From: Sminthopsis crassicaudata
Lineage: Eukaryota
Assembly: GCF_048593235.1 (NCBI RefSeq)
Contig: NC_133617.1
Location: 7,693,607 to 7,757,606, forward strand
Direction of reading: 5' to 3'
Length of the DNA: 64,000 bases
How positions within the stretch are numbered: position 1 is the first letter of the stretch; every line of letters begins with the position of its first letter. The position numbers and the translations under genes were made by a program. The notes below the pieces were generated by a model. It was not told where the DNA came from and searched no databases. It saw only the letters and a program-made list of their open reading frames with translations. Shown here one piece after another: positions 1 through 64,000 of this stretch.

Positions 1-2308
<2,308 letters not shown>

Positions 2309-2427
2309 CGGAGCCCGAGCCTGGCTGGCACCCTGGGACTCAGAGACAATGAGGACTGGCTGTGGGGGATGAGGGGCAGGGCAGGCTCCTCCCGGTTCTG
2401 TGTCTGCAACTCGCTGCTGATTCAGGC

Positions 2428-2433
2428 AATAAA
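2428..2433 (+). terminator. AATAAA poly(A) signal of the GGT1-like gene
   Basis: AATAAA 120 nt after the stop codon. Confidence 0.75.
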
Positions 2434-3689
2434 TGAGCTGGACCCATCTGCGCGGCTGCCCGCCTCCCAGGACCCATGGGGAGGGAGGAAAGCCCGGCCT
2501 TTGTCCCCTCTGGGGCCCTAACGGAACGGTGCCTGCTTGGCACCATGTCTGAGGGTCACTGTGGTCACTGGGATCCGGGCCTGGCACGATATCTGGAGCT
2601 CATTGTGGGCACCATGGGTGCCATGTGTGAGGGTCATCATGGGCACTGGGACCTGGGCCTGGCACAACATCTGGAATTCATTGTGGGCACTGGGACCCGG
2701 GCCTGGCCCCACGTCTGGAGCTCATTGCCGCCTCCAAGCATCCTCGGGTCTTTGGAAACCCCCTGGGCCGGTCTTCCCTCCCAGCGTTTCGCTCTGGGAA
2801 ATGGGGTTCCTGGACCCCCTAAGGCACTCGTCCCCCCAAAGTGAAGGACCCTCTGCCCCTTGCGCTGGGAGCCTCCCTTTGGGGGTCAGTCTCCCCTGGC
2901 TGACAGAGACCACGCCCTGAGCCTGGCTTCTAGGTCCTAGAAACGGAGTGGTGCCAGTGATGCCCACAGTGGGCAGGGGGTCCTGCTGGGTGCTGGGCTG
3001 GCCCCCTTCCCAACGATCCTGAGCTCCTGGCAGCCAGGAGAACGGGGGTTCAGGGCATGGGCCGGCCCTCTTCTCGCAATGACAGCGGCAGGTGCCAGCC
3101 AGAGAGAAGGCCCTCCTTCCTCCCTCCCTCCCTCCATTCCTCCCTCCTTTTCTCCTTTAAATAGGCAGCACTGGGAGATAGGGCTGAGGGGAGGGCTGCT
3201 GACCCCAGGGGAGCTCAGGTAATTTTGCAGAAGTCATGAAGGGGGCCGGGGTCCCTGTGCCCCGATGCCCCCCCCCACCCCGACAGGGACTGGAAGCTTC
3301 GAATGGGTTCAGACTTTTCTCTGCCCGTCTTGCCCCGTGGGAGAAAAGGGCCCGGGACCTGGCCTCGGAGGGGACCGGAGCCCAGCTCCCGGCTGCCCCT
3401 GAGCGCCCGCCTCGCCCGGGCCGGCCGAGAACCCTTCCAGAGGTGCTCAGCCCCGGAGCCCAGATGCCTCCCCGGCCCCGCGGGGGTGCACAGGAAGCGG
3501 CAGGGAGAGGTCGGGAAGCGGGGCCAGCCTTCCCCCCAGCAGCAGCTCCCGTTTCTGTGGGGCGGGCAGCAGACCCCAGGTGCCCCTCCCCTCCCCCGTG
3601 TCCAGAGAGGGCCCCGGGGGTCTGAAAGGGCAGGTCTGGCCTGGAGGGGGCGGCTGCGCAGGAACTCAGAGAAGGGGAGAGAGCCCGGC

Positions 3690-3695
3690 TTTATT
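3690..3695 (-). terminator. AATAAA poly(A) signal of CHCHD10
   Basis: tttatt on + strand, about 170 nt downstream of the CHCHD10 stop. Confidence 0.75.
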
Positions 3696-3865
3696 GTGGG
3701 GCCTGTTCTCTAGTGCCCGGGGCGTGTCCGAAGGGGCCGGCCCCACGCCCGGCTGCTCCGGCGGGGGGGGGGGGGGGGGAAGGGGGGAGAGATGGGGGGG
3801 TAGCTCCACGCTCTGGCACGTGGGGGGGGTCAGCTTCACGCTCCGGCACGTGGGGGGGGTCAGCT

Positions 3866-5624
3866 TCACAGCAGAGTGGTCAGACCTGCAAGGAGAGGGC
3901 CTGGGTCAGGGGGGGTGGGGCAGCTTTGGGGCCCTCCTTTCTGATCTCATCCCCAATCTCGCCCCCTCCCCCGTCCCCGCCCCTCCCCCGCCCCGCCCCC
4001 ACCCCCCCTCACCGTGGCTGCGCTGACACTGCTTCAGGGCCTCACTGAAGCCCTCACACAGGGTCAGGTCATTCTGGGTGGTGGAGCAGTCCAGGAACTG
4101 CTTGATCTCGTAGTAGCAGGGCCTTGAAGGGGCTGACAGGGGGGGCTGGGGCGCCTGGGGGGGACAGCAGGCAGAGGCTCAGGGAGGACCCCCGCCCCCA
4201 GCCTCTGCTCAGAGACCACAGGGGCACCGGGCTAGACCCTCCGTCTGCAAAGCCCAGGCTGTCCCCCTCCTCACTCCTTGTAAGGCGGCTGAAGCCTGAC
4301 TTTCCCAGCCCCTTCTGGGTCCCGGCTGCAGGGCGGGTTGGCCCCTCCCCCCTCAGCCCAGGGGGCACTTCGGCCCTGCTGGGGGGACTCCCGAGAAGGC
4401 CCCCCATCCTCGGCCCATCCCCCACTCCCTCCCGCTTTGCCCCCCGGAGCCTTCTCTTCTGGCCAGCCGGGGGCTTCCCCCGCCCCTCCCCCCGGGGGCC
4501 TGGAGGGATTCGGTGGTTGGGGCCTCGGAGCCCCTTTCGGGAGCGGCAGAGAAAACTGAGGCAAATGGAGTCCGAGCGCGGGGCGCCACCTAGCGGCGCT
4601 CCGGAGGAGCTGGGGGCCCGCGGCCGCGGCTCCTTCCCCAGCTTTGCGGGGTGCGCTCCGGGGCTCCGAGAAGCCGGGGTACAGTCTGCCCCGCTTCGGG
4701 GGTTCCAGTTGAAAAGGGGGAGGCTGCTCCGGGGTGGAGGCAAGGAGGCCTGAGGAGGTGAGGGGCCCAGGCGGGATGGGGTGGGCAGGGTGCGTCTCTC
4801 CGAGGCTCAGTTCTCTCAGTTGCAAGGTGGCCCTGGCACCAGCCCTGACTTTTCCCAGGGGCGATGCAGGCCGGGCCCCCCGACAGCGCTTCAGACGCGG
4901 CTGCGGAAACTGGGGGCGCCCTCCCTTCCCGCGCCTGCCCCCCATCCCGGGGACTCCGGCCTCCACCGAGCCCAGAAGGATGCCGGGGACCTGCAGCGGC
5001 CGGGCCCCGCCCACTCGGGCCGGAGCGGGGGGTGGGGGGTCATCCTCCTCCCGCCCCCGCCCCGCCCCCTCGGGAGCGGCCCAAGTCCCCACCCCCGCGG
5101 ACGGAGCGGAGGGCGGGGGGTCATCCTCCTCCTCCCGCCCCGCCCCCTTTCAGGACCCGGGCCACCGCCGGGGCCCCTTCACGCTCACCTGCTCGGGGCG
5201 CGGGGCCGACTCCGGCCCGGGGCTGCTGCCCCCCCCGAGGGCCCCCGTCAGGGCGCTGCCCACCACGTGGCCCACGGCCGAGCCGACGGCCACCCCCGCC
5301 GCCGTGGACGCCATCTGGGAGAAGAGGCCGGGCTGCCCGCTGGCCGGGGCAGGAGCGGGGGCCGGGGCCGCCGGGGGCGCCGGGCGGCTGCGGAGGGAGG
5401 GACGCGCGTCAGGAGGACCCCTGGCCCTTGCCCCCCTCCCTTCCCCAGCAGCGGCCGCCTCCCGCCCGGATGACCTTGGCCGTGACCTGACCGGCCCGCC
5501 GCGCTCTCCCACCCCGAGCCCTCCCGCCCCCGCAGCCCCCAGACCTCCTCTCCACCCACCCCAGCCCTGGGGCTCACCTGCCCGACGGGGCGGGCGCGAC
5601 GCTGCTGCGGCTTCCGCGGGGCAT
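3866..5624 (-). CDS. CHCHD10: CHCHD10, mitochondrial twin CX9C protein, 135 aa
   Basis: Exons 5624-5578, 5387-5189, 4154-4013, 3885-3866 (408 nt, all GT-AG, phases consistent). Protein MPRGSRS...[31 protein letters not shown]...[31 protein letters not shown]...GLTTLL*. Confidence 0.96.
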
Positions 5625-5950
5625 GGCGGCTCCCGGGAACCTGGACTGCCTCGGCGTAGACTGCGGCCTAGACTGGGGTGGCCGGAGGAGGTGGGTGGGG
5701 CCTGGCTGGGGCGGGGCCCCGGAAGGATCACCCCGCCCCCTTGTCCTTTCCCTAGGGGCAAAGGCTGCTCCCACGTGGGAGGCCCGGGGGCACCGCTTGG
5801 CTAGCGCCTCCCGGGGCGCGGGCTCTGGTGGCTCCCTCCTGCAGGGGCTCAACGAGTGGGCCCCCTCCCTCGGGCTCTGGGAGCCTCCCGGGCCTCTCGG
5901 GAGGAGCCTTTGGAAGAGGAGTCTCCTTATTCTTGGGGACACCCGAAAAC
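4500..5950. promoter_or_regulatory. CpG island over CHCHD10 5' end and promoter
   Basis: Very high GC and dense CpG around exons 1-2. Confidence 0.75.
4581..4598 (-). promoter_or_regulatory. Candidate CTCF site in CHCHD10 intron 2
   Basis: Minus strand reads CCGCTAGGTGGCGC, a close match to the CTCF core motif. Confidence 0.55.
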
Positions 5951-6996
5951 GACCCGAGCTACCCACCCCTCTGGGCCGCCTCACTCTCGGAAACTTCATC
6001 TTACCGAGTTAGAGAAAACAAAAGCCAAATTCATCTGGGAGAACCGAAGGTCCGGATCCTAAAGAAACCACGAGAAGGGAAACGGCCCCCTCGAGGCCAG
6101 CGCTGAAATGCAAAACGAGGAACTGCGTTTTCCAAGGAGATGTTTCTTGGGTAAGTAAAACTAAGGCAGCGAGCGGAAAGAAACGCGGAGAAGAGGGGCC
6201 CAAACGGCCCTAGGTGGGATGACGGGGGACTCTGCCCTGCTCCCCAAATGACGGGCTGCTGAGGGACGAACAAGACCTGGAGACACCTGGATCTTGAAGA
6301 AACATGCTGTCCCCCTTCGCAAGAAAAGGGGAAATCCACACGATCCGGTCTTAAGGACGCGCGGGCCCCGGACTGTGTTTGTAGGTGTCTATGTGTCGGA
6401 AGTCAGTCGGAGCCTTCTTGGAGGGGAGGGAGAAAAAAAATAAATTAAAAGGGAACAGCAGAGAACTAAAGGAAGCCCCTAGGAAGCACTGAAAAGCTGG
6501 GCAGCTTCGGAAAAAATGTCTCGCGTTGATTACATGGGTTTTCTTGAAATGGAAATCTATTGTTTTATATTGAAGCCATCTCTTGTGGGCTTTGTATATA
6601 TGGGAATTTTTTCTTTTTAAAATTTTAATTCTCAAAATAAATAAAAAATTACACAACCCCTCCCCCAAGCCAAATGGGTAGTTATGTAAAACAAAATTCT
6701 TCACTGACTATGTTCTTTTTTTCTTTTTCTTTATTCATTGTAATAATTTTTTTTACAAGAATCTCTCTCATTTTAATTCTCCTCCCTCTCCTGGAAAGTG
6801 ATTCAATGCAACAAATAACATTTTGGAAAAATAAAGAAGGAAAAAGACAAAAATTCATTACAAAATACATATTTTATACATATACAGAATATGTATACAA
6901 TTATAAATATGTATGATACATAAAAATATGTAATACGATACATACAAAAGTGTGAAAACATAGGCATACCTTTGGACCTCCCACAGACCATGTTCT

Positions 6997-7132
6997 TTTT
7001 TTTTTTTTTTCCTGAGGCTGGGGTTAAGTGACTTGCTCAGGGTCACACAGCTAGGAAGGGTTAACCGATTTGAACTTGGGTCCTCCTGAATTCAGGGCTG
7101 GTACTCTATCCACTGCGCCACCTAGCTGCCCC
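6997..7132 (-). mobile_element. WSINE1-type CORE-SINE with target-site duplication
   Basis: Poly-T plus cctgaggctggggttaagtgacttg...gcgccacctagctgcccc; TSD agaccatgttct at 6985-6996 and 7133-7144. Confidence 0.9.
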
Positions 7133-7229
7133 AGACCATGTTCTCTTAAAAAAAAAAACACAAGAAAAGGCAAGAAAAAGAAAAAAGTAAAAAGCTTCAG
7201 TGGGGCCGTGAGTCTCTTAGCTCTTCCTC

Positions 7230-7495
7230 TGGAGCCGGGCAGCATGTTTCTTGGGTGTCCCTCCTGGATGAGGGATCATATGGAGAAGTGGCTCCCAGCT
7301 GATCATGAACGACGTCGCCGTTGCTGGGTACAATGTTCTCCCGCCTCTGCTCACTTCCCCCAGCACCAGTTCGTGTAAGTCCTTCCAGGTTGCCTGAAGC
7401 CATCCCTTCCGGTCATTGCTTACAGCACACTCCATCGCATTTGTCGGCACAGTAGATGAGGATACCCTCCATTTCCGATTCTTTGCCCCTTTTTA
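7230..7495 (-). mobile_element. L1 3' region fragment, GC-shifted
   Basis: gtacaatgttctccc..ctctgctcacttcc..cagttcgtgtaagtccttccagg aligns by eye with the L1 3' copies at ~11480 and ~35620. Confidence 0.7.
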
Positions 7496-8833
7496 TTAAG
7501 AGGGGGAGAGATCGTGAGGTCCATTTGGGAAGGAAGATGGGAGACAATCCTGGGAGGACTCAGTGCTGGGCCGAGGATTCTCATTCACAGAATGCCGAGT
7601 ACCTACGGGCGTTAAGGGAAGCAAAAGCGCCGGGTTGGTCCAGTTCTCAAAACGCTTCTCTAGGGTGTGTCAACAGCATCACAGATTCCTGTCACCATCA
7701 TCTGCCCCCGAACTGGTTCCCCTTTCTGGCGTCCCCGATCCCATACCAGCTCTGCCATCTGCCCCCACTCCAAACTTAGGCTCAAAACTGTCATCCAAGG
7801 AGGCAGCTCCAATGGACAAGGACCAGCCATCTGCCCCCATGTCAACTATCTGCCCCTCACCGGATGGCCAGCGTGGCCCTCGTGGCCAGGCGCTCTGAGG
7901 GAGAGACAAGCGGCAGCGGTGCTGGGCAAGTCGGAGGGCGGCCATCTCCCAGGACGCGGGGCCCCAGGGCCTTGGGCACGGCCAGGCTTCCGGTCAACCT
8001 CCTGGGAGTGTTGTGCCCTGACAGACCGCCATTAGGCCCAAGAGGAATTCCCCATGGACACTTACAGCGGGAACACTGACACGCAAGTGCGGCCACGAGG
8101 ATCCGATGGCCCCTTCATGGGTGAAGCTTCTAGCTTATGAGGAGCAAGAAGGGGGAGTGTCCTTATGGCCACAAGCAATAGTTGTGCCCAAGCAAAAGCT
8201 CCTTCTCTGGGGATGCCCTGAGACCTGAGGCTGCTGCCTGAGATGTTTCAGGGAGATGGCAAAGGAGGGCGCTGATTGAAAAACGACCCTTAGGGGCCTA
8301 GAGAAGGGGGAGCTTTTTGTAATTTCCCTGTCATGGCGTCACGGGTGTGTCTACAGGGGCTTGAGCTGGAATACAGAGCTTGTGCGCCAGGCTGGAGACC
8401 TCTGGGGGGTTTTGCATCGAAGTTTCATATTGCCCTTGAGGGTAGGGGGTCGCCCCTGGAGAGGCGGCCCCCTGGGGAGGGCCAGAGCTCCCTGGGGAGG
8501 GGCAGCTTCTGCTGCAGTCACAGCTAATGAGGACTCAGAAGGGAAAGGCAAGTCCCCCCACCCCTCCTCTGCGTGGCCCCTTCCCATGCTTCAGCCACAG
8601 AAGCAGATGGAATAGTTAGCGGTGGAAATGACCCCGGCAGAGAGGCTGAACTCTCCCGCTGCCCCTTGGGTTCTTGCTCCGGGAGCTCCTGAAAAGCAGG
8701 GACTGTGTGACTGTCTGGTTTATGACTCCGGGGCTTGAGGCACAGGCTAGCCCTGGATAAATGCTTCCTGCATGGTTCTCGCCACCCTTTGCACCCTCCA
8801 GATTCCAGGCCCCTTGGCCCTCCCCACCTCCAC

Positions 8834-9120
8834 TTCCGGGTTTCCCTGGCCTCCTCCGGGCTGCCCTGGCATTCTCCGGGCTTCCCTGGCCTCCTCCGGG
8901 CTTCCCTGGCCTCCTCCGGGCTGCCCTGGCATTCTCCGGGCTTCCCTGGCATTCTCCGGGCTTCCCTGGCCTCCTCCGGGCTGCCCTGGCCTCCTCCGGG
9001 CTTCCCTGGCCTCCTCCGGGCTGCCCTGGCCTCCTCCGGGCTGCCCTGGCCTCCTCCGGGCTGCCCTGGCCTCCTCCGGGCTTCCCTGGCCTCCTCCGGG
9101 CTGCCCTGGCCTCTTCCAGG
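8834..9120. repeat. 20-bp minisatellite, about 14 copies
   Basis: Unit c(t/tg)ccctggc(c/a)t(c/t)ctccggg in phase across lines 8821-9120. Confidence 0.95.
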
Positions 9121-9555
9121 AACCTGCTGCGGGAGGGGGGGCCTTCCGGTCCCAGCCCGCTGCTGCTGCTGCTCTCCCCTGAGGAACCCCGATTGCCTTC
9201 CGCGAGTCTCCCTTGCAGGGACACAGCTGTCTGTGGGCTCTCCCTCATCAGACTGCCACCCATTTCAAAGGGGCTGCTTGTCGCCCCGGGGCTTGGCATC
9301 CGTGCTTGAGGACGGGGCCCACTTTGAAGGGTGGGGCCTGGATTTAGCAGGGGGGGGCAGAGATTTCTCTGGTTTTTGCATCCCTGAATCCTGTCTTTTC
9401 TTGCCTTTGCAGCTCGAATTCTGGACGGAGCCGCAGGGAAGTGAGGGGGCTTTTCTTCCTTACGCCGTCCTTGGGAGAGGGCGCCATAGATCTAGAGAGA
9501 ATGGGGCACCCGAATTAGAGACCTCGGGGAGACGGGTGGGCCATTGGCTTGAGTA

Positions 9556-9573
9556 CAGCGCCACCTGGTGGGC
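9556..9573 (-). promoter_or_regulatory. Strong candidate CTCF site between CHCHD10 and MMP11
   Basis: Minus strand reads CCACCAGGTGGCGCTG, near-consensus CTCF motif outside any recognised SINE. Confidence 0.65.
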
Positions 9574-10259
9574 GCGCCACCCATTTCACTCTCCTTGTCA
9601 AGGCTCAGTAGCATGGATCTCGGCCCCAGTCGGGTGGGATGTCCCGGGCCCAGGCTGGGGAGCGGTGACCATGGCAACATCCCCATCCCTCCCGGGTGTG
9701 GCGGGCAACTTGTTCCTCACCTGCAATAGGGGATGGCCGTAGGACCAAAGAGGGGGGAGGGGAGATCCCCCAGAGCCAGCCTGCTCCGGCCAGGATAGCT
9801 TGTGCCACTTGCTGCGGCCCGAATCGCCAGCTCAGGGGAGGGAGGAAGCGTACCCTGCTCTCAGAAAGTCCCCGAGGGGGTTGCTCTCCCTGTTCTCGTG
9901 CAGCAGATGGGGATAAAACGCAGGCTGGGCCACAAGGCAGTGGCGGGATTCAGGACCGGCCGGTCATAGTCCGAGGGCCGCTGGGCGGGGGTCCGGTTTG
10001 GCCCTGTCCTCGGGGACTCGCCTAAAGGCACCGGGGTCAGAGAGAGCAGACAATAAGGCCAAGCAGCAGAGTCTGGGCCCAAGAAGGTGAAATTCCCCAG
10101 GGATAAAGGCCCTCCGGCAGAAGTGCTTTACAAGTCCAGGTCTGCAAGAATCAAAGAGAAGGTGCGGGTCTGAGTGGCCCCCAAACCCAACAGGAGCCAA
10201 GAGACCATATGGCAGCCAGGAAAGCCTGGGCTGCAGGAAGAAAGGCACAGATTCCGGGA

Positions 10260-10420
10260 TTGGACCTCCTGGGGAGCCTGTGGTCAGTCCTGGGCACCTC
10301 AGTTTGGGAAGGACATTGATAAGCTGAGGGCGCCCAGGGAAGGCAGCCATCTCCCAGTTCCCCTAGAATTCACTGACACATTTGGGTGTGTTTAGCCAGA
10401 GAAGAGATGAGTGGGGCGGC
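10260..10420 (+). mobile_element. L3/CR1 fragment
   Basis: ctgggcacctcagtttgggaaggacattgataagctg and gtgtttagccagagaagag resemble recalled CR1/L3 3' sequence. Confidence 0.6.
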
Positions 10421-10469
10421 AGGATGTCACGTGAGAGACAGGCCGCGAGGAGGAGCCATAGGGCACCGA

Positions 10470-10662
10470 GCACTTGGCCTGGAGTCCAGAAGACTCATAT
10501 CTGAGTTCAAATCCCGGCCTAAACACTTGCTAGGTGTGGGAAGTCCCTTAACTCTGCCTCAGTTTCCTCATCTGTAAAATGAGCTGGAGAAGAAAATGGC
10601 AAACCCCTCCAGTCTCTCTGCCAAGAAAATGAAGAGTTCGACACGACTGAAAACAAGTGAAG
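10470..10662 (+). mobile_element. MAR1/MIR-type CORE-SINE
   Basis: gagttcaaatcc B-box, ctcagtttcctcatctgtaaaatg core, ggagaagaaaatggcaaaccc RTE-like tail. Confidence 0.8.
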
Positions 10663-11129
10663 GACGCGTGAGAGACAAATCAGACTTACTCCATTTGGTC
10701 CCAGAACCAGGAACCATGGCTGGAAAGTTGGCCAGTTTAAGCTTCATGCAGGAAAAGCGGTCCCGCCATGAAGGCTTGGGAGACCTGGAGCAGAAGCTGA
10801 CCCGGCTACTCCCTGCTGGGCTGCCTTGGATCCCTGAGACGGCAGTTTGGTCGTGATGGGGCCGGGCTGGCCAAAGAGAGCCTTGTCCTCGGAGCCTGAG
10901 GATGTGCTCCCCATGTGGTCCTCACATCCAAGGAACAGTGTGCAAAGCTGTGAGCGCAGCGCCCAACCCTTTGTGACTGAGACAACTAGTTCCCGGCTCC
11001 GCTGCTGGGCCCATCGAGGCCTCAGAAGCAGCTGAGTGGAAACTAGCCAGGAACCCCAAGGTTCATTTGGCTTCCCATCAGACCCTTTGTCTTCCTTCCA
11101 GAGGAGGAACGGGAGCTGCTGGGGAGAAG

Positions 11130-11760
11130 GTAGAACCAGCCCCCTACTTCTCCAATGACAAAAACCTCCAATTTTTAACGTTTTAAAAAGTCTTGAGTTC
11201 CACATTCTCTGCTCTCTCTCACTTCCCTCCCTCCTACCTGAGATGGTAAGCAATCAGATGTAGGTTATGGATGTGCAATCATGGAAAACATTCCATATTA
11301 GTCATTAGACTTGAAAGAAAGGAAGAAAGAAAAGGAGAAGCAGGACGTTTCGTTCTGCATTCAGACAACATCCACTCTTTGTCCAGGGGAGGACAGCGTT
11401 TTTCATCATGAAGCCTATCGGATGGTCTCGGATCATTGGATTGCCAAGAATCACAAAGGCAGTCAGTTCTTCGTTGCTGTTGCTCTGTGCAATATTCTCC
11501 TGGTTCTGCTCATTTCCTTTTGCTCCAGTTCATGGAATTCTTTCCAAGTTTTTCTGAAATCAGTCCGTTTGTCATTTCCCCATCACAATCACATCCCGCA
11601 GCTCTTCCCCAATGACGGGCATCTCCTCCGCTTCAATTCTTTGCCATCACAAAAAGTGGACAGAAACATTTTGTATAAATACGTTCTTCCTCTTCCCCTC
11701 TTGAAATCTCTTTGTGGCTTCCTATTTCTTTTGCATTTATTCTTTCCAGATCTTTAGGCA
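11130..11760 (-). mobile_element. L1 3' end fragment
   Basis: caatattctcctggttctgctcatttcc...gatgggcatctcc...ttctttgcca, typical of marsupial L1 3' sequence in antisense. Confidence 0.75.
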
Positions 11761-12189
11761 AAAAGGATTTCAAGAGCAAAACCCCCAGGTGACTAGAGAG
11801 TTGGGAGACAAAAGGCTCACCAGTAGCAAGTCGGCAGCAGTCAGGAGGTGGCTCAGCTGCAAAGGCAAAAAGGGTGGCAGCCGAGCAGCTCAGCCTGCAG
11901 GGCTCTGAGGAGCTGCCAGACAAGAGCTGATAGATATTCTGTTCTTCTCCAGCACCATAGCTGGACTGGACTGGCCGGCCCGGGGCCAGTGATGGATTGT
12001 CCGTCCAGCAGTTTAAATTAGTGCAAAATATCCACCCCCCTCACTAAGAAATCTCCAGGGGCACCTAACCCTAACCCTAAGCCTGAGATCTCATTGTTCA
12101 ATTTAAGTCGTGTTCTTGACAAAGACACTGGAGTAGTTTGCTATTTTCTTCTCCAGGTCATTTTCAGATGAGGAATTGATTCAGATTAT

Positions 12190-12467
12190 AGACCATGGCA
12201 TCTACATATTTTTAAAACTAGTTATAATTCAGGGGCAGCTAGGTGGCACAGTGGATAGAGGCACTAGCCTTGAATTCAGGAGGACCCGAGTTCAAATCTG
12301 GTCTCAGACACACTTAACCCCAGCCTCAGGGGAAAAAAATTAGTTATAATTCAATATAATGAGTTTCCTTTGCAATTCTATGTATTTTTTATACATTTAA
12401 AATGAGACTTCACCAGACTGACTACCCAAGGTGTCCATGACACTAAAAAAGGGCTAAGATTCCCTGA
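12190..12467. mobile_element. hAT-type MITE remnant interrupted by a SINE
   Basis: cttcaccagactg...gtccatgacactaaaaaagggctaagattccctg resembles the recalled end of a marsupial hAT MITE. Confidence 0.45.
12232..12340 (+). mobile_element. Internally deleted WSINE1-type SINE with 13-bp TSD
   Basis: ggggcagctaggtggc...gtctcagacacacttaaccccagcctcagg plus A-tail; TSD tagttataattca at 12219-12231 and 12341-12353. Confidence 0.88.
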
Positions 12468-13004
12468 GACAGGGGAAGGTAGACAAGGGGGTAACCCACG
12501 CCATGGGGAGCCCCTTTGCTGGAAGATCTTCCTCCCCTTTTGGGGTTCTCCTGAGTTCTTTTTGGCCATGGCTAGCTCTCCTCTGTGCTCCCTGCAGAAC
12601 CCTGAAGCTGCCCTTCCTCCGGTTTCTAGTTTGCCCACTGATTCCAGTGTAGATCCTGCCTCCAATCACTGAAGCTCTAGGGACATTGTTGGGACACCAA
12701 TGAGAAATCCGGAGCCTCCAACCCTTTAAACTTTACAAACTCAATTTATGGTAGGAAGAAAAGGGATGATATTGAGTCTCTATCTTCCCCATCCCCAGAA
12801 AGTTATCCTCTCTCAGAGACTTGGCTGGAGTGCTGGCCAGGTACTCAGAGCTGCAATCCCAGCTGTTTTGTCATTTTTTAAGATCCAACAGATGTGACTG
12901 AAATAATCCAAATGTACTTCCTGTGTCAGTCAGTTCCTCCAAGCATTGGATGAGGTGCTTGGTATCCCCTCATCTCCTTGAGTGTAAAAGCTCTTCCTCT
13001 TCTT

Positions 13005-13165
13005 TTTTTTCTTCTTCTTCTTTTTTTTTTTTCCTGAGGCTGGGGTGAAGTGACTTGCCCAGGGTCACACAACTAGGAAGTGTTAAGTGTCTGAGACTAA
13101 ATTTGAACTTAGATCCTCCTGAATTCAGAGCTGGTGCTCTCTCCACTGCGCCACCTAGCTGCCCC
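13005..13165 (-). mobile_element. WSINE1-type SINE
   Basis: Poly-T plus the same consensus as 6997-7132. Confidence 0.88.
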
Positions 13166-13169
13166 CTTC

Positions 13170-14780
13170 TGCACCTCTTTCATGTGAAAGAGTTTACCCC
13201 ATTTTAGTCTTCCTTTTCCTCTTCTCCGAGTGCATCCCTCTTTCTCACCCCTTAGTTTTCTTTTGGGGGATATCATAGCATCATATTCAACTCACACCCA
13301 TGCTCTCTGTCTATGGAGATTCTTAACAGCCCTAATAAAGGAAAAGTTCTTAGGTGTTGCAAGTGACTTCTTCTCTCATAATATGTAAACAATTTCCCTT
13401 TATTGCTTGCCTTCTGATGTGTATTTCCTCTTTGCCTTCTCATGCTTGTCTCAAGTCTTAAATCTAAAACTCAAATTTTCTGTTCATTTCTGGTCTTTCA
13501 TCAGGAACACTTGATTGAGAGTTCTCAATTTCATTGAAAAGCCATCTTTCCCCTAAAAGGATTATACTTAATTGTACCGGGTAGGTGATTCTGGGTCTGA
13601 CTTACTCCTTTGTCCTCTGGAAGATCATATTTGAAACTGTTTGATCCTTTCATGTAGAAGCTTCCAAATCTTGTATCATCCTGACTGTGGCTCCAAGATA
13701 TCTAAATTGTTTCTTTCTGCAGGATTTTCTTTTGATCTGCAAGCTCTGGAATTTGACTATAATATTCCAGAGAGTTTTTCTTGGGGGATCTCTTTCAGGA
13801 GGTGATCAGTGGATTTTTTTCAATTTCTATTTTACTCTCTGGTTCTAGAATTTTAGGGCAGCTTTCTGTGATAAATTCTTGAAATATATCTAAGCTCTTT
13901 CTTTGATCATGGCTTTCAGGTTTTTCAATAATTCTTAAATTATCTCTTTTTCATATATTTTCTAGGTCAGTTATTTTTCTAATGAGATATTTCACATTTT
14001 CTTTTATTTTTTCATTTTTCAATTTGTTCTATTGTTTCATGATTTTTCATGGAGTCATTAGTGGTCACTTGCCCAGTTCTAATTTTTAAGGAATTATTTT
14101 CTGCAGGGACTTTTTGTACTTCCTTTTTCATTTGTCCAATTTTATGTTATTTTGTTTTTCTTTCTTCCCCTGGGGCAATTGGGGTTAAGGGACTTACTCA
14201 GGGTCACACAGCTAGGAAGTGTTAAGTGTCTGAGTTCAAATTTGAACTCAGGTCCTCCTGACTTCAGGGCTGGTGTTCCATCCACTGTGCCACCTCGTTG
14301 CCCCCCCAATTTTATTTTTCAAGGATTTCTTTTTTTAGTAAAATTTTGCAACTTTTTCCCCAATTCTGTTGTTTTTTTTTTTTTTTTTAAGGAATTCAAA
14401 TTCTTCTCAATGAATTTATTCTACCTCTCTTATTTGATTTTTAAAATCCCTTCTGAATTCTTTGAGGGCCTGAGATCAATTCGCCTTTTTCTTTGAGATC
14501 TCGCATATAGCTGCTTTGATCTCATTGTCTTCTTGTGAGTTTATGAACTTTATAACTCTCTAGAGTTAAGTTCTTTTTAAAAATGTTTGCTCATTTTTCA
14601 GCCTTTTTCTTGATTTTTAACTTTATATTAAAATTGGGTTTGGCTCCTGGGGTGGAGAGGGCACTGTCCCAAGTTTCAAGTTTTTCATGCAGCTAGTTTT
14701 CAGAGCTAGTTCTGGGACCCTGTAAATTTTCAGTTCTTCCACTGCTCTATTGCCCTGTGCTCTGGTTTGGGACTAATATT
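13170..14780 (-). mobile_element. L1 ORF1-region fragment (antisense), interrupted by a SINE at ~14150-14305
   Basis: ctttcaggaggtgatcagtggattttttcaatttctattttactctctggttctaga and the T-rich flanks resemble antisense marsupial L1 ORF1; WSINE1 copy at 14170-14305. Confidence 0.75.
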
Positions 14781-14888
14781 GCAAAGCCTTCCCTCATTTA
14801 AATCCAATTCATTTGCATGTCATCACATCACCTTCCTGATGTCATGATCCCATGGTCCTTTTTGAAAATGAAGGATAAAACAACAACT
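14780..14888 (-). mobile_element. RTE-related SINE fragment (WALLSI/Mar3-like)
   Basis: catcaccttcctgatgtcatg...gaaaatgaaggataaaacaacaac. Confidence 0.5.
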
Positions 14889-15064
14889 TCTGTGAGCAGA
14901 GCTGCCCCAATAGAATTTCAACTGAAGCTGGGAAACTCTTCCTTCCTTCCTTCTTCTTTCCTCTCTTCTGTCCTCTCATCCTTCCTCCCTGCCTTCCTCC
15001 CTTCCTCCTTCCTCTCTTCCTCCTTCCCTCCCTTCCTCCCTTCCTTCCTCTTTTCTTCTTCCTT

Positions 15065-15586
15065 NNNNNNNNNNNNNNNNNNNNNNNNNNNNNNNNNNNN
15101 NNNNNNNNNNNNNNNNNNNNNNNNNNNNNNNNNNNNNNNNNNNNNNNNNNNNNNNNNNNNNNNNNNNNNNNNNNNNNNNNNNNNNNNNNNNNNNNNNNNN
15201 NNNNNNNNNNNNNNNNNNNNNNNNNNNNNNNNNNNNNNNNNNNNNNNNNNNNNNNNNNNNNNNNNNNNNNNNNNNNNNNNNNNNNNNNNNNNNNNNNNNN
15301 NNNNNNNNNNNNNNNNNNNNNNNNNNNNNNNNNNNNNNNNNNNNNNNNNNNNNNNNNNNNNNNNNNNNNNNNNNNNNNNNNNNNNNNNNNNNNNNNNNNN
15401 NNNNNNNNNNNNNNNNNNNNNNNNNNNNNNNNNNNNNNNNNNNNNNNNNNNNNNNNNNNNNNNNNNNNNNNNNNNNNNNNNNNNNNNNNNNNNNNNNNNN
15501 NNNNNNNNNNNNNNNNNNNNNNNNNNNNNNNNNNNNNNNNNNNNNNNNNNNNNNNNNNNNNNNNNNNNNNNNNNNNNNNNNNNNNN
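15065..15586. other. N-run inside a CCTT/CTT microsatellite
   Basis: 522 N flanked by pyrimidine microsatellite on both sides. Confidence 0.95.
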
Positions 15587-16999
15587 CTCTCCCTTCTCTT
15601 CCTTCCCTCTGTCCATAGGGGGTACCATACTCTTACCTACAGATGTTCTTGAAAACTTTTTCTTTAGGATTGCTGAACCCTCTCAAGATAGCTTGGGATT
15701 TGCTGACTAGAATTCTTTCTTAATGATCATGTCTTAAATCAAAACCACTCTGATGTTCACTGATTGGCCAAGAATAGATCTCAGATCAAGACCCCAGATC
15801 AGAGTTTGAGGCCTGATCCACTCTGAGTGAATGTAGAAGTAGCAATCAGGTACCAGCAGCTCCCCCCCTCCAGCACCCTCCCCCAGGTACCAGCAGCTCC
15901 CCCCCTCCAGCACCCTCCCCCAGGTACCAGCAGCTCCCCCCCTCCAGCACCCTCCCCCAGGTACCAGCAGCTCCCCCCTCCAGCACACTCCCCCAGCCAG
16001 CTCCGCCCCCTCCTGCACCCTCCGGCTACCTGGGAGGGCTGTGAGGCTCAGCGAGGGGCCATGGGCAACGGGCTTTCCAGCATCCGAGTTTTTCTGGCCG
16101 CTGTTACCGGGGTTTCTATCGAGGGCTGAGTGCGAAGCCGCTCGATAGGGCCTGAGGGGGCCGGGAGAGACATTTGGGGGGGAGAAAGCAGTGGGGGGCG
16201 GCAGCTCCAGGAAGGGGGAAGTGGGGGAAGGAGGAGGGGGGCGGGGACACCCCCCCATCAGTCTCCAGAGGAAGCAAGAGGAAGGAGGGGCAGAGCTGGA
16301 AGCTCACCCCGTCCAATTTGCAAACCCGTGTGCACAAGCTCCCCTGCAATCCACACCCGTGTGCACACACGGACACGCGCTCCCCTGCAATCCACTCCCG
16401 TGTGCACGCACGGACAGGCTCTCCTGCACGCACACACCTGCACAAATGTACCTCCTTCTACAACGCGCGCATGAGCCCATGCACAGACTCCTCCAACGCG
16501 CACACCGTGCACCCGCACTCACTTCCCTCCACACAGGCGTACAGGCTTCCAGGCTAGCGCGCGGCGGCACTGCGGAACACGCGGCACATCCAGCCGGGAA
16601 ATGGGCCGAAAAGAAGGAAGGGGGGGTTCAGGGAGGGGGGAAAAGTCCCGCTGAGCTAAAACTTGTGGGGGTGGAGGGCCTGGGGGAAAGGGAGACAAGG
16701 GCTAAGAAGTGAGCCCGCGCTGGGGATGAGGAAGAGAGGCCCCCCTCCTGTTCTCCCCCCTCCCCCCAGTCTATGAGGAGACAGCGGCCCCGGCCCCGGC
16801 TTGGGCTGCAACTTGCTCCCCACAGACACCGGGGGTGCCAGAAGAAGCCCTTTGGGGGCCGCTGCCGCGCTTCTCGTTTTTCACCAGCTGGTTTATGGAA
16901 AGGTTTTTTCTTTCTTTCTTTTTCAGTTGGGAATTGGGAGGGAGAGAAGGGAGATTTCTGCCCATTGGAGAAATGAAAGTTTAAATTGAATGCAAATTG

Positions 17000-17720
17000 G
17001 CTAGTTGAGGCAGGCCGGGAAACCTTATACCAGTCTTGTTTCCAAGGCAAACAAGGAATTGATTGAAGTTTATAAACAATCGGAGCTGGATTTCCCAACA
17101 ATCAATGGCCGAGGAACACCAACAGGTTTTTTTTTTGTTTGTTTGTTTGTTTTTTGCGGAGGCATTTGGGGTTAAGTGACTTGCCCAGGGTCACACAGCT
17201 AGGAAGTGTTAAGTTTCTGACCCCGGATTTGCGCTCAGGTCCTCCTGACTTCAGGGCTGGGGCTCTATGCACGCATCGGCAGTGTTCTAAAGAGCAAAAA
17301 CCAAGCTCGCCATCACTATCTGTATTTTAAAAAAACTCTCCTGGAGACATGAAAATTGGCGCAGCTCTAAGGTTCTCTCTCCTGCCTCTCAAGATGGGCC
17401 AAGCTGACCACAAGGGAAAATGACGAATGCTGGAGGATTTGTGGGAAAACAGCACATTGACATGCGCCTGACAATGAACTGGTCCAGCTCTTCTGAAAAC
17501 ATGGAGACCCGGCCCAGCACATTTTATAACCAAAGATTCCAAAGAAAGAGCAGTTTGTGCACAAACACATTTTTACTCTTATCGTTTTTGGGGTGGGAAA
17601 AATCCTGGAAACTGGGGGGGGGTCAGCTAGGGAACGGTCACGTGAGTTTATGGTTATTACTTTCTGTCAGGAAGGATAAAGGAAGTGTCAGAGAGATAGG
17701 AGAAGATCCACATTCAGTGA
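17000..17720 (+). mobile_element. L1 ORF2 3' fragment with inserted WSINE1 (~17128-17270, minus)
   Basis: gggaaaatgacgaatgctggaggatttgtgggaaaacag and aactggtccagctcttctgaaaac match recalled L1 ORF2 C-terminal coding sequence. Confidence 0.7.
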
Positions 17721-17739
17721 ATTGAACAGAAAAAGAACG

Positions 17740-18120
17740 ACTTTAATGACTTTATTTTCAAAATACACGTAACGATAGTTTTCAACATTCAGCCTTGCAA
17801 GACCTTGTGCTCCCAATTTTTCTCCCTCTCTGCCCCTCAGCCCCATTCCCTTGAGTAATCGAATATAGGTTAAACATGAGCATTCAAGAAGAACTATTGA
17901 TAAAATAAAAGCAACAACGCAAACTTGGAAAGACTGAAAAACCCGGCCGGACGCAGCGACCAATCGTGATGTCAAAGGCTCTTCCTGCTGCCAGAGGTGG
18001 GAGACTGGGGGCAGAATGCTGCCTCTGTCTATGTCTTACAAGGAATTGCTTTGCCTCTCTTTCCCTTCGAGGACAGAAAAAATGTTTAACAGAAGCCAAC
18101 AGAAGGCATAAAGCCAAATA
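17740..18120 (-). mobile_element. L1 3' terminal fragment
   Basis: ttttattttcaaaatacac..gatagttttcaacattc..ccttgcaagaccttgtgctccc. Confidence 0.65.
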
Positions 18121-18329
18121 AATATGCTCCTGGGCTGCCTCAAGCTATGTGGTGGCTCAGCACTGAACGGTGGTCCTTTTATCCCCCACCCGCACCCCAG
18201 GAGGACAACAGTGCAGAAAGGAGTCGCGTTCAGCTTGCAGCCCCTTCGGGAGAGCCCAGAGATTTCGGGGGCAATGACTGGAGCTGCCCGGCGGTAACCG
18301 TGGCAAGTGGCTTCAGGTTCTCATTGGTT

Positions 18330-18815
18330 TTCATTTTTTTGCTGAAGCAATTGGGGTTAAATGACTTGCCCAGGGTTACACTTCTAGGAAGTATAAAGTG
18401 TCTAAGGCTGGATTTGAACTCAGGTCCTCCTGCCTTCAGGGCTGGCGCGCTATCTACTGTGCCATCTAGCTGCCCCTTCTCATTGGTTTTTATATCCATC
18501 TCCCAGCAGATTGGAAGAATAAGTAAGTTACTGGAGCTGTTTTCATGCATTTTCACCTGTGTATTCTTTGTTGTTTCATTATCTTCAGTCCTGTCTGACT
18601 CTGAGACCTTCTTTCTGGGGGTTATCTTGGCAAAGATACTGGAGAGGTTTGCCATTTTCTTCTGTGGCCCATTTTACAGATGAGGAAATTGAGGTAGACT
18701 CAATTAAATGACTTGCCCAGGTTCATACAGCTAGTAAGTGTCTGAGGCTGGATCTGAACTTAGGTTCTCCTGACTCCAAGCCCAACGTCTACCTACTGTG
18801 CCGCTAAGCTGCCCT
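18330..18815 (-). mobile_element. WSINE1 (18330-18477) followed by MAR1-type SINE (18620-18815)
   Basis: Two CORE-SINE consensus matches in antisense. Confidence 0.8.
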
Positions 18816-20355
18816 ATTATATCCTGGGAGTGTCCTGATCTTTAGCACTTCTGTATAGGAAATAAAGGCCCATCCTTCATACTCACTGGAGGCTGACACA
18901 GAGCATGGAGCCTGCCCTCACAAAGAGCCGAGTTCAAATGTGGCCTCAGATGCTTCCGAGCTTTGAGAACTCGAGGCAAGTCAGTCGGCCTCATCAAAAC
19001 TGGTGCTGGGATGGCACCCACCTGGCAGGGTTGCGAGGCTCGAGGGAAATTGCATCTGCAGCGCTTTGCGGACCTTCGGGTGGTTTGCAGACATGTGCTA
19101 TTCTTAGCAAGGACCCTCATCTTTCCTTTTTGCAAAGATCTGGACAAGCTTTGCCAGGGGTGGGATTGGGGCCCTGGAGCCCAGGGGCACGGAGCAGGAA
19201 GGGGGGTGCCCTGGCCCAGCCTCCTGGGCCACCTCTGCGGGTCTGCGGAGAGGAAGCGGCAGCCTCCTATGCCCATTTCTGGTCTTCTGGAGAGCGTACC
19301 CTTTGGAAGTGTTCTGTCACAAATTGCTCCTCTCCTCTGGCCCATTCCCTGGAGACGGCTCCCGTGGCTGGGCAGCCGGGCCCCTTGGGATACCCCAGAG
19401 GAGGCCAGAATGCCGGGGATCCACAGGACGACGGAGTCCGTGTGGGCCCAGAGAGCCGGCGAGAGCGATCTCCACCTCGAGGGACGTCCTCCAGGAAACC
19501 CAAGAGCCGGGCTGGAAGGCTGAGCTCAGGGGGTGACTGCCCTCCTCTGATGGGTGAGGAACTTGCCCAGGGTCACACAGTGAACCTCAATGCCTCCCAA
19601 GGAGACGGGGTGGTGACGTGGCAAGTCAGGCCCTCCATCAGCTCCTACAGAATGGGATCGTCGCCACTGCCTGTGAGTCTGAGGCCGGGCCCCATTCCGC
19701 CTCCACGGCCCCCACTCAGCCGGGTTCCCCTGGGGAGAGAGAGGGGCTGGGGTGGGCACCATTCCCTGGGGAGAGGCTCTCAGGACAACCGGGCCTGGAA
19801 TCCCAGGAAGAGACAGGGCTCAGAGCCCTGGAGGGCAGCGGAGAGCCTGTGCCCCCATGGAGGAGCTGGAGACAATGGGCGCATCTTTGAGAGCTACAGG
19901 AACTGCACTGAGAAGCTGCTTCTTACTTTAGGCACGCGCGTGACTTATCACTTGTTTATGTGGAGCATAAGTCGGGAAGTCCGCCAGCAGCAGCCAGAGA
20001 GGGGGGCCAGAGGCTGGAGAAGGAGGCCGAAGGCGAGGGGAGGCAGGCAGAGATGGGAGGCAGAGGGCACCGCGCACAGGAAGAGGCCGGAGGGGACCCT
20101 AAGAAACAGGCCAGAGAAGGGCTGTCCGAGAATTCAGGCCCACGGAGGAGAAAAGAGGAGCCAGGAGAATCCCGGCCGAAGAAACATAGGAAGGGCCAGA
20201 GGCCGCAGGAGATTGGACCAGATGGCCCAGGGCCAAGGAATGGGGCTCAGAGGCTGGAGGACAACAGGAGAGTCTGGGAGCGTGACTCAGAGGAGGCAGG
20301 CTCCCAGGGGGCGGCTTGGGATCCCAGCCAGCCCTACGCTGGGGGCTTCCTGTGG

Positions 20356-20711
20356 NNNNNNNNNNNNNNNNNNNNNNNNNNNNNNNNNNNNNNNNNNNNN
20401 NNNNNNNNNNNNNNNNNNNNNNNNNNNNNNNNNNNNNNNNNNNNNNNNNNNNNNNNNNNNNNNNNNNNNNNNNNNNNNNNNNNNNNNNNNNNNNNNNNNN
20501 NNNNNNNNNNNNNNNNNNNNNNNNNNNNNNNNNNNNNNNNNNNNNNNNNNNNNNNNNNNNNNNNNNNNNNNNNNNNNNNNNNNNNNNNNNNNNNNNNNNN
20601 NNNNNNNNNNNNNNNNNNNNNNNNNNNNNNNNNNNNNNNNNNNNNNNNNNNNNNNNNNNNNNNNNNNNNNNNNNNNNNNNNNNNNNNNNNNNNNNNNNNN
20701 NNNNNNNNNNN
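20356..20711. other. N-run adjoining a GA/GACA microsatellite
   Basis: 356 N followed by gacagagacagag repeats. Confidence 0.95.
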
Positions 20712-21341
20712 GACAGAGGTGGGGACAGAAACAAAGACAGAGACAGAGAAGCACAGAGAGGCAGAGAGACAGAGAGACAGAGAGAGAGAGAGACAGGCAG
20801 GCAGACAAAGATAGAGACAGAGAGAAGCACGGGCTGCTGTCGGGGCTAGCCAGGCCAGACTGGGCCCCGTCCTTTGTGGCCATTTGAAGCTTCCTGTTTG
20901 GAGAGTGGCCAGCGCCCCCTGGGACCAGCTGATCCCCCCCCCCTTGTCTATTGCTGGGGTCCTAGGGTCCCAGCCCCGGCCCTTTCCCCTCCCCCTGCCT
21001 AGCCCCCTCCCTCTGTGGCCCCCTCCTGTGCAGCCCCCCCCCCCCCCCCCGCGGGCCCACCACTTCGGGGGACGTCTGTTCGGGATCAGGGCTGGAGCAG
21101 GGTGCTTTCCAGATGTGGGGGAGGGGGCAGGGGCAGGCTGCCCCTCGGCTCCCCCCCTCCTTACTCAGAGGGGGGTGGGGAGAGAGGGAGAGAGAACAAA
21201 AGGCAGGCTGGGTGCCGGTGGCGGGGGGCAGGGCCAGGCGCGATTGGCGAGGCGGGGAGGGGGGCAGAGCCGGGGAGAGGGGGGCCGCGGGGAGGGGAGG
21301 GGGGAGGGAAGGCTCCCGGCCCGCTGGCTGGGGGGGGGGGA

Positions 21342-21367
21342 GGGGCGGGCCGGGCTGAGCCTATAAA
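21342..21367 (+). promoter_or_regulatory. MMP11 core promoter: GC box and TATAAA
   Basis: ggggcggg at ~21342, TATAAA at 21362-21367, 59 nt upstream of the ATG, within a CpG island (~21100-22600). Confidence 0.7.
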
Positions 21368-21425
21368 GGGCGGCAGTCACCCCGGCTCCGGGCCCGCCCC
21401 GCAGGCCCCTGGCGCCCGCCCCGGG

Positions 21426-29908
<8,483 letters not shown>

Positions 29909-30854
29909 GCCCCGGCCCGCCGCCGGCGGCCTTTTGGGGGCTGGCCTCCCACGGACGAGCCCGAGCCGGCAGCGCTATTTATTGGGGCGTGAAGATGAAG
30001 GCCGGGCCGGGCCTCGGGAGCCTGGGAGCCGGGGCGTGGAGGCAGAGGCCGGAGGCCATGCTGGTCGTGGCCCATGTTGTCAGCCCTGTCCGCCATCGTC
30101 CGCAGGTGACCTTGAAGACTCTCCACCTGCCCCACTGCAGACTCCACCCCTGAGAGCTGCCCCCCTATGCCCCCGTCTGGCTTCTGTCCCGGAGGATGTC
30201 ATGGGGGGCCATGGGGGGCTTCCCCTTCCCGAGTCCTTATGCCTTTGCTTTCCGGGGGAGCTACTCCTTTCTTCCCTCCATTCCGGCCCTCGCCCCAACG
30301 TCTCCCCTGCAAAGGGCACGTTCCTCCAAGCCGTGGATCCCGGCCCAGGCGGGCTCGTGATCTCGGGCTGGGACGCGGCCCTCACCATAGAGACGCCCCT
30401 GCTTCCCGTAGCCCCAGGGCCCTCCTCAGGGCGTCGTCTCCCTGGAGCTCCAGGACAGGGGTCAGGGCGTCGCCTCGGACCCTGCGCTCCGTTTTCTGCC
30501 CTTCCTCTTCCTTCCTGCTGAGCCAAAGACACCGAGTCACTTAGCACCCTTAGCAGGACCTGCCAGGCGCGGGCCCCTGACCATTGGGCCGCCCTGCCTG
30601 TGCCCTGCCGGCTTCTGAAGACCCTCCCCAACTGCAGGCTCAGGACACGTGGTTCTTTGTGGCCAGGGCCTTGACCTCCAGTGGCAGCTGCAGTGGAGAG
30701 CAGGGCCCCTCCCACCAAGGGTGCTTGTGCCATGGACCCCCAGAGGCGGAGCCCAAAGCAAGCCTGACCCTCCTGAGGGCCAGCACGGGGCTGACTTCAG
30801 GGGACCTGACTCTGGCCCCCTCCCCGAGCAGGCGGTGCATCCCGGGCGGCTGGA

Positions 30855-31875
30855 GCCAGCTGGGGACGGCCCCCGCCAGGTACCCCGCCGGTCAGGCTGC
30901 CGGGCCCCCTCCTCGCCAGCTGGGGACGGCCACCGCCGGGTACCCCGCCGGTCAGGCTGCCGGGCCCCGTCCTCGCCAGCTGGGGACGGCCCCCGCCGGG
31001 TACCCCGCCGGTCAGGCTGCCGGGCCCCGTCCTCGCCAGCTGGGGACGGCCCCCGCCGGGTACCCCGCCGGTCAGGCTGCCGGGCCCCGTCCTCGCCAGC
31101 TGGGGACGGCCCCCGCCGGGTACCCCGCCGGTCAGGCTGCCGGGCCCCGTCCTCGCCAGCTGGGGACGGCCCCCGCCGGGTACCCCGCCGGTCAGGCTGC
31201 CGGGCCCCGTCCTCGCCAGCTGGGGACGGCCCCCGCCGGGTACCCCGCCGGTCAGGCTGCCGGGCCCCGTCCTCGCCAGCTGGGGACGGCCCCCGCCGGG
31301 TACCCCCGCCGGTCAGGCTGCCGGGCCCCGTCCTCGCCAGCTGGGGACGGCCCCCGCCGGGTACCCCGCCGGTCAGGCTGCCGGGCCCCGTCCTCGCCAG
31401 CTGGGGACGGCCCCCGCCGGGTACCCCGCCGGTCAGGCTGCCGGGCCCCGTCCTCGCCAGCTGGGGACGGCCCCCGCCGGGTACCCCGCCGGTCAGGCTG
31501 CCGGGCCCCGTCCTCGCCAGCTGGGGACGGCCCCCGCCGGGTACCCCGCCGGTCAGGCTGCCGGGCCCCGTCCTCGCCAGCTGGGGACGGCCCCCGCCGG
31601 GTACCCCGCCGGTCAGGCTGCCGGGCCCCGTCCTCGCCAGCTGGGGACGGCCCCCGCCGGGTACCCCGCCGGTCAGGCTGCCGGGCCCCGTCCTCGCCAG
31701 CTGGGGACGGCCCCCGCCGGGTACCCCGCCGGTCAGGCTGCCGGGCCCCGTCCTCGCCAGCTGGGGACGGCCCCCGCCGGGTACCCCGCCGGTCAGGCTG
31801 CCGGGCCCCGTCCTTGCCAGCTGGGGACGGCCCCCGCCAGGTACCCCGCCGGTCAGGCTGCTGGGCCCCGTCCTC
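30855..31875. repeat. 60-bp GC-rich VNTR, 17 copies, probably within the MMP11 3'UTR
   Basis: gccagctggggacggcccccgccgggtaccccgccggtcaggctgccgggccccgtcctc repeats with line-length periodicity; one copy has an extra C near 31305. Confidence 0.97.
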
Positions 31876-31929
31876 CCCCGTGTCCAGTATGTAGCGCATC
31901 TTTTGTACCACTGGGCCGTCCATTTGACA

Positions 31930-31935
31930 ATTAAA
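31930..31935 (+). terminator. ATTAAA, candidate MMP11 poly(A) signal
   Basis: First AWTAAA I see after the stop; context caattaaatgcggcctgtttttct resembles the recalled human 3' end (cattaaacacagttgttttct). Confidence 0.55.
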
Positions 31936-33730
31936 TGCGGCCTGTTTTTCTATCGGACCTGTCCGGCCTCCTTCTTGGGCATGCCCTGGGCTTCCTTTCT
32001 GGCTCTTCGGAACCCTTCTTGATGCCCAGGACACAAGGGATTGCCCACAGTCGCCCGATCAGTGCCAGTTCTAGGGGGTGGAACTTGAGTCCAGCTCTCG
32101 TCTGATGTCGGGAAAGGGAGCTCAAGTCTCCGACCCTGACTTAGGTGGTGCTGCTGGGCCGGCCCCCAGACGTCTCTGAGCGGGGTCCTCATCTGCACAT
32201 GGGCGGCTGCCCCTCCTCCCTCCCAGGAGGCCGAAGGGGCCTTTATCCTCCTGTCTGTTATCCGTCCTGGGAACGCGGCCCTTGGCCAGACCTCGAAAGA
32301 GGCTGACGAAAGCCTCCAGAGGTCGGACAGAGAATGGGAGGCCGAGAGGGGTAGGGCTTGGGTCCCCATCACGGCCAGTTCCTTGGGGCTCAGAAGTGGC
32401 CTTTGGACTCAGATACTTTGGTCCCCACGGCCCGTCTTGGCCCGGCAGGCGGAACAGCCTTGCCCAGGGCTGGGGGCAGCGGAGGCTCCGACACAAGAGG
32501 GTAGCCTGGCACTAAAGTCTGCAGGGCAGGTGGGCCCTGGGCCTGCGAGTGAGAGACAACGTGAAGTCCTCTCCTTGGGCCCAAGAAACCACCTCCCCAG
32601 GATAAGGCGGGCAGCCAGCGGTCCTCGGTTTTCCCGTGGTCCTGAGCCCCTGGGGGCTATGGGAACAGGAACTCCCGTGGAAGCGGGGGAGGCACCGCTT
32701 GGCACCCGGTCCCTTCTGAAGGGCCGCCGGGAGTCCGCTCCCCAGGGGGACCCCGGGCTCACCTCCAGAAGCCGGAGCCCAGGCTGGGCTGGGCTGCGAC
32801 CACGAGGAGACAAGGCTGGCTTGGGGAGAGCTGACTAGGCAGGCCCGCTTCGGGGGCTGGGCGGGCGCGGGGAGCCCGAATACCCGACGGGGCCAGATTC
32901 TGAGATCTCCGAACGCGCCCTCCAACGGGACGGGCTGCTCCCGTTCTCTGCAGGTGCAAGCCCTGTGGCCCTTCCACTGCGCCGGCTGCCTTCCCTGCCC
33001 ACTCCCGCCCACAGCGGGAGCCCGGGGAGTCCTGTCCCTGCGGACCAGCCAGGCTTTTCCTCCTGCACCCTAGCCATTATCTGCCATCGTCCTCTTCCGG
33101 TGCTCTCCCAGCATGCACCTCCACTGCCGCTCTACATGCAAGGGCGAGGGGAGGCTCTGTGGGAAGGGACGTGGCCGAGGGGAGGCTCTGTGGGAAGGGA
33201 CGTGGCCATCCCCGTGGTGTCCCCCCAGCCTCAGCAGAGAAAAAGTGAAAAACTAGGAGGAGGAGGAGGAGGAGGAGGCCGCCCTGGAGCCATTTATCAA
33301 GAGAGTGGAGCTGGCTGGAGGAAGGCCCTGCCATAGTCACCTGGAAATTGCATTTCCAGAGCCCGGGGGTGTGCCCGCACTCGGGATCCTCACAAGCACC
33401 TTCCCGGGCACAGGGACCGGGAGCAGGGTCCCTCAGCTGGTGCCCAAAGCAGGCTCGCGGCCCCACGCCAGAGGCTCGAGCTGCCGGCTACAATGGAACG
33501 GCGCCTTAGGAGGGAAGGGGGGGGGCTGATGGGCCTTTTGGCTCATAAAGGAGAAGCCTGTGAGCTAAAACTCCCTGACAAAAGTGGGGTGACAGAAGGG
33601 GCCCAGCGAGGCACGCTGAGCGCTCTGGGATGCAGGTAGGAGGATGAGAAATGGAAGAAAAATGCAAAAGAGCTGCAGAAAGCGCCACCCTTGGCCCTCT
33701 TGTGCCCCATGAGCCTCTGCAGAGGAGAGG

Positions 33731-34680
33731 CCCAAGATGGCCGGGGCTGAGGCTGCTGGAGGCCGGGACTCCCTGCGCGTGGTCCAGCCTCCGACACTTC
33801 CCATGTAGGACCCTAGCCAGTCCTTCCCGAGATGGCCGGGGCCGAGGCTGCTGGAGGCCGGGACTCCCTGCGCTCGGTCCAGCCTCCGACACTTCCCATG
33901 TAGGACCCTAGCCAGTCCTTCCCGAGATGGCCGGGGCCGAGGCTGCTGGAGGCCGGGACTCCCTGCGCTCGGTCCAGCCTCCGACACTTCCCATGTAGGA
34001 CCCTAGCCAGTCCTTCCCTAGATGGCCGGGGCCGAGGCTGCTGGAGGCCGGGACTCCCTGCGCTCGGTCCAGCCTCCGACACTTCCCATGTAGGACCCTA
34101 GCCAGTCCTTCCCGAGATGGCCGGGGCCGAGGCTGCTGGAGGCCGGGACTCCCTGCGCTCGGTCCAGCCTCCGACACTTCCCATGTAGGACCCTAGCCAG
34201 TCCTTCCCGAGATGGCCGGGGCCGAGGCTGCTGGAGGCCGGGACTCCCTGCGCTCGGTCCAGCCTCCGACACTTCCCATGTAGGACCCTAGCCAGTCCTT
34301 ACCGAGATGGCCGGGGCCGAGGCTGCTGGAGGCCGGGACTCCCTGCGCTCGGTCCAGCCTCCGACGCTTCCCATGTAGGACCCTAGCCAGTCCTTCCCGA
34401 GATGGCCGGGGCCGAGGCAGCTGGAGGCCGGGACTCCCTGCGCTCGGTCCAGCCTCCGACACTTCCCATGTAGGACCCTAGCCAGTCCTTCCCGAGATGG
34501 CCGGGGCCGAGGCTGCTGGAGGCCGGGACTCCCTGCGCTCGGTCCAGCCTCCGACACTTCCCATGTAGGACCCTAGCCAGTCCTTCCCGAGATGGCCGGG
34601 GCCGAGGCTGCTGGAGGCCGGGACTCCCTGCGCTCGGTCCAGCCTCCGACACTTCCCATGTAAGACCCAGCCAGTCCCTT
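33731..34680. repeat. 95-bp VNTR, 10 copies, unit resembling a CORE-SINE head
   Basis: ORF-track repeats are offset by 95; unit contains ctggaggccggg...tccagcctccgacacttcccatgtaggaccctagccagtcctt. Confidence 0.95.
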
Positions 34681-35099
34681 GGGTTTCCTCCGCTCTCAAT
34701 CCAACATCAGGCCCTCCCTCCCGGGGTCTGGCCCAGGGCGGGCACAGAACCCCTTCAGACTTGGATGCTCTTGGAGCCCTTCCTGCTCCCCGAGTCGCCA
34801 TCTGCCCCGTGCGTCCTCCCTTGCCAGCCTCTCCCAGGCGGCTCCTGTGGTTTGCTCCTGGGAACCTGGCCTCCCTCTGGGATCATCCCTCAGTCTGCAG
34901 CTGCACTCTTGGCCTTGGTCCCCGGAGAAGTGGCTGCTGTGTGGGCACTCTTGGGGTCACCAGAGAGAGCCCCCGGGCCCACATCACTGTGATTCCCATC
35001 CATCCTCAGCCGGTGAGCTTAATTCACTTTCAGCAGAGGGTTTTACTGTAATTTTACAGTAAGAACAGTTGTTTATTTTTCAAAATTAAAGCCTTTTCG

Positions 35100-35865
35100 T
35101 TTTCCCTGAGGCTGGAGTTAAGTGACTTGCCCAGGGTCACCCAGCTGGGAAATGTTAAGTGTCTGAGGCCGATTTGAACCCAGGTCCTCCAGACTTTAGA
35201 GCTGGTGCTCTAGCCACAAGCCTTTTATTTTCAAAACATGCAAGGATGATTTCTCACCGTGGCCCCGGGCAAAACCTTGGCTTCCCACCCCCTCCCCCAC
35301 CCCCTCCCCTAAATGGCAAGTAATCCAATATGTGTTAAACACAGGAAACAAACAAACAAACAAACGCAAATCCAACGTGGGCATATTGTACCGTTATATC
35401 TCTGCACAAGAAAAATCAAATCAAACGGGGAAATGAGAAAGAAAATAAAATGCAAGCGAACAACCCAGAGAGAGGGAGGGTGCGGGGCTGGGCTCGGCTC
35501 AGCTCCCCCGCTCTCTCGGGGCTGCTCCAGCTCAGCACTGCTCTGCTGATTTGGCTCCTCTCATGGTTGGAGAGGCCGCGGCCATCAGAGCTGATCCTCA
35601 CCCAGTCTCCTTGTGGATGTATACAACGATCTCCTGGCCCTGCTCACTTCCCTCAGCGTCACCTCCTGTGGGTCTCTCCAGCCTCTCGGAAATCCTCCCG
35701 CTGGTCATTTCTTCAGAGCAGTAACATTCCCCAACCTTCGTAAAACATAACTTATTCCCATAATGTCTCCAATGGATGGGCATCCCCTCAGTTCCCCGTT
35801 TCTGCCACCACACACAGGCCGCCACAGACATTCTTGCCCGTGTGGGTCCCTTTCCCTCCTTTAAG
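35100..35865 (-). mobile_element. WSINE1 (35100-35215) plus L1 3' end (35220-35865), GC-shifted
   Basis: SINE consensus, then ttttattttcaaaacatgc...ccctgctcacttccctcagc...gatgggcatcccctcag...ggtccctttccctcctttaag. Confidence 0.8.
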
Positions 35866-37372
35866 GCCGCTGTGGGAGCCGCAGACGCTGCTGAGCGCGG
35901 CAGTGGGAGCAGCGCAAGGGGCAGTGGGAGCCGCAGACGCTGCTGAGTGCGGCAGTGGGAGCAGCGCGCGGGGCAGTGGGAGCAGCGCGCGGGGCAGTGG
36001 GAGCAGTCGCGGGACAGTGGGAGCCGCAGACGCTGCTGAGTGCGGCAGTGGGAGCAGCGCGCGGGGCAGTGGGAGCAGCGCACGGGACAGTGAGAGCAGC
36101 GCGCGGGGCAGTGGGAGCAGCGCGCGGGGCAGTGGGAGCAGCCGCGGGACAGTGGGAGCCGCAGACGCTGCTGAGCGCGGCAGTGGGAGCAGCGCGCGGG
36201 ACAGTGGGAGCAGCGCGCGGGGCAGTGGGAGCCGCAGACGCTGCTGAGCGCGGCAGTGGGAGCAGCGCACGGGACAGTGGGAGCAGCGCGCGGGACAGTG
36301 GGAGCAGCGCGCGGGGCAATGGGAGCCGCAGACGCTGCTGAGCGCGGCAGTGGGAGCAGCGCGCGGGACAGTGGGAGCAGCGCGCGGGGCAGTGGGAGCC
36401 GCAGACGCTGCTGAGCGCGGCAGTGGGAGCAGCGCACGGGACAGTGGGAGCAGCGCGCGGGACAGTGGGAGCAGCGCGCGGGGCAATGGGAGCCGCAGAC
36501 GCTGCTGAGCGCGGCAGTGGGAGCAGCGCGCGGGACAGTGGGAGCAGCGCTGGGCAGTGGGAGCAGCCGCGGGACAGTGGGAGCAGCCGCGGGGCAATGG
36601 GAGCCGCAGACGCTGCTGAGCGCGGCAGTGGGAGCAGCGCGCGGGACAGTGGGAGCAGCGCGCGGGGCAGTGGGAGCCGCAGACGCTGCTGAGCGCGGCA
36701 GTGGGAGCAGCGCGCGGGACAGTGGGAGCAGCGCGCGGGGCAGTGGGAGCAGCCGCGGGACAGTGGGAGCCGCAGACGCTGCTGAGCGCGGCAGTGGGAG
36801 CAGCGCGCGGGGCAGTGGGAGCAGCGCGCGGGGCAGTGGGAGCCGCAGACGCTGCTGAGCGCGGCAGTGGGAGCAGCGCACGGGACAGTGGGAGCAGCGC
36901 GCGGGACAGTGGGAGCAGCGCGCGGGGCAATGGGAGCCGCAGACGCTGCTGAGCGCGGCAGTGGGAGCAGCGCGCGGGACAGTGGGAGCAGCGCTGGGCA
37001 GTGGGAGCAGCCGCGGGACAGTGGGAGCAGCCGCGGGGCAATGGGAGCCGCAGACGCTGCTGAGCGCGGCAGTGGGAGCAGCGCGCGGGACAGTGGGAGC
37101 AGCGCGCGGGGCAGTGGGAGCCGCAGACGCTGCTGAGCGCGGCAGTGGGAGCAGCGCGCGGGACAGTGGGAGCAGCGCGCGGGGCAGTGGGAGCAGCCGC
37201 GGGACAGTGGGAGCCGCAGACGCTGCTGAGCGCGGCAGTGGGAGCAGCGCGCGGGGCAGTGGGAGCAGCGCGCGGGGCAGTGGGAGCCGCAGACGCTGCT
37301 GAGCGCGGCAGTGGGAGCAGCGTGCGGGGCAGTGGGAGCCGCAGACGCTGCTGAGCGCGGCAGTGGGAGCGC
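35866..37372. repeat. CpG-rich compound satellite (21- and 31-bp monomers) with a 444-bp higher-order duplication
   Basis: Monomers gcagtgggagcagcgcgcggg and gcagtgggagccgcagacgctgctgagcgcg; ORF pairs 36423/36867, 36517/36961 and 36701/37145 are each offset by 444. Confidence 0.95.
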
Positions 37373-38199
37373 CTCACGCGGCAAAAGGAGACTTTGGGGG
37401 TTGCTGGGGGAGGAGCTTCCTCCCCCAGGACCCAGGAGTCCCAGGAAGCAGCCCGGAACGGCCCGGACCCCGCGCTCCGCAGCTCCCTCAGGAGAGGCCA
37501 TCCTTGGCTCAACCCTGGGGGCTGGAGGGCGGCAAGAGCCAAAAGGACCCAGGGCCAGTCCCCCCAGCCGGGACACGCGAGGGCCGGGACACGCGAGGGC
37601 CGGGTGGCCGCCCAGGGGCACGAGACGAGGGGAGGTGGGGGACGAGGACCTCCGGGCCAGCGGCCTCCCCTTGCTCTGAGATGAGGCTGCGGAAGCCTTG
37701 GGGTGCGGGTTGAGCGATGTAAAAGAGTGGGAGACGGGGCGGCTCCAGGACGGCGCCCGCGTAGCTCAGCTTGTTTGGGGAAGGGACAGAGGAGCCGAGC
37801 CTTTAGGGGACTCTCCTGAGGAGCAGGGGGGGCGGGTCAGGTCAGGAGAGCATGCTGGGAGCTGTGCTCAAGCTCAGCTTGGGGGGGGGGCCCCCCGGAG
37901 GAGACTCGAGGGACGGTCCTCTGCGGGGGAGGGGAGGGGAGAGAGACGGGGCGGGGCTCCTGGCGGGGGTGGGGGGGAGTGTCCTGCTCACTGAGGCTCC
38001 GGAGGGGGAGGGGCACGGAGGGGGGAGGCCCTCTGCGGGGAGGGCGCGGGGCGCGGGAGAGAGGGCAGCGGGACGTTTAGATCCCGCACCCCGGGATGCT
38101 GTACTCGGGATCCCGCAGGGAAGGAAAGGAGTCTGTCCCGTCAGGGTCCAACAAGAGCGTGTGGTTTCGTGGGCCCTGCAGAACTGGGGAAACTGAGGC

Positions 38200-45416
<7,217 letters not shown>

Positions 45417-45611
45417 CTGCCCGCCGGCCCTCACCGTCACGGCTCTGAAGATGGGGCCAGAGGAGGCTGCAGGGGAGGGGGCCCCGTCGCCCTGCCCGGC
45501 CGAGGACTCCGTCCCTGGCCCGGCTCAGGGGAGGTGCGGGAAGGCCATCGGGTCTGCCGGGCTTCTGTTTGTGTGTATAGGTGCCCCGGGCACAGCTAGG
45601 AAGGTTTTTTA

Positions 45612-45617
45612 AATAAA
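45612..45617 (+). terminator. AATAAA poly(A) signal of SMARCB1
   Basis: About 195 nt after the stop codon. Confidence 0.8.
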
Positions 45618-46383
45618 GAGAATCTCCGATGTTCACTTCCTTAGCAGAGGCTGGCACTGGGCATCCGGGGGAGTGCAGGGTTCGGTGCCCACTGGTGCCA
45701 GGCCCGTGCCAAGGACTTTGTCATATGCTGAGGTGGGCTTCCTGATACTGTGTCCCTTGGGGGGCCTGGGGGATGGACCTGACCCCTAAGAGCGGGGAGG
45801 GAGGGGGCCTCCACCTGCACGGCCGACAAGGGAGCGCTCGGGGACCAGGGTTGGGCAGAGACAGCCTGGGAACGGGGCAGACCTCCCCCTGAGGACAAAG
45901 GGCTGGCCGCTGGCAAGGGCCCGTGCCCATCAAGAAGGCTGGTTTGGAGCCCGAGAGTGGAGAAACGTTTATTCAGCCTGTTCTGGGGGGGGTACGGAGC
46001 CGGCCCTGCCCTCTGGGGCGGGCGTGAGGAGGCACTTCCCACGCCACCTTGAAGACCTGCAGAGGCCCGTGCCCCGCTTCCTGCCTCCCTGTCCGCGGCC
46101 ACCCCCAATGCAGGTGGGCAGTGCAGCCCCGGGAGACCCCTGGGGCATCCTGCCTGGAGGAAGAGGCTCTTGGGTGTTCAGGGAGCCCCCTCCGGTTTGG
46201 GGCCTCGGGGACCCTTGCCCCTTTGCCAGAGAGGCTGACCCGTGACCCCTGCAGCGCCAGGGCGGCTCCAAATAAATGGGCGACAGTCGCCTTCCCTGGG
46301 AGAAGCCTGGAAATATGCCCGGGAAGCGCCGGGCTCGGGCAAGAAGGCACCGGAGACCAAGCTTGTGTGGATGCTGCCAAGTG

Positions 46384-46389
46384 TTTATT
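46384..46389 (-). terminator. AATAAA poly(A) signal of DERL3 (second candidate at 45968-45973)
   Basis: tttatt on + strand about 100 nt beyond the DERL3 stop. Confidence 0.7.
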
Positions 46390-46491
46390 AGAGCCTTCGC
46401 CCCACCCCACCGCTCTCCTTTCCCAGAGAGGGGCCCGGGGGGCAGGGGAGGCCCCGGGCCTGACTAGAGCCGGGCCGGAAGGAGGAAGTGG

Positions 46492-47973
46492 TCACTGCTG
46501 GTCCCCGGGGTCCCCCGCCGGCCGCTCCTCAGGAAGGGGTCTGTAATTGGGGTCCTCTTCAGGGGTGTCGAAGATCAGCTTCCTGCATGGCGGGGACAAG
46601 AACCGCCGGTTGGGACTGGGGGGGGGATGGGGCCCCAGTCCGAGTCCCCGTACTCACAGGAAGCCGGGGGTGAGCAGGAGCTTCTTGCCCCCGGGTTGGT
46701 TGGGAAAGACGTCTTCAAGGAAGTAATAGATGTGGCCCACGGCGATCCCTGAGCGGGAGAGAGCAGCCTCGGGATGGGGTCGGGCCCTGGGGCTGCGCCC
46801 TCTCCTCCAGGGGCGCCCCCCCCCTTGCCGCTTGGGGCCTTCTTGGCTCATCCCCGGGGCGCCCCGCCCCCTCACCCAGCAGGTCCACCAGGACGGAGTT
46901 GCCCAGCAGCAGGGAGAAGGCCATGAGCACCCAGGGCAGGAAGGGCGCCTGGAAGTTGAGCAGCCCGAAGAAGTTCATGCGCAGGGCGGGGTTGCGGCGG
47001 CTCCACACGTACACCAGCATGATGGTGAAGGCCTGGCCCAGGAAGAAGAGGCTGGCCACGAGCCCGAAGAGCTGCGGGCTCTGGAGTCAAGGAGGGGCCG
47101 CCCGGCCCGGCCGCCTCAGCGTCCCCAGCGCCGCGGGAGCCGCCGGAGACGCGGGCCAGGCTGCGCTCTCCCTGCAGGGCGGGGCCGGCCTGCCCGCCCC
47201 CTCCCGGCGTGGAGGGGCCCTCCCCCGCGCGCCCCCCACCCCCCCCCGCGCGGAGGGCTCAAAGGATACTGTCATGAGGACGCCGCCGAAGAGGAACATG
47301 AAGACGAAGTCGGCCGTGCGGCCGCGGAAGGAGCCCTCCTCCAGCATGCGGCAGTACCTGTAGCTGGCGCGCTATCGGAAACTGGCCAACGGAGGGGCTG
47401 GAGGGTGGCGCTGGAGCCGGCTGCCCCCCTCCCCCAGCCGGCCGGGCTCTCCCCACTCCGCGCGCCCGGCACCCGCCAAGGATACAGGAAGAGCATGTTG
47501 AAGAAGAAGCTGAAGCCCAGGGGCCCGAAGAAGAGGAAGTTCGTGACGAGCCTCCACACCTGCGGAGGAGGAGGAGGAGGAGGGGCTGGGGCGGGCCCAG
47601 GGGCGTCCCCGCCCCCGCCCCGGACCCGCCCCCGCCGCTCACCTGGAACTTCCTGAAGATGAGGTCGGGGTTGAAGTAAAGCTGGAAGGGGGTGATGAGC
47701 TCCAGCTGCTGCGGGGACACGCCAGAGAGCCGGCTGGGGACAGGCCGGACAGGGGGAGGGGAGACGCGGGGGCTGCGGGTGACAGGAGGGGCGGGGGCGA
47801 GGGGCGGAGGGGACGAGGGGACCCGGGGGCTGGGGGAGGGGACACAACCACGGGCGGGGACCCCCGAGGCGGGCTCTCACCACGGCCGCTGTGGTCAGCA
47901 CGCAGGCTGCCGTGTAGGCGCGCGTCACCGCCGGCACCTGCCAGAACTCGGCCGCCAGGCCCCGCTGCGCCAT
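46492..47973 (-). CDS. DERL3: Derlin-3 (ERAD), 234 aa
   Basis: Exons 47973-47881, 47708-47643, 47559-47486, 47363-47270, 47071-46876, 46748-46658, 46582-46492 (93/66/74/94/196/91/91 nt). [24 protein letters not shown]...[31 protein letters not shown]...DQQ*. Confidence 0.96.
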
Positions 47974-48089
47974 CTCTGCCCGGGACGCTGCTGCCGAGGC
48001 CGGGGCCGCCGCTGCCGGTCTGGCCGCCTCCTGTACCTTTAATGGGGGCTCGCCCCTTCACTCCCTCCCACCCCATCCCGGCCCCCAGT

Positions 48090-48790
48090 AAATTGGCCAA
48101 TCCACGGACGAGAGGGCAGCACGCCCTGCTCGCGCCCTAGAGGCGAGCGGCCAATGGGTACAAAGGACGTGGAACTCTTCCCGCCCCAAACACAAATGGA
48201 CCAATTCGAAGAGTGATGCCCCGCCCCTTTCCTGACGCGCTCTTTGACCAATTCAGAGCCACCCCACTCAGGATTTTTTCCTCATGGAATGATCGTGGCA
48301 TCCAATCAGAGGGCTAACGGGGGTGGAACCCTGGAGGTCGGGGCCAATCAAGGGTCGGGAGGTTGGTTTGAGCGAATCCAGTGACTCGAGATGAAAAAGC
48401 AAGAGTCGCGGACAGGCTGCCCAATCAGCAAATGGTGTAGGGCGGGTTCTTGGAAAAATGAACCCATAAGAGCAGAGAGCGTAAAGGGGTCGGGCGACCG
48501 GCAGTTGGGAAGACCAATGAAAAGGGGTCGCGTGGAACTGGAGTCTGCGGAGGGCCCCTGGAGGATGGACGTCATGAGCAATGACCAATATGAAAGATTC
48601 ACGTGAGAATGAAAACACGGAGGCGGGCCCAGCCAATGAACACTCAGACGAGTGACAAGTAGAGCGTAGAAGGGTAGTAAAGAGCCTTCCCTCCCCCCCC
48701 CCCCCGCCCCAGGGCGCCAAGAGGCCAATAGGACGAAGGCGCCGCTGCAGGGAGGCGGGAGCCCACGGGGTCACGTGGGACTGGCTTCGG
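48090..48790. promoter_or_regulatory. DERL3 promoter with 11 co-oriented CCAAT boxes and ACGT-core motifs
   Basis: CCAAT at 48097, 48151, 48201, 48248, 48302, 48344, 48421, 48514, 48585, 48633, 48725; CCAAT-N9-TCACG at 48585-48603. Confidence 0.75.
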
Positions 48791-49644
48791 CCCCTCCCTC
48801 TGCCTGCCCCACTTTTTGCGGGGCGGGGAAGGCAGCCGCGGGTCCTGGGCTTCGGGTTCTAGCTTAGTTGAAGGGCTGTGGTGTCGCTTTCACCCTGGGC
48901 CTGTGAGGGAGTGGTCGGGTCAGCCCAGTGCTGGGCCCGGCGGAAGGCGCTGGGGGCGGAGCGGGGCTCGGGGAGCAGCCTCCGGCCCGCTTTTACTTCG
49001 GCTTTTCGGGAGACCCAGGGCGGCGGCGGAGGGGGGGGCTGAAGGGGAATGGCGCTGCCCCACGCTGGCCCCCCAGCCTCCCGCCTCTGCCGGTGCTCGC
49101 CCCCTCCCTTAGATTATGGTCAGAAGGAGGGTCTTTGAGAGGAGGGAAGGAAGGAGAAGCGGGCCTGAGGGCCTGACCTGGCGGAGGGACGGGAGACGGG
49201 GCCTGCGGGTGGGGGCCTTCCCCCGGGTCTCAGCCTGGCCAGCCACACCCGAGCAGGGCAGGCGGCCCAAGTGTAGAGGGGTGAGGCGCCTGGCCCGGAC
49301 TGGCTGCCTGGAGCCTTCCCTGCTTAATGGCTCCCTGCCAGGCGCCCCAAACCCCCTAAGTGAGCCTGCTTACTTGCCCGGAGCTCCTCCCCATCTCGGC
49401 CCGACCCAAAGGAACCGGCTCGGGGCTCAAAGGTTCGGAAATGGCCTCCTCCTGCCGAGACTCCCCCCCCCCCCCTTACAAAGCCCTGCCCTTCCCCCGC
49501 ACCACTGCCTCCCGGGTGGTCTCGAGCTGGTTCGCCTCCATCCCCCCACCTTGTCAGTGAGTAAGGGGAAGGCGGGAGCCGATGTGTGTCACGTGTTCGC
49601 CAAAACGCCCATCGATGCGGGCCCAAACGAGGGAACCTCGGGGT

Positions 49645-50617
49645 GCACGGTCGGCGGCCTCCCGGCTGTGGAAGGGGCGCACGGGCGGCGGCCTCCGGGG
49701 TGTGGAAGGGGCGCACGGGCGGCGGCCTCCGGGGTGTGGAAGGGGCGCGCGGGCGGCGGCCTCCCGGGTGTGGAAGGGGCGCACGGTTGACGGCCTCCGG
49801 GGTGTGGAAGGGGCGCACGGGCGGCGGCCTCCGGGGTGTGGAAGGGGCGCACGGGCGGCGGCCTCCGGGGTGTGGAAGGGGCGCGCGGGCGGCGGCCTCC
49901 CGGGTGTGGAAGGGGCGCGCGGGCGGCGGCCTCCCGGCTGTGGAAGGGGCTCAGGGGCGGCGGCCTCCGGGGTGTGGAAGGGGCGCACGGGCGGCGGCCT
50001 CCCGGGTGTGGAAGGGGCGCACGGGCGGCGGCCTCCCGGGTGTGGAAGGGGCGCAGGGGCGGCGGCCTCCGGGGTGTGGAAGGGGCGCACGGTTGACGGC
50101 CTCCGGGGTGTGGAAGGGGCTCAGGGGCGGCGGCCTCCGGGGTGTGGAAGGGGCGCACGGGCGGCGGCCTCCCGGGTGTGGAAGGGGCGCACGGGCGGCG
50201 GCCTCCCGGGTGTGGAAGGGGCGCACGGGCGGCGGCCTCCGGGGTGTGGAAGGGGCGCACGGTCGGCGAGGGGCGCACGGTCGGTGGCCTCCGGGGTGTG
50301 GAAGGGGCGCACGGGCGCCTCCCGGGGTGTGGAAGGGGCGCACGGGCGCCTCCCGGGTGTGGAAGGGGCGCACGGGCGCCTCCCGGGTGTGGAAGGGGTG
50401 CACGGTCGGCGGCCTCCGGGGTGTGGAAGGGGCGCACGGGCGCCTCCCGGGTGTGGAAGGGGCGCACGGGCGCCTCCCGGGTGTGGAAGGGGTGCACGGT
50501 CGGCGGCCTCCGGGGTGTGGAAGGGGCGCACGGGCGGCGGCCTCCCGGGTGTGGAAGGGGCGCACAGTCGGTGGCCTCCGGGGTGTGGTAGGGGCGCGCG
50601 GGCGGCGGCCGCCGGGT
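49645..50617. repeat. 34-bp G-rich minisatellite with shorter variant units
   Basis: ggggtgtggaaggggcgcacgggcggcggcctcc, roughly 30 units. Confidence 0.95.
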
Positions 50618-51442
50618 TGCTGAAGAGTCCGCAGCTCCAGGCCGACAGAACCTCGCCAAGGCGCCCGTGACGTCCCCAGGTGGCTTCCAGATGATGCGGA
50701 GCGGTCCGAAGATGGCCGCAATGGGGGAGGAACGGGTCTGTACGCCCCCAAACCCAAGCAAAGGAGACTTCCAATTCCTGCCCGCCCCCGGGGCCTCTTC
50801 CGGCTCCCCCGGTCCGGTGCAGAGCGCAGTGGTCCCGGCAGTGACGCCCTCCGCCTGTCTCCCTCCCCAGGACAGCCCCCCCTTCCTTCACCCCCGGCCT
50901 CCCCGGAGTGTGGGATCGCTGCTTCCTCCCAGTGTCCAACTGGGCTTTCCTGGCAACTGTCCAAAGAACCGCCCCGTCCACAAAGATCATCTCCAGGCCC
51001 TTGATCCCTCAGTTCTCTCCCAGGCCGCGTCCTCGCACTCGCCACTCTCCCCATTTTGACCCCGATGGACCAATTCTGCGCCTCGCCTCCTTACATCCCG
51101 ATTACGCCCAGGGACGCCCCTCTGCCCCTACCGATCCTCTGCCTCCTCCGTACCCTCTCACCCTTCCCAGTGGTCCCTCTCCTACCCTCTGCAGCCAAGG
51201 CTGCGGAGCTCCTTTTCCCCCTCATTGTCTCCTGTCACTCAGGGATAGAAAAGCCCCCCTCTCCTCCAACCCCCCCCAGACGAGCCCTTCTCCTGCCCCC
51301 TCACCAGTTGCCTCATTCCTCCTCGTGCTTTCATCTTCCTCTCTCCGCTGCCCACAAGCAGCCCATGTCTCTTGTCCCTTTCATCTGTGCTAACTTAGCC
51401 CTTGTGGCAGCTCCTTGCAGTGGGGCCTCCACTTCTGCTCAA

Positions 51443-51830
51443 GCTTTTTTTTTTTTGAGGGGGGGCGATTGGGGTTAAGTGACTTGCCCACGTGTTGAGT
51501 GTCTGAGGTCACATTTGAACTCAAGTCCTGACTTTAGCGCTGGGCTCTATCCCCTGCGCCACCTAGCTGCCCCTCAAATCTTAACCCTTCCAACTGGCCT
51601 CTGACTTCATTCCGCCAAAACTGCCCTTTCCAAAGTCAACAGGGACCTCTTAGCTGCCCCGGCCGATGGCCTCTGCTCCTCGGTCTCCCCGAGCTCTGGA
51701 GCCTTGGACACTACTGACCAATTTCTTCTGAGGGATATTCTCAGGTTTTCAAGACACTGGGAAGGGACGGGAATAAACATCTTATAGTGCCTACTGTGTG
51801 CCAGGCCAGGGGCTTTGCAAATATCTCAAG
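51443..51830. mobile_element. WSINE1 (minus, ~51443-51574), L2 fragment (~51590-51760) and MIR fragment
   Basis: SINE consensus; aaactgccctttccaaagtcaac...gatggcct...ggacactactgac is L2-like; atagtgcctactgtgtgccaggc is MIR-like. Confidence 0.65.
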
Positions 51831-52349
51831 ATTCTCCTTTGGTTTGAAGCTCTGACTTTCAATGATACATTCTGCCTGAATTCCTTTTATTTTCATCAAG
51901 TTTTATGGAGGCTTTAAAAAAATCACCTGGATGGATTTCTTCCTTGTAATAAGTAAAACAAGTCAACACGCTGACCATGGTAGAAAAATGTATGCTCACC
52001 TAGTGAATATGGAACTTTGTTTTGTTAGGATTCGGGTGAAGGGAGACAATTTGGAACTTGAAAATCTCAAAAATGAATGTCAAAAATAAGAGAAGGAAAA
52101 GAAAATCTGCACCTCAAAATCCTTTGCTGGCGTATAGGACCACCGCTCCAGGGTTGGAAGGACACCTGGGCCCTGCCCTTCAATTGACAGATGTGGAAAC
52201 TGAGGCCCAGGGAGGTTAGCCCCCCCCCCCCCACACACACACACACGCACACACGCTGCCTCCCAGGAGAAGTCGATAGATTGTGCCTATGGGAATGTGC
52301 ACCTTTCTGCAGAAACCAGAACAGTCTCTGGCCTGGAAATGGCCAGAGC

Positions 52350-53780
52350 CAAACAGCAGGCCCGAGGCAGGAGGATCAAGACCCAGAGCAGCCACAGAAT
52401 TGACTTCAGAGTGAGGAAAAACCGCTACCATTCTCATTCGTCTCCGGAGAACAGGGCTTACCATGTTGGAGTAAGGCGGCGCTTAGATATGATACGCAAG
52501 TGGGCTTCAGCAGGACGCGCCACTCTTAGGGCTCATGGCTGGCGTTTTTGGGCTAGGGCAAGTGTGCTGGGTCCCATTGGAACAGCCATTGTCCTAAGTC
52601 TTGGGGATCATGACCACTCTGCAGAGCCCTGTGACAGGAAGAGGAGTCACCAAGTGTAGGGACAGTGAGCAATGATGGATGGCCCTGGGAAATGAGGGAG
52701 CCAAATCCCTCAGCAAGCACTTGGTGCAGATCCAAGCAGTGCACGTGGCCCGAGGGTGTGGGGAGTGCCAAGGACTGTAGTCAGACCAAAACCAGGGCAT
52801 GGCCTGCTGGCTGCCCCTCAGGTCTGGGAAACGGGTCGCCAGAGCATTCCAGCTGTTCCATTGGAAAGGGTTCTCTTCAGTATGAATGGGTTCTTGGTGA
52901 GTCAAGCTGCCCTTGCTGGCAAAAGGCCACTCTAGCCTCCAGGGCCATCTTGGCCCACGCTAGAGACCCAGAAGGTACCAGGAGCTCAGCCCTTCCCGCT
53001 CTGCAGCTCTGGTGTCCTGACCATTCTGACCAGGCAGCCTACTCTTTCAGGAAGGCCCCGCCCTGCTCGTTTCAGGCCATTCTCTCTAGTCAGACAATTC
53101 CTGTGTGGTCCCCGAACCACCCCTATAACTTTGAGATCCAGCCCGGCTTTCTTTGATCCCGTCTCTCTTTCTCACCTTGGTCCTTGAGGGAGGGTATCTC
53201 CAGGGCAGTGTTTAGCAGGTGAATAATTAATTGGCTTTCTGGTTTTTTGCCCACCCATCCATCCTTCTATTCAGGCTATTTTATAATCATATAGTTTCTC
53301 TGCTGAGTGAATGGAAGTAAGGGGTGAATTTCTGTGGTAAGCCTTCCCACATTAGTTCCATTTATAAGCTTTTTCCCCAGGGTGAATCCTGTGCTGGGAA
53401 GTACATTCTGACTTATGGGAGGCCTTCCCACATTCTTGACATGAGGTTTCTTTCGGGGATGAACCCTTTGACGATAAATTTGTTCTGTCCTCCAGCCAGA
53501 GGGATGAATTCTGTGCTGAGAAATAAGTGGCGGGTTTTGGTTGAAGATCTTTCCACATTCACTACATTCATGCGGTTTCTCCTCAATATGAATCCAGTGA
53601 GGGGAAGGAAGTTCTGACCTACGGAAGAAAGCCTTCCCACAGTCATTAACTTAAATTTTTTTTTTTTCCTAATAGGATTTCTCTGATGAAAAATTAGTTT
53701 TGTTTTCTGCCCACAGTCATTGCAGGTATGTGGCCTCTCTGCAGGAGGACTCCCGTCATGGGAAATCGGGGAGGAACTGT
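52350..53780 (-). pseudogene. Decayed C2H2 zinc-finger array (KRAB-ZNF type relic)
   Basis: Minus strand ~53610-53497 reads HWIHIEEKPHECSECGKIFNQNPPLISQHRIH; nearby CQECGKA...QHRIHPGEKAYK and THQEPIHTEENPFQ, broken by stops and frameshifts. Confidence 0.75.
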
Positions 53781-53959
53781 GGGTGAAACCTTCCCCACAA
53801 CAGGGACCTGCTGGCAGGGAGCACCCCCAGGAGAGCAGAGTACCTAGTTTCATGTTCCATCTCAGGGCAGAAGGCTGGAATTCACAGCCACAAGAGGGAG
53901 ATCAGGGAACCAGAGTTTTTGCAGTGGGGGAAAAAAAGGGTACTCCCACTTCAAAGAAA

Positions 53960-55530
53960 AATGTCAAATGGCCACCAGCCCAAGAAGAGTTCTTCAAAGA
54001 GCTTTTTAAGAGACTTTAAAAATCAAATAAGGTAGAGGAATTAGGTGGGGAGAGGAAAAAGCAACACGTGAAAGCCAACCTATTGAAAAGATTCAAAACC
54101 TTAAGAAAATAACTCCTTAAAAATTAGAAATGGATCAGTAGACTTGGGATGGAGAGTGCTATCTGCACCTAGAGGGAGACTGTGGGCAATGAATGTGATC
54201 ACAACTTAGTATTTTCACCTTTTTTTGTTGTTTGCTTTTTTTTTTTTTTTCCTTTTTGATCTGATTTTTCTTGTGTAGTATGATAGATGTGGAGGTATGT
54301 GCAGAGGAATTGCACATGTTTAATATAGATTGAACTGCTGTCTGGCAGAGGGAGTGAGGAGGAGGGAGGAAAATTTGGAACCCAAGGTTTTGCAAGAGTA
54401 AATGTTAAAAACTAACTTCGCATGTATTTTGAAAATAATAAAAAAACCAGAATTGGACAAAAGAAAATATAATGGTATTATACTACCAAGAAATAAAATC
54501 AAAAGAAAGGAAAAAATAGAAGCAAATGTGACATATCTCATTAGAAAAACAACTTATTTGGAAACAAGTTCAAGGAGACACAATATAAAAATTATTGGAC
54601 TATCTTGTAATGTTCTGATGGCCTCTCAGTTGTAATCCTTGTCTGGGAGGAGGTTTCTTTTCTGTATAATCTTTCCTCTATGAGCAGGTTTCTTGGGAGG
54701 CTTCTGGAGCCTCCAGCCAGCCTCTTCTTCTTCCTGAATCCTGGCTCTGAAATCTCCTCCAGCTCTTGTCCTTCCCCAATCCAGACTGGTCTCCAGGCTC
54801 AATGTTACCTCTTTTATCCTCCCAGAGAATGGACTTGTGGGTACTCCCAGGGGCTTGTGGGAATTACTTACAACCAATGAACTTGTTCCTCTTAGAATTC
54901 CTAAGGTGTAAACTCCCTTTAAAGGCCTGAGCCAAAGGTCTGAGCCAGAGAACTGTCAAGTCAACCTGAGTTCTCACCTTGTAATTGTCCAGACAACCTG
55001 AATTCTCACCTGGTAATCCTAACACTATCTTAAAATTATGATTTTTTTAAAATAACCTAGATATTATATTACATAAAAGTATTAAGGAAAATTGCCCCAG
55101 AACACTAAAACAAGAGGGAAAATTAAAAGTAAAAAAAGCCACTGATCACCACCTGAAAGAAATCCCAAGATGAAAATTTATAGGAGAATTATAGCCAAGT
55201 TTCAAAATTTCCAGGTTATGGAGAAAATACTATAAGCAACAAGAAAGAAAACAAGTAATCAGGATATTACAAGATCTAGAAGCTTCTATATTAAAAGATC
55301 CTTGGACCACTGCATTTCAAAGAGCAAAGGAGATGGGCTTGCAACCAAGAATAATTTACCTAGCAAAGCTGAGGATAATCCTGAATGGAAAAAAAGTGTG
55401 TGTGTGGGGGGCGACATTTAATGAATTGAAAGACTTTCAGGTATTCCTGAGAAAAAGACAACTTAATGGACAATCAGACATATAAAATCAAGGAGAAACA
55501 AAAAGCAAACATTAAAGACCAATTATAAGG
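53960..55530 (+). mobile_element. L1 ORF1 fragment carrying a nested L1 3' piece (~54150-54450) and a solo LTR
   Basis: aaaattattggactatct|...|taaaattatg joins across the LTR; gaaatcccaagatgaaaa...attatagccaagtttcaaaatttccagg is ORF1-like. Confidence 0.7.
54606..55024 (-). mobile_element. ERV2 solo LTR with perfect 6-bp TSD
   Basis: Minus strand TGTTAGGATTAC...CAGAACATTACA; TSD ctatct at 54600-54605 and 55025-55030. Confidence 0.92.
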
Positions 55531-55539
55531 GGGCAGGGA

Positions 55540-55960
55540 AAGAAACCTTTCCCACAATCCTTACATCTCTGAGGTTTTGCCCCACTCAGAATTCTCTGCT
55601 GACAAATTGTTCTCTGGCCAAAGGCCTTTCCATATGTGGAATCCAGTATGAATTGTGTAATGGGAAATCAGGGAGGAGCTGTAGGTAAATCCCTTCCCAT
55701 GTTTATTACATTCAAGATGTTTTTCTTCACCAGGAATTATCTGATGTCTAGTAAGTTCAGCTGTCAGGTGGGGTGGGGGTGGGGGTGGGGGTTGCCATCT
55801 TTCTTATATTTGTGAGGTTTCTCTCTGGGTCCTGTTGGAGGAGCTCTGCCTTAAGGCAGAAGGCCTTCCCATACTCATGATCTTCATGGAGTTCCTGTCC
55901 AGGATAAACCCTTGGATGTCCAAGGAAGTTCTGCCCCCGGTGGGAGCTCTTCCCTTGGTC
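55540..55960 (-). pseudogene. Further degenerate C2H2 finger remnants
   Basis: Antisense ...tgtgggaaaggtttc..., ...catgggaagggattt... and ...HPRVYPGQELHEDHEYGKAF-like reads. Confidence 0.5.
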
Positions 55961-56521
55961 ACTGTCTTGGGTGTGTGTCTGTGAGTGTGTGTGTGATGTG
56001 AGAGTGTGTGAGTGTGTGTGTGTACCATTTAGAGTCTGCCTCCCCCACCCCCCATGGAAGCCATGTGTCCGTTAGACATTTTTGTATCCTTTTCTGGAAG
56101 AGAAACCTGAGCCATGGCACCTCCCAGCCAGTCAGCCCCTATTTATGGGGGCAGGAGCAGAGGGTTTCCTGATTCACCTCTCAGCCAGTCAGCCCGCTAA
56201 TTATAGCGGAAGGTTTCTGGATTTACTTGAGGTTTGGCAACAATGGAGACATGGGAGACCTTACATATGGAGCCAGGTGCTGGGGGGCATCCAGGCTCAG
56301 ACGGACACTGTCATTATTGAGCAAGGAGGGTATGATTGGGGGATGAATACTCTTCTAGGGAACATGCTGATCACTTCACCCATGCCAGAAGAATATCCGG
56401 CCATTATTCTTTCAGGTGAGAGACCAAAGATCTTGGTCACAGAGTGTTAGGATTAATGTTCTAAATGTTAGTTAAATTTAGGAGTTAGGATTTATGTTTT
56501 AAATCAAAAGAAAGGGGGAGA

Positions 56522-56935
56522 TGTTAGGTACTTACTAGGTGCTAAGTTACTACTTAACAATTCTCTAGCTCAGGGTTCACACATTTACTTCACACCTTTA
56601 AAATGAGTTCTGAAGAGGAGTTTACACACCTTTAAAAGGAGCAAGTTCATTGGTTGTAAGTAGTTCCCACAAGCCCCTGGAGTACCCACAAACCCATTCT
56701 CTAGGAGGATAAAAGAGGAGGGCAGTTGGGAAGGAAGCAGTCTGGATTGAGTCAAGGACATTCAGATTCAGATTCAGAGCCAGGATTCAGGAAGAAGAAA
56801 ATTCTAGGTTCTACCTTCACTCTGGCTGGAAGCTCCAGAAGTCTCCCAAGAAACCTGCTCAAAGATAAAAGGATTAACAGAAAAGAAACCTCCTCCCAAA
56901 GAAGGATTACAGTTGCTAGAGGACAGAACACTACA
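56522..56935 (+). mobile_element. ERV2 LTR (type A) preceded by a polypurine tract (56506-56521)
   Basis: AAAAGAAAGGGGGAGA|TGTTAGG...CAGAACACTACA; shares ggagcaagttcattgg and ggaggataaaaga with the other three LTRs. Confidence 0.9.
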
Positions 56936-56938
56936 ATT

Positions 56939-59200
56939 CGGTTCTTCTGTGAGCTGCTAGTTGGAGTGGGCATGGGGCCTGCGGCCAGGGTAGGGGTGTG
57001 ATGTCGTCAGACGGCCACTGTTGGGAGACCCTGCAGGCTCTGAGGAGTTCTGACAAAGGGTGCTTGTCCTACCATCGTGACTGGCTGCTAAGGGGCAAGG
57101 AGATTTTGGAAGAATGTATGTCCCTTCCAGAATTGTCTACTTACTACAGATTGCCTCACTCTTACCAGAATCAACTTCTCTCTGAGAATTCAGCACCATC
57201 TTCTGCTCCTGGCCAAGTATTATCTATTCCCAAATCTCCTGTCAGACATGCAAAGGTATCCTCACCAGTTTCCCTTAGAGCAGCAAGTGGAACTCACAGT
57301 CAGGATGAATACCATCAAGGCAAAATTTGTGGTACTTCGTCCCTCCCAGGGAATGGAAGTGGAGGGATGCATTCGAATGTATGAGGAGGTACATAGGATG
57401 AAAGGAACTAAAGGATTAAGGCAATGGCAAAAGGAGCATGAAAGGAAGGTATGGGTCTTCTCTGAAATGGCATCAGAGCAGCTGAAGCAGTTTGATAAGC
57501 GAAAGTCATTGGAACAGCACAAGGAATATCAGGACCTTCATGAGGTGATAGAGAAAAGTTTCAAAGAAGCACAAGGTCAGCAGAAGTTAAAAGAGGAACA
57601 CCGTCATAGAGCCAAGATTCTCAACTTGAAGCTACGTGAAGAGGAACAACAGTGGTTGAGGCAGATAGAACAAGAGTGGCTTAGAAAGGAAGAAGATCAG
57701 GATTGTTTGGGGCGTCTCTATGCCCTTCAAGAGGAGGTGTTGCAGCTCAACCAACAGCTGGATCCTAATTATCAGCACAAAGACCTTCTGAGAATAGACC
57801 TGTCTAGTTATGGAAGCAAAGGAAACCATTTATGTGGGCTTATCTCAGGTATCATTTGGACCACCAGTGAGAGAGGTTTTCCTATCCCAGAGGATGAAGC
57901 CATGGCAGAGCGCGCCTTGCAGGAGATGTGGCAGGTGCTTACCAGCTTGCAACAGGAGATTTCCAAAGCTATTGAAGAGAGGAGACGAGACAAAGAAGAG
58001 GCCAAGCAGAAGCATAGGGAATTACAGCAGCAGCCAAAAGCAGAGAAGGAGACCCCAGTTCCTACCCATTCCCCAGGAGGAAAACAGAGAGAAGGCGTCC
58101 AGGTGAAGCAGTAGACAGTACAATGCAGTGGTACCAACAGCTGCAGGATGCTGCCAGTCAATGTGTTTTGGCCTTTGATGGGTTAACCAACAGCAAAGAT
58201 CATCAGACTAAAAAGATTAAGACGGACCTGCAGAAAGCTGCCACCATTCCTGTCAATCTCCCAGCTAAAGGAAATATTTGATAAGATCAACAGTCTGCTT
58301 TTGGGAAAGGCTGTTCACTGTGGAGGTCGGGCTGTGTCAGTGATGAACCATCAACAAGGACTGGACTTTGTCCATTACAGAGAAATTTGTGAAACAAACA
58401 GAAGTGGCTTCTCACCATGAAGCAGCATTCCCCATTGCTGTTGTAGCATCAGGAATCTGGGAACTCCATCTCCATAAAAAGTGCCCTTACTCTGTGCTTT
58501 TCTACCCAGCCTTTAAGGAGGGAATGGCCTTGGAAGAATATCAGAAGCTCCTTGGCTACCTAGTAAAGGATTCCAAAGTCGAACAGGATAATTTCCTGAA
58601 ACGCATGTCTGGGATGATTTATGCTGCTATCATTCAACTCTGTTGGCCTTATGGAAATAGGCAAGGGGCTCACCCCTTGAATCATGGCTGGCGATGCTTG
58701 GCACTGATCTTGAATATGGAGCCTCTCTCAGATGTGACTGCCACTCTTCTGTTTGACTTCTTAGAGGTATGTGGGAATGCACTCATGAGACAGGACCAAG
58801 GTCACTTCTGGAAGATGATGCTACTCATAAAAGAAGAATATTTCCCCAGAATTGAAGCCATCACCAGCTCAGGACAAATGGGGTCTTTCATACATCTCAA
58901 ACAATTCCTGGAGAAATGTCTACAATGCAGGGAGATTCCCATCCCAAAGGGCTCTTTGCCCTCTTCTTTCTGACATTCCTGATGGTGACTTGAATGCTGG
59001 TTCCTTTCTTGGAAGAAAGAAATAAAGCAACAGAAGACAGCAAAGTTTTGGTGGAAGTTGTCTCAGGAAGGTTATTTTCACAGTTTTAATGTCTTCTCAA
59101 ACTTGATCATGAATTACATCAAGGATCTTCACTTTGTTGACATAGTAACCAAGAAGAGAATAAGCTTTGATAACCATGGAATAGTAAAAGGAATTTAAGT
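56939..59200 (+). pseudogene. GLE1: Intronless GLE1 retrocopy (5'UTR, CDS 57001 to ~58980, partial 3'UTR), disabled
   Basis: [20 protein letters not shown]..., [60 protein letters not shown] match recalled GLE1; no introns; frameshifts near 57320, 58108, 58250, 58378; several small deletions. Confidence 0.95.
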
Positions 59201-59394
59201 TTTATTCTTAATGAAAGATACAGGAAAAAATGATGGCAACTGAGATTACACCCAAAGAGCCTTTAGAAGGTCAGGACTCTGATTTGATCAACCAGCAGAA
59301 AAGCAATCACATGGCAGAAAGGGATTACCTTTTAAGTCAGCCAAAAGGCAATCAGATTGCAAAATTGGATTACACTTGGGGAGAATACAGGCCT

Positions 59395-59926
59395 TTTAAA
59401 CCAACAGGGCTGTGTCCAGTGCAAACAGCTCCAATGTAATTGCCAGATGATGAGAAGAGATTGAGAAAGTGGTAAATAGAAGGTAATTAGATAGGTTAAC
59501 TGCCTGGGAGAGAGGGTTTGCTTGTATTTTAATAGACAGAAGGAAATAGATGGAGAAGGAAACAGATGGGTAACAACAAGCACCTGGAGAGAGACAGAAA
59601 AAGAGAAAAACCTCAAAACAAAGGAGAAGATCTAAGAAACATCTGAGATTGAAAGAGCATGGCTAATAAAAAGACTGTTAAAGAACTTTAAAACCAGCAG
59701 GAATCATTGGACTTCCTCACACAAGATGAGACTAATGGACAATGGACTTATGGACATTTATAAATTCTCAATTTATGATTATTTGATCATGGTATTTGTT
59801 ACATACTTCTAGTATGTATTATGTTACTATGTGCTTATGTAATTATGTGTAATACCTCCCATATTGATGGATTTATGTTTCAAGGTCATGACTACCCTAT
59901 GTTCTAAATCAAAAGAAAGGGGGAGA
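59395..59926 (+). mobile_element. ERV2 internal 3' end: integrase C-terminal remnant, env-less 3' region, PPT (59911-59926)
   Basis: 59490-59528 reads DRLTAWERGFACI, similar to the betaretroviral integrase motif WGRGFAC; ends in AAAAGAAAGGGGGAGA. Confidence 0.75.
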
Positions 59927-60324
59927 TGTTAGGATTACAAGGTGAGAACTCAGGTTGACTTGACAGTTCTCTGGCTCAGACCTTTGGTTCGGCCTTTAAA
60001 GGGAGTTTACACCTTAGGAATTCTAAGAGGAGCAAGTTCATTGGTGGAAGTATTTCCCCATGCCCCATTGAGTTCTCACATGCTTATTCTCTGGGAGGAT
60101 AAAAGAAGGGCAGCATTGAGTCTGAGAGAATCCACTCTGGGACACAGTTGTAACACCAGGCAGGCTGAAAGGAGACCAGTCTGGTTTGGGGAAGGACAAG
60201 AACTAGAGGATATTAAGAGCTCCCAAGAAACCTGGGCACAGAGGAAAAGATCTTACAGATCTCCTCCCAGAGAAGGATTATAATTAAACAGATGACTGGA
60301 CCCTCACAATTCAAGAACTTTACA
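59927..60324 (+). mobile_element. ERV2 3' LTR (type B)
   Basis: TGTTAGGATTACAAGGTGAGAAC...CAAGAACTTTACA; its 5' part is near-identical to the reverse complement of the 54606-55024 LTR. Confidence 0.9.
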
Positions 60325-60519
60325 ACAGAACTGCTTGGGCTCCGTCCAAACTCAGTGTTCGCATGCAGTTGTACAAGCTCTGAAATATAACCTTGCTTAC
60401 TACATCTATTATAATATGGGTAGGACAGCTTTTTCTCTAATCCCAGAATGTTAAAGGTAAAAAAGTACTTAGAACTAAGTCTCTGGGGCATTTAAGTGAT
60501 ACTAGTATTGGAAAGTATG

Positions 60520-60680
60520 TTATTGATGCACATTTTAATTAATAATATTGATTAATGATAATGATTACATAATTATAAATTATATATTACCATGTTATAT
60601 ATAATATACTATTATATGTTGTATATATTATAAATTAATAATTACATAATTATAAAATATTATACTTAATAATAATGATT
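60520..60680. repeat. AT-rich low-complexity tract
   Basis: Interspersed taat/tata repeats. Confidence 0.85.
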
Positions 60681-60957
60681 AAAAATAAACTTGGTATTCG
60701 GCATTTGGAGGGCTGACATTCCTGAAGAGAAGGGTTTCACAAAGAGCCCCACTCAGACAATCCACAGCAAAGGGGGCTGGTTTCTACTCCACAGTAGAAG
60801 GAAGGGGAGCATGTGTAAAGCCAAACCCATCCCTAGAGGCAGAGAGACAAAGATACAGAGATACAGAGAGAGAAGCAGAGAGAGAGACAGAAAGGGGGTG
60901 ATAAGGAAAATAATGGGCCAGGAGAGAAGAGATTAAAAGTCCTAAAGATTACTGGAA

Positions 60958-61411
60958 AGTTAGGTTCTTACTAAGTGCTAAATCGGTACTTAACAATTCT
61001 CTAGTTCCCCCCTTTAGGGGAGTTTTACTCCTGGGAACTCCTGAGGAGGAGCTTATGTGTTTAGGAGCAAGTTCATTGGTTGAAGTATTTCTTCCCCAAA
61101 GCCCTTGTGTTATCCCACGCCCATTCTCTGGGAGGATAAAAGAGGGCGGGCACTCGAGAGATTGAGAGTTTTGTCTGGGCTAGACCTGGGGTGGCTCTCT
61201 GGAGGAAAAAAAGAGTCTCTACACGAGGTCAGAGTTGGCGGCAGTTGAGACAGAAGATCTCCCAGAGAGCAATTGGCAGTCTCTGGAGACCACAGAACAT
61301 TACAAATTGGCGTCCACACGTGGGGCAAGCACTTTTGCTTATCCTGACAAGGACTTATTCTGAGCCCTTCAGAGGAGCTAGACCATCGCAATTTGGCACC
61401 CGAACAGGGAC
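60958..61411 (+). mobile_element. ERV2 5' LTR (60958-61304) with two primer-binding sites (61308-61326 Lys1,2-like; 61394-61411 Lys3-like)
   Basis: LTR ends CAGAACATTACA; then aat-TGGCGTCCACACGTGGGGC and, further on, ca-att-TGGCACCCGAACAGGGAC. Confidence 0.85.
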
Positions 61412-61591
61412 AGACACGATCCTGATTCCAGTGGAAAAACCTCTGATTCAGATTCCAGTGGAAAAGATTTACTGACGCAGAAATAACTGTGAGTAACAAG
61501 GAAACTTTGTTAAAGATTAAGTGAGCGTTCTAATAGACAAATAAAGAACTTAACTTGTTAAGGGCTAAACCAGGAATCTCTTATAGCTGAA

Positions 61592-62170
61592 ATGGGGCAG
61601 GTGTTAGCTAAAGACAATCCCTGGACCTCAGCCGACTCAGCCCCAGCCCCAGCGGCAGCCTCAGCTCCAGCCCCATTCAGGAATAGTACTATAGAGAGTA
61701 TAATTAGGATAATTGAGGAGCAGAGTTTACTTGTAACCTGGGTACAGATTGCTAAACTCTTGGCTGCATTAAGACGCACCTCCCCTTGGGTCTTAGAGGA
61801 AGAAAAGATAGATGTAGATAACTGGAAGCCAGTGGGATTTGAAATGAAAGAATTTCATGTAAAAAATGGGCCTCGTTCAATTTCTGCAGAAGTATTTTAT
61901 ATCTACAACATAGTTCAATTAGCCTTAAACTATCGAGCAAGTTGTAGGAGAAGGAAAAGTTTTTAAAATGAACAGAGGAGGAAGTTCGAGGAAAAAAGGA
62001 AACATCAAGATCTTGCCCAAGAGCAAGAGGATTTAAATGAGGATTAGGGTGTGATGACTCTGATTCTCTTGAAGCTTCAACCCTGCCTAGAGAGCAGATT
62101 ATTGATGTGCCCACATCAACTCCACGTTCAGGGGTGGAGGAAGGAGGAGGAGGGGAAGAGGCAGAAACAC
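61592..62170 (+). pseudogene. gag: Truncated betaretrovirus-like gag (matrix region)
   Basis: MGQVLAK myristoylation-type start; SPWVLEEEKIDVDNWKPVG resembles Gag p10; stop at 61966 and homology lost by ~62170. Confidence 0.8.
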
Positions 62171-63267
62171 AATTCAAGAACTGCTGAGTCAGACAGTGCT
62201 AATCTGTGTTGTGATCCAGGCCCTCCCACTGGCTTGCCTGAGCCTCTGCTGGGCTGCGTGCCCCCTTCACCCCAGTGAGACCGCCGTTTCCTGAAGTCCT
62301 TCCAACCTCTCTTGAGCTGGAAAATTGTGCCATTCCAAGTTGTGTCCTTCAGAGTCTGTTCAGAAGTTTGCTTTCCTGTCTTTCTGAAGGAAACTGGGAG
62401 CACTCAGGCAACTTCCTGGCTTCTCTGCCATCTGGGCTCTGCCCCTCAAAAAAAGGGCGCCCACACTTCTTGGGGCCGCCAGCCTCCCTGGTCCTGGGGC
62501 TGTTGGGAATGATGGACATGTCCTGGAGGACGTGAGGGGGCTGAGACCTTCCTGCCAAGGTGGTCTGGGTTGCCAGGGAGCCCGGGACTCAGGCCCCAGC
62601 CCTTCTGAGCCTCTTGAGAGAAGCTCCATGGCCAAAGATGCAAGCCCCGCTCCCACGATGTCCTTTGCCCTCCTCTGTCCTCTCCCAATCCCTACAAATG
62701 TGTCGGTTTGCCTTTTATAACGGGGACGCTGAGTGGACCTGCCTCCGAGGCTGGGTGGGGGTGGGGAGGTGTCCCTGTAACACTGATGGGGCCCCAGCCC
62801 TGCAGTCTGAAGAACTGAGTTCGAAACTGGCCTCTGACACTTGTTAGCCCTGCCCTGCCATGCCCTGCGGTGCCCTGCCCTTCCCCCTCAGTTTCTTTAC
62901 CACCAGAGAAGGAAATAGCAGAAGCTCTTGGTTTTACTCAGAAAACCCCAAATTAGGGCGCAGAGCGGCAGAAAGGGCTGATTGGCTTTCGCACAGGGAT
63001 GTTGCCCCCCCAGCATCTCCCTTAGACTTCTCATGCCCCTCTGGGGGTCCCTGCTGCCGGGGGTCTCCGAGTCCTTGGGGCAGTCTCAGGGCGGGCTCCC
63101 CTCGGCAGGGGCAGGAGGCTGGGACGGCCCGCCCTGGCCACTAATGGGGAAGGCAGCTGACCCTTCCCCTTCTTGTACAAATGCTCTCCAAGGAGGGCGG
63201 GGCTCCCTCTGGAGGGCGTCCAGTGTGGGAGACTTTTCTGGGCCAGCCTCTGCACAGGGCGCCCACA

Positions 63268-63335
63268 CTGGGCCCCGCCCCCTACTGGGCCCCGCCCCCT
63301 ACTGGGCCCCGCCCCCTACTGGGCCCCGCCCCCAG
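63268..63335. repeat. 17-bp repeat carrying GC boxes, about 3.5 copies
   Basis: ctgggccccgcccccta repeated. Confidence 0.8.
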
Positions 63336-64000
63336 GGTCCAGCAGAGGCCATCTTGGGGTGGAGCCCCGCCAGAATCTCCCCCCCCCCATTTTCTTCCTC
63401 CGTGCTGAGAGAAGGGGGGGCTCTGGCCCAGAATCTCCCCTGCACCCCCCCACATTGTGGGCCCAGAGCTCCCGGCCATTGCTTTAATGGGGAGGGGGGA
63501 GAGGGAAGCAGCCGCGTCCCTCAGGCCCCAAAGTGAGGTCCTGCCACCTGACATCCGGAGCCAGGGCAGGGAGCCACTTCTCAGCGGGGGTGGGGCTGCG
63601 GGGGCTCCAGCTGCCCTGGAGGAGCCTGCTGGGGGTGACGGCTGCGTCCCCTCCTCTCTCTGGCGCTGTCTGGTGGGATGAGAGCTGGAGGTGGGCAGTC
63701 TAGACGCGTCCTCACTGACAGAGCTATTTTAGACTCGAGTGAGAGTGGCTTCCTGGGCTGCAGGAGAAGGACGCTTGTGCAAGGGTCGGGGGAAGAGGAA
63801 GGCAGGCCTTGAATGCCCAGGCCAAGCCGCATCTGCCTCGAAGGGGAGTGAGCTCCCTGTTCGGGGAAGAACCTGGAGAGCCTGGACTGCTTTTGGGGCA
63901 CGTCCTAGGGGGCCGGCTTGGAGGGCAAGAAGCTTGAGGCTTAAAGGGAAGAGGAGAATGAATGGAAATGGAAGGAGAGGTTGAAGTGCTAGTGTATCCC

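What the first reader, a model, noticed from the sequence alone, without database searches (positions are those of the whole stretch)
56445..60324. Host GLE1 mRNA apparently captured inside an ERV2 integrant
Seen: LTR-A ends ...CTACA, keeps the 3-nt spacer att that precedes a PBS in this family (compare ca-att-tgg at 61389), and then the GLE1 5'UTR starts exactly where the PBS should be. The intronless CDS and part of the 3'UTR follow with no poly(A) tail, then an integrase C-terminal remnant (DRLTAWERGFACI), PPT and LTR-B. The block begins at 56445 with tgttaggatta, the first 11 nt of LTR-B, and is flanked by acagag (56439-56444) and acagaa (60325-60330). The sister LTR at 54606 has a perfect 6-bp TSD, so 6 bp is the expected size. 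Known: L1 retrocopies usually have poly(A) and longer TSDs, whereas LTR-mediated retrocopies arise by RT template switching. Inference: the minus strand switched from viral RNA onto GLE1 mRNA, ran to its 5' end and was joined aberrantly at second-strand transfer. Caveats: LTR-A and LTR-B are not a matched pair, LTR-A has its own PPT, and the TSD is 5/6.
Basis: partly seen in the sequence, partly recalled or inferred. Interest (0 to 1): 0.9.

Follow-up and report, generated by a model that had tools for sequence, protein, structure and literature searches.

The report
Retrovirus-captured GLE1 gene, copied three times
An endogenous retrovirus in a marsupial picked up the whole spliced message of the host mRNA-export gene GLE1 in place of its own primer site and gag gene, and the passenger still spread to three places in the genome, one of which keeps an unbroken reading frame.

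Summary
Between two ERV LTRs lies a spliced GLE1 mRNA: 16 of 16 exons, no poly(A). It starts at the TGG where the primer-binding site (PBS) should be and joins a high-copy viral tail. It is not a one-off. The genome holds three copies with the same 5' junction, and two of them share the same 3' junction. All three share 7 damaging amino-acid changes absent from 9 marsupial orthologues, so there was one capture followed by re-retrotransposition. Copy 2 has a perfect 6-bp TSD, a mosaic 5' LTR, and a right end containing a PBS and leader that the element itself lacks. This points to priming on a co-packaged helper RNA and second-strand transfer through R-U5 homology (inferred). The window copy is therefore a secondary product, which explains its unmatched LTRs and extra PPT. 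Copy 3 keeps a 694-aa ORF but shows no sign of purifying selection. The 'integrase' label is unconfirmed and may be an Env remnant; the 61389 comparator is a second PBS, not an LTR end. The empty site and expression are untested. This is a new variant of known LTR-mediated retroposition.

The parts
56439..56444 (+). left target-site duplication ACAGAG
   Evidence: 5/6 match to the right copy, chance P=0.005
56445..56505 (+). aberrant left end: first 11 nt of LTR-B, then stuttered pieces of the U3 start and of the sequence just before the PPT
   Evidence: not found in the other 39 loci scored
56506..56521 (+). extra polypurine tract in front of LTR-A
   Evidence: (family D9)
56522..56935 (+). 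LTR-A (5' LTR), same subtype as the 5' LTR of copy 3; TATA-like box about 290 nt before the GLE1 ATG
56936..56941 (+). viral 3-nt spacer ATT plus (T>C)GG; the TGG is shared by the PBS start and the GLE1 5'UTR and marks the 5' switch point
56939..57000 (+). GLE1 5'UTR (62 nt)
57001..58982 (+). intronless GLE1 CDS, broken in this copy (first stop after 127 codons; 13 small deletions over the captured mRNA)
58983..59230 (+). partial GLE1 3'UTR ending inside a genomic A8 tract; no poly(A) tail; 3' switch point with 1 nt of shared sequence
59231..59910 (+). high-copy ERV tail: C-terminal end of the gag frame, then a decayed motif (59490-59528) that may be Env immunosuppressive domain or integrase C-terminus
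   Evidence: (3944 candidates)
59911..59926 (+). 3' polypurine tract
59927..60324 (+). LTR-B (3' LTR), abundant B subtype, not a matched pair with LTR-A
60325..60330 (+). right target-site duplication ACAGAA

Best explanation
One capture, then secondary spread. Step 1 (structure shown, mechanism inferred): in a germ-line particle of a betaretrovirus-like (ERV2) element, minus-strand synthesis left the viral RNA near the end of gag and moved to an A-rich spot in the 3'UTR of a co-packaged spliced GLE1 mRNA. It copied the whole CDS and was joined to the plus strong-stop DNA at the TGG that begins the PBS. The result was LTR-att-GLE1-tail-PPT-LTR, with GLE1 replacing about 1.9 kb of PBS, leader and gag. 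Step 2 (shown): the founder accumulated mutations and gave rise to at least three loci. Two have both ends and a TSD; the third has lost its 3' end to a SINE/L1 insertion. Step 3 (inferred, about 70:30 over a cis master): lacking a PBS, the chimeric RNA was copied in particles shared with a B-type helper RNA. The helper supplied the tRNA-primed strong-stop DNA and so the 3' LTR, while the 5' LTR was completed by annealing through R-U5 homology and kept the founder's A-type U5 next to GLE1. Copy 2 is the clean product. The window copy had an abortive plus-strand start (11 nt of B-type U3), slipped to the PPT region of an A-type template, and so carries PPT plus a whole LTR-A. The window copy and copy 2 are pseudogenes; copy 3 is an intact but apparently neutrally evolving retrocopy behind an LTR promoter.
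For: Three loci match the 5' junction pattern with 0 mismatches; the other 3 of 6 hits have 3 mismatches, about the control level of 2. Two loci match the 3' junction and the control has 0. 31 sites separate all three copies from the parent. At 7 of the 12 nonsynonymous ones (P2S, R6H, R157W, R169Q, K177E, G484A, Y633D) none of 9 marsupial orthologues has the copies' residue. Copy 2 is bounded by a perfect CATAAG TSD. Its 5' and 3' LTR bodies differ at 17 of 250 sites, but its 5' LTR ends in the same A-type terminus as the other two copies while its 3' LTR ends in the B-type terminus. Its right end runs on through PBS1 and the leader to the CA three bases before where PBS2 lies in the family. 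Such PBS2-primed ends with a TSD also occur in L090, L125 and L135-137 (5 of 24 rows, 3 events). The family makes the same kinds of joint without host genes: L130 has LTR-TAT-TGG joined straight to the viral tail. L041 has PBS2 joined to the tail 6-7 nt from the GLE1 3' junction, with unmatched LTRs and a stuttered LTR start. The flanks are single-copy.
Against: Exact shared sequence at the joints is short (3 nt at the 5' joint, 1 nt at the 3' joint). How an RNA without leader or packaging signal was packaged at least twice is unexplained. The window LTR-A is the same subtype as copy 3's LTR but not clearly closer to it than to other A-type LTRs (tied first, second, and outside the top 8 in three segments), so its source is not pinned down. 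Copy 3 has no 3' end, so neither its TSD nor the founder's 3' LTR can be checked. R and U5 boundaries were not mapped. The paper describing R-U5-mediated transfer was seen only as a title in a reference list.
Confidence: 0.8

Rival explanations
1. Cis master. The copies come from a lost tandem element (LTR-PBS-leader-internal-PPT-LTR-A-GLE1-tail-PPT-LTR), so priming and packaging signals were on the same RNA. Each survivor was cut down to the internal LTR-A by premature second-strand transfer or by LTR-LTR recombination. The classic route, a provirus in GLE1 exon 1 with read-through, is one way to make such a master.
For: It explains in one step the PPT in front of LTR-A, the repeated packaging, and the PBS-leader on copy 2's right end.
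Against: 0 of 3 copies keep any upstream internal region. After the LTR's CA the sequence is ATT-TGG, the viral norm (5 of 24 A-type loci), not the parent's AAG-TGG; an integration into exon 1 would leave pure host sequence there.
Confidence: 0.14
2. An L1-made, tailless GLE1 retrocopy primed at the internal A8 tract landed in an existing ERV, deleted PBS to gag, and was later moved by the ERV.
For: The 3' joint lies in an A-rich tract of the parent 3'UTR.
Against: No poly(A) and no duplication around GLE1. The viral sequence at the 3' joint is GGGGCA|TGATGG, not an L1 target. The 5' joint falls exactly on the PBS TGG, and the viral parts are discontinuous (replaced, not interrupted).
Confidence: 0.03
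3. Three independent captures of GLE1 mRNA at the same hot spots.
For: The tail start and the PBS TGG are reused as joints in other family members (L041, L130). Private branches are much longer than the shared stem.
Against: Seven shared amino-acid changes are absent from 9 of 9 orthologues. The window copy and copy 2 share 10 more substitutions, including a premature stop, and a 3-bp deletion.
Confidence: 0.02
4. Misassembly or DNA-level segmental duplication.
For: No read support could be obtained here.
Against: The copies differ by 5.2-5.9% and have different LTR make-up, different single-copy flanks and their own TSDs.
Confidence: 0.01

Closest known systems
LTR-mediated retroposition (Tan et al. 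2016, PMC5131818; passages and section 10 read)
   Same: Intronless host sequence replaces internal retrotransposon sequence between LTRs, with no L1 hallmarks. Secondary retroposition of copies that share switch points and derived substitutions is described there for Drosophila CG17604_r and maize Bs1.
   Different: [quoted passage not shown] Here the whole CDS is captured, the 5' joint removes the PBS and leader, and spread still occurred. Their supplements, which give each junction, were not read, so PBS loss in some of their cases is not excluded.
FAM8A1 pseudogene captured by HERV-K (Jamain et al. 2001; seen only as described in PMC5131818)
   Same: A betaretrovirus-like ERV carrying a spliced host mRNA in a mammalian germ line.
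   Different: A different lineage and gene. I did not read the paper, so its junction positions are not compared.
[quoted passage not shown] 1998, J Virol 72:2519; title seen in the reference list of PMC5874298, text not held, details recalled)
   Same: A PBS-defective RNA is copied by borrowing priming from a co-packaged RNA and transferring through R-U5 homology; this predicts the LTR mosaic of copy 2.
   Different: That work is a cell-culture vector system. Here it would be a germ-line fossil with a host gene as cargo.
Acutely transforming retroviruses (oncogene transduction; passages of PMC4997597 read)
   Same: Non-homologous RT recombination puts a spliced host CDS under an LTR in a helper-dependent genome.
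   Different: The classic route is poly(A) read-through from a provirus beside the gene and keeps the PBS and packaging signal (the latter point recalled). Here both are gone and the junction keeps the viral spacer.
MEBrv 3, env-less ERV amplified in Dasyuridae (PMC11334065; passages and section 10 read)
   Same: Betaretrovirus-like, very high copy number, intracellular retrotransposition, and a degraded Env immunosuppressive motif near the 3' end; a likely carrier and helper family.
   Different: Membership was not tested (no RT phylogeny). The members seen here are gag-plus-tail deletion derivatives. That paper's main text has no occurrence of 'host gene', 'captur', 'retrocop' or 'primer binding'; its supplement was not read.

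Membership tests
LTR-mediated retrocopy (Tan et al. 2016) | intronless copy of a spliced host mRNA | tested here: met
   16 of 16 exons contiguous, 15 introns absent
LTR-mediated retrocopy (Tan et al. 2016) | flanked on both sides by LTR element sequence that is discontinuous (internal part replaced) | tested here: met
   LTR end on the left, gag-end/tail on the right; about 1.9 kb of PBS, leader and gag missing by comparison with L040 and window 61304-62172
LTR-mediated retrocopy (Tan et al. 2016) | no poly(A) and no L1-type TSD around the insert; integrase-type TSD around the whole element | tested here: met
   copy 2 TSD 6/6, window 5/6, copy 3 not assessable
LTR-mediated retrocopy (Tan et al. 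2016) | microsimilarity at the switch points | tested here: inconclusive
   3 nt exact (TGG; ACAA just before) at the 5' joint, 1 nt at the 3' joint with an out-of-register A-rich similarity nearby; no simulation run
LTR-mediated retrocopy (Tan et al. 2016) | secondary retroposition with shared junctions and shared derived changes | tested here: met
LTR-mediated retrocopy (Tan et al. 2016) | chimeric LTR-driven transcription | not tested
   no RNA reads were laid
L1 processed pseudogene | 3' poly(A) tail | tested here: not met
   no A run of 8 or more; the 6 A at the joint are templated by the parent 3'UTR
L1 processed pseudogene | 7-20 bp TSD flanking the mRNA copy | tested here: not met
   the sequences on the two sides of GLE1 are different viral parts
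ERV2 / betaretrovirus-like element | beta-type Gag domains in the family that owns the tail | tested here: met
   Gag_p10, Gag_p24, Gag_p24_C and zf-CCHC_5 hits upstream of the tail in L040 and Gag_p10 at 61592
ERV2 / betaretrovirus-like element | 6-bp TSD and tRNA-Lys PBS | tested here: met
   TSD survey; PBS2 at 61394 matches the tRNA-Lys3 PBS quoted in PMC12657518 at 17 of 18 nt; the Lys1,2 label for PBS1 is recalled
ERV2 / betaretrovirus-like element | RT phylogeny within class II | not tested
   no RT sequence in the element or in the family members fetched
MEBrv 3 | RT clade and nucleotide mapping to the MEBrv 3 representative | not testable with these tools
   representative sequence not held
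MEBrv 3 | degraded Env immunosuppressive domain near the 3' end | tested here: inconclusive
   the only 3 PDB hits are syncytin/ERV Env at E 0.96-1.3; no Pfam hit
Read-through oncogene-type transduction | host sequence directly after the LTR's CA, with PBS and packaging region kept upstream | tested here: not met
   viral ATT spacer kept; no upstream internal region in 3 of 3 copies

The most novel reading that the evidence does not exclude
A host gene with no PBS and no viral leader became a small mobile family in a mammalian germ line purely by borrowing priming from helper RNAs, and the LTR mosaics record each borrowing. Copy 3 is also an expressed, LTR-driven GLE1 retrogene whose changes at otherwise invariant residues alter mRNA export in the germ line, possibly of the ERV's own RNA.
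Probability: 0.12. Interest if true: 0.85.

Novelty: new variant of a known kind. Interest (0 to 1): 0.6.

Why it matters
Mammalian retrocopies are attributed almost wholly to L1; the one survey I read lists 3 human and 8 mouse LTR-mediated cases. This is a clear marsupial case with a complete CDS and a short genealogy of three copies. It suggests that a captured gene can keep moving after losing the PBS and leader thought necessary in cis. It also offers natural germ-line evidence for a rescue route known from vector experiments. In a lineage with a very abundant env-less ERV, it predicts more such captures that poly(A)/TSD-based retrocopy screens would miss, and it yields a testable candidate retrogene of an essential export factor.

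Tried and rejected
Empty site: no relative genomes are held, and both flanks are single-copy, so no paralogous empty site exists. A run search found 19 holders of the left flank among 21 rows, from four species codes, with the other-species rows at share 0.04. The one read-laying run laid nothing, so these rows are no evidence. Translating the flanks showed open minus-strand frames on both sides of the insertion but no recognisable protein; not used.

Integrase label: no Pfam hit in three frames at E up to 1. No nucleotide match to 20 of the 150 IN_DBD_C loci found, which belong to another family, and only a non-significant peptide match elsewhere in the tail. Weak Env hits only. Unresolved.

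Other captures at the same joints: of 4 loci with a non-standard sequence before the tail, 2 are the GLE1 copies, 1 is an inversion and 1 abuts unidentified, probably L1-type, sequence. Of 24 loci with LTR-spacer-TGG and a non-standard next base, 14 are mutated PBS1, 1 is copy 2, 3 are solo LTRs whose TSD happens to read WWTTGG, 1 is an internal deletion (L130), and 5 (L114, L117, L120, L126, L131) stay unexplained. No second captured gene was shown; the patterns were exact-match and narrow.

Selection on copy 3: private changes are 34 nonsynonymous to 15 synonymous, no different from the broken copies (P = 0.47) and with no sparing of the C-terminal domain. Invariant sites are hit less than average (P = 0.02), but not significantly less than in the broken copies (P = 0.28). 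Purifying selection was not shown.

APOBEC-type editing: 6 of 6 non-CpG changes shared by the window copy and copy 2 are G>A (P = 0.03), but contexts are mixed; left as a hint.

Tail ancestry: the window and copy 2 tails differ at 19 sites polymorphic among 22 family tails and share 2 minority states. This fits separate helper crossovers but is not decisive.

Copy 3's exact protein is not in the 15-billion collection. The scan's earlier findings returned nothing.
Full report
Observation. The block 56445-60324 reads: 11 nt identical to the start of LTR-B, about 50 nt of stuttered U3-start and pre-PPT pieces, a PPT, LTR-A (56522-56935), ATT, GLE1 (56939-59230), a viral tail, a PPT and LTR-B (59927-60324), between ACAGAG and ACAGAA. 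The intron-bearing parent is at G000:C2:498881475-498922722. Its 16 exons match in order, all 15 introns are GT-AG, and it encodes an intact 694-aa protein that is 98.8% and 98.4% identical to two dasyurid orthologues. There is no poly(A): the six A at the 3' joint are templated by an A8 tract inside the parent's 3'UTR. A 5/6 TSD at fixed ends has P = 0.005. Among 24 B-type LTR loci, 9 had 6/6, 1 had 5/6 and 2 had 4/6.

Two corrections. The comparator at 61389 is a second PBS in the leader; the neighbouring LTR ends at 61304 and is followed by PBS1. The family carries two PBSs, 65-135 nt apart, and PBS2 matches the tRNA-Lys3 site quoted in PMC12657518 (passages read) at 17 of 18 nt. The ATT spacer is still the family norm (5 of 24 A-type loci). 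The DRLTAWERGFACI motif was not confirmed as integrase: there was no Pfam hit and no match to 20 IN_DBD_C loci, and the only PDB hits are Env immunosuppressive domains at E about 1. From recalled motifs it resembles both. The tail is certainly viral: it has 3944 candidates and follows a beta-type gag in L040.

Not one locus but three. A genome search found two more full-length intronless copies: copy 2 at C2:670.76 Mb and copy 3 at C2:365.30 Mb. All three have the identical 5' joint CTACA-ATT-(T/C)GGTTC. The window copy and copy 2 have the identical 3' joint GGAAAAAA|TGATGGC. Copy 3 is cut 21 nt earlier by a SINE and L1 sequence, and no tail was found in the roughly 17 kb examined beyond it. 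The copies differ from each other by 5.2-5.9% and from the parent by 4.0-4.8%. 31 sites are shared by all three against the parent. Of the 12 nonsynonymous ones, 7 are absent from 9 of 9 marsupial orthologues, 3 are changes in the parent, and 2 are less clear (Y633 and G484 also in human GLE1). So the copies descend from one captured molecule. The window copy and copy 2 share 10 more substitutions, including W692*, and a 3-bp deletion; the other two pairings share 4 each. Private divergence is about 2-3% per copy. I did not calibrate an age.

How the capture was made. The parent reads CACAAG-TGGTTC, the family reads CTACA-ATT-TGGCGC, and the chimera reads CTACA-ATT-TGGTTC. The switch is thus at the TGG that starts the PBS, which is where plus strong-stop DNA anneals at second-strand transfer (established knowledge). 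The 3' switch shares 1 nt and lies near an out-of-register A-rich similarity. The family makes both kinds of joint without a host gene: L130 joins LTR-TAT-TGG straight to the tail, and L041 joins PBS2 to the tail 6-7 nt from the GLE1 joint. An L1 insertion is excluded by the lack of poly(A) and TSD and by the replacement of about 1.9 kb of viral sequence.

How a PBS-less element moved. Copy 2 has a perfect CATAAG TSD. Its LTR bodies are a pair (17 of 250 sites differ), but the 5' LTR ends in the A-type terminus found next to GLE1 in all three copies, while the 3' LTR ends in the B-type terminus. The 3' LTR continues through PBS1 and the leader to the CA just before the PBS2 position. Such PBS2-primed ends with TSDs exist elsewhere in the family (L090, L125, L135-137; 5 of 24 rows). 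The right end therefore came from an RNA with PBSs that the element lacks, and the left end was completed by a crossover in the short box shared by A and B LTRs. That is what priming on a helper plus R-U5-mediated transfer predicts (Mikkelsen et al. 1998; only the title was seen; the text is not held). The window copy also has a B-type 3' LTR (an abundant subtype, 1428 candidates). Its left end looks like a plus strand that began on B-type U3, slipped back at the shared ATGTT to the pre-PPT region of an A-type template, and then ran through a whole LTR-A. Premature plus-strand transfers are documented for HIV-1 (PMC12657518, passages). Unmatched LTRs and stuttered starts also occur in L041. 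The main rival is a lost tandem master that carried PBS and packaging signals upstream in cis. It explains the extra PPT neatly, but none of the three copies keeps upstream internal sequence. Packaging of a leaderless RNA remains the weak point of the favoured model.

Coding state. The window copy and copy 2 stop after 127 and 130 codons. Copy 3 has an unbroken 694-aa ORF with no upstream ATG after the LTR's TATA-like box and an AATAAA 39 nt after the stop. Surviving 48-60 substitutions without a stop has P = 0.02-0.04 in simulation, a post hoc test on one of three copies. However, its nonsynonymous fraction is neutral and it has 21 changes at sites invariant in six outgroups. Function is not shown and expression was not tested.

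Comparison and novelty. The class is known: LTR-mediated retroposition (PMC5131818; passages and section 10 read), including secondary spread, with FAM8A1 as the human precedent. What differs here is the marsupial host, the complete CDS, the loss of PBS and leader at the joint, spread despite that loss, and LTR mosaics that record the route. The carrier resembles MEBrv 3 (PMC11334065; passages and section 10), but membership was not tested. In the listings of nine literature searches I saw no report of this element or of an LTR-mediated retrocopy in a marsupial; in the three searches that included GLE1 every listed paper had 0 occurrences of it. The library lacks most subscription journals, and supplements of PMC5131818 and PMC11334065 were not read. 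PMC5874298 and PMC4997597 were read as passages.

Verdict. The feature is real and well supported, and more interesting than a single locus, but it is a variant of a known mechanism. The empty site and expression are the open tests. Interest 0.6.

Noticed in passing
L003:1731-3815 (-), G000:C2:365.297-365.299 Mb: Copy 3 keeps an unbroken 694-aa GLE1 ORF directly behind its LTR, with 52 amino-acid differences from the parent and a neutral-looking N:S ratio.
   Followed up: partly
window 61304-61411; L041, L049, L064, L118: The family has two tRNA-Lys-type PBSs in tandem. Priming at the second appears to give 'extended' LTR ends (LTR+PBS1+leader) with their own TSD (L090, L125, L135-137, copy 2). 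One literature search on tandem PBSs listed only a Drosophila gypsy paper as relevant by title.
   Followed up: partly
window 57150-59210: The window copy has 13 small deletions (1-30 bp) in GLE1, 12 of them private, against 1 private deletion in copy 2 and 0 in copy 3 (P about 2e-5); its viral tail shows no such excess. Unexplained.
   Followed up: partly
L041:1092-2784 (-): A minimal element of about 1.7 kb (LTR-PBS1-leader-PBS2-tail-PPT-LTR) with unmatched LTRs, a stuttered 3' LTR start and TSD ACATAG.
   Followed up: partly
L002:4430-4757: Copy 2's 5' LTR has a 32-bp U3 unit expanded to about ten tandem copies, while its 3' LTR has two and is interrupted by an L1 fragment.
   Followed up: no
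window 60959-62175: A second, 3'-truncated provirus (LTR, PBS1, leader, PBS2, start of gag with a Gag_p10 hit) 630 bp downstream; with the solo LTR at 54606-55024 that makes three family insertions within 8 kb.
   Followed up: partly
window 53300-56444 and 60331-60400 (-): The insertions sit in a decayed C2H2 zinc-finger region on the minus strand. A splice-acceptor-like site near 60375 opens a frame that is also open on the other side of the insertion.
   Followed up: partly
L114, L117, L120, L126, L131: LTR-spacer-TGG followed by non-PBS sequence with no matching TSD found; candidates for other aberrant second-strand joints.
   Followed up: no
L138-L157: A separate, young ERV family with many open pol frames of about 860-960 codons and no nucleotide match to this tail.
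   Followed up: no
window 49504-50788: GC-rich 34-bp tandem array of more than 25 units.
   Followed up: no
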